Positions 1 through 64,000 of a stretch of DNA of 64,000 bases are shown piece by piece (positions within the stretch are counted from its first letter, which is position 1; every line of letters starts with the position of its first letter). A program made the translations under genes and the position numbers. Under the pieces are notes generated by a model that ran no database searches, had not been told where the DNA came from, and saw only the letters and a program-made list of their open reading frames with translations. Origin of the DNA: Clostridia bacterium (GTDB lineage: Bacteria > Bacillota > Clostridia > Christensenellales > Borkfalkiaceae); contig JAFTPU010000013.1 of the NCBI GenBank assembly GCA_017463105.1, positions 25,769 through 89,768 on the forward strand, written 5' to 3'.

Positions 1-1
1 G

Positions 2-1573
2 TGGTTAAAAGACGCGTACACCGATAAGCGCGGGAGTTATATCGACGTGCGGCTTATCGCCGAGCGTGCGGAAAAGTACGGCATCGACGTGTACGTTCAG
101 TTGTACGCGCCTCATTCCAAACACCCCGACGAAGCGGACGCGCAGGAATTTTACGATAAGCTTTACGGGGAGCTGTTCGAGGTGTGTCCCAAGATCAAAG
201 GGATCACCTTGATCGGCGAAGCGAACCAATTCGCGAGCCGCGATCCCGCCGTCGGGAAAACGCCGTTCGTCGCGAATTTCGACGAGAATATCCCCACGGG
301 CAAAACGAGTCCCGGCTGGTGGCCCTGCAACGATTATCCCGAATGGGTGGCGATGGTGGCGAAGTCGATACGAAAATGCCGCGCCGACGCGGAGGTGATC
401 TTCTGCACGTATAATTGGGGCTTCGCACCCGAAAAGGAGCGTATCCGCCTGATCGAGAATTTACCCGAAAATATCAGTTTGCTTGCGACGTGGGATATGT
501 TCCATCAATATAAGCTCGGAAATTCCGTGGAAAACGTATGGGATTATACGCTTGGCTACGTCGGACCGGGCGAATATTTCACGAGCGAAGCGATCGCGGC
601 GAAAAAACGCGGGATCAAGCTGATGGCGAACAGTCAGACCTCGGGGCGCACTTGGGATTTCGGCGTGATCCCTTACGAGCCTATGCCGCAACAATGGATC
701 GAGCGTTACGAGCGTATGAAGCAAGCGCATAAAGAATGGGGGCTCGCGGGCTTGCTCGAAAATATCCACTACGGTTTCCACCCGTCCATTATCTGCGACT
801 TGGAAAAGCAAGCCTTTTTCACGGAAGTCGAGCCGCTCGAGGTCACGTTGAAAAAGCTGTTGCGCCGCGATTACGGAGATAACGCGCCGATCGTGGAAAA
901 GGCGATGAAATTATTCAGCGAGGGGATCACGCACTACGTGCCCACGAACGAGGATATGTACGGGGGATTTCGTATCGGTCCCGCCTATCCGTTGTGGTCG
1001 GGCGTCATGGAGGGCTTGCCCGCAACGATTCCCGAGCAGGGCAGAATGCCGTCGAAACCGCACGCGATGTTCGGCAACGGTATCTATTTTGCGGTATACT
1101 CTCCCGATTTGGACGGAAAAAATTCCCTTCCCGGCGTGAGGATATTCGACGAGATCGAGTCCGTGCGGAAATTGGAAGGCTTTTTGGAGGACGGCGTACG
1201 GCTTTTGGAAAGCGTGGAAACGCCCGACGACGCGATCTCGAAGCTCGTCAACCTCGCGAAATTCATGCGCAATACCTGCCGCACGGTGTTGAACGTGAAA
1301 AAACATTATATCCTCAAGCAAAAATTGAGTATCGCGGGAAATAAAGAAGCCGCCGAGGAGATCGTAAACGGCATAGAAAAACTCGTTTTGGAAGAGCGGG
1401 AAAACGTGCTGGACACCGTGCCGCTCGTGCAGGCGGATTCCCGATTGGGTTGGGAACCGAGTATGGAATATACGACGGACGAAAAGGGCTTGAATTGGAA
1501 ACTCCGTCAGCTCGATTACGAATTGACGGTGAAGCTGCCCACCTATAGGAAAGCCAATAATTTAAAGGTTTAA
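2..1573 (+). CDS. hypothetical protein, 5' end outside window (family not recognised; possibly carbohydrate-active)
   Basis: The frame is open from base 2, with no stop before the first listed Met at 47. The ORF is over 508 aa with ordinary composition and is followed by a strong hairpin terminator. I cannot name a diagnostic motif. Confidence 0.55.
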   Translation, partial: WLKDAYTDKRGSYIDVRLIAERAEKYGIDVYVQLYAPHSKHPDEADAQEFYDKLYGELFEVCPKIKGITLIGEANQFASRDPAVGKTPFVANFDENIPTGKTSPGWWPCNDYPEWVAMVAKSIRKCRADAEVIFCTYNWGFAPEKERIRLIENLPENISLLATWDMFHQYKLGNSVENVWDYTLGYVGPGEYFTSEAIAAKKRGIKLMANSQTSGRTWDFGVIPYEPMPQQWIERYERMKQAHKEWGLAGLLENIHYGFHPSIICDLEKQAFFTEVEPLEVTLKKLLRRDYGDNAPIVEKAMKLFSEGITHYVPTNEDMYGGFRIGPAYPLWSGVMEGLPATIPEQGRMPSKPHAMFGNGIYFAVYSPDLDGKNSLPGVRIFDEIESVRKLEGFLEDGVRLLESVETPDDAISKLVNLAKFMRNTCRTVLNVKKHYILKQKLSIAGNKEAAEEIVNGIEKLVLEERENVLDTVPLVQADSRLGWEPSMEYTTDEKGLNWKLRQLDYELTVKLPTYRKANNLKV

Positions 1574-1586
1574 AGGAATAACGCAA

Positions 1587-1615
1587 AAACCCCGACTTGA
1601 AACAAGTCGGGGTTT
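1587..1615. terminator. bidirectional intrinsic terminator between the convergent hypothetical CDS and rpmB
   Basis: AAACCCCGACTTG-AAA-CAAGTCGGGGTTT forms a 13-bp perfect stem. It is flanked by an A-run and a T-run, so it can terminate on both strands. Confidence 0.8.
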
Positions 1616-1633
1616 GATTACGTTTTAAGAAAA

Positions 1634-1819
1634 TCAGTCGGCTTTCTTGAGCGTTCTGATGCATCTCGCGCAAACGTAGCCGTTCGTTTCCTTACCGTCC
1701 TCGACGTAGGAAACTTTCTGTACGTTTACTTTAAAAGTTCTTCTCGTTTTACGATTGGAATGGCTGACGTTGTTGCCCGAAGCCTGACCTTTACCGCAAA
1801 TATTGCATACTCTCGACAT
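1634..1819 (-). CDS. rpmB: 50S ribosomal protein bL28
   Basis: 61-aa [14 protein letters not shown]...[19 protein letters not shown]. Size and sequence are typical of bL28. Confidence 0.95.
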
Positions 1820-2050
1820 ATTGACACCTCCGTTGGGGTAATTTTACCTTGGTTTTTTGAATTTTTGCTTATTTTCCGCTTGCGAAAAGCCGCGCCTATC
1901 AAAACAAGCACTAATAATATAACATTTCCGAAAAGAAAAATCAATCAAAAACGGGGGCAAAAAAACAAAAAATAAAAAATATTCGGAAAATTTTGAAAAA
2001 AGACTTGCCAAACGGAATCAAATAGTGTAAAATGAAAGAGTACTTGGAGA

Positions 2051-2407
2051 ATGATTATGTCAGTAAACACCAACAATGCGTACGGCAAAATATCGATTTC
2101 CGACCTTGCGATCGCCAAGGTTGCGTCGCATACCGCGATGGAAGCTTACGGCATCGTGGAGATGGTTTCGCGCCGTTTTACCGATAGTCTGGCTTTACTT
2201 ATGAAGAAAGAAGGCGGAGGCAGAGGCATTAAAGTGACTACCTCCGGCAACAGAATTTATATCGACGTGTACGTTATCATCAAGTACGGCGTTTCCATCA
2301 ACGCCGTAGCGGAATCGCTTAAAGAAGCGATCAAATACAAAGTGGAGTCTTTCACGGGTATGATCGTTGCCACCGTCAACGTGAACGTGATCGGCGTAAA
2401 GCTGTAA
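2051..2407 (+). CDS. Asp23/Gls24-family (alkaline shock) protein
   Basis: 118 aa with an Asp23-like pattern (ISDLAIAKVASHTAMEAYGIVEM...). It sits in the conserved Firmicutes synteny directly upstream of the DAK2/YloV protein and recG. Confidence 0.8.
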   Translation: MIMSVNTNNAYGKISISDLAIAKVASHTAMEAYGIVEMVSRRFTDSLALLMKKEGGGRGIKVTTSGNRIYIDVYVIIKYGVSINAVAESLKEAIKYKVESFTGMIVATVNVNVIGVKL

Positions 2408-2416
2408 CTTATTTTA

Positions 2417-2448
2417 AAGCGCAGCCGTTCTCGGCATTGCGCTTTTTT
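2417..2448 (+). terminator. hairpin plus T-run after the asp23-like gene (terminator or attenuator)
   Basis: AAGCGCA GCCG-TTCT-CGGC AT TGCGCTT followed by TTTTT. Confidence 0.6.
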
Positions 2449-2581
2449 GCGTACGGAGAAGCTTTATATACATTATAATATAAATCCAAGGGCTTTTCTC
2501 CATATCCGTCCCGCCGCCGCAGGGGATAAAGGCGGCAACGACGGCAGATCTTACTAAATTGAATTTAAGGAGCATTTCACA

Positions 2582-4222
2582 ATGCATAAAACGATAAACA
2601 GCACCGAATTCCGTAAAATGATTTTGGTCGGCGCAAAGCAACTTGAAATCAACCGCGCAAAGGTAGACGCGCTTAACGTATTCCCCGTGCCCGACGGCGA
2701 TACGGGTACGAATATGTCGCTCACCATGCAATCGGCGGTGAGAGAGCTTACCGCTTGCCAATCGGGCGTATTTTCCGAGGTTTGCAACAGCATTTCCAAG
2801 GGCGCGTTGAAAGGTGCGCGAGGAAATTCGGGCGTTATTTTGTCTCAGATATTGAAAGGGATTTGCTCCGTGCTCGGCAAATGCGAAAAGGAAGCGGATA
2901 CCAAAACGTTCGCCAAGGCGATGGAGCAGGGCACGAAGGTCGCATACGGCGCCGTTTCCGTACCCAAAGAAGGTACGATCCTTACCGTTATCCGCATGAT
3001 GAGCGAACACGCGGTGAAGATCGCGGGCAAGAAGAAGAACTTCGAGGATTTCTTCAAGGACGTGATCGAAGAGGGCGAAAAGGCGCTTGCGCTTACTCCT
3101 CAGCTTCTTCCCGTACTGAAAAAAGCGGGCGTCGTGGACTCGGGCGGCGTCGGTCTTATGACTATTATCAAGGGTTTTGCGTCCGAGCTTACGGGCGAGG
3201 AGATACCCGACAGCATTACGGAAACGGAGCCTTCGGACAGCGGCGATTTCGGCGATAATTCGGATATCATCAACATGGATCTGGGCGAGATCGAATTTGC
3301 GTATTGTACCGAATTCTTCATTATCAATATGAAGAAGAGCACCACGCTTTCGGCGATCGACCGTTTACGCGAGAAGCTGATGACGATCGGCGACAGCGTT
3401 ATCTGTATCGGCGATCTGGAGCTCGTCAAGGTGCACGTGCACACCAATCAACCGGGCAAAGCGCTTACTTACGCACTCGAGCTGGGCGAGCTGGACAGAC
3501 CGAAGATCGAGAATATGCTCGAACAGAACCGTCAGCTCAAAGCGAAAATGGAAGCGGAAAAGAAGGAAATGGGCATGCTCGCTATCTGTACGGGCACGGG
3601 TCTTTCCGATATCTTCAAGGATCTGCTCGTCGATCGCATCATCGAGGGCGGACAGACGATGAACCCCAGCGCGAGCGATATCGCGACGGCGGCACAGAAG
3701 ATCAATGCGGAACATATTTTCGTGTTCCCCAACAATAAAAATATTATTTTGGCGGCGGAACAGGCGAAAAATCTCGTCGAGAACAAGACGATCCACGTTA
3801 TTCCCACCAAAAACGTACCGCAGGGCTTTGCGGCGGCGCTCGAGTTCAATCCCGAGGTGAGTGCGGAAGAGAACAAGACGAACATGATCCACGCGCTCGA
3901 TAACGTCAAGGCGGGACAGGTCACGTACGCGGTGCGCAACACGTCGCTTAACGGCTTCTCTATCAAAGAGGGGGATATCATCGGTCTCGACGATAAGAAG
4001 ATCCTTGCGAAATCCCATTCGATCGAGGAAACGGTCGTGAAGCTCATCGGCAGAATGAAGGAAGATTTCCACCAAATGATCACGCTTTACTACGGCGAGG
4101 ACGTGAAGGAAGAGGAAGCGGAGGCGCTTTGCGCGTCGATCGCGGAAAAATATCCCGATTGCGACGTGGATTTCCATAACGGCGGTCAGTCGGTATACTA
4201 TTATATCCTCTCGTTGGAGTGA
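2582..4222 (+). CDS. DAK2 domain-containing protein (YloV-like)
   Basis: 546 aa with an N-terminal Dak2-type motif FPVPDGDTGTNM. Length and position upstream of recG match YloV-type proteins. Confidence 0.85.
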   Translation: MHKTINSTEFRKMILVGAKQLEINRAKVDALNVFPVPDGDTGTNMSLTMQSAVRELTACQSGVFSEVCNSISKGALKGARGNSGVILSQILKGICSVLGKCEKEADTKTFAKAMEQGTKVAYGAVSVPKEGTILTVIRMMSEHAVKIAGKKKNFEDFFKDVIEEGEKALALTPQLLPVLKKAGVVDSGGVGLMTIIKGFASELTGEEIPDSITETEPSDSGDFGDNSDIINMDLGEIEFAYCTEFFIINMKKSTTLSAIDRLREKLMTIGDSVICIGDLELVKVHVHTNQPGKALTYALELGELDRPKIENMLEQNRQLKAKMEAEKKEMGMLAICTGTGLSDIFKDLLVDRIIEGGQTMNPSASDIATAAQKINAEHIFVFPNNKNIILAAEQAKNLVENKTIHVIPTKNVPQGFAAALEFNPEVSAEENKTNMIHALDNVKAGQVTYAVRNTSLNGFSIKEGDIIGLDDKKILAKSHSIEETVVKLIGRMKEDFHQMITLYYGEDVKEEEAEALCASIAEKYPDCDVDFHNGGQSVYYYILSLE

Positions 4223-4320
4223 TGGAAAAGAGTGAATAAACGTATAATTATACAAAAATAAGCGAATAATGAAGGCGACGGGGCGGGAAGTCTTGTCGCC
4301 GTCGTTTTTAAGGGTATTTT

Positions 4321-6327
4321 ATGAGGCTTTCTTTGCTCCGTTCGATCGGGGAAAAACGCGAAAAGGATTTTAATAAGCTGGGGATCTACGAGGCGGAGGA
4401 CCTCGTAAGGTTTTATCCGCGCGCGTATCTCGATCTTACCGAAAGAGCGTCGCTGAGAAACGCCTATCACAACGACGTCGTGCTTGTCGCTTGCGAGGTC
4501 ACGCGGCTTGCGCCCGTCAATTTCGCTTCGCCGCGAAAAATGGTGCGGGCGTTCTGTTCGCAGGACGGTTTGCCTTTTTCCGCGATTTGGTTCAATCAAC
4601 CGTACGTGGCGCAAAAGCTCAAGCCGGGCGAGTATCTTTTTTACGGTCGTATCCAAAACAAATTCGGACAGATCTCGATCGTCAATCCCACGTTCGAGCC
4701 GCTCGATAAAAACTACCGTTTGAAGGGCATCGTGCCCGTGTATCCGCTCAAAGGCAAGCTCAGCCAAAAGATCGTCCGCGACGCCGTAAAAGAGGCGTTG
4801 CAGCGGGTAAATTTAAACGGCGTGATCCCGTATCCGATTATAAAAAAATACGATTTGCCGCCTTTGGATAAATCGTATTTTCAAGTGCATAATCCCTCCG
4901 ATCACAACGTGCTCGAAAAAGCGTCCGAGCGTATCGCGCTCGAGGAATATTTTATCCTCATTTCCGCTTTCAAGCTCATCAAGGGCGGCAAAGAGGAGGT
5001 CCGTATCAAACGCTACGGCGTAACGGCGGGCGAGGTGAAGGAATTTGCCTCCCGCTTTGGTTTCGAACTCACCGACGGACAGAAAAACGCCGTCAACGAG
5101 ATATTCGAAAGCCTCCACGCGCCCACGCGTATGAACAGACTCGTGCAGGGCGACGTAGGCAGCGGTAAAACGGCGGTCGCGCTGTGCGGTATTTTTATGG
5201 CGGTAAAGAGCGGGTATACGGCGGCGTATCTTTCGCCTACCGAAGTGCTTGCCGCACAGAATTACAACGTACTGAAAAAACACTTTCCCGACTACGAGGT
5301 GGGATACCTTGCGGGCGGTATGACCGCCAAGGAAAAGCGGGAACTGAAAGTCCGTCTGAAAAACGGGGAGATCGATATCCTTTGCGGTACGCACGCCATT
5401 TTGCAAGGCGACGTGGAAATTCCCCGCCTGTCCTTTATCGTATGCGACGAACAGCACCGCTTCGGCGTAGCGCAAAGAAACGCGCTCGCGGAAAAAGGCG
5501 TGGGGGCGGATATGCTCGTTATGAGCGCGACGCCTATTCCGCGCACCCTTTCGCTGATTTTTTACGGCGATCTGGAAGTCACCTCCATTCACGACAAGCC
5601 CAAGCAAAGGCAGGAGGTCACGACGTCGATCATTCCCGAAAGCAAGTACGACGATATGCTCGAGTACGTGAGAAAAGAAACGCAAGCGGGTAAACAGGCG
5701 TATTTCGTATGCGCGAAGATCGACGACGATGAGGAAGGCTCGATCATCAGCGTGAACGAGCTTTTCGACGAGCTGAAAAACCGTTTGCCGACCGTGCGCT
5801 TCGGCTTGTTGCACGGCAGAATGAAGGACAAAGAGAAAGCGGAAGTGATGACGGCGTTCAAAAACCGCGAGTACGATTGCTTGGTTTCGACGACCGTGAT
5901 CGAGGTGGGGGTCGACGTGCCCAACGCCACCATTATGATCGTCTACAATGCCGAACGGTTCGGGCTTTCCCAGCTTCACCAGCTTCGCGGTCGGGTAGGG
6001 CGCGGCGCGGATAAGAGCTACTGTTTTCTGCTTATGGGTGCGGACGGCGAAGTCGCGCGCGAGCGCTTGACGACGCTTAAAAACAATACGGACGGGTTCA
6101 AGATCGCGGAAAAGGACCTCGAAATGCGGGGCGGGGGAGACTTCTTCGGCACGCGGCAATCGGGAAAATTGCTCGGCGATATCAAAAATCTGCGCTATCC
6201 CACGCAGGTGGTTTTTGCCGCGAAGAAGCTTTCGGACGAAACGTTCGAGGGGAGATTCGACGACGAGGAGCTGCGCGCGGCGGCGTTGAAGAAGTACGAC
6301 AGCCTGAAAGACGTGGTGCTGAATTGA
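4321..6327 (+). CDS. recG: ATP-dependent DNA helicase RecG
   Basis: 668 aa. It has Walker A GDVGSGKT, the DEQH box (VCDEQHRFG) and helicase motif VI QLRGRVGRG. The N-terminal wedge-like region is typical of RecG. Confidence 0.95.
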   Translation: MRLSLLRSIGEKREKDFNKLGIYEAEDLVRFYPRAYLDLTERASLRNAYHNDVVLVACEVTRLAPVNFASPRKMVRAFCSQDGLPFSAIWFNQPYVAQKLKPGEYLFYGRIQNKFGQISIVNPTFEPLDKNYRLKGIVPVYPLKGKLSQKIVRDAVKEALQRVNLNGVIPYPIIKKYDLPPLDKSYFQVHNPSDHNVLEKASERIALEEYFILISAFKLIKGGKEEVRIKRYGVTAGEVKEFASRFGFELTDGQKNAVNEIFESLHAPTRMNRLVQGDVGSGKTAVALCGIFMAVKSGYTAAYLSPTEVLAAQNYNVLKKHFPDYEVGYLAGGMTAKEKRELKVRLKNGEIDILCGTHAILQGDVEIPRLSFIVCDEQHRFGVAQRNALAEKGVGADMLVMSATPIPRTLSLIFYGDLEVTSIHDKPKQRQEVTTSIIPESKYDDMLEYVRKETQAGKQAYFVCAKIDDDEEGSIISVNELFDELKNRLPTVRFGLLHGRMKDKEKAEVMTAFKNREYDCLVSTTVIEVGVDVPNATIMIVYNAERFGLSQLHQLRGRVGRGADKSYCFLLMGADGEVARERLTTLKNNTDGFKIAEKDLEMRGGGDFFGTRQSGKLLGDIKNLRYPTQVVFAAKKLSDETFEGRFDDEELRAAALKKYDSLKDVVLN

Positions 6328-6387
6328 CGGATTGCATAAAAAATAATGAAAAGTAGAAGAAATTGTAAAAAAAATTCTCACACGCTA

Positions 6388-6416
6388 TTGACGAATGAGA
6401 AAATTTGGTGTATAAT
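6388..6416 (+). promoter_or_regulatory. sigma-70-type promoter upstream of the hisIE-like gene
   Basis: TTGACG (6388-6393), a 17-nt spacer, then TATAAT (6411-6416), about 30 nt upstream of the ATG. Confidence 0.6.
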
Positions 6417-6448
6417 AAAATCAGCGGAATGCAAACGGAGGTGCGTAT

Positions 6449-7087
6449 ATGGCTACAATGAAAGACAAGTGGAACGTCGGCGAACTGAAATTCGATGAGA
6501 ACGGGTTGATACCCGTGATCGCGCAGGACTACGAAAGCGGCGAGGTGTTGTTGCTTGCGTATATGAACGAGGAAGCGGCGAAAAAGACGGTGGAGACGGG
6601 CTATACGCATTATTACGACGTGGAACAGAAGGTGGTGGACACCTTCGGCGCGTCGCTCGGCAATACGCAGAAAGTCAAGGCGGCGTTTCTCGAAAACGGC
6701 GGCAAAGCTTTGCTTTTGAAGGTGCAACAAAACGGCAACGCCGATCCCGAGGACAAGTCCTTTTCCTGTTTTACGGAACAGATCAAGGGCGATTATAAGG
6801 ATATCGGCGGCGAAATGTTCGGCAGATTACAGCGTATCGTCGGCGAATATAAAAAGAACCCCGAGGACGGCGGCTACACCAGCTTCCTGTTCGCCCGCGG
6901 GGTGGACCGTATCGGCAAAAAGGTGGGCGAGGAAGCGGTCGAGTTTGTGATCGCGTCCAAAAATCCCGAAAAGGAAGGGGTCGTCAACGAGGCGGCGGAT
7001 CTTCTCTATCATGTAATGGTGCTTTTAAGCGCCCGCGGCGTCAAGCTTTCCGAGGTTTGCGCGGAGCTTTGCAAACGGAACAGATAA
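6449..7087 (+). CDS. HisI-like/HisE fusion: intact phosphoribosyl-ATP pyrophosphatase (HisE) domain with a degenerate PRA-cyclohydrolase-like N-domain
   Basis: The C-terminal half matches the HisE/MazG pattern (YTSFLF..G.DRIGKKVGEEAVEFVIA...EAADLLYHVMVLL). The N-terminal half aligns to HisI (GLIPVIAQDYESGEVLLLAYMNEEA...SCF) but lacks the SRSR/KGETSG and DCD/ACH metal-site motifs. Confidence 0.7.
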   Translation: MATMKDKWNVGELKFDENGLIPVIAQDYESGEVLLLAYMNEEAAKKTVETGYTHYYDVEQKVVDTFGASLGNTQKVKAAFLENGGKALLLKVQQNGNADPEDKSFSCFTEQIKGDYKDIGGEMFGRLQRIVGEYKKNPEDGGYTSFLFARGVDRIGKKVGEEAVEFVIASKNPEKEGVVNEAADLLYHVMVLLSARGVKLSEVCAELCKRNR

Positions 7088-7139
7088 GCCTACATAATAA
7101 ATGAAACGGCTTGGGGATTTTCCCGAGCCGTGTTTTGCG

Positions 7140-7436
7140 TCAGATCTCGTAATCGAGGGAAAGCCGCGCTTGCATACAGGGGCGGACGAGTCCGTCCGCG
7201 ATCTCCACGTGCAGAGGGTGTTTTTGATAGACCTGCAACGCTTCCGCGCTTTCAAACAGAGAATCCATCATGATATCGCCCGAAGAGGAGGGGAGCTTTT
7301 CCGTGAGAATATGCATCTCCTTCAAGCCCTCTATTTTTCCGACAAGCCCTTCGAGGGCGGTTTTTATTTGCGATGCCCGTGCGGGCTTGTCCGTGATCTC
7401 GTCTTTGAATTTCCATACGATCATATGCTTTACCAT
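7140..7436 (-). CDS. Dabb (stress-responsive A/B barrel) family protein
   Basis: 98 aa. It starts MVKHMIVWKFKD... and ends ...HPLHVEI...SLDYEI, with the size typical of Dabb domains. Confidence 0.75.
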   Translation of the reverse strand: MVKHMIVWKFKDEITDKPARASQIKTALEGLVGKIEGLKEMHILTEKLPSSSGDIMMDSLFESAEALQVYQKHPLHVEIADGLVRPCMQARLSLDYEI

Positions 7437-7623
7437 AATCTTTCTCCTTGCTTTTACGATAGCAACAGTATAGCATTATTTTTCCGCATTGTCAATCCGT
7501 GACGGAAAGTTTGTCAAAACTTCTCAAAAAACACATGAAACCGACAAAATCCGCGTTTATAATTATGCTATGATTTTCCATGCTGAATTTGCGGCAAAAT
7601 ATTTGGCGGGAGCGGAACGGAGT

Positions 7624-8394
7624 ATGGCGCGGAAGATCGTCGTGACGAGCGGAAAGGGCGGCGTGGGGAAAACCACGGTGGCTGCCTTTTTGTCCGCGCA
7701 GCTCGCCCGCCGCGGGCAGAGGGTGATACTCTGCGACGCCGATTTCGGGCTGAATAACGTCGACGTCGTAACGGGCGTGGAAAATCTCGTTACTTACGAC
7801 GTGGTGGACGCGATCGAGGGCAGGTGCCGTGCCAAACAGGCGCTTGTCCGTCATCCCGATTTCGCCAATCTGTACATACTTACAAGCAGTCATTCCGCGC
7901 CCGAACGGTACGTTTCCCCGCAATCGTTGCGGCTCGTGATCGACGCGCTCGCGCCGCAGTTCGATTTCGTGTTTATCGATTGCCCTGCGGGGATAGACGA
8001 CGGGTTTCACCGCGCGGTGGCTTGCGCGGAGGAGGCGATCGTCGTGACGACCCCGCACGTTTCCGCGATTCGCGACGCGGACAAGGTGATCACGCTTTTG
8101 AAAAGCTACGAATTCGAGAACGTTTCCGTAGTGGTGAACAAGCTTCGGGGCGATCTTTTGGTGGCGGGGGAAAGTCTTTCTCCGCCCGAGATATCCGAGC
8201 TTTTAAAGAGTCGTTTACTGGGCGTTTTGCCCGAGGAATACGGCATTTTCGGCGGGGAGCTGTCCGATATTCATCCCGCGTTTAAAATGCTGGCGGGCAA
8301 CCTGCTTTCGGGCAAGCGGAAGCTGTACGACGTGACGAAAAAATATTCGGGCGTGCTCGGCGGGATACGCCGATTTCTGAAAAAGAGTTTGTAA
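7624..8394 (+). CDS. minD: septum site-determining ATPase MinD
   Basis: It has the deviant Walker A SGKGGVGKTT, a CDADFGLNNVD region and a C-terminal amphipathic helix GGIRRFLKKSL. I moved the start from the listed 7489 to ATG 7624, which is preceded by GGAG. Confidence 0.9.
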   Translation: MARKIVVTSGKGGVGKTTVAAFLSAQLARRGQRVILCDADFGLNNVDVVTGVENLVTYDVVDAIEGRCRAKQALVRHPDFANLYILTSSHSAPERYVSPQSLRLVIDALAPQFDFVFIDCPAGIDDGFHRAVACAEEAIVVTTPHVSAIRDADKVITLLKSYEFENVSVVVNKLRGDLLVAGESLSPPEISELLKSRLLGVLPEEYGIFGGELSDIHPAFKMLAGNLLSGKRKLYDVTKKYSGVLGGIRRFLKKSL

Positions 8395-8403
8395 GGAAAA
8401 AAT

Positions 8404-8637
8404 ATGCGGAAGGTAACGGACGAATTCAAACGGATAAACAACGTGATACAGGCGGATAAATCGGTGATGAGCGAGGGATGCAAAGCCCTTGTCTTGCAGG
8501 ATTTCGCCGAAAAATTCAACGAATATTTCGATCTCGTGGGGTTGCCCCGCATGGAGCTAACGTGTAAAAACGGCACGTATTTCGTGTCGGTGGCGTTCGA
8601 GGCGGAACGCATAAAGAAATTTAACGTATTAAAATAA
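8404..8637 (+). CDS. small MinE-like protein (atypical)
   Basis: 77 aa located 9 nt after minD. The C-terminal half resembles the MinE topological-specificity domain pattern. The N-terminus lacks the usual KERL MinD-binding motif. Confidence 0.4.
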   Translation: MRKVTDEFKRINNVIQADKSVMSEGCKALVLQDFAEKFNEYFDLVGLPRMELTCKNGTYFVSVAFEAERIKKFNVLK

Positions 8638-8651
8638 CGGAGAGAAAATTT

Positions 8652-9524
8652 ATGAACAGGACGTTCGATATCATTATCGATTCGGGCTGCGATATGCCCG
8701 AGGAATATCTTGAAAAGCACGGCGTTACGTGCGTAAAGCTCGGGTTTACCATGAACAACGTAAATTACGAGGGCGAGGGCGGCGAGCATATTTCCGAGAA
8801 GGAATTTTACGAGAAGCTTCGTCGCGGCGCCATGCCGACTACCTATCAGGTGACGGGCGAAGCGGCGAAAAAATATATGAGCGAAAGTCTCGAAAACGGA
8901 CGGGACGTGCTCGTGATCGCTTTTTCCTCCGCACTGTCGGGCACGGCGGGCAGCTTCTTCGTCGCCGCGCGGGAGCTTGCGAAAAAGTATAAACACAGAA
9001 AGATCCGCGTGGTGGATTCCCTCTGCGCCTCGATGGGCGAAGGCTTGCTTCTCGATTACGCGATACGCAAAGCGGAGTCGGGCGCGACGCTTGACGAAAC
9101 GGCAGATTACGCCGAGGAACTGAAAGGGCATATTTGTCACCATTTTACCGTGGACAACCTCTTTCATTTGAAACGGGGCGGACGGGTGACTGCCGCCACT
9201 GCGATCGTCGGGTCGATCCTCAAGATCAAACCGATCATGCACGTAAACGACGAGGGAAAGCTGGTGGCGATCGGGAAAGCGGTGGGTAGGAAGAAATCGC
9301 TGAAAACGCTTGTCGAGCGGGTTTTCGAAACGAAGGATATCGGCGAGGACGATCCCGTATTTATCAGTCACGGCGATTGCATGGAGGACGTCGAATACGT
9401 GATATCGTTGATACGCGAAAAGCTTCCGCACGTGCGGATCGAGGTCAATTACGTGGGCACGGTGATCGGCACGCATGCGGGTTGCGGTACGGTCGCGATC
9501 TTCCATAAGGGCTTGCATAGATAA
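8652..9524 (+). CDS. DegV-family fatty-acid-binding protein
   Basis: 290 aa with a DegV pattern (IIDSGCDMP..., SSALSGTAGS, GTHAG near the C-terminus). Confidence 0.9.
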   Translation: MNRTFDIIIDSGCDMPEEYLEKHGVTCVKLGFTMNNVNYEGEGGEHISEKEFYEKLRRGAMPTTYQVTGEAAKKYMSESLENGRDVLVIAFSSALSGTAGSFFVAARELAKKYKHRKIRVVDSLCASMGEGLLLDYAIRKAESGATLDETADYAEELKGHICHHFTVDNLFHLKRGGRVTAATAIVGSILKIKPIMHVNDEGKLVAIGKAVGRKKSLKTLVERVFETKDIGEDDPVFISHGDCMEDVEYVISLIREKLPHVRIEVNYVGTVIGTHAGCGTVAIFHKGLHR

Positions 9525-9584
9525 AAAGCGAAAAAACGGCGGTTCGGTTTTTTACCGACCCGCCGCTTGCATTTTTATATCGTT

Positions 9585-10271
9585 TTACGCTTTCTCCACG
9601 CTCATCACGTAAAGCACGTTCTTTTTCACGCGGAATTTTATCTCCAACCCCGCAAACGCCATACCGTAAACGCGGTCGGGTTCGTCCTGATAGGAGGGAC
9701 GGGGATCGTCCGCGAGACATTCGATCAAGCCCGCGCGCTTCTCCTTGGGTACGGGTTCCAAAAGCTTTTCGGGGAAATCCACCGCCAATTTTTCGTTTTC
9801 GTGTTCGTCGGCGTATCCGCCCACGGCGTTTATTTTACAGTCGGCAAAGGGGAGATACGGTTTGATATCGAACACGGGCGTGCCGTCCAGAAGATCCGCG
9901 CCCGAAACGATCAATTCGACTCCGTTTTCCGTGCGCTCGACGCCCTCCAGCTTCACGCAGGAAAGCCCGATATGATTGGGGCGGAAAGGGGAGCGGCTGG
10001 CGAAAACGCCCACGCGCTTATTCCCGCCGAGGCGCGGCGGACGGACGGTCGGAGACCAGCCCTTGTCGCGCGTTAAGGAGAAATCGAACAACAGCCAAAG
10101 ATGGGAAAAGCCCTCTATCTCCCGCACGCAGTCGGGAGAACGGAATTCGGGCGTAAACACAATACGCGCAAAGAGAGAAGGCGCTCTGCCGCTTTGGCGG
10201 GGAATACCGAATTTTTCTTTGAAGTCGGTGTAAACGTGCGCGATAGGGGTGAGAAGATATTTCTTTTCCAT
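9585..10271 (-). CDS. trmO: tRNA (t6A37-N6)-methyltransferase TrmO (TsaA/YaeB family)
   Basis: 228 aa from MEKKYLLTPIAHVYTDFKEKFGIPRQSG..., with RSPFRPNHIG and DGTPVFDIKPY motifs. The listed 440-aa ORF (to 10907) is an antisense read-through of metF, so I placed the start at ATG 10271. Confidence 0.85.
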   Translation of the reverse strand: MEKKYLLTPIAHVYTDFKEKFGIPRQSGRAPSLFARIVFTPEFRSPDCVREIEGFSHLWLLFDFSLTRDKGWSPTVRPPRLGGNKRVGVFASRSPFRPNHIGLSCVKLEGVERTENGVELIVSGADLLDGTPVFDIKPYLPFADCKINAVGGYADEHENEKLAVDFPEKLLEPVPKEKRAGLIECLADDPRPSYQDEPDRVYGMAFAGLEIKFRVKKNVLYVMSVEKA

Positions 10272-10344
10272 ACCGTCATTATAAACCGTTTGATCTTGTT
10301 TGTCAAGCAAACAAAAAAAAACCGAAAAAATTGCGTTAAAAGTC

Positions 10345-10373
10345 TTGAAATAGTTTGCCGTTTGTAGTATAAT
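10345..10373 (+). promoter_or_regulatory. sigma-70-type promoter of the metF operon
   Basis: TTGAAA (10345-10350), a 17-nt spacer, then TATAAT (10368-10373). The leader is short (~40 nt), which leaves no room for a riboswitch. Confidence 0.6.
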
Positions 10374-10415
10374 GGATAATGAAAAAATATGCGGTATTTT
10401 TTGAGGTAAAAACAA

Positions 10416-11300
10416 ATGAAGCTTACGAAAATTTTCGAAAAGAACGAATATTCCCTGTCCTTCGAGGTGTTTCCGCCCAAGACGGACGACGTGTACGACA
10501 GCGTAAAGACGGCGACGGAGGAGATCGCGCGGCTCAAGCCCTCGTTTATGAGCGTGACCTACGGCGCGGGCGGCGGTACGAGCAAGTATACGCTGAAGAT
10601 CGCGGAAGAGATCGCGCGCGAGCACGACGTTCCTTCGCTTGCCCATCTCACCTGCGTGTCGTCGACGAAAGAGACGGTGCGGGCGCGTATCGAGGATTTC
10701 AAAAACGCGGGCGTCGAAAACGTCATGGCGCTCCGCGGGGATATCCCCCAAAGCATGCAGGAGGAGAACAGAGCGAATTGGGACTACCGTCACGCGGTCG
10801 ATCTGATCGCCGAGCTGAAAGCAAGCGGCGCGGATTTTTGTATCGGCGGGGCGTGCTATCCCGAGGTGCATCCCGAGAGCGGCTCGCAGAAAGAGGATAT
10901 CCGCCATTTAAAAGAAAAGGTCGAGGCGGGTTGCGAGTTTTTGACCACGCAGATGTTTTTCGATAATAATTTATTATACAATTTCCTGTATAAAATTCGC
11001 GAGGCGGGGATCACCGTGCCCGTGATCGCGGGGATCATGCCGATTACGAACGCGAAGCAGGTGGAGCGCGCGATCAAGCTTTCGGGCTCGTTCATGCCCC
11101 AAAGGTTCAAGAGTCTCGTGGATAAATTCGGCGGCGACCCTGCGGCGATGAAACAGGCAGGCATTGCGTATGCGACCGATCAGATCATCGATCTGTATGC
11201 GAACGGAGTCAATCACGTGCACGTGTATTCGATGAACAAGCCCGACGTGGCGGCGAAGATACAGAGCAATCTCTCGGATATTTTGGGCAAAAATGCTTGA
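10416..11300 (+). CDS. metF: 5,10-methylenetetrahydrofolate reductase
   Basis: 294 aa. The MTHFR pattern runs throughout (SFEVFPPKT, SVTYGAGG, HLTC, ALRGD, and the CYPE..HPES region). Confidence 0.9.
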   Translation: MKLTKIFEKNEYSLSFEVFPPKTDDVYDSVKTATEEIARLKPSFMSVTYGAGGGTSKYTLKIAEEIAREHDVPSLAHLTCVSSTKETVRARIEDFKNAGVENVMALRGDIPQSMQEENRANWDYRHAVDLIAELKASGADFCIGGACYPEVHPESGSQKEDIRHLKEKVEAGCEFLTTQMFFDNNLLYNFLYKIREAGITVPVIAGIMPITNAKQVERAIKLSGSFMPQRFKSLVDKFGGDPAAMKQAGIAYATDQIIDLYANGVNHVHVYSMNKPDVAAKIQSNLSDILGKNA

Positions 11301-11970
11301 CGGCGTGTTTATCGAAAATTACGCCGCGCCGCCCGTGGACGAGCGGGAGATACTCCGATATGCGGGGAACAAGGCGGACGCGGACGAGAGCTTGAAAAAG
11401 CTCCTCGACGAGTGCTTGCGCGAGTGCTTGCCCGTGCTTTCCTATCGCGTGTGTTACGCCGTGGGAAAGGCGCGGGAGCTCGAAGAGACTTTCGGCGGGG
11501 AATATAAGGGCACGCTGTTGACGAGGCGGCTTTGCGGCGCGGAATACGCGGCGGCGTTCGCGGCGACGGTGGGTTTGGGTATCGATCGGCTGATCCTGCG
11601 GTATACGGAGGTCGCGCCGACGAAAGCGCTGTTATTGCAGGCGATCGGCGCGGAGCGGATCGAGGCGCTTTGCGACGCGTTTTGCAAGGATATGCAAACG
11701 GAATGGGCGACGAAAGGCTTTAAGGTCGGCGCGCGGTTCAGCGCGGGCTACGGCGATTTTCCGCTGACGGCGCAAAGGAAGATATTCGCTTTGCTTTCGC
11801 CCGAGCGCAGGATAGGTCTGACGCTGAACGGTTCGCTTCTTATGACCCCGACGAAGTCGGTGACGGCGATCGTACCGATCGGCGGGAACGCAACGCTAAG
11901 CGGCGGTTGCGCGGAATGTGAGCTGAAAGAATGTGAAATGAGGGGCGGCGTAAGAGGTCAAGGAACTTAG
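11293..11970 (+). CDS. stand-alone methionine synthase activation (AdoMet-binding/reactivation) domain protein
   Basis: 225 aa matching the MetH activation-domain pattern (RFSAGYGDFPL..Q..IF.LL...IGL.L..S.LM.P.KS). It overlaps the metF stop by 8 nt. Its last codons and stop lie inside repeat E1. Confidence 0.75.
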   Translation: MLDGVFIENYAAPPVDEREILRYAGNKADADESLKKLLDECLRECLPVLSYRVCYAVGKARELEETFGGEYKGTLLTRRLCGAEYAAAFAATVGLGIDRLILRYTEVAPTKALLLQAIGAERIEALCDAFCKDMQTEWATKGFKVGARFSAGYGDFPLTAQRKIFALLSPERRIGLTLNGSLLMTPTKSVTAIVPIGGNATLSGGCAECELKECEMRGGVRGQGT

Positions 11971-12211
11971 TTCCTTGCGGATTGTAAAGGCAGAGCCTTT
12001 ACGCCTCGACGGCAGTCGCCGTCCGTAGGGCGGAAGAATGCCCTCTCGAAAGCAAAACGAAGTTTTGCATTACTATGCCGAAAGGCGTAAAGCGCAAGCC
12101 CGCTTGCGTTGATCGCTTACGCGGTAGTGGCAAATCAAAGATTTGCTATTTGGGGTTGATTATGCGAGGGCTCCGCCCTCAACCTCCCGCAAGGGACAAT
12201 GTCCCTTGACC
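11956..12211. repeat. multi-hairpin intergenic element E1 (head-to-head dimer, 11 consecutive hairpins)
   Basis: The ends are inverted: GGTCAAGGAAC-TTA-GTTCCTTGCGG ... CCGCAAGGGAC-AAT-GTCCCTTGACC. The right arm read on the reverse strand aligns hairpin-by-hairpin with E2 and E3. Confidence 0.85.
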
Positions 12212-12236
12212 CTTAATGAAAAAGAGATAAAGTGTT

Positions 12237-14660
12237 ATGAACGTAAGAGAATTTTTACAAAATAATATCGTCGTTTTGGACGGCGGGACGGGCACGTTGT
12301 TGCAGGCGGCGGGATTGCCGCTCGGGGAGCTTCCCGAACGTTGGAATATTACGCACGCGGACGTCGTTGCCGATATCCACCGCGCGTATTTCGACGCGGG
12401 CAGTAACGTCGTTTGTACGAACACCTTTGGCGCGAACGCGCTGAAATTCGACGGGGCGGAGCTGGAAAAAATCGTTGCTTCCGCCGTTGCGAACGCGCGT
12501 AAGGGCGCGGAGCTTTCTAAAGGCAAACAGCCGAAATTCGTCGCGCTCGATATCGGACCGTCGGGAAAACTGTTGAAGCCGTACGGCGATTTCGCGTTCG
12601 AGGAAGCCGTCGCGCTGTTTGCGAAAACGGTAAAGCTCGGCGTGAAATACGGGGTCGATCTCGTCTTTATCGAGACGATGGGCGACAGCTATGAAACGAA
12701 AGCGGCGCTTCTTGCTGTGAAAGAAAATTCCGAATTGCCCGTGTTCGTGTCCAATGCGTACGGCGGCGACGGAAAGCTGATGACGGGCGCGACGCCCGCC
12801 GCGATGGTCGCCATGCTCGAAAGCATGGGCGCAGACGCGATCGGGGCGAATTGCTCGCTCGGTCCCAAACAGCTCGCGCCTGTGGCGGAGGAGCTTCTCG
12901 CAAAAGCCTCCGTACCCGTTCTGATCAAGCCCAACGCGGGGTTGCCGCAGACGGACGGCGCGCGCACCTACTACGATGTGGACGAAAAAGAATTTGCGGC
13001 GGAGCTCGTTGCGCTTGTGAAAAAAGGCGTGCGCGTAATCGGCGGCTGCTGCGGAACGACGCCCGCATATATCGGGGAAACGGCGAAGGTGCTTGCGGGC
13101 GTTTCGCCTTTGCCTCTGACGGAAAAGAATATCGCTTGCGTGTCCTCGTATACGCACGCGGTGGAGTTCGATAAGCCGCTTCTTATCGGCGAGCGTATCA
13201 ACCCGACGGGCAAGAAACGCTTCAAACAGGCGCTTTTGGACGGCGAGACCGATTACGCGTTGAACGAGGCACTGTCCCAACGGGATAAGGGCGCGCAGCT
13301 CCTCGACGTAAACGTGGGATTGCCGGGGATAGACGAAAGGAAAACGCTTACCGAATATATCGAAAAGATCCAAGCGGTCGTCGATCTGCCTTTACAGATC
13401 GACACCTCCGATCCCGTCGCGCTCGAAAGCGCGCTCCGCGCGTATAACGGCAAACCGCTCGTCAATTCGGTGAACGGGAAACGAGAAAGCATGGACGCCG
13501 TGTTCCCGCTTGTGAAAAAATACGGCGGAGCGGTGGTGGCGCTGACGCTCGACGAAAACGGGATACCCGAAACTTGGGAGGGGCGCGTGGCGATCGCCGA
13601 AAAGATCGTAAACGAAGCGGCGAGGTACGGGATAAAAAAGAAGGACGTTTTCGTGGATACGCTGACGATGTCGGTGGCGACGGACAAAAACGCCGCCCGC
13701 ACGACCCTTTCCGCCTTGCGCTTCGTTTCACGTGAAATGGGTCTGCACAGCGTACTCGGCGTTTCCAACGTATCGTTCGGGCTTCCCGCCCGCGAAACGG
13801 TGAACGCGTCCTTTTTCGCGCTCGCGCTGGAAAACGGATTGTCGGCGGCGATCCTGAACCCCGCTTCCGTGGAAATGCAAAAGACCTATCGCGCGTTTCT
13901 CGCGCTCAACGGCACGGACGAAAACTGCGGGGAGTATATCCGTTTCGCCACGGAAATTTTACCCGCCGCAACGCCCGCGACCGTTTCCGCGGCTCCGCCC
14001 GCACCGAGCGGAACGGAGGGCGGCTCGCCCTTGCAGACGGCGATCTCGGAGGGCTTGAAGGACCGTGCGACGGCGCTTTGCAAGGAGCTGTTGCAAGAAG
14101 TTTCCCCTTTGGAGATCGTAAACGGCGAGATCGTGCCCGCGCTGGATACCGTCGGTAAGGCGTACGAGGAAAAACGGGCGTATCTGCCCCGACTTTTAAT
14201 GAGCGCGGAAGCGGCGAAATGCGCATTCGAGGTCATTAAAAACCATATGCTTTCCACGGGCGAAACGCAGACGAAAAAATGCAAATTCGTGATCGCCACC
14301 GTGAAAGGGGATATCCACGATATCGGGAAAAATATCGTCAGAACGTTGCTCGAAAATTACGGCTTCGACGTCGTCGACCTCGGACGGGACGTTCCGCCCG
14401 AAACGGTGCTCGAAGCGGTGCGAACGCACGGCGCGCCCCTCGTCGGGCTGTCCGCGTTGATGACGACCACCGTGCCCTCGATGGAGGAAACGATCGGATT
14501 ATTGAAAGCGCACGCGCCCGCGTGCAAGATCGTCGTGGGCGGCGCGGTGCTCAATAGAGAGTACGCGGAAAAGATCGGCGCGGACGCATACGCGAAAGAC
14601 GGCATGGAAACGGTACGTTACGCCGAAAAGATATACGCGGATTTATGCAAAAATAAATGA
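12237..14660 (+). CDS. metH: cobalamin-dependent methionine synthase (Hcy-binding, pterin-binding, cap and B12-binding modules; no activation domain)
   Basis: 807 aa. The N-terminal Hcy S-methyltransferase domain contains GGCCGTTP. The B12-binding motifs are GDIHDIGKNIV (DxHxxG), SALMTTT and VGGAVL. Confidence 0.92.
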   Translation: MNVREFLQNNIVVLDGGTGTLLQAAGLPLGELPERWNITHADVVADIHRAYFDAGSNVVCTNTFGANALKFDGAELEKIVASAVANARKGAELSKGKQPKFVALDIGPSGKLLKPYGDFAFEEAVALFAKTVKLGVKYGVDLVFIETMGDSYETKAALLAVKENSELPVFVSNAYGGDGKLMTGATPAAMVAMLESMGADAIGANCSLGPKQLAPVAEELLAKASVPVLIKPNAGLPQTDGARTYYDVDEKEFAAELVALVKKGVRVIGGCCGTTPAYIGETAKVLAGVSPLPLTEKNIACVSSYTHAVEFDKPLLIGERINPTGKKRFKQALLDGETDYALNEALSQRDKGAQLLDVNVGLPGIDERKTLTEYIEKIQAVVDLPLQIDTSDPVALESALRAYNGKPLVNSVNGKRESMDAVFPLVKKYGGAVVALTLDENGIPETWEGRVAIAEKIVNEAARYGIKKKDVFVDTLTMSVATDKNAARTTLSALRFVSREMGLHSVLGVSNVSFGLPARETVNASFFALALENGLSAAILNPASVEMQKTYRAFLALNGTDENCGEYIRFATEILPAATPATVSAAPPAPSGTEGGSPLQTAISEGLKDRATALCKELLQEVSPLEIVNGEIVPALDTVGKAYEEKRAYLPRLLMSAEAAKCAFEVIKNHMLSTGETQTKKCKFVIATVKGDIHDIGKNIVRTLLENYGFDVVDLGRDVPPETVLEAVRTHGAPLVGLSALMTTTVPSMEETIGLLKAHAPACKIVVGGAVLNREYAEKIGADAYAKDGMETVRYAEKIYADLCKNK

Positions 14661-14796
14661 TTTATGCAAGTTTTATACAATTATGCACGATATTCGCAAA
14701 ATATACGGAAAATATTTAAAATAAATGCATAAAAATGTTTGACATGCGGAGAAACGGGGCGTATAATAAAGGTATAAGATGAATATTTAAACACGC
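14641..14796 (+). promoter_or_regulatory. argG promoter with putative ArgR (ARG-box-like) operators
   Basis: TTGACA (14739-14744), a 17-nt spacer, then TATAAT (14762-14767). AT-rich TTATGCA/AATGCATAAAAAT boxes repeat four times upstream and over the -35. ATGAATATTTAAACAC (14779-14794) sits just after the -10 and resembles the TGAATAAAAATTCA consensus. Confidence 0.45.
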
Positions 14797-14824
14797 AGGA
14801 CGACGCGTGAAGGAGAAAAATAAT

Positions 14825-16054
14825 ATGGATAAGAAAGATATCAAAAAAGTAGTGCTTGCCTATTCGGGCGGTCTGGACACTTCGATCATTATTCCTTGGC
14901 TCAAGGAAAATTACAACAACTGCGAAGTTATCGCGGTAAGCGCGAACGTCGGTCAGGCGGACGAGCTGGAGGGCTTGGAGGAGAAAGCGATCAAGACGGG
15001 TGCGTCGAAGCTTTACGTCGAGGACCTTACGGACGAGTTCGTGGACGATTACGTCGTTCCCACGATGATGGCGGGTGCGAAATACGAGGAATACCTGCTC
15101 GGTACGTCGTTTGCGCGTCCCGTGATCGCGAAGCGTATCGTCGAGATCGCGAAAAAGGAAGGCGCGGACGCGATCTGCCACGGCTGTACGGGTAAGGGTA
15201 ACGATCAGGTGCGTTTCGAGCTGACGATCAAAGCGTTTGCACCCGATATGCCCATCATCGCGCCTTGGAGAGAATGGTCGATCAAATCGCGTGAAGAGGA
15301 AATCGACTATGCGGAAGCGCACAACGTGCCTTTGAAGATCAACCGCGAAACGAACTATTCGAAGGATAAGAACCTTTGGCATTTGAGCCACGAGGGTCTC
15401 GACCTCGAGGACGCGGGCAACGAGCCGCAGTATGAAAAGGAAGGCTTCCTCGAGCTTGGCGTATCGCCTTTACAGGCGCCCGATAAGCCCACGTATATCA
15501 CGCTGGAATTCGAAAAGGGCAGACCCGTTGCGCTCGACGGCAAGAAGATGAGCGCGAAAGAGATCATTCTCGCTCTCAACGAAGTGGGCGGCAAAAACGG
15601 TATCGGTCTTTTGGATATCGTAGAGAACCGTTTGGTCGGCATGAAGTGTCGCGGCGTATACGAGACCCCCGGCGGCGAGATCCTGTATGCGGCGCACAGC
15701 TACCTCGAAACGCTTTGCCTCGATAAGTACACGGCGCACAAAAAGCAGGAGCTTTCCGTATGCTTTGCGGAGCTCGTCTATAACGGACAGTGGTTTACCC
15801 CGCTCCGTGAAGCGTTGTCGGCGTTCGTGGACAAAACGCAGGAAAACGTTACGGGTAAAGTGAAATTGAAGCTTTACAAGGGCAATATCATCAAAGCGGG
15901 CGCATGGAGCGACTATTCGCTGTACTCGGAAGAGATCGCGACGTTCGGTGAGGATCACGTTTACAACCAAGCGGACGCGACGGGCTTTATCAACCTGTTC
16001 GGTTTGCCCATCAAGGTGCAGGCGCAGGTCAATGAGAAAAACGCGAAAAAGTAA
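14825..16054 (+). CDS. argG: argininosuccinate synthase
   Basis: [12 protein letters not shown]-binding motif with full-length similarity. I moved the start to ATG 14825, preceded by AAGGAG; the listed ORF begins at GTG 14807. Confidence 0.95.
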
Positions 16055-16076
16055 GTAAAACGCTTTAACGGTAAAG

Positions 16077-16247
16077 GGTCAAGGGACGTTGTCCCTTGCG
16101 GGAGGTTGAGGACGGAATCCTCGCATAATCAGCCCCAAGATAAGCAAAGCGGAGCTTTGCGCCCTTACCGCGAAGCGGTCAATGCGATTTATCGCAAGAA
16201 AAAAATAAAAACGGAGAAACCTTGCCTACTGCTATGCGGTAGGCAAA
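16077..16247 (+). repeat. multi-hairpin intergenic element E2
   Basis: It contains six hairpins: 16080-16098, 16108-16122, 16144-16160, 16167-16179, 16183-16196 and 16222-16246. The first 55 nt are nearly identical to the reverse strand of E1. Confidence 0.85.
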
Positions 16248-16259
16248 AGGTATTTAATA

Positions 16260-17645
16260 ATGGCTATGGAAAAAATGTGGGCGGGACGCTTCCAAAAAGC
16301 GCTCGATAAAAAGGCGGACGATTTCAATTCTTCCCTTCGGTTCGATTGCCGTATGTACGCGCAGGACATCAAGGGCTCGATGGCGCACGCCGCCATGCTT
16401 GCCAAGCAAGGTATCCTTCCGCAGTCGGAGGTCGATCTCATCATCGACGGCTTGGAGGGGATACTTCGCGATATCGACGCGGGCAAGCTCGCTTTTGACG
16501 GCGACGCGGAGGATATCCATATGTTTATCGAAGCGGAGCTCACCAAGCGTATCGGCGACGCGGGTAAGCGTTTGCACACCGCGAGGAGCCGTAACGATCA
16601 GGTGGCGGTCGATATCCGTTTATATCTCCGCGACGAGGCGGAAACGGTCGTTTCGCTGATCGCAGAGTTGGTGAAAGCGGTGACGGATAAGGCGGAGGAA
16701 AGCGCGGATATCATCGCGCCGGGGTATACGCATTTGCAACGCGCGCAGCCTATTTCGTTCGGACATCAGTTGGCGGCGTACGCGATGATGTTGCTTCGCG
16801 ATATTTCTCGGATAAAGGACGCCGTCAAGCGTATGAACTATTCGCCTTTGGGAAGCTGCGCTTTGGCGGGCACGACCTATCCCACCGACCGTGCGTTCGC
16901 GGCGCAGAAGCTCGGCTTCGACGGGATCGTGCAAAACAGTATCGACGGCGTATCCGATCGCGATTTCTGCGTGGAGCTGATGAGCGCGTTCGCCGTTTTG
17001 ATGATGCACCTTTCCCGTTTTTCCGAAGAGATCGTTTTATGGTCGAGCTGGGAATTCAAATTCATCGAGCTGGACGATTCGTATACGACGGGTTCGTCGA
17101 TCATGCCGCAAAAGAAAAACCCCGATATGGCGGAGCTGGTACGCGGCAAAACGGGCAGAGTCTACGGAAATTTAATGGCGCTTCTGACCACGCTCAAAGG
17201 TTTGCCGCTTGCATATAATAAGGATATGCAGGAGGATAAGGAAGCGATTTTCGATTCTTTGGATACGGTGAAAATGTGTCTGGAGGTGTTCGCGCCCATG
17301 ATCGCGACGATGAAAGTGAACGGCGAAAACACCTACCGTGCGGCGCAGAAAGGCTTTATCAACGCGACCGACCTTGCCGATTATCTTGCGAAAAAGGGCA
17401 TGCCTTTCCGCGCGGCGTACAAGATCGTGGGGCAGATCGTTGCGGCGTGTATCGAAAAGGATCGCGTGCTGGATAATTTCCCGCTCGAGGAATACAAAAA
17501 ATACAGCGAGCTGTTCGAGGAAGATCTGTATGACGAGATCTCGCTCGAAACGTGCGTGAACAAACGCACGTCTGCGGGCGGCGCTTCGCCTTCGTCGGTG
17601 AAAACGCAGGTCGCGTACGTGAAAGAGGAATTGAAAAAGATATGA
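16260..17645 (+). CDS. argH: argininosuccinate lyase
   Basis: 461 aa with the fumarate-lyase signature GSSIMPQKKNPD. Confidence 0.95.
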   Translation: MAMEKMWAGRFQKALDKKADDFNSSLRFDCRMYAQDIKGSMAHAAMLAKQGILPQSEVDLIIDGLEGILRDIDAGKLAFDGDAEDIHMFIEAELTKRIGDAGKRLHTARSRNDQVAVDIRLYLRDEAETVVSLIAELVKAVTDKAEESADIIAPGYTHLQRAQPISFGHQLAAYAMMLLRDISRIKDAVKRMNYSPLGSCALAGTTYPTDRAFAAQKLGFDGIVQNSIDGVSDRDFCVELMSAFAVLMMHLSRFSEEIVLWSSWEFKFIELDDSYTTGSSIMPQKKNPDMAELVRGKTGRVYGNLMALLTTLKGLPLAYNKDMQEDKEAIFDSLDTVKMCLEVFAPMIATMKVNGENTYRAAQKGFINATDLADYLAKKGMPFRAAYKIVGQIVAACIEKDRVLDNFPLEEYKKYSELFEEDLYDEISLETCVNKRTSAGGASPSSVKTQVAYVKEELKKI

Positions 17646-18568
17646 AGAAGATATTTATAGACGGTAGCGCGGGTACGACGGGGCTTCGGATATACGAACG
17701 GATCGGCGCGCGGGACGATTTGGAAATGATCGTTTTGCCCGACGAGGTGCGGAAAGACCCCGCGGCGAGAAAGGAAGCGATCAATTCGGCGGACGTGGCG
17801 TTTTTGTGTTTGCCCGACGACGCGGCGAGAGAATCCGTTTCGCTTGTGGAAAACCCGTCCGTGACGGTGATCGATACGAGTACGGCGCACAGGACCCTGC
17901 CCGATTGGGCGTACGGATTTCCCGAGCTTTCGAAAGCGCACGAGGAGAAGATCCTATCCTCCAAACGGATCGCCGTTCCCGGATGTCACGCGAGCGGGTT
18001 TATCGCGCTCGTATATCCTTTGATCGAGGCGGGCGTGCTGGATAAAAACGCGCTTTTGAGCTGTCATTCGTTGACGGGATATTCGGGCGGCGGAAAGAAA
18101 ATGATCGCCGAATACGAGGATAAAAACCGTAGCCCGCTTTTGGGCGCGCCCCGCCATTATGCATTGCCGCAACAGCACAAGCATTTAAAGGAAATGCAGG
18201 CGATCACGGGGATCGCGAACGCGCCCGTATTCTGTCCGATCGTCGCCGACTTTTACAGCGGCATGCTGGTGAGCGTGCCCTTGTTTGCGAGTCAGCTTAA
18301 AGGAACGATAGAAGATATCAAGTCGATCTACGCGAAGAAATACGGCGGCGGATTGGTGCAATATAAAGAAGCCGTCGACGAATCGGGATTCGTATCTGCG
18401 CTTACGCTGTCGGGCAAAGACAGTATGCAGGTGACGGTGACGGGCAATAGCGAGCGCACGGTATTGATGGCGGCGTACGACAATCTCGGCAAAGGCGCTT
18501 CGGGCGCGGCGGTCGAATGTATGAACCTTGCCCTCGGCTGCAACAGGACCAAAGGCTTGGTATTATAA
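17642..18568 (+). CDS. argC: N-acetyl-gamma-glutamyl-phosphate reductase
   Basis: It starts MKKIFIDGSAGTTGLRI and has the active-site Cys in VPGCHASG. The ATGA overlap with the argH stop supports a start at 17642. Confidence 0.9.
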   Translation: MKKIFIDGSAGTTGLRIYERIGARDDLEMIVLPDEVRKDPAARKEAINSADVAFLCLPDDAARESVSLVENPSVTVIDTSTAHRTLPDWAYGFPELSKAHEEKILSSKRIAVPGCHASGFIALVYPLIEAGVLDKNALLSCHSLTGYSGGGKKMIAEYEDKNRSPLLGAPRHYALPQQHKHLKEMQAITGIANAPVFCPIVADFYSGMLVSVPLFASQLKGTIEDIKSIYAKKYGGGLVQYKEAVDESGFVSALTLSGKDSMQVTVTGNSERTVLMAAYDNLGKGASGAAVECMNLALGCNRTKGLVL

Positions 18569-18598
18569 CCACACACAAAACAACGGAGAAAGAAAGAT

Positions 18599-19816
18599 AT
18601 GTTGAAACAAATTCAGGGCGGCGTGTGCGCCGCGAAAGGTTTTAAAGCAAGCGGCGTGCATTGCGGTATCCGCAAAAACAAGACCAAACGCGATCTTGCG
18701 CTCATTTACAGCGAAAAGAAAGCGACGGCAGCCGCCGCATATACGCAAAATCTCGTGAAAGGCGCGCCCTTGACCGTGACGAAAAACAATATTTCGGACG
18801 GGTACGCGCATGCGGTGATCTGCAACAGCGGCAACGCAAACACCTGTAACGCGAACGGTATCGAGATCGCGGAGCAGACCTGTAAGCTCGTCGCCGACGC
18901 GCTGGGCATTTCCGCGAAGGACGTCGTCGTGGCTTCGACGGGCGTTATCGGTCAGCCCCTCGACGTCACGCCGATCGCAAACGGTATTCCCGCGCTTGTG
19001 GCGGGCTTGAGCGACGAAAACAGTACGCTTGCTTGCGAAGGGATCATGACGACGGACACGAAGCTCAAGGAGATCGCGTTCGAGTTTACGGCGGGCGGTA
19101 AGACCTGCCGTATCGGCGGTATCGCCAAGGGCAGCGGTATGATCCATCCCAATATGGCGACGATGCTCGTATTCGTGACGACCGATTGTAAAATTTCCGC
19201 GGCAATGCTGCAAAAGGCGCTTTCGGCGGATATTTTGGATTCGTTCAATATGATCAGTATCGACGGCGATACCTCGACGAACGACATGGTTTCCGTGCTG
19301 GCAAACGGTACGGCGGATAATGAGGAGATCGTTTCGGAAGGCGCGGATTACGACGCGTTTTGCGAGGCGCTCGCGGCGGTAACGAAATATCTTTGCCGCA
19401 TGATCGCGAGCGACGGCGAGGGCGCGACGAAGCTCCTCGAATGTAAAGTGGACGGCGGCAAGGACGAAAAAACGGCGAAAACGGTCGCGAAATCGGTGAT
19501 CTGCTCGTCGCTTTTGAAAGCCGCGATGTTCGGCGCGGACGCCAATTGGGGGCGCGTGCTTTGCGCGATCGGTTATTCGGGTGCGGACGTGGACGTAAAC
19601 AAGGTAGACGTTTCTTTCCGTTCGGCAAAGGGCGAGATCCTTGTTTGCAAGGACGGCGCGGGCGTGGCGTTTTCCGAGGAAAAGGCGAAGGAGATCTTGC
19701 TTGAGAGCGAGATCGAGATCTTGATTTCCTTGCACGACGGCGCGGCTGTCGCTACTGCGTGGGGGTGCGATCTGACGTACGATTACGTGAAGATCAACGG
19801 CGATTACAGAACCTAA
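18599..19816 (+). CDS. argJ: bifunctional glutamate N-acetyltransferase / amino-acid acetyltransferase
   Basis: 405 aa with the autoprocessing site region HPNMATMLVFVTTD. Confidence 0.95.
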   Translation: MLKQIQGGVCAAKGFKASGVHCGIRKNKTKRDLALIYSEKKATAAAAYTQNLVKGAPLTVTKNNISDGYAHAVICNSGNANTCNANGIEIAEQTCKLVADALGISAKDVVVASTGVIGQPLDVTPIANGIPALVAGLSDENSTLACEGIMTTDTKLKEIAFEFTAGGKTCRIGGIAKGSGMIHPNMATMLVFVTTDCKISAAMLQKALSADILDSFNMISIDGDTSTNDMVSVLANGTADNEEIVSEGADYDAFCEALAAVTKYLCRMIASDGEGATKLLECKVDGGKDEKTAKTVAKSVICSSLLKAAMFGADANWGRVLCAIGYSGADVDVNKVDVSFRSAKGEILVCKDGAGVAFSEEKAKEILLESEIEILISLHDGAAVATAWGCDLTYDYVKINGDYRT

Positions 19817-19823
19817 TATAAGA

Positions 19824-19945
19824 AGTCAAGAAACTTAGTTTCTTGTCAGGGGTGCGGGGGCGGAAGCCCCTGCGAAAACAGCCCAAGATAAGCAACCGTA
19901 GGTTGCGCCTATACCGCCATAGGCGGTTAGTGCAACGCAGTTGCA
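19824..19945 (+). repeat. multi-hairpin intergenic element E3 (most diverged copy)
   Basis: It contains five hairpins: 19827-19845, 19857-19870, 19892-19906, 19913-19927 and 19931-19945. Their order and the linker CAGCCCAAGATAAGCAA match E2. Confidence 0.8.
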
Positions 19946-19969
19946 TATTATAAAAAGAGGTGGAATATA

Positions 19970-20830
19970 ATGGAACTTACCAAAGCGCAGAAGGCGGAAA
20001 TTTTAAACCAAGCCCTGCCGTATATCAAAAAATACAGAGATAAGATACTCGTCGTAAAATACGGCGGTAACGCCATGATCAACGAGGAGCTCAAAGAAGC
20101 GGTGATGGGGGACATCGTCCTGTTGTCGCTGATCGGTATCAAGGTCGTGCTCGTGCACGGCGGCGGTCCCGAGATCACCGAAATGCTCGGCAAAGTCGGC
20201 AAGAAATCGGAATTTGTCGACGGACTTCGCGTAACGGATAAGGAAAGCGTCGAGATCGTGCAGATGGTGCTGGCGGGCAAGGTGAATAAAAATCTCGTCA
20301 ATCTTTTGCAGAACAAAGGCGGCAAGGCGATCGGGCTGTGCGGTATCGACGGGCATATGATCAAAGCGAAAAAGGCGGACGAAAGATTGGGCTTTGTCGG
20401 CGAGATCACCGAGGTGAACGCTTCGCCCATTCTCGACGTTTTGGAAAAGGGATATATCCCCGTGGTTTCGACGATCGGCTACGACACGGACGGCAACGTT
20501 TACAACATCAACGCGGACACGGTGGCGGCGCGCCTTGCGGGCGAGCTCAAAGCGGAGGGCTTGATCTCCATGACGGATATCGTGGGTCTGCTCCGCGATA
20601 AGGACGATCCGTCGACTCTGATCCCCAAGGTATACGTTTCCGACGCGCCCCAGCTCATTCGCGACGGCATTATCAGCGGTGGCATGATCCCCAAAGTCAA
20701 TTGCTGTATCGAAGCGATCCGCCGCGGCGTTAAAAAAGTGTTCATCATCGACGGCAGAATTCCCCATTCGATCTTGATCGAAACGCTTACCGACGAGGGT
20801 ATCGGCACGATGTTCGTTTCCGGGAATTAA
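19970..20830 (+). CDS. argB: acetylglutamate kinase
   Basis: 286 aa with the amino-acid kinase pattern VVKYGGNAM and VLVHGGGP. Confidence 0.95.
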   Translation: MELTKAQKAEILNQALPYIKKYRDKILVVKYGGNAMINEELKEAVMGDIVLLSLIGIKVVLVHGGGPEITEMLGKVGKKSEFVDGLRVTDKESVEIVQMVLAGKVNKNLVNLLQNKGGKAIGLCGIDGHMIKAKKADERLGFVGEITEVNASPILDVLEKGYIPVVSTIGYDTDGNVYNINADTVAARLAGELKAEGLISMTDIVGLLRDKDDPSTLIPKVYVSDAPQLIRDGIISGGMIPKVNCCIEAIRRGVKKVFIIDGRIPHSILIETLTDEGIGTMFVSGN

Positions 20831-20843
20831 GGAAAACCCGACG

Positions 20844-20868
20844 AAACGCGTATAAGGGCGCGTTTTTT
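20844..20868 (+). terminator. hairpin plus T-run between argB and argD (internal terminator or attenuator)
   Basis: AAACGCG-TATAAGGG-CGCGTTT followed by TTT. Confidence 0.5.
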
Positions 20869-20985
20869 ACTTCAACGGCATTCACCTTGCTCGTTTACAG
20901 ACGTAAAGTCGCGGCGGTGAAACTTCCGCCTTCAGTACAAATCGGCAACCCTTCTCCGCGTTTGAGGTAAAACGGAATAAAAATC

Positions 20986-22149
20986 ATGAATATAAAAGAA
21001 ATAGACAAACAATATATTGCGAATACTTACGCGCGGTTCGATTTGCAGTTGACCGAGGGCAAGGGCTCGATCGTCAAGGACGAAACGGGCAAGGAATATA
21101 TCGACCTCGGCACGGGTATCGCCGTCAATTCCTTCGGCATAGGCGACGCCGATTGGAAAAACGCCGTCGTCGCGCAGTTGGATAAAATACAGCATACGTC
21201 CAATCTCTATTACAGCGGTCCCTGCGCCGAGCTTGCCAAAGCGCTTTGCGAGCGTACGGGTTTGAAAAAGGTATTCTTCTCCAACTCGGGCGCGGAAGCC
21301 AACGAAACGGCGATCAAAGCCGCAAGAAAATACGGCGAGCTGAAAAAGGGCAAGGAATATTATACGATCGTCACCTTAAAAAACAGCTTCCACGGCAGAA
21401 CGATCACCACCCTTTCCGCAACGGGGCAGGACGTGTTCCACGCCCATTTCACCCCCATGACGGAAGGGTTCGTGCACGCGACGGCGAACGATATTTCCGA
21501 ACTGGAAGCACTCGTGAAAGCCTATAAATGTTGCGGCGTTATGCTCGAGCTCGTACAGGGCGAGGGCGGCGTTATGCCGCTCGATAAGGAGTACGTGAAA
21601 CAGGTCGCGGCGCTTGCCGAAAAGGAAGATCTGCTTCTCGTGGTCGACGAAGTGCAGACGGGCAACGGGCGAACGGGTACGCTGTACGCGTTTGAACAGT
21701 ACGGTATTGAGCCCGACGTCGTAACGACGGCAAAAGGCTTGGGCGGCGGTTTGCCCATCGGCGCGACCATGCTCGGCGAAAAGGTCGAAAATTTGTTCAC
21801 GCCGGGACTGAACGGCTCGACGTTCGGGGGCAATCCCGTTTGTGCGGCGGGCGCGCTCAGCGTTTTGAACCGTATCGACGATAAGCTGCTTGATGAAGTC
21901 AAGCAAAAGAGCGAATATATTTTCACGCAGTTGCAGGGCGCAGAGGGCGTGAAGAGCGTGACGGGGCTCGGGCTTATGATCGGTATCGAATGTGAAAAGG
22001 ATGCGGGCGAGGTGATCGCGGCTTGTATGAAGCGCGGCGTGCTCGTTATCAAGGCAAAGAATAAGCTTCGGTTGTTGCCCGCGCTCAATATCCCGTTCGG
22101 GCAATTAGAGACAGCGATAAATATTGTAAAGGAAGAATTACGGAAATGA
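20986..22149 (+). CDS. argD: acetylornithine aminotransferase
   Basis: Class-III aminotransferase with DEVQTGNGRTG and a PLP-lysine region TTAKGLGGG. Confidence 0.9.
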   Translation: MNIKEIDKQYIANTYARFDLQLTEGKGSIVKDETGKEYIDLGTGIAVNSFGIGDADWKNAVVAQLDKIQHTSNLYYSGPCAELAKALCERTGLKKVFFSNSGAEANETAIKAARKYGELKKGKEYYTIVTLKNSFHGRTITTLSATGQDVFHAHFTPMTEGFVHATANDISELEALVKAYKCCGVMLELVQGEGGVMPLDKEYVKQVAALAEKEDLLLVVDEVQTGNGRTGTLYAFEQYGIEPDVVTTAKGLGGGLPIGATMLGEKVENLFTPGLNGSTFGGNPVCAAGALSVLNRIDDKLLDEVKQKSEYIFTQLQGAEGVKSVTGLGLMIGIECEKDAGEVIAACMKRGVLVIKAKNKLRLLPALNIPFGQLETAINIVKEELRK

Positions 22150-23048
22150 AACATTTATTAAAACTTATGGACTTGTCGGCGAAAGAGATTACGGAGATAC
22201 TGAACCTTGCCGACCAGCTTAAATTCGAAAAGAAGAACGGTATCGAGCATCACCTGTTAAAGGGCAAAACGCTCGGTATGATCTTCGAGAAATCCTCCAC
22301 GCGTACCCGCGTTTCGTTTGAGGTGGGTATGTACGATTTGGGCGGTTCGGCACTGTTTTTGAGCTCGCGCGATCTGCAGATCGGACGCGGCGAGCCCGTA
22401 CAGGATACGGCGCGCGTGCTTTCGCGCTATCTCGACGGTATCATGATCCGTACTTTCGCGCAAAAGGAAGTAGAGGACTTGGCGAAATACGGCTCCATTC
22501 CCATTGTCAACGGTCTGACAGATTATTGTCACCCCTGCCAAGTGCTTGCCGATCTTATGACGATCCGCGAGCATAAGGGCGGACTTGCGGGCAATAAGCT
22601 TTGCTATATCGGGGACGGCAACAATATGACGAATTCGCTCATCGTCGGCGGTATCAAGACGGGTATGGAGGTCGCGGTCGCTTGTCCCGAGGGCTACCGT
22701 CCCGATATCGAGCTGATGAAGTGGGCGGAAAAGAACGGCAAGTTCACGGTGACGGATAACGTACTCGAGGCGGCGAAAGGCGCGGACGTACTGTACACCG
22801 ACGTATGGGCGTCGATGGGACAGGAAGCGGAAGCGGAAGCAAGAAAGAAGATCTTCAAAAATTATCAGATCAACGCGGAAGTGATGAAAGTCGCAAACGA
22901 CAAGGCGATGGTCTTGCACTGTCTGCCCGCACACCGCGAAGAGGAGATCACCGCGGAGGTATTCGAAGCGCACGCAAACGAGATATTCGACGAAGCGGAG
23001 AACAGATTGCACGCACAGAAAGCCGTATTGGTGAAATGCTTGGGGTAA
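22146..23048 (+). CDS. argF: ornithine carbamoyltransferase
   Basis: It has SSTRTRVSFE (carbamoyl-phosphate site) and HCLPAHR motifs. It overlaps the argD stop by 4 nt. Confidence 0.93.
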   Translation: MKHLLKLMDLSAKEITEILNLADQLKFEKKNGIEHHLLKGKTLGMIFEKSSTRTRVSFEVGMYDLGGSALFLSSRDLQIGRGEPVQDTARVLSRYLDGIMIRTFAQKEVEDLAKYGSIPIVNGLTDYCHPCQVLADLMTIREHKGGLAGNKLCYIGDGNNMTNSLIVGGIKTGMEVAVACPEGYRPDIELMKWAEKNGKFTVTDNVLEAAKGADVLYTDVWASMGQEAEAEARKKIFKNYQINAEVMKVANDKAMVLHCLPAHREEEITAEVFEAHANEIFDEAENRLHAQKAVLVKCLG

Positions 23049-23052
23049 CGTT

Positions 23053-23907
23053 ATGGATTATACGATCAAAAACGGTAAATTGGCGGTTACGATAAAAAGT
23101 CTCGGCGCGGAGATCGTCAGCGTCGTAAAGGACGGTAAGGAACGGAGCTGGCAAAATCCCACGGGCGAGTGGGGCGGGCACGCTCCTTTGCTGTTCCCCG
23201 TTTGCGGCAGATGCGGCGTCACGCTCGACGGAAAACAATATCCCATCGGATTCCACGGCTTTGCAAAAAAAACGGAGTTTTCCCTCGTGAAAAAAGGGGA
23301 GGATTTTATTTCCCTTTCCATTTGCGCGACCGAAGCGACGAAAGAGGTCTATCCTTTTGATTTCGTGTTTACGATTACTTATAAATTAGAAAACGCAAAG
23401 CTCGTCGTCGAACAGACCGTGCAAAATCTTTCGACGAAAAAACCGCTGTATTTCGCAATCGGCGGGCACGATTCCTTCGCACTCGAAAACAATCTCGATC
23501 GGTATACTCTCGTTTTCGAAAAGGAAGAGACCGTCGATTCTTTGGAGTGCGGCGAGGAGGGACGCCTTTCGGGCGAGATCACGAGCTTCGGCAAGGCGCA
23601 AACGTTCGATCTGCCCCGCGACTATATGCAGGAGGGCGTAACGCTTATTTTGAAGGGCGTCAATTCCCGCAACGTCACGCTTTGCGAAAAGGGCGGCAAG
23701 CCGCTTATCAAGGTCTGCTTCGACAAAGAATTTGCAAATCTGTTGTTCTGGCGCGAGGGCGACGCGAAATATATCTGTATCGAGCCGTGGACGAATCTGC
23801 CCGATCTTATGGGCGCGCCCGATCCCGAGTTTTCCGAAAAGTACGGCGTGATCGAAGTGGAAAAGGGCGCGACGAAAAAGCTCGTCCGTTCGATCGAATA
23901 TCTGTAA
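23053..23907 (+). CDS. aldose 1-epimerase (galactose mutarotase-like) family protein
   Basis: 284 aa with a family pattern (HAPLLFPVCGR, FHGFA, EPWT). It starts 5 nt after argF. Confidence 0.7.
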   Translation: MDYTIKNGKLAVTIKSLGAEIVSVVKDGKERSWQNPTGEWGGHAPLLFPVCGRCGVTLDGKQYPIGFHGFAKKTEFSLVKKGEDFISLSICATEATKEVYPFDFVFTITYKLENAKLVVEQTVQNLSTKKPLYFAIGGHDSFALENNLDRYTLVFEKEETVDSLECGEEGRLSGEITSFGKAQTFDLPRDYMQEGVTLILKGVNSRNVTLCEKGGKPLIKVCFDKEFANLLFWREGDAKYICIEPWTNLPDLMGAPDPEFSEKYGVIEVEKGATKKLVRSIEYL

Positions 23908-23910
23908 GCT

Positions 23911-24123
23911 ATGGAGATCAAGCTCGGAAAATACCGCCATTTCAAGGGCAACGAATACGAGGTGATCGCGCTCGCGAAGCATTCGGAAACGCAGGAGGAG
24001 CTGGTCGTTTACCGTGCGTTGTACGGCGAAAGAGAGGTGTGGGTACGCCCTGCGGCGATGTGGAACGAAACGCTCGAGCGGGACGGAAAGACCTTTCGAC
24101 GGTTTACTTATATCGAAGAATAA
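23911..24123 (+). CDS. DUF1653 domain protein
   Basis: 70 aa: YRHFKGNEYEVIALAKHSETQEELVVYRALYG...WVRP..MW, which is characteristic of DUF1653. Confidence 0.75.
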   Translation: MEIKLGKYRHFKGNEYEVIALAKHSETQEELVVYRALYGEREVWVRPAAMWNETLERDGKTFRRFTYIEE

Positions 24124-24128
24124 AAAGA

Positions 24129-24158
24129 AAAAGCCGAAGCGAAACGCTTCGGCTTTTC
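24129..24158. terminator. bidirectional intrinsic terminator
   Basis: AAAGCCGAAGCG-AAA-CGCTTCGGCTTT forms a 12-bp stem between convergent genes. Confidence 0.85.
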
Positions 24159-24171
24159 ACGTGTTTCGGAT

Positions 24172-25335
24172 TTACAAAAGTATAAAGTATTCGGCTACGG
24201 TGAGGATACCCAAAAACGCGAAATTGAACGCGGAGAAAACGAGGATATATTTTCCCGCCTTGCCGGGGTTGTGCTTGGTGTATTCGCGGAAGGTGATAAG
24301 GCTGGCGAGCGACGAGATGAGCGTGCCCACGCCCCCGATATTCACGCCCACCAGCAAAGCGCGCCAATCGGCGGGGAATTGCGAAAGCAGTATCGCGGAC
24401 GGCACGTTGCTGATCACCTGACAGGACAACGCGGAAACGAGCAGAGTGTTTTTCGCAAGCAACGCTTCGAATAGGGTCCGTACGGCGGGGATCCGCGCCA
24501 TATTTCCCGCAAAGATAAAGAACATCACGAAGGTGAGAAGCAGACCGTAATCGACCTTTTTCAGCGCGTCCCTATCGAGGAACAACAGCGCGAGCGGAAT
24601 GACGATCAAGCCAAGCTGATAGGGGATAAAGTGGAACACGATCACGATAGAAAGCAAAAACAGTGCTAAATAAATCGCCGTGCGGAGCTTCGGAAGCTTG
24701 ATCTCCTCGCCCGTAATCTCGAGAGGTTCTTTCTTGACGAAGAGCAGGCAGCACACCGTGATCAACGCGACGGAAATGCAAAACGGGGGGAGCATGGTCG
24801 CGACGAACTCGCCCGTGGGGATAGTCAATTTCGTATACAGATACAAATTCTGCGGGTTGCCGAAGGGGGTGAGCATACCGCCGAGGTTGGCGGCGATATT
24901 CTGCATGATAAAGGTAAACGACATATACTTTTGCTTGCCTGTGGAGGAAAGCACGAAGTAGCCGAGGGGCAGGAAGGTGAGAAGCGCCATGTCGTTGGCG
25001 ATCAGCATCGAGCCCAAAAAGGTTATGTATACGAGGGCAAGTACGCTTGCGCGGGTATTTTTGAACAGCTTGACGATCTTTTTCGCAAGCACCGTGAAAA
25101 AGGAAATATTTCTTAGCGCGCACACTACCGCTAGCACGCAGAAAAGGCAGGTGAGCGTTTTGAAATCGAAATATCCGAGATACTCCTTATCCGGCGGGAC
25201 GATACACGCCGTGATAAACGCCGCGAGCGTGGCGATACAAAGCACCGCGTTTTTCTTCAAAAACGCAAGTAGTTTTTCCGCAATTTCATGCCCGTGGTGA
25301 TGCTGATGAACGTGCCGTTTGACTGCCGTACTCAT
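24172..25335 (-). CDS. ArsB/NhaD-superfamily anion permease (citrate-transporter-like)
   Basis: 387 aa and polytopic, with family-like repeats. It has a His-rich N-terminus (HVHQHHHGHE). Confidence 0.65.
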   Translation of the reverse strand: MSTAVKRHVHQHHHGHEIAEKLLAFLKKNAVLCIATLAAFITACIVPPDKEYLGYFDFKTLTCLFCVLAVVCALRNISFFTVLAKKIVKLFKNTRASVLALVYITFLGSMLIANDMALLTFLPLGYFVLSSTGKQKYMSFTFIMQNIAANLGGMLTPFGNPQNLYLYTKLTIPTGEFVATMLPPFCISVALITVCCLLFVKKEPLEITGEEIKLPKLRTAIYLALFLLSIVIVFHFIPYQLGLIVIPLALLFLDRDALKKVDYGLLLTFVMFFIFAGNMARIPAVRTLFEALLAKNTLLVSALSCQVISNVPSAILLSQFPADWRALLVGVNIGGVGTLISSLASLITFREYTKHNPGKAGKYILVFSAFNFAFLGILTVAEYFILL

Positions 25336-25486
25336 TTTGCTTGCCTCCGTTCTTTTTTCCGAAAGCTATTATACCACCGCGCGTGAAAAAAAGCTATTTA
25401 TTTCATACGGATTTTCATAAAAATTTTTACGGCTTTTTGATAAAAGTTGAGAATTTCCAATAAAATTAAACTTATGTTGAGAACGT

Positions 25487-25514
25487 TTGACAAATTTTCC
25501 TTGCGTATTATAAT
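25487..25514 (+). promoter_or_regulatory. sigma-70-type promoter of the MFS transporter gene
   Basis: TTGACA (25487-25492), a 16-nt spacer, then TATAAT (25509-25514). Confidence 0.6.
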
Positions 25515-25549
25515 AATAAATGCATAAAGTGAAAAAGGAAGGGTGTCGG

Positions 25550-26836
25550 ATGAAAAAGGAAAAGAGGGAAAAGCGGTCCTTTACGGCGTGCGGATGGTTG
25601 CTTGCGCTTTGCTGGCTGATCTATACCTGTTCGTTGATCGGGAAGGTAAACTACGCGGCGAACATCACGCAGGTAGAGTCGTTTTACGGCGTATCGCACG
25701 CGGACGCGGGCATGGTGAGCACGTTCTATTTCTTCGCGTACGGCGCGGGGCAGATCTTCAACGGCGTGTTCTGTAAAAAATACAATTTGAAATACACGAT
25801 CTTCGGAAGCATGCTCGTCTCGGGCGAGATAAATCTCGCGATCGCGCTGTTGCCGAGCGGATATTTTTCGCTCATCAAATGGCTGTGGTTGGTAAACGGG
25901 GTCGCGTTGTCCGTGTTGTGGCCCTCGCTCATCAGATTTTTAAGCGAATCGTTGCCCCGTTCGAAAATGTCGCGCGCAAGCGTGGTGATGGGGACGACGA
26001 CGGCGACGGGTACTTTCCTGATTTACGGCTTGAGTTCGGTCTACGCGCTATTCGATCTTTTCAAGCTCGCGTTTTATACGGCGGCGGTGGCGATGCCCGC
26101 GGCGGGAATACTGTGGCTGTGCGTGTATACGCCTTTGCAAAAAAAGGCGCTTGAGGAAACCGCGAAGGAAGAGGCGCTCGAACAGGCAAACGCGCCCGTC
26201 GCGCCCGCAAAAACGCCGCAAAAAGGCGAAAAAATACCGCGCGAATTGTTGCTCACGATCGTACTTTTGGGACTGTTTGCCGTGGCGACGAATTTCATTA
26301 AGGACGGTCTGACGACGTGGGTGCCCTCGATCCTCAAATCGAGCTTCGGTTTTTCCGATTCCCTGTCGATCATGCTCACGCTGTTCCTGCCCATCGTTTC
26401 CATTTTCGGTAATATCTTTGCGGTCACGCTCTATCGTCGTCTCGGAAATTTCGTGCTCCTCTGCGGCGTGCTGTTCCTTGCCGCGGGCGCGCTGATCGGC
26501 GGCGTAATCGGATTTCTGAGCGTGGGGTTGGCGGTGTTCACGCTGATCGCGTTCGCGCTGACCTCGTTTTGCGCTTCCTCCTCGAATAGCACGATCACGA
26601 GTATCTTTCCGCTGTATATGAAAGGCAAGGTCAATTCGGGATTGCTGGCGGGCGTACTGAACGGCTGTTGCTACGTGGGCAGTACGATCAGCTCGTACGG
26701 GCTGGGTCTGGTCGCCGACAATTGGGGCTGGACGACGGTGTTCCGTTTGCTCTTCGCCGTGTGCGTTGCGGTGGTCGTTACCGCGCTTGTTTACGGTGTT
26801 TGTAAAGGAACGATCAAAAAGAAAAAAACGGAATAA
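25550..26836 (+). CDS. MFS transporter
   Basis: About 12 predicted TM segments. I preferred the start at ATG 25550, which has GGAAGGG 8 nt upstream, over the listed 25520, which lies directly after the -10 box. Confidence 0.8.
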   Translation: MKKEKREKRSFTACGWLLALCWLIYTCSLIGKVNYAANITQVESFYGVSHADAGMVSTFYFFAYGAGQIFNGVFCKKYNLKYTIFGSMLVSGEINLAIALLPSGYFSLIKWLWLVNGVALSVLWPSLIRFLSESLPRSKMSRASVVMGTTTATGTFLIYGLSSVYALFDLFKLAFYTAAVAMPAAGILWLCVYTPLQKKALEETAKEEALEQANAPVAPAKTPQKGEKIPRELLLTIVLLGLFAVATNFIKDGLTTWVPSILKSSFGFSDSLSIMLTLFLPIVSIFGNIFAVTLYRRLGNFVLLCGVLFLAAGALIGGVIGFLSVGLAVFTLIAFALTSFCASSSNSTITSIFPLYMKGKVNSGLLAGVLNGCCYVGSTISSYGLGLVADNWGWTTVFRLLFAVCVAVVVTALVYGVCKGTIKKKKTE

Positions 26837-26845
26837 AGAAAGACG

Positions 26846-26877
26846 ATCCACTCCGTAGCGACGGGGTGGATTTTTTT
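26846..26877 (+). terminator. intrinsic terminator after the MFS gene
   Basis: ATCCACTCCGT-AGCG-ACGGGGTGGAT followed by TTTTTT. Confidence 0.8.
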
Positions 26878-26913
26878 CACGAAAAAAAGTTGAAAAAATT
26901 TTCTTTCAAAACG

Positions 26914-26942
26914 TTGACAACGCAGAATGAATATGCTATAAT
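26914..26942 (+). promoter_or_regulatory. sigma-70-type promoter of the ABC exporter gene
   Basis: TTGACA (26914-26919), a 17-nt spacer, then TATAAT (26937-26942). Confidence 0.65.
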
Positions 26943-27017
26943 GTCACAAACTCGAAAGAGGTCGGGTTTAAAACGACAAATGAATAGAAGCCGTATCGCG
27001 CGGAGCGCGGAGGAGGA

Positions 27018-28880
27018 ATGCGTATGTCGAAGCAGGAAGGGCAAAAGGCGGCGGAAGAACGACGATCGAGGCGAGTCAATAAGATCCCCGACGTGGAAGG
27101 TTTGTTTGCGGACGAAGGCAGAAAAGGCGTTTATAAGGACGGCTTTTTGAAAAAGCTGATGCGGCGGGATTGGCTAAAGCTGTTGGCTACTACGCTCATC
27201 TATCTGTTGCAGGCGTCGCCGATGTGGATAATGCCGCTCGTGACGAGCGACGTGATCGATCTGGTCACGTACCGCCCCGACGGTTACGGATTGCGGCTCG
27301 CGATCGACGGGATATTGCTCGCCGTTCTTATCGTACAGAACGTGCCGTCGACCACGTGGCGATCGAATATCCTGAACAGGTGGATACGTTCGACGACGGC
27401 AGAGATCAAAGGCGGCGTGATACGTAAACTGCAAAGACTGTCGATCACCTATCACAAAGAGATCGAGGAGGGCAGGATCCAATCGAAATTCCTGCGCGAT
27501 ATCGAAAGCGTGGAAGGCTATTTCCGTTGCTTTACCTTCTCTTTTATCCCCAGCCTCGTAGGCGCCGTGATCTCCGCGGCGATCGCGCTGTGGAGAAGCC
27601 CGTACGTCGCGCTGTTTTTCGTGGCGGTGATCCCGCTGAACGTGTTGCTCACAATGGCGTTCCGTAAACGTATTCGCAAGGACAACGCGATCTATCGGCA
27701 GGAAAATGAAAAATTATCCTCCAAGATCACCACCACCTTGCAGATGATGACGCTGACGAAAGCGCACGGACTTATCCCCACGGAGGAAGTCGCGGTGGAC
27801 GAACGTATCGAGGTGGCGAAACGCGCGGGGCTGCGGCTGGACAAAACGGTCGCGATATTCGGCTCGATGATGTGGGCGGCAAGCCAGCTTCTTTCGGCGG
27901 TGTGCTTGTTCTTTTGCGTGTTCCTTGCATTCGAAAAGGTGATCACCCCCGGCGAAGTAGTGCTGTTCCAATCGCTGTTTTCTTCGATCAGCTCGTCGAT
28001 ACTTTCCCTCGTCAATTCCTTCCCCACGTTGACCGCGGGTAAAGAGGCGGTGCGGTCGCTTTCCGAGATCGTTTGCGCCGAGGATATCGAAAAGGACGAC
28101 GGAAAATTGCCCGTGCCCGCGATCGAGGGCGAAGTGGAATTTCAACAGGTTTCCTATCACTATCCCAACGAAACGAAAGCCGTCGTGAAGGATTTCGATC
28201 TACACGTAAAAAAAGGCGAGCGTATCGCCGTGGTCGGCTCGTCGGGCTCGGGTAAAAGCACGGTGATGAATCTCCTCATCGGTCTGTTGTCGCCGACCGA
28301 GGGACGGATACTTATCGACGGCGTGCCCTTGTCGGAAATGCCCATGCAATCGTATCGCCGCTTTATTTCCGTCGTTCCGCAGAACAGTATTCTCTTTTCG
28401 GGCACGATACGGGAAAATATCACGTACGGACTTACCTCGTACAGCGAGGAAGCGCTGGCGCAAGCGGTGGAGGAAGCGGACGTCACCGAGTTCCTGCCGT
28501 CCTTGCCGCAGGGCTTGGATACGCCCGTGGGCGAGCACGGCGATAAATTGTCGGGTGGGCAGAAGCAACGTATTTCGATCGCCCGCGCTTTGATCCGCGA
28601 CCCGCGTATACTTATCCTCGACGAAGCGACGTCCGCACTCGATAACGTGGCGGAGTACCACGTACAAAAGGCGATCGAGCGGCTCGTGAAGGATCGGACT
28701 ACGTTCACCGTGGCACATAGACTTTCCACCATTCGCAACGCGGACAGGATCGTGGTGATGGAGGAGGGCAGAATGGTCGAAGTGGGCACGTACGAGGAGC
28801 TTATGGCGCTTGGCGGAAAGTTCAGCGAGCTGGAGCGGCTCAGCCGAATACGTGAAGAAGAAGCGAAAAACGCAGTATAA
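27018..28880 (+). CDS. ABC transporter, fused permease/ATPase (MsbA-type exporter half-transporter)
   Basis: 620 aa with an N-terminal 6-TM domain. It has Walker A GSSGSGKST, signature LSGGQKQR and Walker B ILILDEATS. Confidence 0.9.
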   Translation: MRMSKQEGQKAAEERRSRRVNKIPDVEGLFADEGRKGVYKDGFLKKLMRRDWLKLLATTLIYLLQASPMWIMPLVTSDVIDLVTYRPDGYGLRLAIDGILLAVLIVQNVPSTTWRSNILNRWIRSTTAEIKGGVIRKLQRLSITYHKEIEEGRIQSKFLRDIESVEGYFRCFTFSFIPSLVGAVISAAIALWRSPYVALFFVAVIPLNVLLTMAFRKRIRKDNAIYRQENEKLSSKITTTLQMMTLTKAHGLIPTEEVAVDERIEVAKRAGLRLDKTVAIFGSMMWAASQLLSAVCLFFCVFLAFEKVITPGEVVLFQSLFSSISSSILSLVNSFPTLTAGKEAVRSLSEIVCAEDIEKDDGKLPVPAIEGEVEFQQVSYHYPNETKAVVKDFDLHVKKGERIAVVGSSGSGKSTVMNLLIGLLSPTEGRILIDGVPLSEMPMQSYRRFISVVPQNSILFSGTIRENITYGLTSYSEEALAQAVEEADVTEFLPSLPQGLDTPVGEHGDKLSGGQKQRISIARALIRDPRILILDEATSALDNVAEYHVQKAIERLVKDRTTFTVAHRLSTIRNADRIVVMEEGRMVEVGTYEELMALGGKFSELERLSRIREEEAKNAV

Positions 28881-28883
28881 AAA

Positions 28884-28915
28884 AGAAAGCGAAGAATTTA
28901 CGTTCTTCGCTTTCT
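28884..28915. terminator. bidirectional intrinsic terminator
   Basis: AGAAAGCGAAGAA-TTTACG-TTCTTCGCTTTCT between convergent genes. Confidence 0.8.
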
Positions 28916-29599
28916 TTATCGTAATTTGTTTTTCGGGCAGACCTTGATGCAGATCCCGCAGACGCTGCCTCTGCCGATATCTTGAAAATGTTCTTTCATG
29001 TACTTCGAACATTTTTCGGGGTCGAAATTGCGTTCGCCGTCGACGGTGGGCTTTTCCCCAAAGATCGCGCCCGCGGGACAGGCGTTTTTACACGCCGTGC
29101 AATCCCCGCAACCGTTTTCGAGGAGGGGCAGTTCGCTTTCCACGGGCAGGTCTGTGAGCACCGTCGCAAGGCGCACCTTTCCGCCGTATTTTTCGGATAA
29201 GAACAGTCCGCTCTTTCCCACAAAACCCAGCCCCGCTTTTACTGCGACCGTCTTATGCGGCACCGCGCCGCGGTAGGGATTTTCCTTGCCGAGGCTTTGG
29301 CTGGCGGCGATCGGCAGGGCGGAAAATCCGTATTCTTCTATCCTGCGCGCAAGGCGAAAGGCGATCTGATCGAGAAGCGCGTTCGCCGTGCGGTAGTGCT
29401 GAAAATAGACGAAGGACGGCGCGTTATCGATCGTGGCAAGCACCGCGTCGGAGAGTTTCACGCCGATGGAAAGGGCGTGACGAAGGGTAGGTGCATACGC
29501 GCTCGGTGCGTTTTCGAACGCGCAGAAACCGACGATATCCGCGCCCAAAGTAAGGGCGTATTCTTTGAGTTCTTCTTGAAGTTTCGAAATTGGTTCCAT
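28916..29599 (-). CDS. 4Fe-4S dicluster protein, epoxyqueuosine-reductase (QueG)/reductive-dehalogenase-related
   Basis: It has two Cys clusters, CGDCTACKNACP and CGICIKVCP, and an N-terminal GADIVGF region like QueG-family proteins. It is shorter than canonical QueG. The start is taken at MEPISK. Confidence 0.6.
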   Translation of the reverse strand: MEPISKLQEELKEYALTLGADIVGFCAFENAPSAYAPTLRHALSIGVKLSDAVLATIDNAPSFVYFQHYRTANALLDQIAFRLARRIEEYGFSALPIAASQSLGKENPYRGAVPHKTVAVKAGLGFVGKSGLFLSEKYGGKVRLATVLTDLPVESELPLLENGCGDCTACKNACPAGAIFGEKPTVDGERNFDPEKCSKYMKEHFQDIGRGSVCGICIKVCPKNKLR

Positions 29600-29676
29600 G
29601 CGTATAGTATAACATAATCGTACGAAAAAAGCCAACGGTTCCGTGGGGGAGCGGTCGGCTTTTTTTATCGGTCACG

Positions 29677-30975
29677 TTATTTTTTTGCGTCGCCTGTGGC
29701 GGGGTTGTCGATCAGCTTTTTATCCTCCGTGAATCGCGAGCCGTGACAGGGGCAGTCCCACGAACGTTCCTGCGCGTTGTATTTGAGCGCGCAGCCCATG
29801 TGCGGGCAACGCGGCACGGTGGGCGTTATAAGATTGAGGATCGCCTTGCCCGCGTTTACGGCAAGCTGTTTTCTCAAGATCGTTCGCGAAGGGTAAAACA
29901 CCGAAGCGTACGGATTTTCTCTGTCCAACACCGCGTCGGTGAGGATATCCGCCGCGACCATCGAGGACGTCATGCCCCATTTGTTGAAGCCCGTCGCTAC
30001 GTAAAAATTCGGCGTGCGCTTCGAATATTGTCCGATATAGGGAACCTCGTCCAAAGTCATGCAGTCCTGCGTCGCCCAACGGGATACGGATTTCGCTTGC
30101 AGATAGTGCGCCTTTGCGAACGCCTCCAGCTCCCGCCAATTTCCGCCTTTCTCGCCCGTGCGATGATCGCCGCCGCCGAGAAACAGCAGGTTTTTATAGT
30201 TGCGGAAAGAAAGCCCCGCTTTCGCGTCGTCGACGTACATTCCGTTTATGTTCGGCGCATTTTCGAGAGCCAAAACGTAGGAACGGTGCTGATACATTTT
30301 CAAAAAATAAAAGCCGTGCTTGTTGATAAAGGGGAAGTGGGTCGCCACGATCGTCTTTTTCGCCGAGATCTTTCCGCCGCTCGTGATCGCCGCGTTCGGC
30401 GTTAATTCCAAAACTTTGGTCTTTTCGTAAATACGCAACCCGCGGGCGAGACCGTAGGCGAATTTCAAGGGGTGAAATTGCGCCTGTTTTTCGAATTTCA
30501 CCGCGCCCGATACGGAGATCGGCAAAGGAAGCTTTTCTACGAATTTTGCGGGAAAATGCAGATTTTCGAGCACTTCCAACTCCCGCTCGATCGCACGCGG
30601 AGATTCGGAGGAATATACGAAGGAATCTTTCTCTTCGAAATCGCAATCGATCGTTTCGCATAACGCGCGGTATTTTTCGATCGCCGCCTGATTGGCTTTT
30701 AAATACAGCTCCGTCTTTTCCCGTCCGAATTTTTTAAACAGTCTGTGATAGACCAAGCCGTGCTGGGCGGTTATTTTCGCCGTGGTATTTTTCGTGATTC
30801 CGTCGCAGATGCGCTCGGCTTCCACCAACGTATAGTCCACGCCCGCGGCTTGCAATGCGTGCGCGCAGAGTAAGCCAGCCATACCGCCGCCGATGATCAG
30901 CACGTCGGTTTTTATATCTTTTTCAAGAGAAGGGAAACGCGGCGGTTGCGCCGTTTCCGTCCATATCGAATTCAT
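29677..30975 (-). CDS. FAD-dependent oxidoreductase with C-terminal Rieske 2Fe-2S domain (YhfW-like)
   Basis: N-terminal dinucleotide fold DVLIIGGGMAGL. C-terminal Rieske motifs CPHMGC...CPCHGSRF. Confidence 0.85.
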   Translation of the reverse strand: MNSIWTETAQPPRFPSLEKDIKTDVLIIGGGMAGLLCAHALQAAGVDYTLVEAERICDGITKNTTAKITAQHGLVYHRLFKKFGREKTELYLKANQAAIEKYRALCETIDCDFEEKDSFVYSSESPRAIERELEVLENLHFPAKFVEKLPLPISVSGAVKFEKQAQFHPLKFAYGLARGLRIYEKTKVLELTPNAAITSGGKISAKKTIVATHFPFINKHGFYFLKMYQHRSYVLALENAPNINGMYVDDAKAGLSFRNYKNLLFLGGGDHRTGEKGGNWRELEAFAKAHYLQAKSVSRWATQDCMTLDEVPYIGQYSKRTPNFYVATGFNKWGMTSSMVAADILTDAVLDRENPYASVFYPSRTILRKQLAVNAGKAILNLITPTVPRCPHMGCALKYNAQERSWDCPCHGSRFTEDKKLIDNPATGDAKK

Positions 30976-31069
30976 TTTTTATACCTCTTCGCTTGCAGTA
31001 TGCGCAAACGGAAAGGGGATTATAACGAAAAAAGCGAAGCCGTTGCGGCTTCGCGGAATGTACGGATAC

Positions 31070-32086
31070 TTAAAGTAAATCGTCGAAAAGTCCGATATTC
31101 GAGGGTTGTGGCTTCAGCTCGCCCGCTTGCGCCTTTTTGATGATTTCGACGATACGGTCGTTGACGGGCGTGGGAACGCCGTATTTTTTGCCTTGCGCAC
31201 AGATCACGCCGTTGATCGCGTCGATCTCGCAGGGCTTTCCTTTTTTCAAATCCTGCAACATCGAGGGCTCGATGGCACGGTGCTTCTTCATCGCGATGGG
31301 GATCAGCATCGTGGCGATCGCGCGTTTGAACGCGGATTTGTAATAGAACAGCTTGGTAATATTTTTGCCTTGTACGGGGGCAAACGTTGCGCCCGCGGCG
31401 TGCCCTACGTCGATACACTCTTTCATGCAACGTATAGCCACTTTGCGCGCCCGTTTGTTTTCGGAAACGTCCCCGAAAGTCCCGCCGACCACCGTTCCCA
31501 AGCCCGAGAACGTAGCGTTGATAAGCAGCTTCGACCACCGCGCGCCGAGGAGATTTTCTTCCTCGTATACGGGACACATAAGCTCGAGCAGCTCCTTGAC
31601 CGTTTTAAATTGTTCGTCCGAAATGCCTTCCATTTTTCCCATATGGAAAGAGAGACTGTCGGGGGAGCTGGTGAGTACGCAAACGCCCGGTTCCTGCAAG
31701 GTCGCGCCCCATTCCACAACGCAGCCCATCGTGCGGTTCGTGCCGACGATCTCGGCGATCAAAGGTTCGGGCAAACCGTTTTGTAAGGTTACGATCACGC
31801 CGTCGTCGGCGAGATAGTCTTTAAGCTTTGTTACGACCTCCGCGTTATAGAGCTGTTTGGTCAGTAGAAGGATAACGTCGTATTTTCCCGTCATCTCCTC
31901 GGGAGCGAGCGCAACGACGGGGACGGTCAGATCCACCGTTCTGATAATACGCGCGCCTTTTTCTTTGAGCGCCGTTACGTGCGCCGCGTTGCGGTTGATC
32001 AGGTCGATCTTACCGCCGTTTTTGGTAATGTAAGCGCCGAGGACCGTACCGAGCGATCCCGCGCCGTAGATAGCGTATCTTTTCAT
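31070..32086 (-). CDS. 2-dehydropantoate 2-reductase family protein
   Basis: It starts MKRYAIYGAGSLGTVLGAY (Rossmann fold), with an ApbA/PanE family pattern throughout. I moved the start to ATG 32086. A TTGCAT-17-TATAAT promoter lies just upstream on the minus strand. Confidence 0.8.
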   Translation of the reverse strand: MKRYAIYGAGSLGTVLGAYITKNGGKIDLINRNAAHVTALKEKGARIIRTVDLTVPVVALAPEEMTGKYDVILLLTKQLYNAEVVTKLKDYLADDGVIVTLQNGLPEPLIAEIVGTNRTMGCVVEWGATLQEPGVCVLTSSPDSLSFHMGKMEGISDEQFKTVKELLELMCPVYEEENLLGARWSKLLINATFSGLGTVVGGTFGDVSENKRARKVAIRCMKECIDVGHAAGATFAPVQGKNITKLFYYKSAFKRAIATMLIPIAMKKHRAIEPSMLQDLKKGKPCEIDAINGVICAQGKKYGVPTPVNDRIVEIIKKAQAGELKPQPSNIGLFDDLL

Positions 32087-32392
32087 AAATTTACCCCATT
32101 TTCGGTTGATATAAAAATTATAACACGTTTTCGGGGAAAATGCAAGCCCTTGAGATTCCGATTTGCAAAGAGCGGACAAAACGGGGGATTTTGCAATGCG
32201 GAAAAAACAAGAACGGCGGAACGGTCTTTGTCGTTGGTTTGTTGCTCAAGATTTGTAAAGATAAAGCGTTTTGCTTCTGTAAAATGGAGCCTGTCCTCGC
32301 TTGCCGACCGTACGTATTTAATTTATCGCTTCGTTTCTCGCTCGTCGTGCCCCCGATAATGCGGAGAACCATGCTGACCTCATTCTTCTCCA

Positions 32393-32426
32393 AAGAAAAA
32401 AAGGACAGAGCGCAAATCTGTCCTTT
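32393..32426 (-). terminator. intrinsic terminator directly downstream of the orphan tRNA-Ser 3' half
   Basis: Minus strand: AGGACAGA-TTTGCGC-TCTGTCCT followed by TTTTTTT. Confidence 0.8.
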
Positions 32427-32431
32427 TTCTA

Positions 32432-32487
32432 TGGCGCAGGCGGAGGGATTCGAACCCCCGTGGGCTTTCACCCAAACGGTTTTCAAG
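32432..32487 (-). pseudogene. orphan 3' half of a tRNA-Ser(UGA) gene (anticodon loop to CCA)
   Basis: Minus strand: CTTGAAA ACCGT TTGGGTGAAAGCCCAC GGGGG TTCGAAT CCCTC CGCCTGC G CCA. Its acceptor 3' strand CGCCTGC pairs perfectly with GCAGGCG of the orphan 5' half at 33672-33713. Confidence 0.85.
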
Positions 32488-32550
32488 TTTTAACGCTTGG
32501 TTGTTATCCTTTGTTTTGCAATAGTTTGTAGTGGCATAAATTTTCAAAAA

Positions 32551-32593
32551 AGCAAGCAAATGACCGCGCATTTGCTTGCTTTTTCTTGTTTTT
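32551..32593 (+). terminator. orphan intrinsic terminator inside the element remnant
   Basis: AGCAAGCAAAT-GACCGCGC-ATTTGCTTGCT followed by TTTTCTTGTTTTT. No intact upstream gene is present. Confidence 0.6.
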
Positions 32594-32722
32594 GGTTGTT
32601 GTCGGGTGTTTTTCTTTGTCTTGCTTTGTTTTACATTTTTAGTGGAATTTTAACCGCTTTTTGTAGAGTTCTACAAATGCGATTTTAGGGCGTATTTCTA
32701 CAAATATTTTCGACACAGGTAT

Positions 32723-32950
32723 TTGATTATCTCGCACACGATTGACTCAAAAACGGCGAAAATAGCCCGAATATTCCAAGCAGGATATAGAAGCGCAGGC
32801 ATCGAGCATTACAAGCCAATCATGATGATTATGTCCGACGGTCAGCCCACCGAGGTAGAAAGCGTTGTTTATAACGCAGCACAGAGATGCTCTGACATGG
32901 TTAATACCGAGGGGTTGAAGGTTCTTCCTATCGGTATCGGAGATATGTAA
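32723..32950 (+). pseudogene. fragment of a von Willebrand factor A (vWA) domain protein
   Basis: The 75-aa ORF ends ...KPIMMIMSDGQPTE....LKVLPIGIGDM. This matches the C-terminal part of vWA/TerY-like domains, and the N-terminal MIDAS part is absent. Confidence 0.5.
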
Positions 32951-33186
32951 CAAACCACTTCGCTGTCTTACTGCGACAGCACGGACTCGACAAGATTCGA
33001 TTCCATGACCTGCGACACTCCTGTGCAACTCTCATGCTCTCCAACGGTGAGGACATGAAGAAAATCCAAGCATGGCTCGGACACAGCACGATAGTGATCA
33101 CGGCAGACACCTACGCTCACCTCGATGCACAGAGCAAGAGAGGAAGCGCATCCGTCATCGAAAACGCACTTGCAATCACCGCTTAA
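32950..33186 (+). pseudogene. C-terminal fragment of a tyrosine recombinase/integrase
   Basis: My frame-1 translation is ...LLRQHGLDKIRFHDLRHSCATLMLSNGEDMKKIQAWLGHSTIVITADTYAHL...*. It has the HxLRH, LGH and catalytic Tyr boxes but no N-terminal two-thirds. It ends 65 nt from the tRNA-Ser 3' end. Confidence 0.8.
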
Positions 33187-33250
33187 CGAGTCAAAAAATG
33201 ATACGCAGTAAGCAAAGAAAAAGCCTTGGAGCATTACGCTCCAAGGCAGG

Positions 33251-33341
33251 TGGCGGAGAGTGTGAGATTCGAACTCACGTGGGGTTTGATCCCCAAACGG
33301 TTTTCAAGACCGCCTCGTTATGACCGCTTCGATAACTCTCC
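33251..33341 (-). tRNA. tRNA-Ser (anticodon UGA), intact, class II long variable arm
   Basis: I folded it by hand. Acceptor GGAGAGT/ACTCTCC, D stem TCG/CGA, anticodon stem GCGGT/ACCGT with loop CTTGAAA. Variable arm GGGG-ATCAAA-CCCC, T arm GTGAG-TTCGAAT-CTCAC, and an encoded CCA. Confidence 0.9.
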
Positions 33342-33350
33342 ACATATGAA

Positions 33351-33379
33351 ATTATATCAAACACCTTGAAACAAGTCAA
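33351..33379 (-). promoter_or_regulatory. sigma-70-type promoter of the intact tRNA-Ser
   Basis: Minus strand: TTGACT, a 17-nt spacer, then TATAAT, ending 9 nt before the tRNA 5' end. Confidence 0.65.
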
Positions 33380-33490
33380 GGAAATTTGCGAGAAAACTGC
33401 GAGAAAGGCTTCTCGCAAAGTGCATCCGAGGATGCGAAAAACCCAATAAAATCAAGGGTTTTTGAGGGAATACATAAACAGAAGAAGGAA

Positions 33491-33532
33491 GTTTTCAAGA
33501 CCGCCTCGTTATGACCGCTTCGATAACGCTCC
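33491..33532 (-). pseudogene. orphan 5' half of tRNA-Ser (acceptor GGAGCGT to anticodon loop)
   Basis: GGAGCGTTATCGAAGCGGTCATAACGAGGCGGTCTTGAAAAC. Apart from one acceptor base it is identical to the 5' half of the intact gene. Unrelated sequence follows after the core. Confidence 0.8.
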
Positions 33533-33671
33533 GTAAATTATGAAATTGTAGAAAAATTTGTAGAAATTTTCGTTTTCAAAAAAGTTTGTAGAAACCGAAA
33601 ATCCCGTTTCGCCTTATATATAAAGGCGTTTGCAAGGATCGTCTGAATAATAGACCACTTGATTTGCGCTT

Positions 33672-33713
33672 GTTTTCAAGACCGCCTCGTTATGACCGCT
33701 TCGATACGCCTGC
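33672..33713 (-). pseudogene. orphan 5' half of the original host tRNA-Ser (acceptor GCAGGCG) with its promoter
   Basis: GCAGGCGTATCGAAGCGGTCATAACGAGGCGGTCTTGAAAAC. The acceptor strand is complementary to the orphan 3' half at 32432-32487. A perfect TTGACA-17-TATAAT promoter (33725-33753, minus strand) lies upstream. Confidence 0.8.
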
Positions 33714-33735
33714 TTGTCTACTATATTATAAAGCA

Positions 33736-33886
33736 CCAAAAGAAAATTGTCAATGATTTTTGCGCTAAAACAAAAATTCCCCTCCCCGAAAAATAGGGGA
33801 GGGAACGCGCCGTTTACTCGATATCCAATTCGGGCGGGACGTCGATCTCGTCGCGGATACGCGAAGCCACGATCTCGCTCGAGCCG
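33736..33886. repeat. left copy of a direct repeat: mosaic of the RHH-gene 3' end/terminator (= 47541-47656) and a 42-bp SPFH-gene segment (= 48211-48252)
   Basis: I aligned it by eye. 33736-33852 equals 47541-47656 except for one extra A in an A-run. 33845-33886 equals 48211-48252 with 1 mismatch. The two segments overlap in the 8-nt microhomology ATCTCGTC. Confidence 0.85.
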
Positions 33887-34047
33887 AGGGGAATATCCTT
33901 CGCTACGTACAACAGCGTGTATGCTTTCGGATTGCCGTTCTTGACCTTGATTCCGTCGAGATCAATGTTGTCTTTCCTGATGTGATGCTTTGAGGTGCTC
34001 CACAACCGAACATCTGCGGTGAAAAGTAAAGCACCGCCATTTTTCAC
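33814..34047 (-). pseudogene. chimeric remnant ORF (unknown N-part + SPFH-like [14 protein letters not shown] + RHH C-terminus DVPPELDIE)
   Basis: The C-terminal 26 residues are encoded by the mosaic repeat. It is unlikely to be a functional gene. Confidence 0.45.
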
Positions 34048-34114
34048 ATTGCCGTTTGTGTTCAGCTTATTGGCTGCCGTGGTGAAGATGTCTGATGGTT
34101 CTTGTTCTTGAATT

Positions 34115-34546
34115 TCATTTGGTTTGCTCCTTTTCTGTTTGTTTTTGCAATAAAAAAGTACTCACCGTTTTTTCAAACGATGAGCGCTTTAGAATAATCG
34201 TATAAATCTTCAAGGGCTTTTCTGCCTTCTTTACCTGTCGAATAATCGTTTCTTTCGGTTGCTCCGTCAAATTCGAGTGTGTGAGCGTATATACGCCGAC
34301 CTCGTATCCCCGATATACTTTATCGACTTGGGTCGGCAAGATCTTATCTTGGCGAACTTCTTTCCCTTTTACCGTCAGCTTGTCCCGTACTCCCCAAAGT
34401 CCAGAATTTAAATTAAAAGTTGCTTTCAGCCCGTACTTACTTAAAATATCTATTAAATGAATATCTTGTTCGACGCCGTCGTCGAAACTGAGAGTAGCGG
34501 CTTTTCTTTTCCTTTCCGCATAAACAGATTCCTCCCTCAAAGTCAA
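34115..34546 (-). pseudogene. polysaccharide deacetylase (NodB-domain) gene, apparently 3'-truncated
   Basis: The N-terminal NodB motifs are present (TLSFDDG, THSNL). The ORF ends after ~143 aa with a non-homologous tail, versus ~200+ aa expected. Confidence 0.5.
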
Positions 34547-34555
34547 GACATTGAA

Positions 34556-35194
34556 TTAAAAAAATTCTTCTTCCAGCATAGCGCAAAGGGCGTGATATAT
34601 GGGAAGATGCAGTTCCTGGATCTTAAAAGTTTCCGTTTCGGGAACGCGGATACACACGTCGGATAATTTGCCGAGCTTGCTTTTCTTTTCACCTGTAAAA
34701 GAAAGGACCTTCAACCTCTTCACTTTTGCAAGTATTGCCGCATAAACGCAATTTTTTGAGTTTCCCGAAGTGGAAAGACAGAGTAGAACGTCTTTTTTAT
34801 TGCCAAGCCCCAGAAGCTGTTGTGCAAACGTTACGGACGGTTCTTTGTCGTTGGCAAACGCCGTGGAAAGGGCGAGGTGTGAGGTTAAAGTCAAAGCGGG
34901 TAACGTGCCCTCTAAACATTCGCTCAATACCTTGCCTTCTTCGCCGTATTGCGACAGCTTGTTTACAGTCGTTTCGTCGAGAGGTCGTTTTTTACGGAAA
35001 CACTTCATCAGCTCGCCCACGATATGTTCGCTGTCCGCCGCACTGCCGCCGTTCCCGCAAATAAGCAATTTACCGCCGTCGGAATAACTAAGCTTGAGTA
35101 TTTCGAACGCGGCACGGATTTCCATTTTCAGGTCGGTTAGAACAGGGTATCTTTTAAAAAGGGTCTCGTAGATTTCTTTGGTTTCGTTTTTCAT
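34556..35194 (-). CDS. SIS-domain sugar-phosphate isomerase (GmhA-like)
   Basis: 212 aa with LICGNGGSAADSEH and STSGNS motifs typical of phosphoheptose-isomerase-type SIS domains. Confidence 0.8.
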   Translation of the reverse strand: MKNETKEIYETLFKRYPVLTDLKMEIRAAFEILKLSYSDGGKLLICGNGGSAADSEHIVGELMKCFRKKRPLDETTVNKLSQYGEEGKVLSECLEGTLPALTLTSHLALSTAFANDKEPSVTFAQQLLGLGNKKDVLLCLSTSGNSKNCVYAAILAKVKRLKVLSFTGEKKSKLGKLSDVCIRVPETETFKIQELHLPIYHALCAMLEEEFF

Positions 35195-36147
35195 TGATAA
35201 TCTCCTTTCGCGATAACAAGCGCGGATACGTCGCCTATATTTTCATAAAGCTTTGCGGGTACGATCTCGCACACTGCCCCCGAAAAGGGCAGAAATTCTT
35301 TTTTCAAAACTTTCTCCGCGTGGGGAAGTAACAGATCGTGGCTACGCATAAACACACCGCCGACCACGATTTTTTGCGGATTGAAAAGATCGATGAGGAT
35401 ACTGAGCGTCTCACCGAACATCTCGCCGCTTTTTTTGAGGATCTTCTCAGCGAAAGGATCGCCTTTTCGGGCATATTCGGCAAGCGTTTTCGCTGTTACG
35501 TTTTCTTTGCCGCCGACCGTGTTCAAAAACTCGGGTACGACGCCTTTTTTCTCGGCTTTTTCAAGCTCGATAAGGGCAAGACGGCGGATGCCGCTTCCGC
35601 TGCAAAAGCCCTCGCAAGATCCCGCTTTGTTATACCCGACGGGTCCGTTTTTCCGCAGCCTTACGTGTCCGATCTCGCCCGCGTTGTCGTTTGTGCCGGA
35701 GTATAGCTTGCCGTTCAAGATCAGCCCCGCGCCCAGCCCCGTGCCGAAGGTCAGAAAGATCATATTTTCACAACCTTTCCCCGCGCCGTATTTCCATTCG
35801 GCGACGGCGCATGCGTTCGCGTCGTTTTGAAGATAGGTCTTTACGGCGAAAGCTTCCTCGAAATATCGTACGATCTCGATATCCTCCCAAAGGGGAAGCC
35901 CGGGCGGTTTTCGGATAACGCCCCGTTTGGAGTCGAGCGGACCTCCGCAGGCGATACCGATGCCTGCAATATCTTCCGTTTTTCTTTTACTTTCGATGAA
36001 CCTTGAAAAGAGGGATAAGATCGCATCGGGAGTTCTCCCCGCCGTGGGAAAGCTGATCTTGTCCTCAATCCGAAAGGAGTCGGATAGCGTTCCGATAACG
36101 GCGGCGCATTTGGTACCGCCGATGTCGAGTCCGATATATTTTTTCAT
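35191..36147 (-). CDS. ROK-family sugar kinase
   Basis: N-terminal IGLDIGGTK ATP-binding motif, a GEIGH region, and a Cys-rich ROK signature region GSCEGFCSGSG. Confidence 0.85.
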   Translation of the reverse strand: MKKYIGLDIGGTKCAAVIGTLSDSFRIEDKISFPTAGRTPDAILSLFSRFIESKRKTEDIAGIGIACGGPLDSKRGVIRKPPGLPLWEDIEIVRYFEEAFAVKTYLQNDANACAVAEWKYGAGKGCENMIFLTFGTGLGAGLILNGKLYSGTNDNAGEIGHVRLRKNGPVGYNKAGSCEGFCSGSGIRRLALIELEKAEKKGVVPEFLNTVGGKENVTAKTLAEYARKGDPFAEKILKKSGEMFGETLSILIDLFNPQKIVVGGVFMRSHDLLLPHAEKVLKKEFLPFSGAVCEIVPAKLYENIGDVSALVIAKGDYQ

Positions 36148-36165
36148 GTTGAACCTCGTTTTTTA

Positions 36166-38367
36166 TTAAGTTTCAGTTAAAAAGTATCTGGCTTTTCCGA
36201 ACGTTTTGACGGTCAACGCTCGTTTCCCGTCGGGAGAGCGTTTCCAACTGACGGATACCCCGTTGCCGTTTCGGATATAACTCCCTTCCGCATACTCGAT
36301 ATTTTTGAACTCGAGCGGGGAGATTTCGAAAAGGTTACAGTCGTCGCCGTTGGGGTTGATATTTATACCCAAGATATAGCGGTAGAACCAAGCGGAAATA
36401 TCTCCCCAAAAATGATGGTTTAGGGATAAAACGCGTCCGCCGTCTATGCGGAAAATACTGTTTTCGCGCAGTTCGTTAAAACCTTCCCAAAGCGAAGTCG
36501 CGCCGTGATCCAACCAATATTTATAGCTCGGAAATCCGTCTTTTGTCATCAGCTGGAGCGCGAGATCGCCGTGACTGTGCTGAGCAAGCACCCGAAACAA
36601 TACTCTTGCTCCAAGCACGCCGACGTGGAAGCGGTCGCTTTTTTCCTTAATCAGCGTAACGAGATTTTGCGCTGCCGCCGCGACTTCGTTTTCTCGAAAG
36701 ACGCCAAAGGCGATCGCTTGCGCCTGCGCCGTCTGCGAACGGCAGGAAACGAAGAGATCGGGAGTTAAATGATTTTTGCGGAACGACGATTTGAGAGAAA
36801 GGGCGAATTCATTGGCATAGCGTTCGTTTTCGCTATCGCTTAGAACGCGAAAGATAAAAGCGGATTTTTGGCAAAGATCGATCGAGATAAGCGTATCGCT
36901 GATTTCAAGCGGCGTAGAACAAATATCTTCGCGCGTCTGACCGCACTCGCACCAATCGGTCAGACCGAAAGCGATCAGACCGTTTTTCATGACCTTACTT
37001 TTCAAATAACGGAGATATTTCGCGATCGCGCCGCTATTTTCTTGCAGAACTTTGATCTCGCCCGTGAAGCGGTATATCTGATAGGGGAGTTCGACAAGAA
37101 CCATATCCCACGCGGGACCGCTGCCCCAATCGTAACCGAATTCGAAAGTGGGTACGACGGCGGGGAGCCGACCGTTTTCTTTTTGCGCGGCGCGGATATT
37201 ATCCAGCCAAACGGAAAAGCTGTTCGCGCAATCTAGATTGTACAGCATTTGTTCCGCGGATAACACGGCGTCGCCCGTCCAACCGTTCTTCTCGCGTTGC
37301 GGGCAATCGGTCGGAAAATAGAAAAAATTGCTGCGGTCGCTGTTCAGCGTGGCTTCTTGTAATCTGTTCACCGTTTCATCCGAACAGCGGAAGATGCCCG
37401 TCTGCGGGAGATCGGAGCTCAATACGAGCATATCGAGCGTAAGCTTTGGCGGCTCGCAAGAGGGAACGCCCTCTAAAAAAACGTAACGGAAACCGTGATA
37501 GGTAAAGCTCGGTTCAAAGGTCTCCTGTTTTCCGCTGCAAATGAAAATATCTTTTTGCGACAGTTCCCTGTCAAAGTCGGGCGTGCAGGTGTTTTTATTA
37601 TAGAAGCCGTGATTTTCCGTCAGAGTCTCGCAATGTCGGAGAATGATTTTTTGACCTTTGCTTCCTTTCAAAGAGAATCGGCAGATGCCCGCGGCATTTA
37701 CGCCGAAATCGAAAATGAAACCGCCGTCCGAGGGAAATACGGTTACGGGTGAAAGTTCTTTTATAACGCGCACGGGTTCGGCGGTGCAAAGCCTCATTTC
37801 GCCTTTTGGCGGCGCGGTTTGTTGTGCAAACGTCCAAGCGGAATCGTCAAAGCCGTACGTCGACCAATCGGGCTGTTCCAACCTCGCGTCGTAATATTCT
37901 CCGCAACGCAAATCGTCGAAGAAAATAGGAGAGGGGGCGGTTTTAAAAGACTTGTCGGAAAAGAGATATTCTTTTCCGTCGATAAGTAAAAGCAAAGAAA
38001 GCTTCGGCGCGCTGCGGAAAGAAGCTTTTTCAAACCCCCAAGGATGTCCGCCCATATTGTTTAAAAATCCGTTGCCGAGTATCACGCCGATCGCGTTTCC
38101 GCCCGATTTCAGCCAAGCACTTACGTCGTATTTATCGTAATAGGCATAGTGATCGGGGTTGGAAATATACGGTGCTAATTTTCCTTTTGTATGCTTTTGT
38201 CCGTTGATATAGAGTTCGTAAAAGCCAAGCCCGCAGATATACAGCTCGGCGGTAGAAAACGCGGGCAGAGTAAAGCTCTTGCGTAAATACGGCGCGTTTA
38301 CGCGGTCGTACAAGCGGCTGAAATTTTCGCCCGCCGAAATAAAATGTTTTTTAAGAATATCCATCAA
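36166..38367 (-). CDS. glycoside hydrolase family 78 (alpha-L-rhamnosidase-like)
   Basis: 733 aa. The N-terminal rhamnosidase-N pattern is present (LYICGLGFYELYINGQ...YDV...L..G.NAIGVILGNG), together with the GH78 hallmark DCPQREKNGWTGD. Confidence 0.8.
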   Translation of the reverse strand: MMDILKKHFISAGENFSRLYDRVNAPYLRKSFTLPAFSTAELYICGLGFYELYINGQKHTKGKLAPYISNPDHYAYYDKYDVSAWLKSGGNAIGVILGNGFLNNMGGHPWGFEKASFRSAPKLSLLLLIDGKEYLFSDKSFKTAPSPIFFDDLRCGEYYDARLEQPDWSTYGFDDSAWTFAQQTAPPKGEMRLCTAEPVRVIKELSPVTVFPSDGGFIFDFGVNAAGICRFSLKGSKGQKIILRHCETLTENHGFYNKNTCTPDFDRELSQKDIFICSGKQETFEPSFTYHGFRYVFLEGVPSCEPPKLTLDMLVLSSDLPQTGIFRCSDETVNRLQEATLNSDRSNFFYFPTDCPQREKNGWTGDAVLSAEQMLYNLDCANSFSVWLDNIRAAQKENGRLPAVVPTFEFGYDWGSGPAWDMVLVELPYQIYRFTGEIKVLQENSGAIAKYLRYLKSKVMKNGLIAFGLTDWCECGQTREDICSTPLEISDTLISIDLCQKSAFIFRVLSDSENERYANEFALSLKSSFRKNHLTPDLFVSCRSQTAQAQAIAFGVFRENEVAAAAQNLVTLIKEKSDRFHVGVLGARVLFRVLAQHSHGDLALQLMTKDGFPSYKYWLDHGATSLWEGFNELRENSIFRIDGGRVLSLNHHFWGDISAWFYRYILGININPNGDDCNLFEISPLEFKNIEYAEGSYIRNGNGVSVSWKRSPDGKRALTVKTFGKARYFLTET

Positions 38368-38472
38368 CCTCTCCTTAAAGGAATCTATTATACAAATAAA
38401 AACAAGAATGTCGATATCTTGGGTCGGAGTATTGAAAATTGCGAAAAAATGGGAGAAATCTCCAAGGGACCA

Positions 38473-39243
38473 TCATTGACCTTTGAGGTATTTCAAAGGG
38501 GATACGCCCGTGTGTTTTTTAAATGTTCTCGAAAAGTCGTATACGTCGGGATACCCCAAGGACAATGCGACGTTCGTTATGGTAACGTAGTCGCTTTTCA
38601 GCATTTCTTTCGCTTTTCTGATCCGTAAAGCATGTACGTACGTGATCGGAGATACGCCGAATATCTCGGTGAAAAGTTTTCGGAAATACACGGTGGATAA
38701 GCCTGTAAGCGCGGCAAGTTCGTCGTTCTTGATGCTCCGATTGTAGTTTTTGACGATAAAATCTACCGCGGGCGCTATTTTTTGCCGTTTGTCCGTGGGT
38801 TGGTATTTTTTCTGTTTATTCGGTAAAACAGCCAAAAGAAGGGAATATGCGTCCCGAAGGATCTCCGCGTTATACACGGAATTTTTTAATGTGAGTTTAT
38901 ATTCCAGATCTTTGTACATTTTCAGGATCTTTTCTCCGTTTTGAATGGGGAAATTGAAAATGGTATCGAAGGTCGCGTCGCATTCTAATTCCATCGTATA
39001 GAAGCGACCCGATTTCTTGCATTGCCATTCGTACGTGGAACCCTTGGGTAAAATCGTCATATTGTTTAAGTCCGATAAGTACGTTTTGCCCTTACAGGAA
39101 TAAACGGTTTCGCCCTCGTATTTGAGAATGACCGCCCATGCGGGACGGCTATGGTGTTTTGCCTTCATTCCGCTTTCGATGTGCATGGTGGAAACGGAAT
39201 GTATTTTCGTTATAATCAAATTTGACAAAATGTTTATATCCAT
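38473..39243 (-). CDS. AraC-family transcriptional regulator
   Basis: Cupin-like N-domain plus a C-terminal AraC HTH (LAALTGLSTVYFRKLFTEIFGVSPITYVHALRIRKAKEML). It is divergent from the amidohydrolase operon. Confidence 0.9.
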   Translation of the reverse strand: MDINILSNLIITKIHSVSTMHIESGMKAKHHSRPAWAVILKYEGETVYSCKGKTYLSDLNNMTILPKGSTYEWQCKKSGRFYTMELECDATFDTIFNFPIQNGEKILKMYKDLEYKLTLKNSVYNAEILRDAYSLLLAVLPNKQKKYQPTDKRQKIAPAVDFIVKNYNRSIKNDELAALTGLSTVYFRKLFTEIFGVSPITYVHALRIRKAKEMLKSDYVTITNVALSLGYPDVYDFSRTFKKHTGVSPLKYLKGQ

Positions 39244-39400
39244 CTTCTTTTCGATCTTTGTGTTTTATTGAATTAATTGTAGCATATAATCTTGCTCTTG
39301 TCAATATTGAATGAAAAATTGTAAATATTTATAGTATCAAATATGCTAAAAATAACATATTTGCTATTTACAACCCCGAACGTTTTGTGTATAATGCTAT

Positions 39401-40492
39401 TTGAAAGGAGGCGGGAGACGAAACGTGCAAGCATTCATTTTACGGGGTGGCAGGATCTTCGACGGGAACGGATTTTTCGACGGGGACGTGCTGATCGAAA
39501 ACGGAAAGATTTTAGAAATCGGTGCGGTAACGCAAGACGGTATACCAGAATTCGACGTTTCGGGTTGTATACTTTCTTCGGGACTGATCGACATTCATAC
39601 GCATATAAAAGGCGTTTCCTGCAAAGAATTCGGGTTTCCCATAGATATTGCCTGTATTCCTTTCGGCGTAACGGCGGCGGTAGACGCAGGAGGCGGACAA
39701 GGCGATTATGCGTTTTTGAATAGCCTTTGCGTCTCAAACGCGGTGTTCCTTCCGTTTTATTTAAAAGGGGACGAATTGGATCGAGACAAGATCGAGGAAG
39801 CCGTCGCGGCGTTCAAGGAAAAAACGCTGGGGATAAAGGTATATTTCGATCGGACGCAAAACCCGCAGATCGGGTTATCGCATCTTCGGCTTGCCTGTCG
39901 ATTTGCCTACTCGAAAAAATTAAAGGTCATGGTACATTGTGCGGAGTCGCCAAACGCTATGCTCGATATCGTAGAGACTTTGGGCAAAGGGGATATCCTG
40001 ACGCATTCGTATCACGGCGGTTGCCATACGATCGACGAAAACGATTATGCGGCGTATAAATCCGCGAAGAAAAGAGGCGTGATCATCGACGCGGGTATGG
40101 CAGGCGGCGTACATACCGATTTTTCGATTTTGAAAAAGGCGATCGAAAGGGGATACGTTCCCGATACGATCAGTTCCGACGTAACGCGGGCGAGCGCTTA
40201 TATTCGCGGCGGGATATACGGACTTCCGATGTGTATGAGCATTATGAGACGGCTCGGTATGGCGGAGAAGGATATTTTCAAGGCGGTTACGAATAACGCC
40301 GCATATGCCGTAGGCAGAGAAACGGAGTGGCTGTATATGAAGCTCGGCGCACCCGCTACTTTGTCCGTCCTCAAATACGGAGATACGGCGATTGATATTA
40401 CGGACAGGGCGGGGAACCGTGTGCAATGCGATAAAGGTTACGTTTGTAAAATGACCGTCGTGAACGGACAAATTTTATATAGAAATTTTTAG
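39401..40492 (+). CDS. metal-dependent amidohydrolase family protein
   Basis: GLIDIHTHIKG metal-binding motif, a later HCAE/H..H region, and an AGMAGGVHTDF region. The start is uncertain: TTG 39401 as listed, or GTG 39425 after AAAGGAGG. Confidence 0.75.
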   Translation: MKGGGRRNVQAFILRGGRIFDGNGFFDGDVLIENGKILEIGAVTQDGIPEFDVSGCILSSGLIDIHTHIKGVSCKEFGFPIDIACIPFGVTAAVDAGGGQGDYAFLNSLCVSNAVFLPFYLKGDELDRDKIEEAVAAFKEKTLGIKVYFDRTQNPQIGLSHLRLACRFAYSKKLKVMVHCAESPNAMLDIVETLGKGDILTHSYHGGCHTIDENDYAAYKSAKKRGVIIDAGMAGGVHTDFSILKKAIERGYVPDTISSDVTRASAYIRGGIYGLPMCMSIMRRLGMAEKDIFKAVTNNAAYAVGRETEWLYMKLGAPATLSVLKYGDTAIDITDRAGNRVQCDKGYVCKMTVVNGQILYRNF

Positions 40493-40529
40493 CCCAACGG
40501 CTTAAAAAAAGGAGAATAGAAAATAAGAA

Positions 40530-41513
40530 ATGAAAGCAGTACTTGTCAATGAAAACAAAGAGCTTGTCTGGACGGACGTTCCCGACCCGATCGTCTCGGC
40601 GGACGAGGTATTGATAGAGATCCACGCCACGGCGCTCAACAGAGCCGATCTTTTACAAAAGCAAGGGACGTATCCCTCTCCTGCGGGCTGGCCCGCATGG
40701 CCGGGACTCGAGGTCGCGGGGAAGATCGTCGCTATGGGAGAAAACGCAAAACAAAAAAGTTTGTTTAAGCTTGGCGACGCCGTCTGCGCGCTTGTCGGAG
40801 GCGGCGGATATGCGGAAAAAATAGCGGTACCTTATCAGCTGCTGATGCCCGTTCCGAAAAATCTGACGTTTGAAGAAGCGGCTTCCCTTCCAGAAGCGTA
40901 CGCGACGAGTTATCTCAATTTGTTTTATGAAGGACAACTCAAAGCCGGACAGGTGCTTTACGTAGCGGCGGGGGCGAGCGGACTTGCAAGCGCCGCGATC
41001 CCCATTGGCAAAGCGGCGGGCGCGTATGTGGTGACTAGCGTCCAGACGCTACAGCAAGCGGAAAAGATCAAAGACCTTGGCGCGGATTACGTTATTATAC
41101 AAGAGAAAGAGAGTATTCCGTCCGTATTCGAGCGATTGGAGAAAGAGGACCGTCCCGTCAACGTCTGTATGGACTGTTTGAGCGGCGAGGACCTGGGCAA
41201 AGCGATGCCGTATATGGCGCGAGGCGGTTATTGGGTGGTTATTTCCACGTTAGCGGGCATTGAAACGAACGTTAAACTCCGTCCTTTGCTTACGAAAGGC
41301 TTGCACCTGGTGGGAAGCATGCTCCGCAATAGAACGAACGAAAAAAAAGCGGAGATCTTATCGGGACTTGTGGAGAACGTATGGCAGTATATCGAAAGCG
41401 GAAAGATAAAGCCCTCGGTGTATAAGGTCTTACCCATCGAACAGGTGAACGAGGCGCAGGGCATTTTGGAGCGCTTCGAAAATACGGGTAAAGTAGTATT
41501 AAAGGTAAAATAA
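40530..41513 (+). CDS. NAD(P)H:quinone oxidoreductase (MDR/zeta-crystallin family)
   Basis: 327 aa with the medium-chain reductase pattern (NRADLLQKQGTYP, PGLEVAGKIV, AGASGLASAAI). Confidence 0.85.
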   Translation: MKAVLVNENKELVWTDVPDPIVSADEVLIEIHATALNRADLLQKQGTYPSPAGWPAWPGLEVAGKIVAMGENAKQKSLFKLGDAVCALVGGGGYAEKIAVPYQLLMPVPKNLTFEEAASLPEAYATSYLNLFYEGQLKAGQVLYVAAGASGLASAAIPIGKAAGAYVVTSVQTLQQAEKIKDLGADYVIIQEKESIPSVFERLEKEDRPVNVCMDCLSGEDLGKAMPYMARGGYWVVISTLAGIETNVKLRPLLTKGLHLVGSMLRNRTNEKKAEILSGLVENVWQYIESGKIKPSVYKVLPIEQVNEAQGILERFENTGKVVLKVK

Positions 41514-41522
41514 GGAGCAACT

Positions 41523-42341
41523 ATGAAAACGAAATTATCTCAATTACCTGCTCCCATTCTGGCGGGTGTAGTACGTGAAACGACGGCGTCGAGAGCGATC
41601 GCCGAGATCAAAAACTGCGTTTACGGCGGCGCGGGGATGATCGATTTGCATATGTCCTGTCTTGAAAAAACAGATACGGAGACTTTGAAAACGATCATCG
41701 ACGCCTCCAAGCTTCCGATACTCGCACTCAATTATAACGGAAAATACGATTGGTCGGACGCGGGGTTTTCTGAAGAGGAGCGCACAGACAGCTTTCTTCG
41801 CGCCGTCGCCGCAGGCGCGGCGGGTATAGATATGCAGGGCTATACCTTTCATCGCCCCTCGGTGACCGGATTTTGCGGGGAGGATAAATATTCTTTCACG
41901 AAGGGAAATCCGAGAGAAATCGTCACGGACGAAGGAGTGATCGCAAAACAATGCGAGTTCATCGAAAAGGTACATTCTGCGGGCGCGGAGGTCTTGTTTT
42001 CCTGTCATCCCGGGATACCGATGAATTGTCAACAAGTGGTCGAGCTTGCGTTGTTTTTGGAAAAACGCAATCCCAATATCATAAAGATCGTGACGATGGC
42101 GACGAACGAGGAGGAGATGATCGAGTCTTTTAAGACGATGACCGTATTGAAAAAAGAAGTTAAAACGCCCGTCAGTTATCACGCGGGCGGGGCTTTTGGA
42201 AATTTGTCGAGAATAATAAATCCCCTTCTCGGCGGTAAGATCGTATTCTGCGTGGACAGATTCTGTGCGGGCAGTACAATGGAACAGCTTGATCTGAAAA
42301 CGGTGAAATCCGTTGTAGATAATTTTAAAAAAATAATGTGA
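41523..42341 (+). CDS. type I 3-dehydroquinate dehydratase-like protein
   Basis: 272 aa. AEVLFSCHPG... and NIIKIVTMA align with the His and Schiff-base Lys regions of AroD-type enzymes. The similarity is by pattern only. Confidence 0.55.
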   Translation: MKTKLSQLPAPILAGVVRETTASRAIAEIKNCVYGGAGMIDLHMSCLEKTDTETLKTIIDASKLPILALNYNGKYDWSDAGFSEEERTDSFLRAVAAGAAGIDMQGYTFHRPSVTGFCGEDKYSFTKGNPREIVTDEGVIAKQCEFIEKVHSAGAEVLFSCHPGIPMNCQQVVELALFLEKRNPNIIKIVTMATNEEEMIESFKTMTVLKKEVKTPVSYHAGGAFGNLSRIINPLLGGKIVFCVDRFCAGSTMEQLDLKTVKSVVDNFKKIM

Positions 42342-42353
42342 GGTAAAAAAATC

Positions 42354-43103
42354 ATGAAAAGTTTTGAGGGCAGAACGGCGATGGTAACCGGTGCGGGAGC
42401 GAATATCGGTAAGGCGATCGCGCTTTCTTTTGCAAAGGAAGGCGCAAACGTGATCGTGTGCGATTACAAGGAAAATAACGCGTTGCAAACGGTCCGCGAG
42501 ATAGAAGAAATGGGCGGGACTGCCATGGCGGCGGTTTGCGACGTTCGCGATCGGGAAAAGATTTTTGCCTACGTGGACGAGGCGGTAAAGCGTTTCGGAA
42601 AGATCGATATCTTGGTGAACAATGCAGGCGGAAGCGCGGGGCTTCTCAATAAATTGACGAGATTTATCGACGCGGAACGGGAAACGTTGGATTTCGTTAT
42701 CGATACCAACCTGAAAGGTTCGATACATTGCGCGCAGGCAGTGCTCAAATACATGGTCAAGGAAAGATACGGCAAGATTATAAATATGTCCTCGATCGCC
42801 GCCGTATGCGGGCTTTATGACAGAGTGGATTATGCTGCGGCAAAGGCGGCAATGCTCGGTATGGCGAAAGCGTTGGCAATGGAGGTGGGCGAGTATAATA
42901 TCTGCGTTAACTGCGTTTCTCCAGGCGCGATCGGTCGGAACGGTGAAAAGTGGGAACACGTGACCTATATGGGGGCAAACGGCAGAAGCGGCGAACCTCA
43001 GGATATCGCGAACGCGGTACTGTTTTTAGCATCGCAGGACTATATCACGGGACAAAATCTTGTCGTCGACGGCGGTAGAACGCTCGGACCCGGTCACATA
43101 TAA
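42354..43103 (+). CDS. SDR-family oxidoreductase (FabG-like)
   Basis: TGAGANIGKA cofactor motif, NNAG, and a catalytic YAAAKAA (YxxxK). Confidence 0.9.
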   Translation: MKSFEGRTAMVTGAGANIGKAIALSFAKEGANVIVCDYKENNALQTVREIEEMGGTAMAAVCDVRDREKIFAYVDEAVKRFGKIDILVNNAGGSAGLLNKLTRFIDAERETLDFVIDTNLKGSIHCAQAVLKYMVKERYGKIINMSSIAAVCGLYDRVDYAAAKAAMLGMAKALAMEVGEYNICVNCVSPGAIGRNGEKWEHVTYMGANGRSGEPQDIANAVLFLASQDYITGQNLVVDGGRTLGPGHI

Positions 43104-43126
43104 GAAGCAGGGGCAGGGCATATACG

Positions 43127-44080
43127 ATGAGTAAGAAGAAAATTATTTGCCTTGCGCTTTTGACGATGCTTTTGTGGGGCTCGCTTTTCCCTATGGTAAA
43201 GCTGGGGTTTCAAGCGTACGAGATAACGAGTACGGGAGATATCTTGCTTTTTGCCGGGGTCCGATTCACCATCTGCGGCGTGATAATTTGTGCTTTTGCG
43301 CTCGGAAAAAACAGAAAAAATTTTATCCCTGTAAAATCTTCCGTTTTACCCGTTTTGTTGTCCGGACTGTTTGCGATCGTTCTGCATTATGCGTTTATGT
43401 ACATAGGTTTGGCGTATACCGACTCCTCCAAGACAGCCATTTTAAAACAGGTTGGCGTTCTGTTTTACGTCTGTTTTTCCGCCTTATTCTTTAAAAACGA
43501 CCGTTTGACCGTCGGAAAGCTGATCGGCGTGCTTTTGGGCTTTTCGGGTATCGTAGCGACGAGTATTTCGTCGGACGGGTTTTCGTTTCATATCGGCGAC
43601 CTGTTTATTATCGCGGCGTCCTTTTGTATGGTATTTTCCAATATCATCGGCAAAAAGGTGTTTCAAAAGGTCGAACCTATCACGGCGACGGGCTGTTCGC
43701 AATTATTCGGCGGGGTCGTGCTTTTGGCGATCGGATTGGCAATGGGCGGCAAAATGTATTTTGCCTTAGACCGATCGGCATGGATAATGGTTTATATTTG
43801 CCTTGCTTCCGTTTTCGGATACTGTATTTGGTATTCAATCGTAAAAAGCAACGAGCTTTCTCGGTTGTTTATCATCAAATTCGCCGAGCCTATGTTTGCG
43901 AGTATTATCGGCGCATTGGTTTTAGGTGAGAATATTTTCAAGATCCAATATATAATTGCGTTTTTGTTAATCGCACTCGGCATTTATATTGCCAATTATA
44001 AAAGTAAAAAAGCCAAAGGAACCGATAGGGAAATTAAAGGCGGTCACGAGGAAACGAAGGGTATGCAACCTGAAAAGTAG
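43127..44080 (+). CDS. DMT-superfamily (EamA-like) transporter
   Basis: 317 aa with ten hydrophobic segments in two EamA-like halves. Confidence 0.8.
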   Translation: MSKKKIICLALLTMLLWGSLFPMVKLGFQAYEITSTGDILLFAGVRFTICGVIICAFALGKNRKNFIPVKSSVLPVLLSGLFAIVLHYAFMYIGLAYTDSSKTAILKQVGVLFYVCFSALFFKNDRLTVGKLIGVLLGFSGIVATSISSDGFSFHIGDLFIIAASFCMVFSNIIGKKVFQKVEPITATGCSQLFGGVVLLAIGLAMGGKMYFALDRSAWIMVYICLASVFGYCIWYSIVKSNELSRLFIIKFAEPMFASIIGALVLGENIFKIQYIIAFLLIALGIYIANYKSKKAKGTDREIKGGHEETKGMQPEK

Positions 44081-44312
44081 ATGTTTTTTATATTTTTTGA
44101 CGCAATAAAAAAATACTTTTTCCTGTAAAAAAAACGGAAAAATGTAAAAAATATGATTTTTTTGCTCTTTTGTTTCAGCGGCAAAAAATTCGTCTTAATC
44201 CTTTATCGTTGTATTTTACATATTTATCGTTCTATATTGTATGGCATTATAAGGTGAAAAGTGTTAAAATAATAGATAGTTGAACAAAAGATCGAAAAAG
44301 AGGAGGCAGACA

Positions 44313-45245
44313 TTGAAATTAATGAAAAGAGTATGCATGATCTTTCTTGCTTTGGTGATGATGTGTTTCTGTGGCGGTTGGAGCGCGACGGGAAACGTCG
44401 AATTGAAGCACAGCGGTAAAAGCCGACTGGAGCTGAAAGTGGAATCGACGCTTTTGGAAACGGAATTTAAAGCGGCATTGCAAGAAAAGATCGATCTGTA
44501 CAATTTGCTTTCGGGCGATGACGATATGTGGATTGTCCGAGATGTCGAAAAGATCGACGGCGGCTATCAAGTGGAGATAAAGACCAGACTTCTCACCGCA
44601 ATCAAAGGCGTGGGAACGTGTAGGGCTAACCGATTCTCCGAGTTTGTGCGCGAGGGAAGCCTGAACCGAAAATCTTTGGAGGATTGGGAAAAAGGCAACC
44701 TTTATACTACCGTTTCGGTAGCGGTAGATGGAATGTCCGGAATGGTGGAGATCGAACGCGGACCCAAGAAAAACGGTATTTACGTCAAACCGAAAACGGT
44801 AGACGGGAAAGAAATTTCCGCGGCGGAGCTGATCGCGGCGGGAGAAAAAGCGGGGTCTAACGAAGAAGTTCTTCAGTTCATGTTTCTGAATATGGAGAAC
44901 GTGCGGTCGCTTACGCTTACCCTCCCCGGTGAGATCGAATACTATGCTGGCGAAGGCGTTACGCTTGTGGACGAGAATACGTTGGAGCTTCGTCCAGACA
45001 CGATCAAAGCGAACGTAACGCGTTACGAGCCGACTACAGGAGAGCTTATTTACGAAGCGGACAGAGAATTTTCTTCGGCGATCGGATACGTGGTGTTCCG
45101 TCAGAGCTTGTCTCCTCTGGAGATCACGGCGATCGTGATCGGGGTGACGGCTGTCGCGGTATTTGTAACGTGCGCGTTGATCTATTTCTACAAGCGGGGT
45201 AAGCAAGCGCAACGTAAGGATGCGGAAACCGGAGGAAAAGTATGA
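44313..45245 (+). CDS. hypothetical exported/membrane-anchored protein
   Basis: N-terminal signal-like segment (MKRVCMIFLALVMMCFCGG) and a C-terminal TM helix plus basic tail. AGGAGG lies at 44301-44306. The start is either TTG 44313 or ATG 44322. No family was recognised. Confidence 0.6.
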   Translation: MKLMKRVCMIFLALVMMCFCGGWSATGNVELKHSGKSRLELKVESTLLETEFKAALQEKIDLYNLLSGDDDMWIVRDVEKIDGGYQVEIKTRLLTAIKGVGTCRANRFSEFVREGSLNRKSLEDWEKGNLYTTVSVAVDGMSGMVEIERGPKKNGIYVKPKTVDGKEISAAELIAAGEKAGSNEEVLQFMFLNMENVRSLTLTLPGEIEYYAGEGVTLVDENTLELRPDTIKANVTRYEPTTGELIYEADREFSSAIGYVVFRQSLSPLEITAIVIGVTAVAVFVTCALIYFYKRGKQAQRKDAETGGKV

Positions 45246-46240
45246 AAGAAACTTCGATAAAGAAAAGGGAAAAGAAGAAAGTAGAAGAAAGCGCCCTTTT
45301 GCGAGGCATGAAAGAGGTCGCCAAGGGCAAGACCTGTACGACGATCAAACGGCATTGGGGCTTGTATCTGATGCTATTGCCCGCTTTTGTATTGGTCGCG
45401 ATATTTTGTTATGCGCCGATGTTCGGTATCGTAATAGCCTTTGAGGATTTTACTTTGGCAAAGGGGATATTCGAAAGCGAGTTTGTCGGAATGAAAAACT
45501 TCAAACAGATCTTTTTTGCCGATACGTTGGGTACTTATAGGGTGTTCCGCAATACGATCTACATATCCATTATCCGTATTGCCACGAACTTCCCCGTGAT
45601 CCTTCTTTTTACGTTGCTTGTCAACGAGATCGGGAACAGAAAGGCGAAATCGCTTGTACAGACTATTTCCTATATCCCGCACTTCGTTTCTTGGATCGCG
45701 GTTGGCGGTATGGCGTACAACCTTCTTTCGGTGGACGGCGGTTTGCTTAATCAAATTCTCGGCTGGTTTGGCGTAGAACCTATCGTTTGGTATTCAGAGA
45801 ATGATTATTGGTGGGCGATACTTGCCATTTCCTCCCTTTGGAAGGGCATGGGTTGGGCGACGCTGATTTATATCTCCGCACTTGGCTCTATTGATGCCGA
45901 ACTCTACGACGCGTGCGAGATTGACGGCGGCGGGCGGATACGTAAAGCGCTTAGCGTCACATTACCCGGACTTATGAACGTCATTGCCTTACAGTTGATC
46001 CTCGACGTCGGCTCGATTATGGGCGACAACTATATACAGATCATGGCAATGACCAACAGCTCGCAATCGCTGAGCGAAAGCACTTCGGTAGTCGGTTCGC
46101 TCACGTTCAAAGCGTTGACGGGCGCAGGCGGTTATTCCAAAGCGTCGGCGTACGGGCTGATTCAGAGCGTTATCGGTATGGGATTGGTATTGCTCACCAA
46201 TCGGATAATCAGTAAAACGGATAGCGAGGGGGTATTATGA
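45242..46240 (+). CDS. carbohydrate ABC transporter permease (MalF/LplB-like)
   Basis: 332 aa, 6 TM, with an EAA-loop-like region (SALGSIDAELYDACEIDGG). Confidence 0.85.
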   Translation: MKETSIKKREKKKVEESALLRGMKEVAKGKTCTTIKRHWGLYLMLLPAFVLVAIFCYAPMFGIVIAFEDFTLAKGIFESEFVGMKNFKQIFFADTLGTYRVFRNTIYISIIRIATNFPVILLFTLLVNEIGNRKAKSLVQTISYIPHFVSWIAVGGMAYNLLSVDGGLLNQILGWFGVEPIVWYSENDYWWAILAISSLWKGMGWATLIYISALGSIDAELYDACEIDGGGRIRKALSVTLPGLMNVIALQLILDVGSIMGDNYIQIMAMTNSSQSLSESTSVVGSLTFKALTGAGGYSKASAYGLIQSVIGMGLVLLTNRIISKTDSEGVL

Positions 46241-46950
46241 AAAGTTCGGGTAAAAGAAACAGACGCATATTCAACATTTTCAACGGCACTATCATGGTCG
46301 TATTGATGTTGATTTTCATATTACCTTTCTGGATGATCGTTTCGGCTTCGCTTACGAATAATTCCATCCTTCGCGCCGAGGGTATGTCGTTCCTTATCAA
46401 GGGGTTTACCTTCGAGGCGTACTCTTTCCTGTTCTCGATGAGCGATCTGTTCGTACGCTCTATCTTCCTAACTTTGTTTATCTCGTCGGTAACGGCATTC
46501 CTGTCTGTTGTCGTTTGTTTTCTCGCTTCGTTTGCGCTTTGCAGAAAGCAACTTGTCGGGCGAAAATTCTTCAATATCTATCTATTGATTCCTATGTATT
46601 TCGGCGGCGGGATGATTCCGACGTACCTCATTATTCGCGGGATTGGTATTTACGACACCATATGGGCGCATATTCTTCCCGGACTTACGTCTATGTATTT
46701 CATTATGTTGCTCCGTAATTATTTTTACGGACTTCCCGCCTCGTTGGAAGAGGCTGCAAGATTGGACGGCGCGGGGGATTTTTCGGTGCTTTTCCATATC
46801 TTTTTACCGCTTTCAATGCCTATGCTTGTCACGCTGTTTTTGATGTCTTTCGTGGGAAAATGGAACGACTGGATGACGTCACTTTTGTACTTCGGGGCAA
46901 CCAACCAGAAATATTGGACGATCCAATACGTTTTGCAACAGATCATTATG
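46237..46950 (+). pseudogene. carbohydrate ABC transporter permease (MalG/LplC-like), 3'-truncated
   Basis: Permease homology, including the EAA loop LEEAARLDGAG, runs to about ...YWTIQYVLQQIIM. The ORF then reads into unrelated sequence. Confidence 0.65.
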
Positions 46951-47252
46951 GATACGATATGCGATACGTGTGCCCGCAAGAATCGGGCAGTCATTACGCG
47001 AGTAAATACCTTTGCGTAAAAGGACTGTTTCAAGCGACCGCGGAAAAGCCGTTTTCGTTCTCGGTGAATCCGTATACGACAGCGCAGCTTTGCGACGAGA
47101 AACATTCTTTCGAACTGCCCGAGAACGATTTCGTTAACGTATGTCTGGACCTTGCTATGCGGGGCGTGGGTTCGCATTCCTGCGGTCCCGAGCTTGCGGA
47201 AAAATACGAGATACCGAGAACGGGAAAGAATACTTTCAAAATCGTTTTTTAA
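46941..47252 (+). pseudogene. C-terminal fragment of a GH2 beta-galactosidase (small-chain/domain-5 region)
   Basis: In a different frame: ...YVCPQESGSHY....FSFSVNPYTTAQL...H..EL......V.LDLAMRGVGSHSCGP...Y.I. This matches the LacZ-type C-terminal domain, with no upstream catalytic part. Confidence 0.65.
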
Positions 47253-47271
47253 ACGGATGGTTTTAAATAAA

Positions 47272-47306
47272 AATGCGGTTTGCTTTTTGCAAACCGCATT
47301 TTCTTG
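47272..47306 (+). terminator. intrinsic terminator after the beta-galactosidase fragment
   Basis: AATGCGGTTTGC-TTTTT-GCAAACCGCATT (12-bp stem) followed by TTTCTT. Confidence 0.85.
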
Positions 47307-47540
47307 TATACGAAATAACGCAAAACGGTATTTCGTAGAAAACCACGCGATAGTCGCGTGGTTCCGAAAAGGTTCACCGATGAGTTTTGAAATAAAAACT
47401 CCGATTGTGTACAATGAAAGTATGACTCGACAGTCAAAAATCAAATACACAATCGGAGGCTATTAAAATAAGTAACACATCTAACAACAAATAGTTTAGC
47501 GCATACGAAATGGAATTGCAGGTATCATATAGTTTTAGTG

Positions 47541-47656
47541 CCAAAAGAAAATTGTCAATGATTTTTGCGCTAAAACAAAAATTCCCCTCCCCGAAAATAG
47601 GGGAGGGAACGCGCCGTTTACTCGATATCCAATTCGGGCGGGACGTCGATCTCGTC
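47541..47656. repeat. right copy of the 116/117-bp direct repeat bracketing the accessory island
   Basis: It is identical to 33736-33852 apart from one A. It covers the RHH gene 3' end and its terminator (47582-47609). Confidence 0.9.
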
Positions 47657-47821
47657 CGATACGTATTTGCCGTTCTTTTTACGCTGACGCACACATTCCG
47701 AAAGCAGGTATTCGATTTGACCGTTCACCGAGCGGAAATCGTCCTCCGCCCATGCCGCGATCGCGTTATACAGTTTTGGCGATAAACGCAAGGGGACTTG
47801 CTTCTTTTGATTATCGTTCAT
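47618..47821 (-). CDS. Arc/ribbon-helix-helix family DNA-binding protein
   Basis: 67 aa. [31 protein letters not shown] fits the RHH beta-strand plus two helices. It lies downstream of, and is probably co-transcribed with, the SPFH gene. Confidence 0.7.
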
Positions 47822-47906
47822 AATTTTCGCACCTGCCTCGTTTTTTCCGTCGACATTCTTTAAGAATGTCTTGCGGCGTACGCCGCATAAAAGAATTTAT
47901 CGGTTA

Positions 47907-48929
47907 TCAATACAAATTACCCGCGTTGACGACGGGTTGCGCGTCGTGATTTCCGCACAGCACCACCAAAAGGTTGGACACCATCGCCGCCTTTCTTTCC
48001 TCGTCCAGCTGCACGAGCTGATTCTCGTTCAGTCGTTCAAGCGCCATTTCGACCATGCCGACCGCGCCGTCCACGATCATTTTTCTCGCGTCGATGATCG
48101 CCGAGGCCTGTTGGCGTTGTAACATCACCGCCGCAATTTCGGGCGCGTACGCAAGGTACGTGATCCGCGCTTCGATCACCTCGATACCCGCTTCGTTTAC
48201 GCGGGTCTGTATCTCGTCGCGGATACGCGAAGCCACGACCTCGCTCGAGCCGCGCAAGCTTCCGTCGTCCTCGACTCCGTCGCCCGTCGTATCCACGCCG
48301 GGCGCAACGTCGTAGGGGTAGATACGCACGATATTTCTCAGCGCACTGTCGCATTGCAACGACAGATATTCTTTATAATTATCCACGTTGAACACCGCTT
48401 TCGCCGTGTCGACCACCCGCCACATGACCGCAATGCCGATCTCGACGGGATTTCCGAGGCAATCGTTGATCTTCTGACGGTTATTGTTCAGGGTCATGAT
48501 CTTGAGCGATATCTTTTTGCTGGGAATCTCGAGGACTGCGCCCAGCTCGTTGTTTTTCGTCGCCGTTGCTTTATGCGACACGTCGCCGCTTTGATTCAGC
48601 TTCGTCTGCGCCGCGGGATTGACCGCCACACAGAAAGGATTGATCGAATAGAAGCCCTCGCCCTTGAGCGTACCGATATATTTACCGAACAGGGTGAGTG
48701 CAAGCGCTTCCTGCGGCTTTAACACGCGCAAGCCCAAAAGCGGGATCCACGCCACGCACATCAAGAGGAGCGAAAACACGAAAAGGGTGCCGCCCAGCCA
48801 ATTCAGCCGCGGGATTTCTTCCATGATCACCGCGCCCAATACCGTGCCGACGATGGAAAGAAGCTCCACGAAAATGCTCAAAATCAGCGTACGCATGCCG
48901 TGCTTCTTATGTAACAAGATTTCTTCCAT
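47907..48929 (-). CDS. SPFH/band-7 domain membrane protein
   Basis: Two N-terminal TM helices followed by an SPFH pattern ([16 protein letters not shown]..., [28 protein letters not shown]). I moved the start to ATG 48929, preceded by GGGAGG. Confidence 0.85.
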
Positions 48930-49022
48930 ATTTTTTGACCTCCCATATGGATTTGATATTAAAATGATATCATATCCGCGGGCGGTTGTCAAGAGATTTC
49001 GGAAAAATTCTTAAAAAAATTA

Positions 49023-50924
49023 TCAAATCAGCGTTTCGTACTCGGCGTAGAGCGCGTCGAGGGCGTTTTTGATCTCCTCGAGGCGGTTGCATTTTTCCGT
49101 CAAAAGGGTGAAATTGCCCGTGACCTGAGGCGTGGCGAGGTCGGCGTTGAGCTGCGTTTCCTCCGTTTCGAGCGAGGAGATCTCGTCCTCTATTTTTTTC
49201 ACGCGCGTGCGACGGCGTGCGTCGGCGGCGCGTTCTTCCTTGCTCCTATAATAGCCGTCTTTTTGTTCGGCGGGTTTGAAAACGGAGGGGGCAGGTACGC
49301 GTTGAACCGCGTTTTGCGCTTCCGCCTTCAAGGCGTTTTTATACGCCGTGTATTCGTCGTAATTGCCCGTGAAACAAGTGGCTTCGCCGTTTTCCAGCTC
49401 GAGTATCTTACCTGCGAGCGCGCGGATGAAATAACGGTCGTGTGAAACGAACAGCACCGTGCCGTCGAATTCCTTTAACGCGGCTTCGAGACTTTCCCTT
49501 GCGGACAGATCGAGATGGTTGGTCGGCTCGTCCAAAATAAGGGTGTTGGCGTTTTCGCTTTCGAACACGGCAAGCGCGAGCTTTGCCCGTTCGCCGCCCG
49601 AAAGCATGCGCACCTTTTTGTCCATATCCTCGGCGGGGAGCCCCGCTTGTGCGAGCACGGTGCGTACGCGCGTTTGGTCCCACAAAACGTGTCGTCCCCA
49701 AAGCTCGGACAAGACGGTGTTTTCGGGATCGAGGTTGGCGTTTTCCTGATCGTAGCAAGCGTACTTAACGAAGCGTCCGAATTTGACCGCTTGATTTTTA
49801 TTGCGGACGAGTTCCTTTATAAGAGTCGATTTTCCCGTGCCGTTGTCGCCGACGATCGCGCATTTTTCCCCGCGCATGAGCGTGAACGAGGCTTTGTCGA
49901 GTAGCGTTTTTTCGCCCGCCGTAAGGCGGAGGTCGGCAACTTCCAGCACCTTTTCGTACGGTTTTTCGGCATAAGAAAAGGAAAAGCGGGGCGGGGGAGC
50001 GGGAAGCGCGGGTTTTTCGATAAGCTCCATTTTTTCAAGCGCTTTCCGACGCGATTGCGCCATTTTCGTAGTGGACGCACGGACGAGATTTTTGTCGACG
50101 TACTCCTGCATGTGCGCCCGTTCTTCCCGTTGCTTTTCGTATTCTTTTAAAATATGCGCCGTCTTTTCCGCTTTCAGCGTTTTGTATTTGGTATAGTTGC
50201 CCTTGAAAACGCTCAGTTTTTTATTTTCCAGCTCGTAGATATGCGTGACGAGCCGATCGAGGAAATACCGATCGTGCGACACGGTGAGGATCGCGCCCTT
50301 GAACGAGGCGAGATATTCCTCCAACCAAAACAGCGTTTTCATATCGAGGTGATTGGTCGGCTCGTCGAGCACGAGCAGCTCGGGCTCTTCCAAAAGCAAA
50401 CGGCACAATTTCAAACGCGTTTTTTCTCCGCCCGACATCGTGGCGATACGTTGCTCGTAATTGTTTTCAAAGCCCATACCGTTTAAAACGGTGCGGATCT
50501 TCACTTCGAAATTATAGCTGTCGCGCGCCGCGATCCGCTTGTTCAGCGTTTCGTATTTGGCGGAAAGGGCGCGGTAATCGGCGGAGTTTTCGTCCGCCGT
50601 CGCGATCTTTTTTTCCACCTCGCGCAGGGCGTCGAGCGTTTTTATATCCTCGGCGAACACTTCGCGCATTTCCCCGAAAACGGTATTCTCCGAATCGTAC
50701 CCGCCGTTTTGGGCAAGGTAGCCCGTGCGCATGCCGTTCTTGATGAAAAGGGAACCGCTTTCCGCCTCCAACTCGGATAAAAGCAGTCGGATAAGAGTCG
50801 TCTTTCCCTCGCCGTTTCCGCCGATAAGCCCCACCCTGTCCCCCTCGGACAGCGTGAAGCAGATATTCTCAAGCAGGGGTTCGCCGTTGAACCCGAACGA
50901 TAAATTTTCGGTGGAAATAAGCAT
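49023..50924 (-). CDS. ABC-F family ATPase (two ABC domains, no TM domain)
   Basis: Walker A GGNGEGKTT and GDNGTGKST, signatures MSGGEKTRL and LSGGERAKL, and a C-terminal coiled-coil tail. The start is taken at ATG 50924 after GAGG; the listed TTG is at 50936. Confidence 0.9.
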   Translation of the reverse strand: MLISTENLSFGFNGEPLLENICFTLSEGDRVGLIGGNGEGKTTLIRLLLSELEAESGSLFIKNGMRTGYLAQNGGYDSENTVFGEMREVFAEDIKTLDALREVEKKIATADENSADYRALSAKYETLNKRIAARDSYNFEVKIRTVLNGMGFENNYEQRIATMSGGEKTRLKLCRLLLEEPELLVLDEPTNHLDMKTLFWLEEYLASFKGAILTVSHDRYFLDRLVTHIYELENKKLSVFKGNYTKYKTLKAEKTAHILKEYEKQREERAHMQEYVDKNLVRASTTKMAQSRRKALEKMELIEKPALPAPPPRFSFSYAEKPYEKVLEVADLRLTAGEKTLLDKASFTLMRGEKCAIVGDNGTGKSTLIKELVRNKNQAVKFGRFVKYACYDQENANLDPENTVLSELWGRHVLWDQTRVRTVLAQAGLPAEDMDKKVRMLSGGERAKLALAVFESENANTLILDEPTNHLDLSARESLEAALKEFDGTVLFVSHDRYFIRALAGKILELENGEATCFTGNYDEYTAYKNALKAEAQNAVQRVPAPSVFKPAEQKDGYYRSKEERAADARRRTRVKKIEDEISSLETEETQLNADLATPQVTGNFTLLTEKCNRLEEIKNALDALYAEYETLI

Positions 50925-51108
50925 GACCGACCTCAAAAAGTATAAGTTTTTGCGTACTACGCAAATTATAGGCGATGAAGAACGTAAAAAAAACGATGCA
51001 ACGGATACGGAAAGCGGAGGCGGAGCTCAGCTATGCTACGCCCGCCCGCGCGGCGAAGCTTGCCGGCAAGATCGTGCGGTTGAAGGCGACCGTTTTCGAC
51101 GGGCGCGA

Positions 51109-51978
51109 TTAGAAATCCCATTCGGGAATATACGCTTTACTGCCCGAACTGCGTTCCTGCAAAAAGAGATTTTCGATGCCGAGGTCGAACGCCGTCTGCG
51201 CGGCGGTCTCGTATTCCCGCGCGGTGACTTTTCGCGAAAGCTCGGGGAAATTTTCGATTTTCCCGAACGGAGTGTATTGGCTCATCAGACTTAAATACGC
51301 ACTCTTCGGCATTTCCCGCGCGAACCATTTTAACACCGATTTCGTGTCCGAAACGCATAACGGCATGACGAGATGACGTACGATCAGCCCCGACAGCATC
51401 TTGCCGTCGTCTCTCGTTTTAAGGGGCTTTTGCGACATAAACGCGATCGCTTCGCTCGCTACGTCGAAATAGTCCTCCTTGCCCAAATACCGTTTCGAAA
51501 GGGCGGGGGAATAAAATTTCATGTCGGGAAGATAGATATCGACGTACGGGTCGATACGTTTCAGCGTTTCGACTTTTTCGTACGAACCCGTGTTGTAAAC
51601 GACGGGGATCGTCGGCTTGTAGATCTCAAACGCACGTACCAAATACGGAACGAAATGCGCGGGCGTGACCAAGGATACGTTCTCCGCGCCCACGTCCTCC
51701 AGCTCCTTGAAGATATCCGCCAGCTCGGCGGGCGTGATCTCTTTGCCGCGCTCCGCGCGCGAGACCTCGTAGTTTTGGCAGAACGCGCAACGCAGATTAC
51801 AGCCCGAAAAGAAGATCGTGCCGCTGCCTTTTCGAAAGGAAATGCAGGGTTCTTCGAACGGGTGGAGGTAATATTTTGCGATACGGAGTCCCGAAACGCC
51901 GCAAGCGCCGACGCCCGTCAGACGGTTCGCGCCGCATTCGACGGGACAAAGCGTGCAGTTTTTCATAAGCTCGTCCAT
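51109..51978 (-). CDS. radical SAM protein (PflX-like activase family)
   Basis: CNLRCAFCQN CxxxCxxC motif and an N-terminal Cys-rich CTLCPVECG. The start is taken at MDELMK. Confidence 0.8.
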   Translation of the reverse strand: MDELMKNCTLCPVECGANRLTGVGACGVSGLRIAKYYLHPFEEPCISFRKGSGTIFFSGCNLRCAFCQNYEVSRAERGKEITPAELADIFKELEDVGAENVSLVTPAHFVPYLVRAFEIYKPTIPVVYNTGSYEKVETLKRIDPYVDIYLPDMKFYSPALSKRYLGKEDYFDVASEAIAFMSQKPLKTRDDGKMLSGLIVRHLVMPLCVSDTKSVLKWFAREMPKSAYLSLMSQYTPFGKIENFPELSRKVTAREYETAAQTAFDLGIENLFLQERSSGSKAYIPEWDF

Positions 51979-52040
51979 AGCTATTATTATAGCACGCCGA
52001 AAAAAATTTTGCAAGCATGTGAACGGCGTATCATAATAAC

Positions 52041-52069
52041 TTGACAAAGCCTTTTAAAAAGGGTATAAT
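52041..52069 (+). promoter_or_regulatory. consensus sigma-70 promoter of metK
   Basis: TTGACA (52041-52046), a 17-nt spacer, then TATAAT (52064-52069). A ~100-nt leader follows. Confidence 0.7.
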
Positions 52070-52174
52070 GTATATCCCGAATGAAAACCAAGGACAAGGC
52101 TTTTTGTGATAGTGGGAACTTTGTCGCAAATCCCAAGCGCGACGAAGAACTATGTTAAAAAGAGGATTTTTTAC

Positions 52175-53338
52175 ATGAAAAAGTTTTTTACCAGCGAAAG
52201 CGTCACCGAAGGACATCCCGACAAGGTCTGCGATAATATCTCCGACGGTATTTTGGACGCGATTTTGGCAAGCGACCCGCAGGCGCGGGCGGCGATCGAG
52301 TGCGCGGCGGCGTTCGATACTCTGCTGATCATGGGCGAGGTCACGACGACGGCGCAAGTGGACTATGAAAACAAGGCAAGAGAGATCATCAAAGAGATCG
52401 GTTACGATTTCGGTACCTTTGCATACGATAAATGTAGAATTATTACGGCGATCCACACGCAGTCGCCCGATATCGCAATGGGCGTAAACGCTTCTCTTGA
52501 AAAAAAGACGGAAGGCGGCGATGAAGCGGATCAGCTCGGCGCGGGCGATCAGGGTATGATGTTCGGCTATGCCTGCCGTGAAACGAAAGAGCTTATGCCC
52601 CTTACCCTTTCTCTTTCCCACCGCTTGGCGAAGCGGCTTACCGACGTGAGAAAGAACGGTCTTTTATCCTATCTCCGTCCCGACGGAAAAACGCAGGTGA
52701 CCGTCGAATACGAGGACGGCGTGGCGAAGAGAGTGGATACGGTCGTCGTTTCCACGCAACACAACGATAAGGTTTCGCAGGAACAGATCCGCAAGGATAT
52801 GAAAGAATACGTGATCGACGAGATCATTCCCGCGTCGCTTATGGACGAAAACACGAAGCTGTTTATCAACCCTACGGGCAGATTCGAGATCGGCGGACCC
52901 GAGGGCGACAGCGGACTTACGGGCAGAAAAATAATCGTCGATACCTACGGCGGAAGATGTGCGCACGGCGGCGGGGCGTTTTCGGGCAAGGACCCCACGA
53001 AAGTGGACAGAAGCGCGGCGTATTATTGTCGTTATATCGCGAAAAATCTCGTGGCGGCGGGGCTTGCGGACGAGCTTGAGATCCAAGTGGCGTACGCGAT
53101 CGGCGTGGCGAATCCCGTTTCGGTGTTCGTCGATAGCCACGGCACGGGCAAGCTCGACGACGAAACGCTTGCCGAGATCGTGAAAAAGGAATTCGATTTA
53201 AGACCGTATTCTATTATCAAGACGCTCGATCTGCGCAAACCCGTGTTTAAAAAGACGGCGGCATACGGGCATTTCGGCTACAAGGGATTTAGCTGGGAGC
53301 AGACGGATAAAGCGGAAGAATTGAAAAAGTACTTATAA
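52175..53338 (+). CDS. metK: S-adenosylmethionine synthase
   Basis: It starts [17 protein letters not shown] and has [12 protein letters not shown] and the [10 protein letters not shown]-loop. I moved the start to ATG 52175. Confidence 0.95.
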
Positions 53339-53359
53339 AAAATCGATAACTGTAAATGG

Positions 53360-53399
53360 AAAACGGACGGTAGGGAACACCCTTGACCGTCCGTTTTTT
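53360..53399. terminator. bidirectional intrinsic terminator between metK and asnA
   Basis: AAAACGGACGGT ... ACCGTCCGTTTT forms a 12-bp stem with an inner AGGG/CCCT pairing. Confidence 0.85.
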
Positions 53400-53427
53400 G
53401 GGAGGTAAGAAAAAATAGCTTGGTTGA

Positions 53428-54441
53428 TTATAAAAGGACGATACCGTTTTCCTTGCAAATGCGCTTCGTTTCCTCGTCCCAAAGCGACACCTGCACCTCG
53501 CCGATATGCGCCTTGCCGAGGAGCAACATCGAAAGCCGCGATTGCCCGATACCGCCGCCCATCGTCAGTGGGAGTTCGCCCGCAAGCAGGGCTTTATGGA
53601 AAGGGAGCGTGCGCCGACCGTCGGCGTTCGCCTTTTTCAATTGTTCGTCCAAAGATTTTTCGTCTACGCGGATACCCATCGACGAGATCTCGAAAGCGCA
53701 GCCCAGCGTTTCGTTCCAAAACATGATATCGCCGTTGAGCGACCAATCGTCGTAGTCGGGGGCCCTGCCGTCGTGCGGTTTGCCCGATCTGAGCTTATCG
53801 CCGATCTGCATGATAAACGCCGTTTTGTGCGCTTTGAGATAGGCGTTTTCCCGTTCCTTCGAGGTCATGTTCGGATAGAGATCCTCGAGCTCCTGCGAGG
53901 TGACGAAATCGACCGTTCTTTTCAGCTCCACGTTCAGTTGCGGGTAGCGGCATTTGAGATAATCAAGGGTGTCGCAGATCGCGCCGACGATGCCCTGCAC
54001 CACCTTTTTGAGATAGTCGAGCGTGCGCGTCTCGCGCGTGATGATCTTTTCCCAATCCCATTGGTCGGTGTAGACGGAATGGAGATTGTCCATTTCCTCG
54101 TCGCGGCGGATCGCGTTCATATCCGTATACAAGCCTTCGCCCGCGGAGAAGCCGTATACGGCGAGCGCCATACGCTTCCATTTCGCAAGCGAATGTACCA
54201 CCACGGCGTCCTTGCCCGTTTCCTTGAGATCGAAGCGCACGGGTCGTTCGACGCCGTTCAGATCGTCGTTCAAGCCCGTGTCGGGATCGACGAATAAGGG
54301 CGCGGAAACGCGCTTTAAATTGAGTGCCAGACACAGCCGCTCCTCGAAGGTGCGCTTTAAAAGCCCGATCGCCGTTTGTGTATCGTATAATCCGAGCGCG
54401 GAAACGTATCCCTTCGGGACAACCACTTTACTCATCGTCAA
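53428..54441 (-). CDS. asnA: aspartate--ammonia ligase (asparagine synthetase A)
   Basis: 337 aa with full-length AsnA pattern (class-II aaRS-like: YDTQTAIGLLK, SLAKWKR, GGGIGQSRL). Confidence 0.9.
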   Translation of the reverse strand: MTMSKVVVPKGYVSALGLYDTQTAIGLLKRTFEERLCLALNLKRVSAPLFVDPDTGLNDDLNGVERPVRFDLKETGKDAVVVHSLAKWKRMALAVYGFSAGEGLYTDMNAIRRDEEMDNLHSVYTDQWDWEKIITRETRTLDYLKKVVQGIVGAICDTLDYLKCRYPQLNVELKRTVDFVTSQELEDLYPNMTSKERENAYLKAHKTAFIMQIGDKLRSGKPHDGRAPDYDDWSLNGDIMFWNETLGCAFEISSMGIRVDEKSLDEQLKKANADGRRTLPFHKALLAGELPLTMGGGIGQSRLSMLLLGKAHIGEVQVSLWDEETKRICKENGIVLL

Positions 54442-54780
54442 TACCTCGTCTTTTCCGTTTCGTATAGTTTAACATATGCAAGGCGGGCTTGTCAAGGAAA
54501 TTCGAATCGTAATTCGGGCTTTTATCGAAAAAATCAATAGCGGAACGCTTTGGCGGCGAGCAGAGTTTTTTTTGTAAAAACTCGTTGCAAAGGGGCGAAA
54601 AAAGGGTATAAAAAAGGGTAAGCGGGGGAAAAAGGAAAAAAGGGCGGGTATTTGCGGGATTTTTTCTTGCAAAAAGGCGTAAAAACGCTTTGATTTTCGG
54701 CGGAAATATTGTAAAATAGAAGTGACGGTGTAAAAGCCGCAGTAAATAGAAACGGAAAAATAAACGATCGGAGAATTCAG

Positions 54781-57700
54781 ATGGGATTGATTAAATATTT
54801 GATGAGCGGCGACGGACGACGGGCTTTGAAAAAACTGAACAAGATGGCGGATACGGTCGAGGCGCTCGAGCCGAAATATCAGGCTATGGACGACGATACG
54901 CTGAAAGGTCAGACGGACGTTTTCAAGGACCGCTTGAAAAACGGCGAAACGCTCGACGATATTCTTTACGACGCGTTCGCGGCGCTCCGCGAAGCGGCGA
55001 AGCGCGTTTTGGGTATGCGCCACTTCCGCGTACAGATCATCGGCGGTATCTGTCTGCATCAGGGCAGAATCGCGGAAATGCGTACGGGCGAAGGTAAAAC
55101 GCTCGTTTCCACGCTGCCCGCGTATCTCAACGCATTGACGGGCAAAAGCGTGCATATCGTTACGGTAAACGATTACCTCGCAAAGCGCGACGCGGAATGG
55201 ATGGGAAAGGTCCACAAGTTTATGGGACTCACCGTCGGCGTGGTCGTGCCCGGCATGGAGGACGACGCGAAACGCGAAGCGTACAAGTGCGATATCGTTT
55301 ACGGCACAAACAACGAATTCGGCTTCGATTATCTGCGCGACAATCTCAAGACCGATCTGAAAAAAATGGTACAGCGCGACCTTACGTTTGCGATCGTCGA
55401 CGAAGTCGACTCGATCCTCATCGACGAGGCGAGGACGCCGCTTATCATTTCGGGCAAGGGCGAAAAGTCCTCCGATCTGTACGTGCAGGTGGATAAGCTC
55501 GTGCGTACTCTTTCGGGCGGCTTCGACGACGAACTCAAAGAGGCGGAGGATGCGGCTTTGGCGGCGCTCCGTGCGGATAAGAAGAACAAGAAAAAGAAGA
55601 AACAGGTCTCGGACGACGAGGACGACGAGGAGTTTGTCGATTATACGAAGATGACCCTCGAGGAACAGGCGAATTACGAAGCGGAACAGGCGGAGAAACG
55701 CGCGGCGGCGCTCGAAGCGGCACCCGAGGGTAAGAAATCGCTTGCGGCGGCGAAGGATTGGGATTATATCATCAACCGCAAGGATAAGACGGTCGAGCTC
55801 ACCGACAGCGGCGCGAGAAAGGCGGAGAAATTCTTCCGTATCGACAATATCGCGGAGATCGAACACGCCGACCTCAACCACCATATCCAACAGGCGCTCA
55901 AGGCGCATAAGCTGTTCAAGCTGGACGAGGATTATATCGTAAACGACGGCGAGGTCGTGATCGTAGACGAATTCACGGGCAGACTTATGATCGGGCGCAG
56001 ATATTCGGACGGTCTGCATCAGGCGATCGAGGCGAAAGAAGGGGTCGAGGTGCGCAGTGAAAACAAGACGTACGCGACGGTTACCTTCCAAAATTATTTC
56101 CGTCTGTATTCGAAGCTGTCGGGTATGACGGGCACGGCGAAAACGGAAGAGGCGGAGTTCAGAACGATCTATTCGCTCGACGTTGTCGAGATCCCCACCA
56201 ACCGTCCCGTAAAGCGCGTCGATCTGCCCGATATGGTCTATTCCACGCAGGAAGGCAAGAAACGCGCGATCATCAACGAGATCATCGAACGCCACGAAAG
56301 CGGGCAACCCATTCTCGTGGGTACGTCGTCCGTCGATAAATCGGAGGAGATTTCCCGTCTTTTGAGAAAGAACGGGATCAAGCACAATATCCTCAACGCC
56401 AAGAACCACGAACGCGAAGCGGAGATCGTCGCGCAAGCGGGACGGCTCAACGCCGTTACCATTTCCACCAACATGGCGGGGCGCGGTACCGATATCCTGC
56501 TCGGCGGCAATCCCGAGTATCTGGCGAAAAAGCGTTTGCGCGAAGAGGGCGCGGCGCACGAGGATATCGAGCTTGCCATCAGCTTGTATATCACGGACGT
56601 AAACGACGACATCAAGGCGCTCAGAGAAAGATATAAAAAAGTTTACGAGTATTATAAAAAGGAAACGGACGCGGAAAAGGAAAAGGTCATCGAAGCGGGC
56701 GGTCTTTGCATCATCGGTACCGAACGCCACGAATCCCGCCGTATCGACAATCAGCTTCGCGGCCGTGCGGGTCGTCAGGGCGATATCGGTATGTCCGTGT
56801 TCTACCTTTCTTTGGAGGACGATCTCGTGCTCCGTTTCGGCGGCGAAAGAATGAAATCGCTTTATGCACTCTTCAAGATCGACGAGGATACCTGTCTGCA
56901 ATCGAAAATGCTTTCGCACGGTATCGAAAACGCACAGCGCACGATCGAGGGCAGAAACTTCGGTATCCGTAAGAACGTATTGCAGTACGACGACGTCATG
57001 AACAAACAGCGTATGGTCATGTACGAAGAACGTATGAACGTGCTTCGCGGCGGCGACGTGCACGAACAGGTGCTCAAATATATTCCCGATTACGTCGCGG
57101 AAACGCTGTCGTCGGCGGTGAACGTAGAGGATATGCCCGAGCTTTGGAACGAGGCGGAACTTAACGCCGCGCTCGAAGCGAAGGTGCTGCCCGAGGGCAC
57201 GAATTACGTGACCCGCGAGCGGTTGATGAAATGGGATTACGAGACCGCGCTTCGGAAGATCTCGAACAAGGTCGTAAAGGAATACGAAAAGAAGATCGAA
57301 GAGCTGAAAGAACAGGGCGTCGATTTCTCGTCGGTGGAACGCCGCGTGCTCCTTATGAACGTAGACAGAAATTGGATCGATCACATCGACGCGATGGATC
57401 AGCTCCGCAAGGGTATCAGCTTGCGCGCGTACGGGCAGGTCGACCCCATCATTTCGTACAAGAAGGAAGGCTTCGACATGTTCGACGAAATGGTGGCGCG
57501 TATCCAGCGCACCACGATTAGCGTATTGCTTAAGGTGAAGGTCGAGATCCGTCCCGCGCCCGTTGCGGCGAACGCGCCCGTTCGTCCGGCTTCGTCTGCG
57601 CAACCCGCGCAACCCGCGCAGAACGCGCCCGCGCAACCGACGAGGGCCTTCCGTCGTCAGATGCCCGCGCCTATTACGCAGATGAGCTCGTATAAAGAGG

Positions 57701-57789
57701 CGGTGAAGCGCGTGCAGGAAGCACAGGCACGGGCACAGGAGCAGACGCAATCGGAAAACGATACGGCGGAAAATGCGGAAAATAAGTAA
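54781..57789 (+). CDS. secA: preprotein translocase ATPase SecA
   Basis: 1002 aa with MRTGEGKT (Walker A), DEVDSILIDEARTPLIISG and TNMAGRGTDI. The C-terminal tail is atypical and lacks the Cys-rich zinc motif. Confidence 0.95.
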   Translation: MGLIKYLMSGDGRRALKKLNKMADTVEALEPKYQAMDDDTLKGQTDVFKDRLKNGETLDDILYDAFAALREAAKRVLGMRHFRVQIIGGICLHQGRIAEMRTGEGKTLVSTLPAYLNALTGKSVHIVTVNDYLAKRDAEWMGKVHKFMGLTVGVVVPGMEDDAKREAYKCDIVYGTNNEFGFDYLRDNLKTDLKKMVQRDLTFAIVDEVDSILIDEARTPLIISGKGEKSSDLYVQVDKLVRTLSGGFDDELKEAEDAALAALRADKKNKKKKKQVSDDEDDEEFVDYTKMTLEEQANYEAEQAEKRAAALEAAPEGKKSLAAAKDWDYIINRKDKTVELTDSGARKAEKFFRIDNIAEIEHADLNHHIQQALKAHKLFKLDEDYIVNDGEVVIVDEFTGRLMIGRRYSDGLHQAIEAKEGVEVRSENKTYATVTFQNYFRLYSKLSGMTGTAKTEEAEFRTIYSLDVVEIPTNRPVKRVDLPDMVYSTQEGKKRAIINEIIERHESGQPILVGTSSVDKSEEISRLLRKNGIKHNILNAKNHEREAEIVAQAGRLNAVTISTNMAGRGTDILLGGNPEYLAKKRLREEGAAHEDIELAISLYITDVNDDIKALRERYKKVYEYYKKETDAEKEKVIEAGGLCIIGTERHESRRIDNQLRGRAGRQGDIGMSVFYLSLEDDLVLRFGGERMKSLYALFKIDEDTCLQSKMLSHGIENAQRTIEGRNFGIRKNVLQYDDVMNKQRMVMYEERMNVLRGGDVHEQVLKYIPDYVAETLSSAVNVEDMPELWNEAELNAALEAKVLPEGTNYVTRERLMKWDYETALRKISNKVVKEYEKKIEELKEQGVDFSSVERRVLLMNVDRNWIDHIDAMDQLRKGISLRAYGQVDPIISYKKEGFDMFDEMVARIQRTTISVLLKVKVEIRPAPVAANAPVRPASSAQPAQPAQNAPAQPTRAFRRQMPAPITQMSSYKEAVKRVQEAQARAQEQTQSENDTAENAENK

Positions 57790-57804
57790 GAATCAAGGAA
57801 GAAT

Positions 57805-58902
57805 ATGTTTAAAGCAGACGATTACAGATTGAAAATTCAAGGCATGCGCGAGGTGTTGAACGAAGCGGGTTACGCGCTCGATATCGAGCATTTGCGTCCC
57901 CGCCTTGCGGAGCTGGAGAAGGAACAGGAGAATCCCGAGATCTGGCAGGACCTCGAAAAATCCACGAAGATCGGCAGAGAGGTCTCCTCTTTGAAGAACA
58001 AGATCGCGGCGTACGAAAAGGGCGAAACGGCGTTGTCCGACGCGGAGGACGTCATCGATCTCATCGAGGAAACGGAGGATGAAAGCCTGATCGCCGAGCT
58101 GGACGAAATGCTTGCGACGGCGGAAAAGGACATCGAGGATATGCGTATCCGCGCGATTTTGAAAGGTCCGTACGACAACCATAACGCCATGCTTGCGTTG
58201 CATGCGGGCGCGGGCGGTACGGAGGCTTGCGATTGGTGCCAGATGCTGTACCGTATGTATTGCCGTTATTGCGAAAAAATGGGATTCAAGGTGTACGAGC
58301 TCGACCGCGAAGCGGGCGACGGCGCAGGGTTCAAAAGCGTCGATTTCCGCGTGGAGGGCGAGAATGCGTACGGGTATTTAAAGGCGGAGATGGGCGTGCA
58401 CCGTTTGGTGCGTATTTCCCCGTTCGACGCGAATAAACGCCGTCAGACCTCGTTTTGTTCCCTCGAGGTCATGCCCGAAGTCGAGGACGACAACGAAGTG
58501 GAGATCAACGACGACGATATCCGTATCGATATCTACCACTCGGGCGGCGCGGGCGGTCAGAACGTAAATAAGGTCGCCTCCGCCGTGCGTATCACGCACT
58601 TCCCGACGGGGATCGTGGTGCAATGCCAAAACGAGCGTTCGCAGCTTCAAAACAAAGCGATGTGCTTTAATATGCTCCGTTCGAAGCTTCTCGAAAAGAA
58701 GATCGAACAGCGTCAGGCGGAAGCCGCGGCGATGAAGGGCGACGTGAAGAAGATCGAGTGGGGCGCGCAGATCCGTTCGTACGTGTTCTGTCCGTACACG
58801 TTGGCGAAGGATCACCGCACGGGCTTTGAAAAGGGCGATATTCAAGCGGTCATGGACGGCGATATTCACGGGTTTGTGATCGACTATCTGAAAAAATCCT
58901 GA
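57805..58902 (+). CDS. prfB: peptide chain release factor 2 (single uninterrupted ORF)
   Basis: It has the SPF tripeptide (RISPFDA) and GGQ (SGGAGGQNVNK). The 365-aa ORF has no internal in-frame UGA. Confidence 0.93.
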   Translation: MFKADDYRLKIQGMREVLNEAGYALDIEHLRPRLAELEKEQENPEIWQDLEKSTKIGREVSSLKNKIAAYEKGETALSDAEDVIDLIEETEDESLIAELDEMLATAEKDIEDMRIRAILKGPYDNHNAMLALHAGAGGTEACDWCQMLYRMYCRYCEKMGFKVYELDREAGDGAGFKSVDFRVEGENAYGYLKAEMGVHRLVRISPFDANKRRQTSFCSLEVMPEVEDDNEVEINDDDIRIDIYHSGGAGGQNVNKVASAVRITHFPTGIVVQCQNERSQLQNKAMCFNMLRSKLLEKKIEQRQAEAAAMKGDVKKIEWGAQIRSYVFCPYTLAKDHRTGFEKGDIQAVMDGDIHGFVIDYLKKS

Positions 58903-58948
58903 TAAAACGGGCGGCGGTTGCCGCTCTTTTTGACCTTTTGGAGTAAAA

Positions 58949-60004
58949 ATGGACGTTTTATTGAAAAAGGAAAACCCGATCATTTTGGGGATAGAAAGCT
59001 CGTGCGACGAAACGGCGGCGGCGGTGATCTGCGGAAGAAAAATTCTCTCCGACGAGATCGCTTCGTCGGCGGATATCCAATCGCTTTACGGCGGCGTAGT
59101 GCCCGAGATCGCTTCCCGCGCGCATACCGACGCGGTGGCGAAGGTCGTGGAAAAAGCCGTCAAAAATGCGGGGATCGTGTACGACGATATCGACGCGGTG
59201 GCGGTCACGTACGGCGCGGGCTTGCTCGGCGCGCTCCTTGTCGGCGTGTCGTTTGCCAAAGCGTTTGCGTACGCTTTGAATAAACCGCTGATTGCGGTCA
59301 ACCATATTCGCGGACACCTCGCGGCGTCCTATCTTTGCGACACGACGTTAAAACCGCCTTTCGTCACGTTGCTTGCGAGCGGCGGGCATACCGCCGTCCT
59401 GCACACGAAGTCGGAAGCGGAATTCGAGATCCTCGGCGCGACGCTCGACGACGCCGTGGGCGAAGCGTTCGACAAGGTGGCGCGGGTGCTGGGCTTGAAA
59501 TATCCGGGCGGACCGAATATCGAGCGGTGCGCGGCGGGCGGTAAGGCGAACGTGCCCATGCCGAAAATGCTGAAAGGCGGCGGAGGCTACAATTTCTCGT
59601 ACAGCGGTTTGAAAACGGCGGTCATCAATTATTGTCACACGAAAGAACAAAAGGGCGAGAGTTACGAAAAAGCGGACGTGGCGGCGTCCTTCCAATGCGC
59701 AGCGATCGACGTGCTCGTGGAAAAGACGGTGGCGGCGGCGATGGAAAAGGGCGTCGATACCGTTACGGCGGGCGGCGGCGTAGCGGCGAACGGATATCTG
59801 CGCGCTTCTCTGCAAAAGGCGTGTGCGAAAAACGGGTTAAAGCTCGTTTTGCCCGAAAAACGGTATTGTACGGACAATGCGGCGATGATCGCGGCGGAGG
59901 GCTTGGTGCAGTATCGGCTGGGTAATTTTGCCGATATGACGTTGAACGCAAAGGCTTCGATCCCGCTTGCGGCTACGTTCAAAACGGTACAAAATCAAAA
60001 ATAA
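58949..60004 (+). CDS. tsaD: tRNA N6-adenosine threonylcarbamoyltransferase
   Basis: GIESSCDETA N-terminus with the Kae1/TsaD pattern throughout. Confidence 0.95.
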   Translation: MDVLLKKENPIILGIESSCDETAAAVICGRKILSDEIASSADIQSLYGGVVPEIASRAHTDAVAKVVEKAVKNAGIVYDDIDAVAVTYGAGLLGALLVGVSFAKAFAYALNKPLIAVNHIRGHLAASYLCDTTLKPPFVTLLASGGHTAVLHTKSEAEFEILGATLDDAVGEAFDKVARVLGLKYPGGPNIERCAAGGKANVPMPKMLKGGGGYNFSYSGLKTAVINYCHTKEQKGESYEKADVAASFQCAAIDVLVEKTVAAAMEKGVDTVTAGGGVAANGYLRASLQKACAKNGLKLVLPEKRYCTDNAAMIAAEGLVQYRLGNFADMTLNAKASIPLAATFKTVQNQK

Positions 60005-60013
60005 GGTAAACGA

Positions 60014-60955
60014 ATGGAACATTTTTTGGAATGGCTGGAACACGCAGTGGTAGACACGCTTCCCATGTTGCCGTGGATATTCGTCATGTACGTGATCATT
60101 CAGCTCCTCGAAAACAAAACGGCGCTTAAAAACGCCGATCGCTTCGGCGGCAAGCTCGGTCCCGTGATCGGTTCGGCGACGGGGCTTATCCCCCAATGCG
60201 GATTTTCCGTAATGGCGGCGAAGTTTTACGAAAAGAAATATATTACGCTCGGCACGCTTTTGGCGATCTTTTTCTCCACCAGCGACGAGGCGTTCATACT
60301 TCTGCTTTCTTCGGGCGAGGGCGCGCTTTGGGTGTTGCCCACGCTGATCGTGAAGGTCGGTCTGGGTACCGCCGTGGGCTACGGCGTCGATCTTGCGTTA
60401 AAGCTGCTCGGGCGCAAACAGGTGCGGCTCGAAATGCCCAAAGAGGAAGAGGGCGAACCTGCCACTACGCACGACATATTCCTGCAACGGTACCTCGAGG
60501 AGAAAGAGGTAGACGTCGTTTGCGCGTGCGGTAAGGCGCACGGCACGGACAGCGCATGGAAAAAATACCTTTTGTATCCGCTTTTGCACACCTTGCAAGT
60601 GGCGGCGTTTATCTTCCTCGTCAATTTCGCCTTGACGGCGATCATTCATTCGGTGGGCGAGGATACGTTCTCTGCGTTCATGCACCGCAACCGCTTTTTA
60701 CAGCCGTTCATCACCTGCGCCATCGGACTTATCCCCAATTGCGCGTCGAGCGTGGTGATCACGGAAACGTTTTTAAGCGGCGGGATCACGTTCGGCTCGT
60801 TCGTGGCGGGACTTTGCGCCAACGCGGGCATGGGCTTCGTCGTGCTTTTGAAAAACGTGCGGATGTGGAAACGCAATCTCGCGTTGATCGGGGTCTCGTA
60901 CGGACTTTCCGTTATCGTGGGGCTTTTATTCAACCTGTTTCCGCTGACGGTGTAA
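60014..60955 (+). CDS. polytopic membrane protein, ArsP_2 / putative 10-TM metal-exporter-like family
   Basis: 313 aa and multi-TM, with an IPQCGFSV motif and a second half containing IPNCASSV. I assigned the family from memory of that motif only. Confidence 0.5.
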   Translation: MEHFLEWLEHAVVDTLPMLPWIFVMYVIIQLLENKTALKNADRFGGKLGPVIGSATGLIPQCGFSVMAAKFYEKKYITLGTLLAIFFSTSDEAFILLLSSGEGALWVLPTLIVKVGLGTAVGYGVDLALKLLGRKQVRLEMPKEEEGEPATTHDIFLQRYLEEKEVDVVCACGKAHGTDSAWKKYLLYPLLHTLQVAAFIFLVNFALTAIIHSVGEDTFSAFMHRNRFLQPFITCAIGLIPNCASSVVITETFLSGGITFGSFVAGLCANAGMGFVVLLKNVRMWKRNLALIGVSYGLSVIVGLLFNLFPLTV

Positions 60956-61029
60956 AAAATTGCGGAAAAGCGTTTGAAAGAAATCGGATCTGCGTTATAA
61001 ATATATAGAAACTTTTTGGAGAAATAGCC

Positions 61030-61338
61030 ATGGAAGAAGTAAAAATCAACGGCGTAACGGACGGCGCTTTGCATATCGCGCTTTCGGGGGACATCGATCT
61101 CGGCAACGCGGAAGCGTTTTATCAGGCGGTGTCTGCGGCGTACAAAACGGAACCCGCGGATATTCTTTTCGATTGCGCCGCGCTCGATTTTATAGACAGC
61201 ACTACGCTCGGCACGTTCGTCAAGATCCTCAAAACGGTAAAACAGGACGGGCATACGATGAAGCTTGTCGGTCTGCAACCTAAAATCAAGAAACTGTTTT
61301 TGATTTGTTCCTTAGATAGTATAATGGACATCGCGTAA
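61030..61338 (+). CDS. STAS-domain anti-sigma-factor antagonist (SpoIIAA/RsbV-like)
   Basis: 102 aa with the phosphorylatable-Ser region LDFIDSTTLG. Confidence 0.85.
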   Translation: MEEVKINGVTDGALHIALSGDIDLGNAEAFYQAVSAAYKTEPADILFDCAALDFIDSTTLGTFVKILKTVKQDGHTMKLVGLQPKIKKLFLICSLDSIMDIA

Positions 61339-61488
61339 AACGCGGATATACGTCGCAATACCGCGTTGCGCTTGCGTTTTTTGCTCGTTTACGCAAAGTA
61401 AACGTCCCCGCGAAAAGCCTCGCGCGCCTTGTCTTGTCCGTATTTGCGCGTTTTCGGCGTATTGGTTGGTGTATTGGAGAAAAAAATT

Positions 61489-61845
61489 ATGGAACATTTT
61501 TCTGTGTCCTTGCCCCTGACGGGCGAATATCTCACGACGGTACGGCTCACGACGGGCGGGCTTTGCGCGCTCGTCGGATTTGACGTCGATCTTGCGGAGG
61601 ATTATAAAGTCTGCGTAACGGAGAGCTTGCTTATTTTAAAACGAAACGGATATCTCCGTGCGGACATTTGCTTTACGGTAGGCGAAACGCTCGCTTGCAC
61701 CGTTTGCGGCGTGGACAAAAACGGAACAAAGGAAGGCGAATTGGAGGACGAAATTTCCCGCGCATTGCTTTCCGCTTTGCTTGGTAAAGTGGATTTCGTA
61801 CAGGGAAAAGACGGCGACGTGGAGAAGATCGAGTTCGAAGGCTGA
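61489..61845 (+). CDS. hypothetical protein resembling a degenerate SpoIIAB/RsbW-type HATPase domain
   Basis: 118 aa from MEHFSVSLPL... Its pattern is similar to anti-sigma kinases (L.L.....YL..VRL...G......D.D...DYK..V.ES), but it lacks the N-box Asn/His and the GxG G1 box. The start was chosen after GGAG. Confidence 0.5.
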   Translation: MEHFSVSLPLTGEYLTTVRLTTGGLCALVGFDVDLAEDYKVCVTESLLILKRNGYLRADICFTVGETLACTVCGVDKNGTKEGELEDEISRALLSALLGKVDFVQGKDGDVEKIEFEG

Positions 61846-61849
61846 GAAA

Positions 61850-62584
61850 ATGTCGGAAAATATCAACGAGCTGTTTGAGCGTTACAAAGAGACGGGCGAT
61901 ATCTCCCTTCGGAACGAGATCGCCGAAAAATATCTCTACATAGCGGACATTCTCGCCAAAAAATTCGTCGGGCGAGGCGTGGAGTACGACGACCTGAAAC
62001 AGGTCGCTTCGTACGCGCTTTTACGTGGCATCGACCGCTTCGACCCGTCGCTCGGTATGCAGTTTACCACCTTTATCACGCCGACGATCACGGGCGAGAT
62101 CAAAAACTATTTCCGCGATAAATCCCGCCTTGTCAAGCTGCCCAGACGGCTTGGCGAAGTGAGCGCGGCAGTGAAGAAATTTTCCGCCGACTACGAAGCG
62201 AAAAACGGGGTGAAGCCGAGTGTGAAAACGATCGCGGACGAGCTTTCCGTATCGGAGGAGGACGTGATACGCGCCCTCGAAGTGGGAAACGCACTGTCGC
62301 TCGACAGTATGGCGACGAACGCGGACGGCGAAACGGATAAATCGTTGTATTCTCTGCTTGCGAACGGGGAGGATGCTTACGATACGTTCGAAACGAAGGA
62401 GAGTCTGTTTGCGGCTATGCGCGATTTTACGGACACGGAAAAGGCGCTTTTGAAGTTCCGTTATACGGACGAGCTTTCGCAAAGCGAAACGGCAAAAAGG
62501 CTGGGCGTTTCGCAGATGTTCGTTTCGCGTATGGAAAGAAAGCTGCTCATGCGGCTTAAAGAACGTCTCAAGGATTCTATTTAA
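61850..62584 (+). CDS. SigB/SigF/SigG-family RNA polymerase sigma factor
   Basis: 244 aa with region 2 (DDLKQVASYALLRGIDRFDP, FTTFITPTITGEIKNYFRD) and a region 4 HTH (SQSETAKRLGVSQMFVSRMERK). Confidence 0.9.
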   Translation: MSENINELFERYKETGDISLRNEIAEKYLYIADILAKKFVGRGVEYDDLKQVASYALLRGIDRFDPSLGMQFTTFITPTITGEIKNYFRDKSRLVKLPRRLGEVSAAVKKFSADYEAKNGVKPSVKTIADELSVSEEDVIRALEVGNALSLDSMATNADGETDKSLYSLLANGEDAYDTFETKESLFAAMRDFTDTEKALLKFRYTDELSQSETAKRLGVSQMFVSRMERKLLMRLKERLKDSI

Positions 62585-62602
62585 AAGGTAAGGAGGAACG
62601 GC

Positions 62603-62959
62603 ATGGATTTCGAGGTCAACGATCGGAAAACGATGCAAGCGGCGATCGCCGCGCTTTGCCGTTTTCTCGACGAGGGCGGATTGTCCGCGGATCGCATTTT
62701 CGACAGTAGGTTGGTGGCGAGCGAATTACTCGGCAACGTATTCAAACATTCGGACGGGATCGCCCGTTTGCAGGGCGAGATACGCGACGGCTTCGTGGAG
62801 ATTGCGGTGTGGTCGTCGGCGGCGTTCGTGCCGCCCGAGCTCAGTCGCTGCTCGGACGTGTACGCCGAACACGGCAGGGGGTTGTACCTCGTCGACCGTA
62901 TCTGCGAGGAACGCACCGCCACGGACGAGGGCGAGATCGTCGTGCGGATACGTATATAA
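62603..62959 (+). CDS. anti-sigma factor serine kinase (HATPase_c_2, SpoIIAB/RsbW-like, short)
   Basis: N-box ASELLGNVFKH and G1 box EHGRGLYLV. It is 118 aa and lies downstream of the sigma gene. Confidence 0.75.
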   Translation: MDFEVNDRKTMQAAIAALCRFLDEGGLSADRIFDSRLVASELLGNVFKHSDGIARLQGEIRDGFVEIAVWSSAAFVPPELSRCSDVYAEHGRGLYLVDRICEERTATDEGEIVVRIRI

Positions 62960-63018
62960 TACAAGGAAGCAAAAAAGAACCGACGCAAGGTCGGTTCTTT
63001 TCCTATATTCGGGAGGTT

Positions 63019-63990
63019 TTACATTTTGATCGCGAACTGATAGATCTTCGCAAGCAAGCTGTCGGGGATACGGTCTCTGTACTGACCGAGATAAATGAAC
63101 AGCTTACGGAAGAATTCCTTGTTGTCGCCGCCGACTTGATAATCGGGGATCTCGGGCATCGTTCCTTTGAATTTCAAAATGAACAGCTCGGTGAACTGAT
63201 TTCTTTCTTCGTTATTCAAAATCGCGATGAACGGATCGAAGCTCTTGCAGTTGTAGAAATCGTAACCCGCCGTTTGTACCTGTGCAGGGGGCGCGGTGAA
63301 GGTGGGCGTGACCTCTTTCGCGATCTCTACGCCGTCTACGGGACCGCCCTCGTAGGGGAGCGCTTCCGCAAACTCTTCGCGGACGAACTCTTCTTCTGCG
63401 GGCGTTTCTTCCACGGGTGCTTCTTCTACGACCGCTTTATTGGAAACCTTGCCCTGTACGATCGCAAGGATAAGCTGTACGAGCGAAGCCGCCGCAACGA
63501 CGATCGCGAGGATCAGGAACAGCTTGCCCTCCGCTTTGCTTGCAATGGCAAGATAGCAGACCGCCGCGCCGATCACGAGCATGATCACGTAACGTACGAT
63601 GTCGAACGCCACGCCGCCCGTTTGAATGCTGACGATCGCAAACAGGAGGTTGAGAACGGCAACGGCAAACAGAACGAGCGTTACGATATTTGCCGCCGAA
63701 CCGAGCTTGAGTGATTCGAGACCTGCGTTGAAGCCTGCGTTCTCTTTGACGAGCACGAGGATGAGCGCCGCCACGACCGCGAGGGAAAGGATAAACTGAA
63801 CGAAATTCACCCAACCTTTTTTACCGAGCTTCGCAACGCCGAGGATAAGGCAAAGAATCATGCCCACTGCCGTAAGCGCTACGGGGATAAGGTCGAGTAC
63901 GATGCCCTTCGCCGCATAATTGACGGCAAGCGTCGTCACGGTGTACACGGCAAAGCCGAGCGTGAAGAAACACAGAACCGTACGGAGCAT
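63019..63990 (-). CDS. hypothetical multi-TM membrane protein with acidic linker and C-terminal soluble domain
   Basis: 323 aa with ~6 hydrophobic helices, then EEAPVEETPAEEEF, then a ~110-aa domain of unknown family. The frame stays open up to the window edge, so the true start may lie outside. Confidence 0.6.
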   Translation of the reverse strand: MLRTVLCFFTLGFAVYTVTTLAVNYAAKGIVLDLIPVALTAVGMILCLILGVAKLGKKGWVNFVQFILSLAVVAALILVLVKENAGFNAGLESLKLGSAANIVTLVLFAVAVLNLLFAIVSIQTGGVAFDIVRYVIMLVIGAAVCYLAIASKAEGKLFLILAIVVAAASLVQLILAIVQGKVSNKAVVEEAPVEETPAEEEFVREEFAEALPYEGGPVDGVEIAKEVTPTFTAPPAQVQTAGYDFYNCKSFDPFIAILNNEERNQFTELFILKFKGTMPEIPDYQVGGDNKEFFRKLFIYLGQYRDRIPDSLLAKIYQFAIKM

Positions 63991-64000
63991 ACAGGGCGCT

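Follow-up and report, generated by a model that had tools for sequence, protein, structure and literature searches.

An inverted pair of hairpin-array repeats between a MetH activation-domain gene and metH, probably belonging to an apparently undescribed repeat family of gut Clostridia

REP/BIME sequences and REPINs (doublets that RAYT transposases mobilise) are short extragenic palindromes present in many copies, and REP/BIME sequences lie mostly in the spacers of co-directional or convergent genes, near the upstream stop codon, are often paired in inverted orientation and often as heterodimers, and have G.T pairs in their stems, all of which they share with the repeats described here (PMC3733652). 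In Enterobacteria and Pseudomonas they are believed to be transcribed along with their neighbours and to influence how stable the mRNA is; the text of that REP survey makes no mention of Clostridi or Firmicutes, and the hosts of the present family are Clostridia (PMC3733652). BOX (modules boxA, boxB and boxC, of S. pneumoniae and S. suis) resembles the family in being, in a Gram-positive genome, a composite modular repeat whose end modules are fixed and whose internal modules vary in number, and which is predicted to form independent stem-loops when transcribed and can modify gene ends (PMC3049150). MITEs (Correia/NEMIS, ERIC, RUP, bcr1 and Nezha) are, like the family, non-coding, highly base-paired and intergenic, sometimes within operons, and can likewise supply stop codons or alter gene ends.

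The element studied here, E1, lies in a 64,000-nucleotide stretch of Clostridia DNA (the window), and we consider it likely to be two units, one long-arm and one short-arm, of a non-autonomous interspersed repeat family, placed in inverted orientation and sharing a palindromic hairpin. The family is a repeated sequence that has inserted between genes, its hairpins are maintained and its placement and orientation are biased. Given its likeness to REP/BIME, BOX and MITE repeats known elsewhere among bacteria, it is apparently an undescribed family of a familiar kind.

The hairpin array between the activation-domain gene and metH

The 256-bp stretch before metH was found to hold a short repeat, rich in hairpins, twice and in opposite orientations. 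The delimitation of E1 rests on its inverted ends, a fold z of -7.1, two covariance-model matches in opposite orientations and an orthologous dimer in the related locus L117. Its features, by position in the window and strand, are:

11951-12216 (no strand): E1, the whole inverted dimer with its heads outward, between the MetH-activation-domain gene and metH
11951-12090 (+): left arm, a long-arm (B-type) unit of six hairpins (model R1, 47-64 bits)
11959-11977 (+): left-arm head hairpin h1, CAAGGAAC-TTA-GTTCCTTG (single-hairpin fold)
11983-12003 (+): left-arm hairpin 2, TGTAAAGGC-AGA-GCCTTTACG (conserved in B-type copies)
12007-12018 (+): left-arm hairpin 3 in the register supported by the family, CGAC-GGCA-GTCG
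12019-12033 (+): left-arm hairpin 4 in the register supported by the family, CCGTCC-GTA-GGGCGG, with one T.G pair
12052-12068 (+): left-arm hairpin h3, GCAAAAC-GAA-GTTTTGC (single-hairpin fold)
12074-12089 (+): left-arm hairpin h4, TATGCC-GAAA-GGCGTA, with one T.G pair
12091-12110 (no strand): central palindromic hairpin, region GCGCAAGC-CCGC-TTGCGT, where the arms meet
12111-12216 (-): right arm, a short-arm (A-type, canonical) unit (model R1, 100.7 bits at 12105-12217 on the - strand)
12112-12125 (-): right-arm h4, ATCGC-TTAC-GCGGT on the + strand (T.G on +, C.A on -)
12130-12146 (-): right-arm h3, GCAAATC-AAA-GATTTGC on the + strand
12154-12184 (-): right-arm module 2, an outer stem GGTTGA/TCAACC around an inner hairpin at 12166-12180
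12190-12208 (-): right-arm head hairpin h1, CAAGGGAC-AAT-GTCCCTTG

The original prediction, made by reading the letters, had counted eleven consecutive short hairpins between the two genes, and all eleven fold when tested singly, with stems of 5-9 bp and loops of 3-6 nt; some of the positions given for them were off by 1-3 nt (hairpin 5 lies at 12052-12068 rather than 12054-12070). A hairpin scan gave an unbroken run of seven at 11959-12110, compared to a longest run of 3-4 in 20 block shuffles. Folding of both strands of 11940-12240 as RNA, which had been proposed as a check, gave -130.4 kcal/mol on the + strand and -121.5 kcal/mol on the - strand, with z = -7.11 for each and none of 100 dinucleotide shuffles folding as well. 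The head hairpin pattern matched six times in the window (three sites, both strands) where 0.03 matches were expected, and a terminator scan detected no terminator-like site on the + strand of E1. The ends are indeed inverted repeats, 25 nt long and 84% complementary (11956-11980 and 12187-12211). That E1 is a dimer was borne out, while the term "head-to-head" given to it depends on convention, with the conserved head hairpins outward and the variable ends central.

Some details of the earlier reading had to be changed. Hairpins 3 and 4 had been placed at 12009-12024 and 12029-12046, which is thermodynamically possible, but among 24 distinct related copies only 4 can pair fully in this way, whereas the alternative pair at 12007-12018 and 12019-12033 is kept in 23 of the 24, with six different stem sequences in the second and variable hairpin of this pair; the total is still eleven. 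The left arm had been taken for a more diverged copy, but its long-arm type, which has two additional hairpins, is a subfamily in its own right and well conserved, and its module sequences recur near-identically at many loci. The right arm is 92% identical to a second element of the window, E2, over 65 nt. For its module 2 (inner hairpin GAGGGC-TCC-GCCCTC), helices 2 and 3 of model R1 covary, and a centre of the form CGCAAGC-nnn-GCTTGCG was found in other dimers too. T.G pairs had been noted in two stems and are present in those at 12074-12089 and 12112-12125; in the dimer of L117 the wobble position of left-arm h4 is C-G and the corresponding position of right-arm h4 is a full pair.

A repeat family in operon spacers and its insertion upstream of metH

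A covariance model of the unit (R1) detected four units in the window, two in E1 and one each in two spacers of the arg genes:

16071-16185 (+): E2, a single A-type unit between argG and argH (model R1, 103.7 bits)
19818-19933 (+): E3, a single unit between argJ and argB (model R1, 82 bits)

A borderline match at 60502-60606 was rejected as ordinary, coding-like sequence. In related metagenome-assembled genomes (MAGs) the same model identified 142 units (E <= 1e-6, in 662 kb from 85 sources), and a genome scan with the head pattern gave at least 116 loci; among the head-pattern matches listed, most came from MAGs of uncultured Clostridia or Ca. Scatosoma, and one assembly alone, JAZNDR01, supplied about 25 loci. 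The unit had been predicted to be repeated and to occur in both orientations, and the four copies here and the 142 elsewhere agree with this.

Each unit spans about 110-145 nt and has 4-7 different hairpins in a set order, with a conserved head, (T)TAG/TAAG-rr-GTCAAGrrAC-nnn-GTyyCTTG-CGG, and 3-6 short hairpins after it, which differ from each other, are GC-rich and mostly have 3-nt loops closed by C-G; only the head hairpin is conserved in sequence across units, and the GC content of the family is 0.5-0.6. Single units lacking terminal inverted repeats make up the majority of copies. The palindromic dimer with a central hairpin, which had been proposed from E1, recurs with its joint in 13 examples of inverted dimers in the wider family (195-364 bp), about 10 of which, by reading of the sequences, are long-arm/short-arm heterodimers, the usual form. 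The host operons are housekeeping ones: in the window they are met and arg (by Pfam), and in locus L038 units occupy three consecutive operon spacers, among ORFs which from their translations we take to be pyrF, pyrK and pyrD. Rfam 15 gave no match at gathering score in the whole window (chance-level matches only, at E <= 10) and nothing but a tRNA in three related loci; the head pattern was not matched in viral contigs, nor E1 in plasmids. Literature searches with head sequence strings returned unrelated primer matches only, and publications mentioning Scatosoma were, by title and abstract, taxonomic or microbiome surveys.

Units were found between co-directional genes (70), convergent genes (22) and rarely divergent genes (6). 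A long upstream ORF ends nearby for 49 of 90 pattern-defined units; in most cases its stop codon is 0-25 nt from the head, and in 12 of these 49 the stop lies within the element head or the h1 loop. Single units between co-directional genes are predominantly sense (37, compared to 8 antisense), although in dimers one arm is always antisense. A replication-linked orientation bias is not supported, as the eight antisense single units were not beside minority-strand or low-skew genes by the weak proxy used (coding-strand GC skew with local strand majority). Read in antisense, h3 and h1 are followed by U-rich runs and were terminator-like by scan, which could explain selection against antisense copies inside operons.

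At metH, the features bearing on the insertion are:

11293-11970 (+): upstream gene, a stand-alone MetH activation-domain protein of 225 aa (Pfam PF02965)
11968-11970 (+): TAG stop of the upstream gene, supplied by left-arm h1
12216-12230 (+): upstream gene, putative remnant of its original 3' end (read from the sequence)
12237-14660 (+): metH, a cobalamin-dependent methionine synthase without an activation domain (Pfam PF02574, PF00809, PF02607, PF02310)

Alignment of C-termini showed that the last codons of the upstream gene are element sequence from within the GTA at 11950-11952 onward. Its protein ends about 6 residues beyond its homologues, with both tail and stop encoded by the element, and so the claim that the insertion remodelled this C-terminus stands. 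The TAG had been placed in the loop of the first hairpin; this is true of its T and A, the last two bases of the h1 loop (11967-11969), but with its G the 3' arm begins. Stop codons are placed in h1 in the same way in L091 and L099. With the element removed, the gene would read ..GTA ATG AAA AAG AGA TAA in frame, its TAA (12228-12230) lying 6 nt before the metH ATG.

Related genomes with the site empty had been suggested as a check and were found: in L198, L199 and L201 the order metF, activation-domain gene, metH, argG, argH is the same and the spacer at the E1 site is 1 nt, so E1 is an insertion and not a metH leader. In more distant loci the spacer was -22 to +102 nt in 19 of 20 examined, and no head hairpin was present in 80 metagenome loci found with the upstream protein as query (at most 51% identical to it, and so of use as empty sites and not for exact boundaries). 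A unique and conserved leader of metH had been named as the finding that would overturn the repeat reading, and a cis-regulatory leader, for instance a riboswitch or attenuator, was weighed as a rival. The position directly upstream of metH, the high degree of structure and the 91% conservation in one relative would suit such a leader, but units of the same kind also occupy the arg operon, the three L038 operon spacers and many other spacers, the metH site is empty in three relatives and Rfam is silent at gathering score, and we regard a leader as extremely improbable. Nor is the argG-argH site constant: it carries three different unit subtypes in three genomes, with E2 here and other subtypes in L198 and L033, and is empty in L201.

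The E1 dimer is 90.7% identical to its orthologue in L117, compared to only 74-83% for the flanking coding DNA. By this comparison the insertion is older than the split from the L117 lineage, and no recent movement of E1 was seen. The greater conservation of an old shared insertion than of the coding DNA around it could mean a selected function rather than selfish persistence.

In the repeat-family reading that we favour, the family gained copies within the chromosomes of gut Clostridia resembling Candidatus Scatosoma, landing mainly just behind stop codons. At this locus a dimer entered the junction of the activation-domain gene and metH, which formerly abutted and were probably translationally coupled; it took the place of the upstream gene's last few codons, provided the new TAG stop and widened a spacer of a few nt to 266 nt. 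E1 is probably co-transcribed within the metF-X-metH operon, as there is no U-tract terminator on its + strand, and its RNA hairpin array may act as a passive exonuclease barrier and an uncoupler of translation, as for REP, BOX and ERIC. Copies may be kept alike through recombination or gene conversion between units.

Stem maintenance, strand asymmetry and mobilisation

The stems are maintained by compensatory change. Both sides change at 22 of 23 modelled pairs, a number reached by none of 500 shuffles; 90.8% of cells in the model alignment are paired, compared to 79.6% in shuffles, and slid controls gave 33-55%. Without recourse to that alignment, three compensated variants of the h1 stem were seen, with perfect pairing in 87 of 90, and for the h3 stem about a dozen variants, again perfectly paired. 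Of the distinct hairpins 61% have 3-nt loops, almost all closed by C-G, and 16 of 51 distinct tetraloops are GNRA-type.

The T.G pairs of E1 had been taken as a weak hint that RNA is the selected form, which the family as a whole did not bear out. An asymmetry does exist across the family: in helix 1 there are 17 G.T pairs and 4 A.C, and by fold energy the element strand is the more stable in 92 units compared to 49. It follows the strand of the element and is not reversed in antisense units (G.T to A.C 12:6; element strand more stable in 12 compared to 9), and as it does not flip with gene orientation it does not decide between RNA and DNA. The arrays may nevertheless be RNA elements selected by the host that punctuate operons, their main role being to determine how stable neighbouring cistrons are relative to each other, how they are processed or how their translation is coupled. 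Mobility would then be only their route of arrival, and we hold this as a tentative possibility. The 37:8 sense orientation, with antisense exceptions unlinked to minority-strand or low-skew genes, the position of units behind stop codons and seldom between divergent genes, the stem-preserving compensatory changes, the conservation of the orthologous dimer, the terminator-like antisense reading and the GNRA-type tetraloops are all consistent with it. The persistence of the asymmetry with the element in antisense units, C-G-closed 3-nt loops that suit DNA palindromes at least as well, the obligate antisense arm of each dimer, and the orthologous sites of close relatives that are empty without visible compensation, all argue against it.

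Correction of quasi-palindromes is an established mutational mechanism, and perfect stems could in principle arise at the DNA level through such correction (by template switching) together with gene conversion, with no selection on the folded molecule. Stems that are nearly always perfect with minimal 3-nt loops, the swapping of modules between copies at orthologous sites and an identity between species above that of coding DNA would be expected from this, but it leaves the strand asymmetry, the orientation bias and the fixed order and spacing of different hairpins unexplained, and we judge it unlikely.

How the units move was addressed by a search for an IS200/IS605-type Y1 transposase, as had been suggested: tblastn with RAYT/IS608 TnpA queries of limited sensitivity found no RAYT in about 1 Mb of element-rich loci but did find one IS200-type gene (PF01797), in the element-rich genome JAZNDR01, with end hairpins unrelated to the family. 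In 8-kb pieces of host genomes no transposase gene flanked by head hairpins and no candidate cognate insertion sequence with matching ends were seen; the regions between inverted heads 1-2.3 kb apart held ordinary genes, and by inspection no transposase-like ORF was present in the end fragments flanking the Polyangiaceae and other copies. No autonomous partner was found in the searched loci, which is a counter-point to the family reading. Target-site duplications, also proposed as a check, did not appear, as no consistent direct repeat surrounded the 13 dimers; TA is present at the flanks of E1 and of the L117 dimer, but in several other dimers one flank or both are without it, and TA target duplication was thus rejected as a rule. 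A classical MITE mechanism does not fit the single units, as they lack terminal inverted repeats.

A further candidate is movement as single-stranded DNA, in the manner of REPINs, by a tyrosine HUH transposase (of RAYT or IS200/IS605 type) that recognises the head hairpin and its 5' flank, the hairpins being kept for recognition. The head, a single conserved hairpin whose 5' flank is conserved too, as in a tagged REP, the missing target duplications, the recurrent inverted dimers, the strand-specific asymmetry (17 compared to 4, and 92 compared to 49), the dominance of C-G-closed triloops, the IS200-type gene of JAZNDR01 and the existence of REP families on record that have no dedicated transposase (PMC3733652) would all fit. 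Yet the only Y1 transposase found has unrelated ends, RAYT was missing from the loci searched with those queries of limited sensitivity, no transposase gene lay between head hairpins, the tag is RGTC and not GTAG or CGTC, and the orientation of single units does not track the replication-direction proxy, all of which makes this candidate rather doubtful. Our guess, and not a result, is that a mobilising enzyme of strand-specific RAYT/IS200 kind could be responsible.

A head of two hairpins (GGGTCAAGGGAC-nnn-GTCCCTTG-CGGGG followed by a GC-rich hairpin) scored 34-49 bits with the model outside Ca. Scatosoma, compared to 15-20 bits for the head hairpin by itself. These matches came from other Clostridia (Lachnospiraceae, Defluviitaleaceae and Ca. 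Limiplasma), a Polyangiaceae MAG (several loci) and a Magnetospirillum MAG. It is conceivable, although improbable in our estimation, that the two-hairpin head is the recognition module of a widespread uncharacterised mobile system, and that the Scatosoma arrays have grown from it and been co-opted as orientation-dependent punctuation of operon mRNA. If this were so, uniformity through conversion together with selection would explain why an old insertion is conserved above its flanking genes.

Whatever its mechanism, the family fills many operon spacers in a common, uncultured gut lineage, where it breaks assemblies, lengthens or truncates annotated proteins and, in roughly one of every four scorable upstream genes, provides the stop codon, and its units could be mistaken for regulatory leaders or small-RNA genes. 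At metH the insertion split two genes that formerly abutted and may have changed their co-expression. With 142 units whose stems are compensated, which stand in either orientation and whose orthologous sites can be filled or empty, the family offers many natural replicates for the question of whether RNA or DNA is selected.

Comparison with known repeats

A REP is one imperfect palindrome of 20-40 bp, whereas the unit of this family is an array of at least four hairpins, 110-145 nt in length, although the head hairpin, taken by itself, does have the size of a REP at about 25-30 nt. REPs are tagged GTAG or CGTC (TGTC/CCTC), while the head here is preceded by GGTC or AGTC (RGTC) in essentially all copies. 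REPINs are shorter than the 195-364 bp dimers of the family. They also differ in that no RAYT flanked by units was found here (in about 1 Mb of loci, with a query of limited sensitivity).

Among described repeats the CGTC-tagged REPs (dRS3 of Neisseria; RPE-4 and RPE-6 of Rickettsia) resemble the head in having a -GTC tag, a short loop, a short unpaired tail and a stem of 8 bp in which an initial A-A pairs with T-T, and resemble the family in having no dedicated transposase and an occasional overlap with gene ends (PMC3733652). They differ in the first base of the tag (G or A in the family; C, T or CC in these REPs), in the loop (3 nt, compared to 4-5) and in the tail (GCGG, compared to CCA) (PMC3733652), and the family head, unlike theirs, is always followed by further family-specific hairpins.

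The family is set apart from MITEs by the absence of a target-site duplication, by not being AT-rich, by consisting mostly of single units without terminal inverted repeats, and by the lack of a related insertion sequence in the 8-kb host pieces, though dimers of the E1 type are MITE-like in their 25-nt inverted ends. In BOX, by description, boxA and boxC carry the terminal inverted repeats and boxB modules of one kind stand in tandem (PMC3049150); the family is distinguished from it by internal modules that are each different and come in a fixed order, and by single units without inverted ends. The family also differs from a metH leader or riboswitch, as it is not unique to metH and is absent upstream of metH in L198, L199, L201 and the 80 metagenome loci.

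E1 as an insertion at the activation-domain gene/metH junction

The genes run trmO (minus strand), metF, the activation-domain gene, E1 and metH, followed by a consensus promoter (14739-14767), argG, E2, argH, argC, argJ, E3, argB and argD, where E2 and E3 are single units of the repeat family to which the dimer E1 belongs. The metH-argG spacer (14640-14770) holds this promoter as a perfect TTGACA-17-TATAAT match, preceded by repeated ATGCA-rich, AT-rich boxes resembling arginine-repressor operators, and the layout is the same in the related locus L117.

Features at the E1 junction
11293-11970, stand-alone MetH activation-domain gene (225 aa, PF02965)
11951-12216, E1, spacer between the MetH activation-domain gene and metH
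12237-14660, metH

Each of the eleven hairpins predicted in E1 folds when tested singly, although family support shifts two of the registers to 12007-12018 and 12019-12033. Folding of the 301-nt region gave -130.4 kcal/mol on the plus strand and -121.5 on the minus strand (z = -7.1 for each; 0 of 100 shuffles fold equally well), and E1 contains an uninterrupted run of seven hairpins against a block-shuffle maximum of 3-4. The ends are inverted repeats as proposed (outer 25 nt per side, 84% complementary), and no U-tract terminator was found on the plus strand of E1. From its outward-facing end the right head (the conserved first hairpin of a unit) gives TTGACC, which with TAAAGT makes a weak promoter-like match (9/12; 12206-12233) too near the metH ATG to serve metH; family heads in general carry such an outward-reading -35-like hexamer.

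E1 is an insertion. Empty sites were found at L198, L199 and L201, which share the order metF, activation-domain gene, metH, argG, argH and have a 1-nt spacer at this junction (activation-domain protein 68% identical to that of the window in L198 and L199, 57% in L201). In more distant loci the spacer, obtained in 19 of the 20 examined, ranged from -22 to +102 nt, and the head hairpin was present in 0 of 80 metagenome loci. The gene end was remodelled as the original prediction held: the window protein ends ...CEMRGGVRGQGT* while its homologues terminate 3-6 residues past the last Cys, and in hairpin 1 the T and A of the TAG stop (11968-11970) end the loop while its G begins the 3' arm. Excision of E1 between the flanking TA dinucleotides would restore a frame ending ...GGVMKKR* with its TAA at 12228-12230, 6 nt before the metH ATG, and would place a ribosome-site-like stretch, AAGAGA, within the old gene end. 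Of 49 pattern-defined units that have a long ORF ending close upstream, 12 provide that ORF's stop codon, three of them within the head loop (the window, L091 and L099). At L200 (4589-4872; protein 62% identical) the spacer at this junction is 284 nt long, differs from E1 in sequence and lacks the head hairpin; the junction seems prone to gaining extra DNA.

Copies and anatomy of the repeat family

Further copies of the head hairpin lie at 16080-16098 and at 19827-19845, the latter with a compensated stem. A covariance model of the unit, built from 39 copies, recognised four units and no more across the 64 kb of the window.

Units of the family in the window
11950-12095, plus strand, E1 left arm, after the activation-domain gene, 47-64 bits
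12105-12217, minus strand, E1 right arm, upstream of metH, 100.7 bits
16071-16185, plus strand, E2, argG/argH spacer, 103.7 bits
19818-19933, plus strand, E3, argJ/argB spacer, 82 bits

With one genome per species scanned, the head pattern was found at at least 116 loci, on both strands; those listed come mostly from MAGs of Candidatus Scatosoma and unnamed gut Clostridia, about 25 from assembly JAZNDR01 alone, and the model (E <= 1e-6) recognised 142 units in 662 kb of head-pattern loci. An exact match to the upstream activation-domain protein is recorded from a Clostridia MAG. Viral contigs gave no match to the head pattern, and plasmids none to E1. Outside Candidatus Scatosoma, the head plus a second GC-rich hairpin (34-49 bits) occurs in Lachnospiraceae, Defluviitaleaceae and other Clostridia, and also in one MAG each of Polyangiaceae (on several contigs, sometimes at their ends) and Magnetospirillum; copies of this kind are L078 7120-7210, L067 5525-5630, L109 1600-1691, L015 4502-4597 and L034 7229-7356, together with L088, L020, L089, L073, L074 and L004. 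The L078, L067 and L109 units are only ~60 nt, terminating ...CCCCAAGGTCTT.

The unit begins with the head, (T)TAG/TAAG-rr-GTCAAGrrAC-nnn-GTyyCTTG-CGG, continues with a second module in short forms (one bulged hairpin) or a long form (three hairpins), and ends, after the spacer CCCAAG.TAA, with h3 (GCAAnnn-loop-nnnTTGC), h4 and sometimes h5. That units occur in both orientations and join as dimers at a central hairpin was borne out by the opposed arms of E1 and by thirteen dimers of 195-364 bp, ~10 of them long/short heterodimers by our reading of the sequences; the E1 arms meet at a palindromic hairpin, CGCAAGC-nnn-GCTTGCG, identical on both strands and central to other dimers too. The left arm of E1, originally thought a more diverged copy, has the long form and the right arm a short form, and because the long form and the heterodimers recur, the left arm represents a subfamily of its own and not a decayed copy.

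Many units terminate ...GCGGTCAA (window 16172-16180; many in L014, L028, L033, L037 and L112), so that GTCAA stands at both head (GTCAAG) and tail, perhaps by chance, perhaps as a boundary signal. A hairpin-rich sequence of 118 nt is embedded in the second module of four units (L117 3880-3996, nested in the right arm of the E1 orthologue; L114 6068-6185; L108 6583-6700; L001 5123-5236) and was not found outside family units; it had no Rfam match in a scan that did not include L117, and may have inserted secondarily or be a third variant of the module.

Elsewhere in the window, a ~37-nt core is present in three direct copies (33300, 33491, 33672), the first overlapping a tRNA-Ser(tga) gene (33251-33341, minus strand), and near-perfect direct copies of a ~117-nt sequence (33736-33852 and 47541-47656) flank 13.8 kb of lower-GC DNA (0.43-0.51) encoding a rhamnosidase, ROK and SIS proteins, an AraC regulator, an EamA transporter and an ABC permease. 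This looks like an island inserted beside the tRNA gene; no integrase was among the nine ORFs scanned.

Orientation, stem maintenance and exchange between copies

Among the 142 units, single units between co-directional genes were sense in 37 cases and antisense in 8 (binomial p ~1e-5, our calculation), while 22 units lay between convergent and 6 between divergent genes. By the weak proxy of gene strand and skew, the eight antisense units give no support to a replication-linked bias, since they are not found beside minority-strand or low-skew genes. Read antisense, E2 and E3 have U-rich runs behind h3 and h1, which may be a reason for the sense bias. At L038 each of three consecutive operon spacers holds one unit, and from their translations we take the flanking ORFs to be pyrF, pyrK and pyrD.

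The hairpins are maintained. Three variants of the head stem occur (GGGAC/GTCCC, GGAAC/GTTCC, GAAAC/GTTTC), with perfect pairing in 87 of 90 copies, and h3 has ~12 stem variants, nearly all perfect; these counts are independent of the model, to which the 142-unit alignment was fitted. In that alignment 90.8% of cells are paired vs 79.6% in shuffles, and both sides change at 22 of 23 pairs (matched by 0 of 500 shuffles; slid controls 33-55%). Loops of 3 nt occur in 61% of distinct hairpins, 94% of those being closed by C-G.

Two T.G pairs in E1 had been taken as a weak hint that RNA is the selected form. Across the family, helix 1 of the element strand (that read from the head onward) has 17 G.T vs 4 A.C, and this strand is also the better-folding one in 92 units vs 49. 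There is no reversal in antisense units (G.T to A.C 12:6; element strand stabler in 12 vs 9), and since both asymmetries persist there they do not decide for or against the RNA reading; some strand-specific single-stranded form of the element, whether RNA or DNA, matters.

L117 (protein 68% identical) carries this heterodimer too, at an identical codon position. Identity between the two dimers is 90.7%, against 74-83% for flanking coding DNA, and the three T.G wobble pairs of the window copy are all full pairs in L117. At the argG-argH site the unit is short-arm in the window, long-arm in L198 and another short variant in L033, and L201 has none. Such module replacement at orthologous sites points to recombination or conversion between copies, which could also be the cause of the high E1-L117 identity. 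The same site comparison identifies the hairpin GCGATTTATCGC after E2 and the argH-proximal hairpin as native sequence outside the element, the latter (CCTTGCCTACTGC-TAT-GCGGTAGGCAAAAGG, 16222-16250) being kept in L198 and L201 regardless of the repeat unit.

Relation to known repeats

No mobilising enzyme was found. No consistent target-site duplication flanks the dimers, a feature of MITEs that the family lacks, no transposase lay between or beside units in the regions examined, and tblastn over ~1 Mb of element-rich loci, at limited sensitivity, found no RAYT. An IS200-type transposase gene does exist in JAZNDR01 (L087 6090-6888, contig end, PF01797, E = 1.4e-40), but its end hairpins are unrelated to the family. 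The family is not represented in Rfam, and a literature search found no published mention of it.

The main reading of the original prediction was right and E1 is real: it belongs to a family of small, structured, interspersed repeats that is new although the kind of element is well known, and it has reshaped the end of a gene and a junction within an operon. REPs are described (PMC3733652) with the same location, dimers, G.T pairs and nearness to stop codons, but the family has no GTAG or CGTC tag and its unit is not a single palindrome. Its modular build recalls BOX elements (PMC3049150), from which it is set apart by description, as its internal modules differ mutually and are not tandem copies of one. 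The family behaves like REP/BOX-type repeats while belonging to no named family, and goes beyond the ordinary in its ordered multi-hairpin unit, its conservation exceeding that of neighbouring genes, its strong sense bias and a head module found also in distant phyla.

Follow-up and report, generated by a model that had tools for sequence, protein, structure and literature searches.

Hairpin strings in the met and arg operons of a Clostridia bacterium: probable units of a dispersed, REP/BIME-like palindromic repeat

Do the strings of short hairpins that lie between cistrons of a methionine and an arginine operon in this Clostridia bacterium form a structured RNA dedicated to these operons, or are they copies of a repeat that is dispersed well beyond them? 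The initial annotation had described one element present in three intergenic gaps, with stems that differ in sequence and stay paired, and had taken this for selection on structure, either in RNA or in single-stranded DNA (ssDNA). That observation was confirmed here, and its interpretation was partly supported. We consider it probable that the loci are four units of a non-autonomous, dispersed, mosaic, REP/BIME-like palindromic repeat found in Ca. Scatosoma and in uncultured gut Clostridia related to it.

Units and their anatomy

The window, by which we mean the whole 64-kb stretch of DNA that was analyzed, has the met and arg genes all on the + strand, in the order metF, Met_synt_B12, E1, metH, argG, E2, argH, argC, argJ, E3, argB, argD and argF, where E1 to E3 are the hairpin-bearing gaps; this gene context is as first annotated. 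Genes were called by a codon-usage score, which matched most of the public calls in the window; argC was missed and TrmO was miscalled. When all 64 kb were searched without filters using R1, a covariance model trained on 38 members of the family, exactly four family units were found, all of them in these gaps (Table 1), and the claim that no other gap of the window carries a copy therefore holds. For the pattern of the head hairpin h1, 0 chance matches are expected. Each unit runs from a purine-rich lead-in through a head, RGTCAAG-RRAC-N3-GTYY-CTTG, to at least four short hairpins. The linkers are semi-conserved (YGGG, an A-rich GCCCC block, AAGCAA and CAA), and each hairpin position holds one of a few stem variants that can replace one another.

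Some of the original boundaries had to be revised. E1, taken for a single copy, consists of two units arranged tail-to-tail (heads-out) that share a central palindrome. E2 ends at 16196 and not at 16247: the hairpin at 16222-16246, upstream of argH, is present in 5/5 of the relatives examined, among them the one with a 51-nt gap free of any inserted repeat, and is native, lying outside of E2. Nor does E1 begin a few nucleotides after a stop codon, as had been stated for every copy, given that the Met_synt_B12 stop codon (11968-11970) falls within the loop of the E1a head hairpin and is supplied by the element. Over its first 65 nt, E1b matches E2 at 92% identity. E1a belongs to a subfamily marked by CGGATTG-TAAAGGC-AGA-GCCTTTA-CGCCTCGACGGCAGTCGCCGTC, which is also present in L034, L040, L053, L061, L077, L106, L120 and L122. 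All four units of the window lie within 8 kb, inside two biosynthetic operons, for which chance and preference are both possible.

Table 1. Coordinates of the repeat units and their hairpins in the window.
Feature	Position	Strand	Description
E2	16077..16196	+	Reference unit, argG/argH gap; head h1 and four more hairpins; R1 94.1 bits over 16077-16191
E2 h1 (head hairpin)	16080..16098	+	CAAGGGAC-GTT-GTCCCTTG, with GGT just before
E2 h2	16108..16122	+	GAGGA-CGGAA-TCCTC; module type GGGAGGTTGAG
E2 h3	16144..16160	+	GCAAAGC-GGA-GCTTTGC; GCAA...TTGC frame, C:G closing pair, GNA loop
E2 h4	16167..16179	+	ACCGC-GAA-GCGGT; core C-GAA-G is a DNA mini-hairpin motif (motif properties: PMC13037366)
E2 h5	16183..16196	+	TGCGAT-TT-ATCGCA; final hairpin of the unit; kept in the L122 ortholog
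E3	19824..19945	+	argJ/argB gap; R1 84 bits over 19824-19939
E3 hairpins	h1 19827-19845, h2 19854-19873, h3 19892-19906, h4 19912-19926, h5 19931-19945	+	
E1a (left doublet unit)	11956..12084	+	Sense to the met operon; R1 44.6 bits
E1b (right doublet unit)	12100..12211	-	Antisense to the met operon; R1 87.2 bits; inverted repeat
Central palindrome CGCAAGCCCGCTTGCG	12093..12108	.	Meeting point of the E1a and E1b tails

Dispersal, arrangement and orthologous sites

The h1 pattern was found in at least 120 stretches of species-representative genomes, and R1 gave 152 matches, to be read as a lower bound, in 699 kb of h1-bearing stretches that had been picked for containing an h1-pattern match. The full architecture of five hairpins was found in at least 51 stretches from at least 24 assemblies (species-level genomes), all labelled Ca. 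Scatosoma, Clostridia or Clostridiales, nearly all of the data being metagenome-assembled genomes in which mis-binning could inflate the taxonomic spread. Several stretches can come from a single genome (e.g., JAZNDR01, JBGVRF01, CALWAU01, JAFTPQ01), and the family is also present in independent metagenomes. Many matches lie at contig ends, as is typical of high-copy repeats. That four units fall within 8 kb of one metagenomic contig would suit a local duplication of recent date, or an artefact of assembly, in this strain. Such an explanation is refuted by syntenic copies in relatives and by the presence of the family in at least 24 species, assembled independently, as well as in independent metagenomes. 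The initial annotation had likewise preferred selection on structure to a decaying duplication.

Units are arranged as singles, as direct tandem arrays or as heads-out doublets; eight doublets are heads-out, including the one at 11956-12211 in the window, versus 0 tails-out. Called genes are overlapped by 5 of 148 units, all five being head-only, and all full units are intergenic. Among single copies in co-directional gaps, 39 are sense and 14 antisense to the flanking genes. Sites other than those in arg and met operons include pflB/pflA, rnhB/GTPase, relA/MBL hydrolase, mntP/holB, dxr/rseP, a histidine kinase and its response regulator, and proA/proC, as well as a position upstream of a promoter and SAM riboswitch (L082), a 23S-5S spacer (L027) and convergent gaps.

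We compared orthologous arg and met operons for the presence of the insert, as had been suggested, and found empty, differently filled and mosaic sites. The gaps of L125 measure 12 nt (argJ/argB), 4 nt (argB/argD) and 51 nt (argG/argH), the last without any inserted repeat, and the B12/metH gap of L126 measures only 14 nt. L122, with 92% ArgH identity, has a unit in argB/argD, where the window has none; in its ortholog of E2, h4, h5 and the flanks are kept, while the h1, h2 and h3 variants differ. At 6572-6685 of L045 lies a mosaic ortholog of E3 with an E2-type h2, and module variants assort freely among family copies. Because orthologous sites in close relatives are empty, differently filled or mosaic, we regard the copies as insertions. 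No target-site duplication is visible between filled and empty orthologous sites, whose flanks are too diverged to be sure, and the left flank carries no fixed target motif, being merely purine-rich.

The family is multi-copy and intergenic, with polymorphic presence at orthologous sites and recombinant mosaic copies. The initial annotation had implied a link to amino-acid biosynthesis operons, or a dedicated cis-regulatory RNA. This is not supported, in view of the diverse flanking genes, the antisense orientation of about a quarter of the singles and orthologous sites that are empty or differently filled; the repeats are not a regulator specific to arginine/methionine operons.

Stem pairing and the strand of the hairpins

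Folded as RNA, the three spacers gave z = -5.9 to -6.1 against dinucleotide shuffles, with 0/200 shuffles as good, and folded as DNA both strands beat the shuffles (z = -3.9 to -6.5). Across the family, 97.3% of stem cells are paired and both sides change in 17 of 26 pairs; pairing and covariation are higher than in all 500 shuffles and in all slid controls. That the stems vary yet stay paired is thereby borne out. The compensatory changes are largely due to whole hairpin modules assorting freely between copies, and do not represent double substitutions accumulated step by step in an orthologous, conserved RNA. Across 55 copies, the outer pairs of the h1 stem hardly vary or do not vary at all, and its inner pairs alternate between GC and AU by covariation; h2 has a U.G pair at its base in 28 of 54 copies. 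A longer helix (GGG...CCCC) around h2, predicted in 44 of 52 copies, was discarded since it showed no gain over shuffled linkers (mean z -0.44). From a plain MAFFT alignment, RNAalifold retrieved h1 and h2 but no other hairpin.

The stems are close to perfect, with 2356 Watson-Crick versus 56 non-Watson-Crick pairs in 353 hairpins, which goes beyond typical functional RNAs. Together with the discrete module variants shuffled among copies, which imply frequent recombination, this would suit neutral selfish or junk DNA in which the arms are kept complementary by template switching in quasi-palindromes and by gene conversion, with no structural selection. Quasi-palindrome correction is an established mutational mechanism. 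Template switching nevertheless leaves unexplained the strand-specific GNA/GNNA loops and near-universal C:G closure described below, the conservation of the head hairpin and linkers in no fewer than 24 species, and the fact that doublets are heads-out without exception, and we judge a neutral origin of the pairing to be quite improbable.

Of the 276 hairpins other than h1, 248 (~90%) are closed by 5′-C...G-3′. The loops of these hairpins differ between the strands: on the element top strand, GNA outnumbers TNC by 79 to 10 and GNNA outnumbers TNNC by 53 to 2, such that 132 of the 276 are of the C-GNA-G or C-GNNA-G type versus 12 of the complementary type. Antisense copies show the same bias on the element strand (19 versus 3), and loop types are symmetric in control windows (80 versus 90). 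Within the GCGNAGC series tested, mini-hairpin DNA formed with GNA triloops only, GCGNNAGC sequences form mini-hairpins too, and the RNA counterparts of DNA mini-hairpins are much less stable (PMC13037366; PMC3201870). Judged by sequence, C:G closure combined with GNA/GNNA loops on one strand is the signature of DNA mini-hairpins of the GCGNAGC or GCGNNAGC type. As these loops are on the element top strand whatever the direction of the host genes, we infer that the hairpins matter mainly in ssDNA of one strand; the ssDNA alternative of the initial annotation is the best fit to the loop statistics.

Under the REP-like reading, the hairpins would act mainly in ssDNA of one defined strand, during copying, insertion or maintenance by a putative trans-acting enzyme. 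The arg and met units would ride passively in polycistronic mRNA and at most tune decay or processing between cistrons, like REP, BOX and ERIC. The 3:1 sense excess may reflect insertion into the lagging-strand template. Alternatively, antisense copies may be selected against because their h3 and U-rich run resemble a terminator; on the antisense strand, h3 is followed by TTATCTT, which is terminator-like. A terminator reading of the units themselves was rejected, there being no T-run and no terminator-like site on the sense strand.

The placement and orientation of the units also bear on the possibility that they serve first of all as functional RNA modules within polycistronic mRNAs, with hairpins that stop exonucleases or direct endonucleolytic processing and so set cistron ratios, and that they have spread by recruitment for that role. 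Units sit right after a stop codon and right before the next ribosome-binding site, and 39 of 53 singles are sense; against this, about a quarter of the singles and one unit of each doublet are antisense, close relatives with the same operons have empty sites, and some copies occupy the riboswitch-upstream, 23S-5S spacer and convergent sites named above. The folds are very stable, but 3-nt GNA loops are good in DNA and poor in RNA (PMC13037366), and GNA stays on the element strand even where the mRNA would carry UNC. Non-canonical stem pairs on the element top strand are more often G.T than A.C (24 versus 9), which, like the U.G pair at the base of h2 (28/54 copies), would agree with pairing in RNA, although the G.U versus A.C split could not part RNA- from DNA-level selection with so few pairs (sense 8:4, antisense 5:3). 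REP, BOX and ERIC are established to affect mRNA stability (PMC3733652, discussion); the units here have no Rfam match. On balance a primary role in RNA appears unlikely. Even so, a role in RNA would also agree with the bias toward sense copies, their position between cistrons and the preponderance of G.T over A.C, and in this respect these features count against the REP-like reading.

Relation to known families and systems

Searches of Rfam at gathering score over the 64-kb window, and at E up to 10 over 11.8-20.1 kb, gave no match on the elements, and at gathering score in 18 other loci just rRNA, T-box, THF and SAM matches were obtained, away from the hairpins. Rfam 15, in which we found no match near gathering score that would make the units a curated structured RNA family, includes IS605-orfB and HEARO models. 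The initial annotation had been equally unable to match them to a known structured RNA. By inspection, we rejected readings of the units as CtsR operators (a single GGTCAAG heptad only), as attC sites (without R/L boxes and without integrase) and as CRISPR repeats (spacing not regular). A literature search by sequence strings and topic found no description of the family. The view that the element belongs to no known repeat family is upheld in this sense, but not in kind, the units probably being of the REP/MITE type.

The search for a mobilizing enzyme was also negative. All-versus-all clustering of ORFs around the repeats gave no recurrent neighbor protein, only generic families of the ABC transporter type and spurious ORFs, and a regular-expression scan for IS200/RAYT N-terminal plus Y1/HUH motifs found none in 2.1 Mb of repeat-bearing DNA. 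BLAST of E2 against plasmids and phages had no match; a scan of viral contigs (14 stretches) revealed a hairpin cluster that is conserved among a few contigs related to one another, with no tie between the cluster and any mobilizing gene. Two heads flanking 2.4 kb in L058 were considered as an IS and dismissed, the interior being housekeeping (rsmI-like, cdsA, uppS). These results make it very improbable that the units are IS200/IS605-type (PATE-like) remnants or guide-RNA scaffolds, e.g., the omega RNA of TnpB/IscB. Such an origin would agree with hairpin-rich units of 110-150 nt, with single copies lacking terminal inverted repeats, with the strand-specific ssDNA signature and with an orientation bias that fits lagging-strand targeting (PMC6006769, background); however, no TnpA-, TnpB- or IscB-like gene adjoins ~280 units, the left flank has no fixed target of 4-5 nt, and matches in Rfam, plasmids and phages are missing.

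The head hairpin, GGTCAAGGGAC-N3-GTCCCTTG, also forms abundant repeats in human-gut Clostridia and is seen in other phyla. Cultivable carriers of head modules include Pseudoruminococcus massiliensis and Hominimerdicola aceti. REP families usually co-evolve with an enzyme specific to their lineage, and a sequence that is conserved between lineages and phyla, as that of the head hairpin is, is unusual among them. A tentative and rather doubtful extension is that the head, GGTCAAGG(G/A)AC-N3-GT(C/T)CCTTG, and the trailing C-GNA-G mini-hairpins might be the recognition module of an undiscovered ssDNA-acting system (a mobilizing nuclease/recombinase or a host replication/repair factor) common to many gut Clostridia and, by transfer, to members of other phyla. 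If so, the Scatosoma units and the human-gut repeats would be different cargoes of one superfamily, with a reach like that of the GTAG/CGTC REP superfamilies, a different architecture and no known enzyme.

If the REP-like reading is correct, a large and abundant gut group carries a so far undescribed class of small palindromic repeats. The carriers are Scatosoma-like Clostridia that are uncultured and, as far as the head module goes, Clostridia that are very common in the human gut. Metagenomic assemblies are broken by the repeats, as the many copies at contig ends indicate; the repeats also give spurious ORFs, change gene ends (here by donating a stop codon) and lie inside essential biosynthetic operons, where they may alter mRNA decay. 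Strand-specific mini-hairpin loops and the lack of a known transposase point to an ssDNA mechanism. To our knowledge, REP-type elements have been characterized almost solely in Proteobacteria, and this picture would be widened by a differently built counterpart in Clostridia, which would also offer a handle for strain typing.

Several known systems resemble the family in part. Unlike MITEs, single units have the head at one end only; neither terminal inverted repeats nor target-site duplications were found, and the loci, plasmids and phages yielded no related IS of the autonomous kind. The resemblance to attC sites and IS200/IS605 ends lies in a fold of one DNA strand that would carry the function, in stems that vary while pairing is kept and perhaps in an orientation tied to the replication strand, whereas the units here are multi-hairpin and multi-copy within operons, with no integrase, cassette array, TnpA or TnpB nearby and no R/L boxes or extrahelical bases recognized. 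BOX modules are longer (45-59 nt) and are not known to be made of C-GNA-G mini-hairpins or to have any sequence relationship to the units. Shared with BOX and bcr1 is the nature of modular, hairpin-forming intergenic repeats of Gram-positives with a variable number of modules; S. pneumoniae BOX (boxA, repeated boxB, boxC) and B. cereus bcr1-type repeats are often co-transcribed, clustered and inserted into each other (PMC10969869).

Neisseria dRS3 and Rickettsia RPE-4 and RPE-6 are members of the CGTC-tagged REP superfamily described by Di Nocera et al. (2013), in which a CGTC tag (or TGTC/CCTC) is terminal, the stem has 8-9 bp of which the first two are A:T pairs, the loop has 4-5 nt and the tail is CCA (PMC3733652). 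The units share a 5′ tag ending in GTC (here RGTC), a stem of such a length that likewise opens with two A:T pairs (here AAGGGAC/GTCCCTT), a dimer organization and the lack of a known dedicated transposase. They differ in that the loop is of 3 nt, the tail is YGGG, the tag C pairs with a G after the stem, a long string of hairpins is attached, and dimers are tail-to-tail while those of CGTC REPs are mostly head-to-head. Drawn from the published description only, this resemblance is a lead.

Compared with the REP/BIME/REPIN elements of Enterobacteria and Pseudomonas, the units have at least five mini-hairpins (5-8 bp stems, 3-4 nt loops) behind a conserved head instead of one imperfect palindrome of 20-40 bp. 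They have no GTAG (GT[AG]G) tag, the head reading RGTCAAG after a purine-rich left flank; no RAYT gene was found around them in the 2.1 Mb of repeat-bearing stretches, and their head hairpin is conserved across lineages. Their hosts are Clostridia, and the REP superfamily surveys include no Firmicutes (PMC3733652). Common to both are many dispersed, short, palindromic extragenic units, often inside operons or at gene 3′ ends, which occur in clusters, in inverted doublets and as mosaics of unit variants and linkers, and which would work as folded ssDNA for a trans-acting enzyme, with passive transcription and possible effects on mRNA decay.

Repeat units and their surroundings in the met and arg operons

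Strings of hairpins had been described in the initial annotation from three gaps of the met and arg operons. We saw them at those places, and gene calls bore out the proposed gene order, with all genes on the plus strand. The spacers fold much better than shuffled sequences as RNA (z about -6) and, as DNA, give z scores of -3.9 to -6.5 against shuffles on either strand. When R1, a covariance model of the family with 38 members as input, was searched against the window without filters, it matched exactly four units in the 64 kb.

Coordinates of genes, repeat units and neighboring features in the window
Feature	Position	Strand	Remark
metF	10416-11300	+	
Met_synt_B12-domain gene	11293-11970	+	
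E1a	11956-12084	+	R1 match
E1a/E1b junction	12093-12108		palindrome joining the tails
E1b	12100-12211	-	R1 match
metH	12237-14660	+	
Promoter	14739-14767		TTGACA-17-TATAAT, perfect
argG	14807-16054	+	
E2	16077-16191	+	R1 match
argH hairpin	16222-16246		TTGCCTAC...GTAGGCAA, just 5' of argH start
argH	16260-17645	+	
argC	between argH and argJ	+	
argJ	18599-19816	+	
E3	19824-19939	+	R1 match
argB	19970-20830	+	
Different repeat	20831-20985		argB|argD gap
argD, then argF	after argB	+	
tRNA-like fragment	about 32435-32490		
Tyrosine integrase fragment	about 32980-33186		C-terminal
tRNA-Ser	33251-33341	-	
117-nt duplicate	33736-33852 and 47541-47656		91-100% identical

The met-operon element, taken at first for one unit, is a tail-to-tail doublet of E1a and E1b with head hairpins (h1) at both outer ends. 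The stop codon of the Met_synt_B12-domain gene (TAG, 11968-11970) lies within the E1a head-hairpin loop. The C-terminus of the encoded protein varies in length among relatives (195-225 aa), which argues that insertion remodelled the end of this gene.

E2, in the argG|argH gap, ends at 16196 and not at 16247 as previously thought, the hairpin beyond it being the host's. This hairpin is found upstream of argH in five of five relatives, with compensatory changes, and AACGGAG (16211-16217 in the window) precedes it in four of them, the lead-in differing in L125. Because the hairpin is present in L125, whose argG|argH gap is without the inserted repeat, we consider it a host feature rather than part of the element. 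Its 3' arm extends into the likely ribosome-binding site, and the hairpin could natively serve argH as a signal for translation or processing. The promoter in the metH|argG gap (14661-14806) sets the arg genes apart from the met unit as a transcription unit of their own. Relatives retain the AT-rich repeated motifs upstream of the promoter (ATGCATAAAA, TATACA), which are possible operators of the arginine repressor.

Further along the window, the region 32435-33740 looks, from its sequence, like a much-used, decayed integration hotspot; besides the tRNA and integrase remnants, it holds a 37-nt tRNA-Ser piece with its first copy inside the gene (33300) and extra copies at 33491 and 33672. GC content is low (0.43-0.47) throughout 32-48 kb. 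Small minus-strand paralogs have their 3' ends in the 117-nt duplicate, which also includes a terminator-like hairpin (TTCCCCTCCCC...GGGGAGGGAA).

Insertion polymorphism and spread of the family

We compared the gaps with those of the same operons from five relatives (ArgH identities of 92, 86, 85, 82, and 82%). Orthologous sites were empty, differently filled or mosaic, which speaks against an operon-bound element. Empty sites were found in L125 (argJ|argB, 12 nt; argB|argD, 4 nt; argG|argH, 51 nt) and in L126 (B12-domain gene|metH, 14 nt). At argB|argD, L122 holds a family unit and the window a different repeat that is 72-74% identical to two neighboring sites in L055. Flanks, h4 and h5 of E2 persist in its L122 ortholog, in which h1 differs (GGAAC-TTA-GTTCC), h2 is degenerate and h3 is the E1b variant; the ortholog of E3 (argJ|argB) in L045 has a spacer and h2 of E2 type. 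Across 55 copies, nearly all combinations of the main variants of h1, spacer plus h2, and h3 are present. The copies are insertions and mosaics. No target duplication was readable at the orthologous filled and empty sites, whose sequences are diverged, and the left flank is purine-rich for about 4-7 nt with no fixed target sequence.

In this lineage, intercistronic gaps accumulate several families of repeats. Within the h2 loop region of the L122 ortholog of E1b (about 5810-5965) lies a foreign segment of ~160 nt, a nested insertion inside a hairpin of the element. Another unrelated repeat family (central ...CTTGCGTTTTTTCTCG...GTACG...) occupies arg-operon gaps of L123 and L126, with further occurrences in L030, L051, L088, and L106; arg-gap inserts of L122 and L124 are similar to it by eye only and were not recovered by BLAST.

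No Rfam family matched the elements. A search for the head pattern RGTCAAGRRACNNNGTYYCTTGYSR in prokaryotic genomes, each species being represented by one, yielded at least 120 stretches; among those listed, the majority come from Ca. Scatosoma and Clostridia MAGs of animal and human guts, single genomes often contributing several. R1 gave 152 matches within 699 kb of the listed stretches. The full architecture (h1 to h4 and beyond) occurs in at least 51 stretches of at least 24 assemblies, which among the matches listed all belong to the Ca. Scatosoma/Clostridia clade. Units occur as singles, direct arrays (L022, L042, L061, L077, L084, and L091) and heads-out doublets like E1 (L013, L060, L063, and L103, with L017, L037, and L098 added by cmsearch), eight doublets being heads-out and none of opposite polarity.

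Every full unit is intergenic; overlap with a called gene was seen for only five of 148 units, and these are all head-only. The flanking genes are functionally unrelated (pflB|pflA, queA, rnhB|GTPase, ftsX|hydrolase, relA|MBL, mntP|holB, dxr|rseP, tetR, sensor kinase|response regulator, and proA|proC), so the association with amino-acid operons seen in this window does not characterize the family as a whole. No associated enzyme emerged when all ORFs near the repeats were clustered, a Y1/HUH motif scan of 2.1 Mb of repeat-bearing DNA and BLAST against plasmids and phages gave no match, and inspection of L058, where two heads flank 2.4 kb, showed no enzyme.

Stem pairing, loop sequence and orientation

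With the h3 pairing corrected, the alignment guided by the model had 97.3% of its cells paired, and 17 of 26 pairs had changed on both sides (173 cells); none of 500 shuffles reached the observed pairing or covariation score, and slid registers came nowhere near either. Because this alignment had been fitted to the model, and because repeats related to one another went into it, the figures document that pairing persists but not the way in which it does so. In 80 distinct full copies, hairpins parsed independently contained 2356 Watson-Crick, 24 G.T, 9 A.C, and 23 other pairs.

Loops were analyzed in 276 hairpins, leaving out h1. Loops of 3 nt made up 70%, and closure was 5'-C...G-3' in 248 and G...C in 12. 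On the top strand, defined by the head hairpin, GNA loops outnumbered TNC loops (79 vs 10), as did GNNA over TNNC (53 vs 2); random windows from the same loci gave 80 vs 90, with closure types equal. The asymmetry was kept in units antisense to the flanking genes (19 vs 3). C-GNA-G and C-GNNA-G are motifs of DNA mini-hairpins. Among the triloops tested in the GCGNAGC series, GNA alone yielded mini-hairpin DNA (Tm 70-76 C); GCGNNAGC sequences likewise form it, and RNA versions are far less stable (PMC13037366). Stability depends on the C:G closing pair (PMC3201870). The strand-specific loops point to tuning for the top strand of the element as single-stranded DNA rather than for host mRNA.

Single units between co-directional genes were sense in 39 cases and antisense in 14, as counted with a custom gene caller that matches most public gene calls for the window. 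Most genes of Firmicutes follow replication, and roughly this ratio would be expected there if the top strand had to be located on the lagging-strand template. Such a requirement may exist by analogy with IS200/IS605 elements, which target that template (PMC6006769). Alternatively, the ratio may arise because antisense copies are mildly polar: h3 and the TTATCTT or longer T-run behind it on the antisense strand were detected as terminator-like, and no such site was detected on the sense strand.

The head hairpin in other groups and relation to known repeats

The head with one or two GC-rich C-NNN-G hairpins, and without the rest of the string, occurs in Ruminococcus, Pseudoruminococcus, Hominimerdicola, Lachnospiraceae, Anaerotignum, Christensenella-like MAGs, Faecalibacterium sp. 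CAG:74, and Selenomonadaceae, and in one MAG each labeled Akkermansia, Puniceicoccales, Magnetospirillum, Hyphomicrobiaceae, and Sumerlaeota. Some non-Clostridial cases may stem from binning errors or from chance matches within genes; those named here all have a hairpin after the head. In a Selenomonadaceae MAG (L027, 230-406), head-type hairpins lie between 23S rRNA (end 229) and 5S rRNA (start 407). Among the metagenome matches listed, mostly human gut, there were at least 129 heads, many within ~150 nt of contig ends, and at least three full units; the dominant sequence was a strongly conserved repeat in which GGTCAAGGGGC and GGTCAAGGGAC hairpins stand in tandem. Since the head occurs without the full unit in many groups and in human-gut contigs, the Scatosoma-type unit looks like one lineage's elaboration of wider head-sharing hairpin repeats.

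The human-gut repeat (L141-L220, e.g., L146, L149, and L156) consists of tandem GGTCAAGGGGC-AAT-GCCCCTTG and GGTCAAGGGAC-AGC-GTCCCTTG plus GGGGC-AAC-GCCCC; it is very abundant, often at contig ends, and locally forms ~108-nt units starting ACGCGG...AATCGCGCGAAAG. A group of viral contigs related to one another (L129-L131, L133-L135, L137, and L139) has a conserved three-hairpin cluster at one locus, in the order GCTGGC-GAA-GCCAGTGC, head hairpin, GGGC-GGA-GCCC.

The initial interpretation was half right: the family is real and structure-preserving, but what it represents is a dispersed repeat of insertion type rather than an operon-specific regulator. We found no published description, which given incomplete literature coverage is absence of evidence only, and the family is apparently undescribed so far. 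Its features that merit pursuit are the mini-hairpin loops of DNA type and the head hairpin common to many groups.

The nearest known kind is REP/BIME/REPIN, as the family is also dispersed, extragenic, palindromic, mosaic, and clustered in inverted doublets. Because the GTAG tag is absent and no RAYT is known, we do not file it with the RAYT-associated REPs. A survey of REP superfamilies found them in Proteobacteria, Chlorobi, Bacteroidetes, Spirochaetes, Thermotogae, and others, with Firmicutes unmentioned (PMC3733652). Compared by description with the CGTC-tagged REPs of that survey, the family resembles them in its -GTC tag, a stem opening with two A:T pairs and the lack of a dedicated transposase. 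Its loop length, its tail and the polarity of its dimers are different, and a string of additional hairpins is attached.

Follow-up and report, generated by a model that had tools for sequence, protein, structure and literature searches.

E3, a copy of a modular hairpin-string repeat in the argJ-argB spacer of Candidatus Scatosoma: conserved pairing and probable role in the transcript

In the MAG analyzed here (G000; 1.29 Mb, 80% complete), the genes argJ and argB are separated by a spacer of 153 nt that holds the five consecutive hairpins of an element termed E3. The locus raises the question of what this element is, how its stems have remained paired, and whether they matter as RNA or as DNA. 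Positions refer to the window, i.e. the whole stretch of 64,000 nt that was analyzed, and are collected in Table 1. A first-pass annotation had described five hairpins, h1 to h5, within 19824-19945. Both the sequence and the DNA fold bore this out and placed them at 19827-19945: the + strand folded as DNA with -33.6 kcal/mol (z -6.6 versus shuffles) and yielded exactly h1-h5. Folded as RNA, the spacer gave -59.2 kcal/mol on the + strand (z -5.9 versus shuffles) and -51.1 kcal/mol on the - strand (z -4.5 versus shuffles), i.e. the + strand fold of E3 was 8 kcal/mol more stable. The GGAA loop described for h2 was present (19854-19873), and the linker was indeed almost unchanged, because segment 19879-19895 equaled the linker of the related copy E2 apart from a one-base deletion. 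This linker had 2 matches in the window versus 0.07 expected. The description of h2-h5 as perfectly paired does not hold for h2, which contains one G.T pair and is thus not fully Watson-Crick; h2 is flanked by GGG (19850-19852) and CCC (19882-19884), which are able to close it. Rfam, with its riboswitch, omega-RNA/HEARO, IS605-orfB, and other families, gave no match in the window at gathering scores and none at E values up to 10 in 19700-20100.

Table 1. Features of the E3 locus and related repeat copies in the window
Feature	Position	Strand	Remarks
E1a	11942..12115	+	GGAAC-type h1; covariance model match 107 bits; site empty in G092
E1b	12086..12225	-	Inverted copy, dimer with E1a; covariance model match 112 bits
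E2	16063..16206	+	Copy in argG-argH spacer; covariance model match 121 bits
argJ	18599-19816	+	Open reading frame
argJ stop codon TAA	19814..19816	+	From open reading frame and sequence; element starts 1-4 nt 3' of stop
E3 5' leader	19818..19826	+	Diverged form of the family GAT-AGAGGT leader; from family and orthologue alignments
h1	19827..19845	+	8-bp stem, TTA loop, GAAAC-type variant; G092 orthologue identical
h2	19854..19873	+	8-bp stem with one G.T pair, GGAA loop ("type C" module)
Conserved linker	19879..19895	+	Runs into h3 5' arm; from sequence match and family alignment
h3	19892..19906	+	6-bp stem, GTA loop; in G092 stem same, loop different
h4	19913..19927	+	6-bp stem, ATA loop; in G092 stem same, loop different
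h5	19931..19945	+	6-bp stem, GCA loop; found only at E3 locus in both genomes
argB ribosome-binding site and ATG start	19958..19972	+	Outside element; aligns with short spacers of empty-site relatives
argB	19970-20830	+	Open reading frame

The repeat family

E3 belongs to a dispersed repeat family with the layout 5' leader, h1, h2, linker, h3, h4, h5. A covariance model, R1, was built from 22 copies. E3 matched it over its full length (1-146) with 97.2 bits (E 6.5e-35), a score that is partly obtained by construction as E3 was among the training sequences; at least 170 copies outside the training set matched R1 too. With nhmmer and the covariance model, about 23-25 copies were detected in G000. 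They were located on 11 of the 14 contigs, on either contig strand, and adjoined unrelated genes. Copies also occurred as tandem arrays and overlapping inverted pairs. Eighteen of the 24 sampled genomes of the genus Candidatus Scatosoma harbored copies (1-67 each), several 95%-complete genomes had none, and the closest sister genome, the Candidatus Scatosoma MAG G092, had 92. Copy number was thus patchy, ranging from 0 to 92 within one genus. Outside the genus but within the same order, only the h1-h2 core was recognizable (30-53 bits) in about five other families; across the order, the stem base at the foot of h1 was conserved and the stem tips varied. Full-text literature searches yielded no description of this family, only the analogues BOX, bcr1, and REP/BIME. 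The family is an undescribed member of a familiar class of bacterial repeat.

Several observations were made on other copies and their surroundings. The open reading frame upstream of E1 (11293-11970) ends with a TAG stop that is supplied by the loop of E1a h1, and its product has ~25 additional C-terminal residues, Cys among them, that the G092 orthologue lacks. The repeat insertion thus reshaped a protein C terminus. Downstream of E2, a hairpin at 16220-16251 precedes the argH start, its 3' arm overlapping the likely argH ribosome-binding site. The segment ~16213-16262 is the same in G000 and G092 except for two substitutions near the argH start, and nearby spacer and four-fold sites have diverged; independently of the repeat, this hairpin may be a true leader or regulatory structure of argH. 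Several copies are bordered on both sides by short AT-rich tandem motifs (AATGCAAAAT type) and then a GTGGAA-GAT segment (L001/L002 at G000 C14:31569-34593, C1:9916-10330, and C14:125452-125530), an arrangement that suggests either a unit extending beyond the model or a preferred target. The copy at C8:59562-59672 (L018), whose site is empty in G092, closes on the element + strand with a hairpin and a subsequent T-run. This end resembles a terminator, and some subfamily members may supply terminators. The argB-argD spacer of G000 (20831-20985) comprises 155 nt and gave no R1 match; in G092 this site is occupied by an R1 copy with a high score (137.8 bits, L161:7534-7678). What G000 has there may be another repeat family or a decayed copy.

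Conservation of pairing and modes of change

E3 was compared with its orthologue in G092. Not one of the 52 stem bases in h1, h3, h4, and h5 differed, whereas differences were present in the h3 and h4 loops, in the linker between h4 and h5, and in the 3' flank. In argB, 56 of the 122 four-fold sites (46%) differ between G000 and G092. Had the stems drifted at the four-fold rate, ~24 changes would be expected, and by our arithmetic the chance of none is 0.54^52, about 1e-14. The lack of any stem change at a fixed locus over this divergence indicates that pairing itself is under selection, and such selection in E3 is well supported. For seven clean orthologous pairs of the two genomes, 36 of 350 stem bases differed versus 165 of 680 unpaired positions. 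On inspection of these alignments, every stem change kept pairing, and one was a Watson-Crick to G.U step.

Pairing was also evaluated across the family in two alignments, A2 with 63 copies and A3 with 131 (194 in total). Stem cells were paired in 99.0% (A2) and 98.5% (A3) of cases, versus 85 and 83%, respectively, in column shuffles and 39-54% when partners were slid by 1-3 columns. Both sides had changed in 18 of 25 pairs in A2 and 23 of 25 in A3. Because the alignments were fitted to a model that favors pairing and because the copies are related, these counts set an upper limit on independent support; neither bias affects the comparison of orthologues. Compensatory change is given as lower bounds derived from pair types and stem variants, and a single tree of copies is meaningless because modules swap. 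The view that pairing is constrained and the family old was supported by the paired fraction of stem cells and by the unchanged stems of E3 in the sister species. Frequent stem-breaking single substitutions, the sign of unconstrained pairing named in the first-pass annotation, were not seen.

The change in the first hairpin turned out to be smaller than annotated. It had been described as a triple compensatory change, but it is a double one, affecting two adjacent base pairs relative to E1b and E2: CAAGAAAC and CAAGGGAC differ at two positions, and the 3' arms likewise (alignment columns 25/35 and 26/34). No h1 stem is more common in the genome than the one-step intermediate, GGAAC/GTTCC, which E1a has as well (at 11959), and contig C10 contains a G.T form that lies between the GGGAC and GGAAC types (C10:52764). 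As both forms exist, the h1 change of E3 was no single jump. Among the h1 stems of the 194 copies, 13 forms were fully Watson-Crick, 9 had only G.U departures, and 4 had only A.C departures; the G.U forms are intermediate between observed Watson-Crick forms.

The preference for G.U had a strand polarity. On the element + strand, 152 G.U/U.G pairs were counted in the family alignments versus 23 A.C/C.A pairs. Stem variants with G.U were present in up to 31, 15, 10, 9, and 8 copies, those with A.C in at most 2, and among single-copy variants, tallied by eye, about 24 had G.U versus 11 with A.C. At two sense-oriented loci, G.U in h1 was kept in both species.

Besides such stepwise changes, whole modules have been replaced. 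The h2 module of E3 is of type C in G000 and of type A in G092, with the neighboring stems on both sides untouched, and it is 96.5% identical over 58 nt to the G000 copy C3:13131-13188. In the G092 orthologue of E2, h1, h2, and h3 have been replaced and h4 and h5 kept. Whole-module replacement was observed in other orthologous G000/G092 pairs as well. Copies of type B carry two extra hairpins, and internal sub-repeats are duplicated in relatives. The GAAAC-type h1 of E3 is found in 2 copies in G000 and in about 31 in G092. The proposal that the stems of E3 were re-written in place by compensatory mutation was therefore not upheld, since its h1 type is a pre-existing subfamily variant and its h2 was swapped whole; most of the apparent re-writing of E3 is sampling from a pool of already paired variants. 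Neither is E3 the main source of covariation, as had been assumed, given ~23-25 family members in this genome and hundreds in relatives. For covariation in repeat families generally, each difference should not be counted as an independent mutation.

Replacement of this kind raises the possibility that pairing was kept without any selection on E3, through concerted evolution, with gene conversion by other well-paired copies, or through hairpin-templated quasi-palindrome repair, with E3 being inert filler. The exchange of whole modules at orthologous loci and the near identity of the E3 h2 with another G000 copy agree with this idea, as do the perfect palindromes, an expected product of template-switch repair. 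It is at odds with h5 and the 6-bp h4 of E3, for which neither genome offers a donor and both arms of which are nevertheless unchanged. Loops and linkers of the same modules have changed, so simple recent overwriting does not apply. Moreover, template-switch repair would erase G.T pairs and act strand-symmetrically, but G.U persists at the same loci in both species and outnumbers A.C by the 152 to 23 given above. We judge this explanation to be improbable.

Insertion at the argJ-argB site and strand of action

The argJ-argB junctions of 30 genomes of the genus and 43 further ArgB loci were compared. Only G092, whose ArgB is 93% identical, had an R1 copy in this spacer, at the same place relative to the stop codon and the ribosome-binding site; no R1 copy was present in the spacer of about 70 other relatives. 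In 10 of the first 30 genomes the spacer measured 12-21 nt and held the ribosome-binding site only, the stop lying directly before the ribosome-binding-site spacer, and in many other relatives it contained unrelated repeat families. The h5 and the 6-bp h4 of E3 occurred nowhere else in G000 or in the 329 kb of G092 fetched around its 92 copies. Their presence in both genomes indicates that the two E3 copies stem from one insertion and not from parallel hits. Elsewhere, ~11 of some 17 evaluable G000 copies had a counterpart at the same site in G092. The sites of E1 and C8:59562 were empty in G092, and that of C14:125523 probably was as well.

Three other repeat families were noticed in argJ-argB spacers. 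One, with ~130-150 nt per unit and unrelated to R1, was present in L056, L059, L060, L064, L065, L077, and L080, with up to four tandem units (L080, 521-nt spacer). Another was found in L068, L075, and L078, and a further one, consisting of GTGAATTG-spaced hairpins, in L067 and L074. Judged from these spacers, argJ-argB is a site repeatedly invaded by different repeats in Scatosoma species.

The position of E3 inside the arg operon just upstream of argB, together with two more copies in the same met/arg gene cluster, might point to an arginine-specific cis-regulatory RNA, i.e. a riboswitch, an attenuator, or a protein-binding leader for argB. This candidate was rejected on the distribution of the family and is highly improbable: the ~70 relatives have an argJ-argB spacer of 12-21 nt or unrelated repeats in it, family members adjoin unrelated genes on 11 of 14 contigs, h2 was swapped whole while the context remained unchanged, and Rfam had no match even at E values up to 10.

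The orientation of copies was examined relative to their neighbors. Among 39 copies with scorable neighbors, 31 were in the sense of the flanking genes and 8 were antisense. GC skew is strong in this genome, and of the five copies for which skew and transcription are discordant, four follow transcription; a 4 to 1 count at n = 5 is only suggestive evidence against the replication strand as the source of the orientation bias. In the 8 antisense copies, G.U followed the polarity of the element and not that of the transcript (7 G.U versus 2 A.C). Part of the G.U polarity may thus have been inherited from source copies and not selected in each host transcript. No terminator-like site was found on the + strand of E3. 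Its - strand has two, formed by h1 and h3 followed by T-rich tails, and such tails could make reversed copies harmful inside operons. The sense bias could in part also be due to the mode or place of insertion. Many of the loops are C-GNA-G triloops, which are very stable in DNA hairpins as well. Taken together, polarity, orientation, and the G.U data favor a role in the transcript without proving it.

With modest confidence, we consider it probable that E3 is an old copy of a modular hairpin string whose pairing has been selected on one strand and which most likely acts in the transcript. This copy of roughly 130 nt would go back to a single insertion between the stop codon of argJ and the ribosome-binding site of argB, which took place in an ancestor shared by this genome and its closest sister species, and would have been kept since. 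Selection would keep each hairpin paired on one strand, which is the mRNA sense in E3 and in ~80% of scorable copies. Variation would arise by two routes, single base-pair replacements through G.U intermediates and replacement of whole modules by variants of other copies, by gene conversion or recombination. The site of action of the hairpins would most likely be the transcript. As E3 lacks a U-tract when read in sense, transcription of the arg operon should pass through it, and stable stems lined up between cistrons could protect mRNA ends or define them. Read the other way, h1 and h3 would be followed by U-rich tails and look like terminators, which would explain the orientation bias. The patchy copy number and the sites that are empty in the sister species are as expected for a selfish element.

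The same two observations also fit the view that the hairpins matter as single-stranded DNA. E3 would then be a non-autonomous mobile element whose stems are recognized or needed in copying, e.g. by an HUH-type or other transposase or at the replication fork, and pairing would be a condition for spreading, not an operon function. In line with this, the family varies between 0 and 92 copies within one genus, is present or absent at orthologous sites, and forms tandem arrays and overlapping inverted dimers. The G.T polarity tracks the element even in antisense copies, the C-GNA-G triloops are numerous, and the base of h1/h2 is conserved across several families with variable tips, like a protein recognition site.

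The enzymes and insertion footprints expected for such an element were less evident. Y1 transposase (PF01797) was absent from G000 and from G006, G009, G011, G021, G014, G005, and G012, which carry 25-67 copies each; it was present in G015, a genome with zero copies. TnpB (PF07282) was detected in 1 of 24 genomes of the genus, one with zero copies, and thus the PF07282 search revealed no association of the kind expected for a TnpB/IscB omega RNA. Neither reverse transcriptase nor DUF559 nuclease correlated with copy number in the 24 genomes. A reverse-transcriptase domain (PF00078, E 8.7e-13) was noted in a 424-aa open frame at G000 C10:98052-98654; it is one of only two such domains in the 25 genomes of the genus including G000 and is unrelated to copy number. 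As the MAGs are incomplete, these enzyme negatives are weak evidence. Three sites that carry a copy in G000 but none in G092 showed no clean target-site duplication: in the empty/occupied pair of C8:59562, 1-2 nt (A or TA) at most could be duplicated, and the junctions of E1 and C14:125523 were rearranged. TATAA flanks E3 on either side in G000, though not in G092. Terminal inverted repeats of the MITE type were not present on single units, as the 5' end (leader and h1) is not the reverse complement of the 3' end (h5 and tail), and inverted ends occurred only in two-copy dimers such as E1. Inspection of the family alignment revealed no GTAG or CGTC tag at the stem foot; GTAG was confined to sequences spanning the loop in some h3 and hY hairpins, and a CGTC tag was absent.

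Against a role limited to single-stranded DNA stand, first, the failure of any candidate enzyme to track copy number, a weak point given the incomplete MAGs, and the lack of a clear target-site duplication. Second, the stems have stayed intact at fixed loci across the 46% four-fold divergence of argB, which a need for pairing in transposition only leaves unexplained. Third, orientation tracks transcription and not GC skew in four of the five discordant cases. We hold a DNA role to be possible but rather unlikely, and prefer the reading in which the stems of E3 are selected in the transcript.

A bolder variant of an RNA role, to which we assign a low probability, is that a ribonuclease or RNA-binding protein of the host docks on the h1-h2 core. 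In that case the repeats would be widespread intercistronic RNA elements that set mRNA ends and operon stoichiometry. The idea derives from the conserved stem base with freely varying tips, the recurrence of the core in several families, and its one strand polarity. If it is true, an undescribed class of RNA elements would be used by, or would exploit, gut Clostridia. An RNA intermediate in the spread of the copies, a more radical version, would explain the G.U polarity.

Known repeats and significance

By analogy of design, the repeats closest to the Scatosoma family are the BOX elements, with bcr1 similar too and the REP/BIME mosaics a looser match. BOX of Streptococcus pneumoniae has the composition boxA-boxB(n)-boxC (Croucher et al. 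2011, PMC3049150). BOX shares with the Scatosoma repeat a modular build and dispersal in intergenic regions of Gram-positive genomes, internal modules that vary in number and are gained or lost at a fixed locus, predicted stem-loops when co-transcribed with neighboring genes, and the lack of a dedicated transposase inside the element. Conserved end modules with variable internal ones are likewise found in both, as a matter of design and with no homology claimed; no sequence relationship was seen. The A and C ends of BOX pair together, whereas the Scatosoma repeat strings together at least five short hairpins that are independent of each other; the module replacement between copies and the G.U strand bias observed here were not found in the description of BOX consulted.

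The bcr1/bcr repeats of the Bacillus cereus group (Okstad 2004, Klevan 2007, and Kristoffersen 2011, reviewed in PMC3184786) resemble the family in being dispersed Firmicutes repeats of about 150 nt whose distribution is not conserved between relatives (PMC3184786). They are thought to be a special class of mobile sequence, and compensatory base changes keep their predicted RNA structure (PMC3184786), as was also found in the Scatosoma family. They differ in having 5-bp flanking direct repeats and known transcription, for which the Scatosoma repeat offers its operon position and sense bias as indications, and in their two-arm, cruciform-like fold, which contrasts with the modular hairpin string. 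Copies of bcr1 are also reported to have lost structural stability several times (PMC3184786), whereas 98.5-99% of stem cells are paired here.

REP sequences are palindromes of 20-40 bp with a GTAG or CGTC tag at one end (PMC3733652). The REP/BIME/REPIN systems (RAYT; Enterobacteria, Pseudomonas) are similar to the Scatosoma family as high-copy extragenic palindromes arranged in mosaics, in forming inverted dimers (compare E1), and in their intercistronic and 3' positions (PMC3733652, PMC3184786). The documented effects of REP on mRNA stability provide a working model for the Scatosoma repeat (PMC3733652, PMC3184786). Unlike REP, the latter lacks the GTAG/CGTC tag, and G000 and the highest-copy relatives have no Y1/RAYT gene. 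Its units are also longer, with different hairpins in a set order.

In uncultured gut Clostridia, much of the non-coding DNA is taken up by small dispersed repeats that are missing from RNA and repeat databases. Such repeats break MAG assemblies, with many copies at the ends of contigs, and can pass for riboswitches or other regulators. E3 represents an unusually clean natural experiment, in which one insertion is followed in two species with stems untouched, loops changed, and one hairpin swapped. It illustrates that families of this kind evolve both by classic compensatory steps and by module shuffling.
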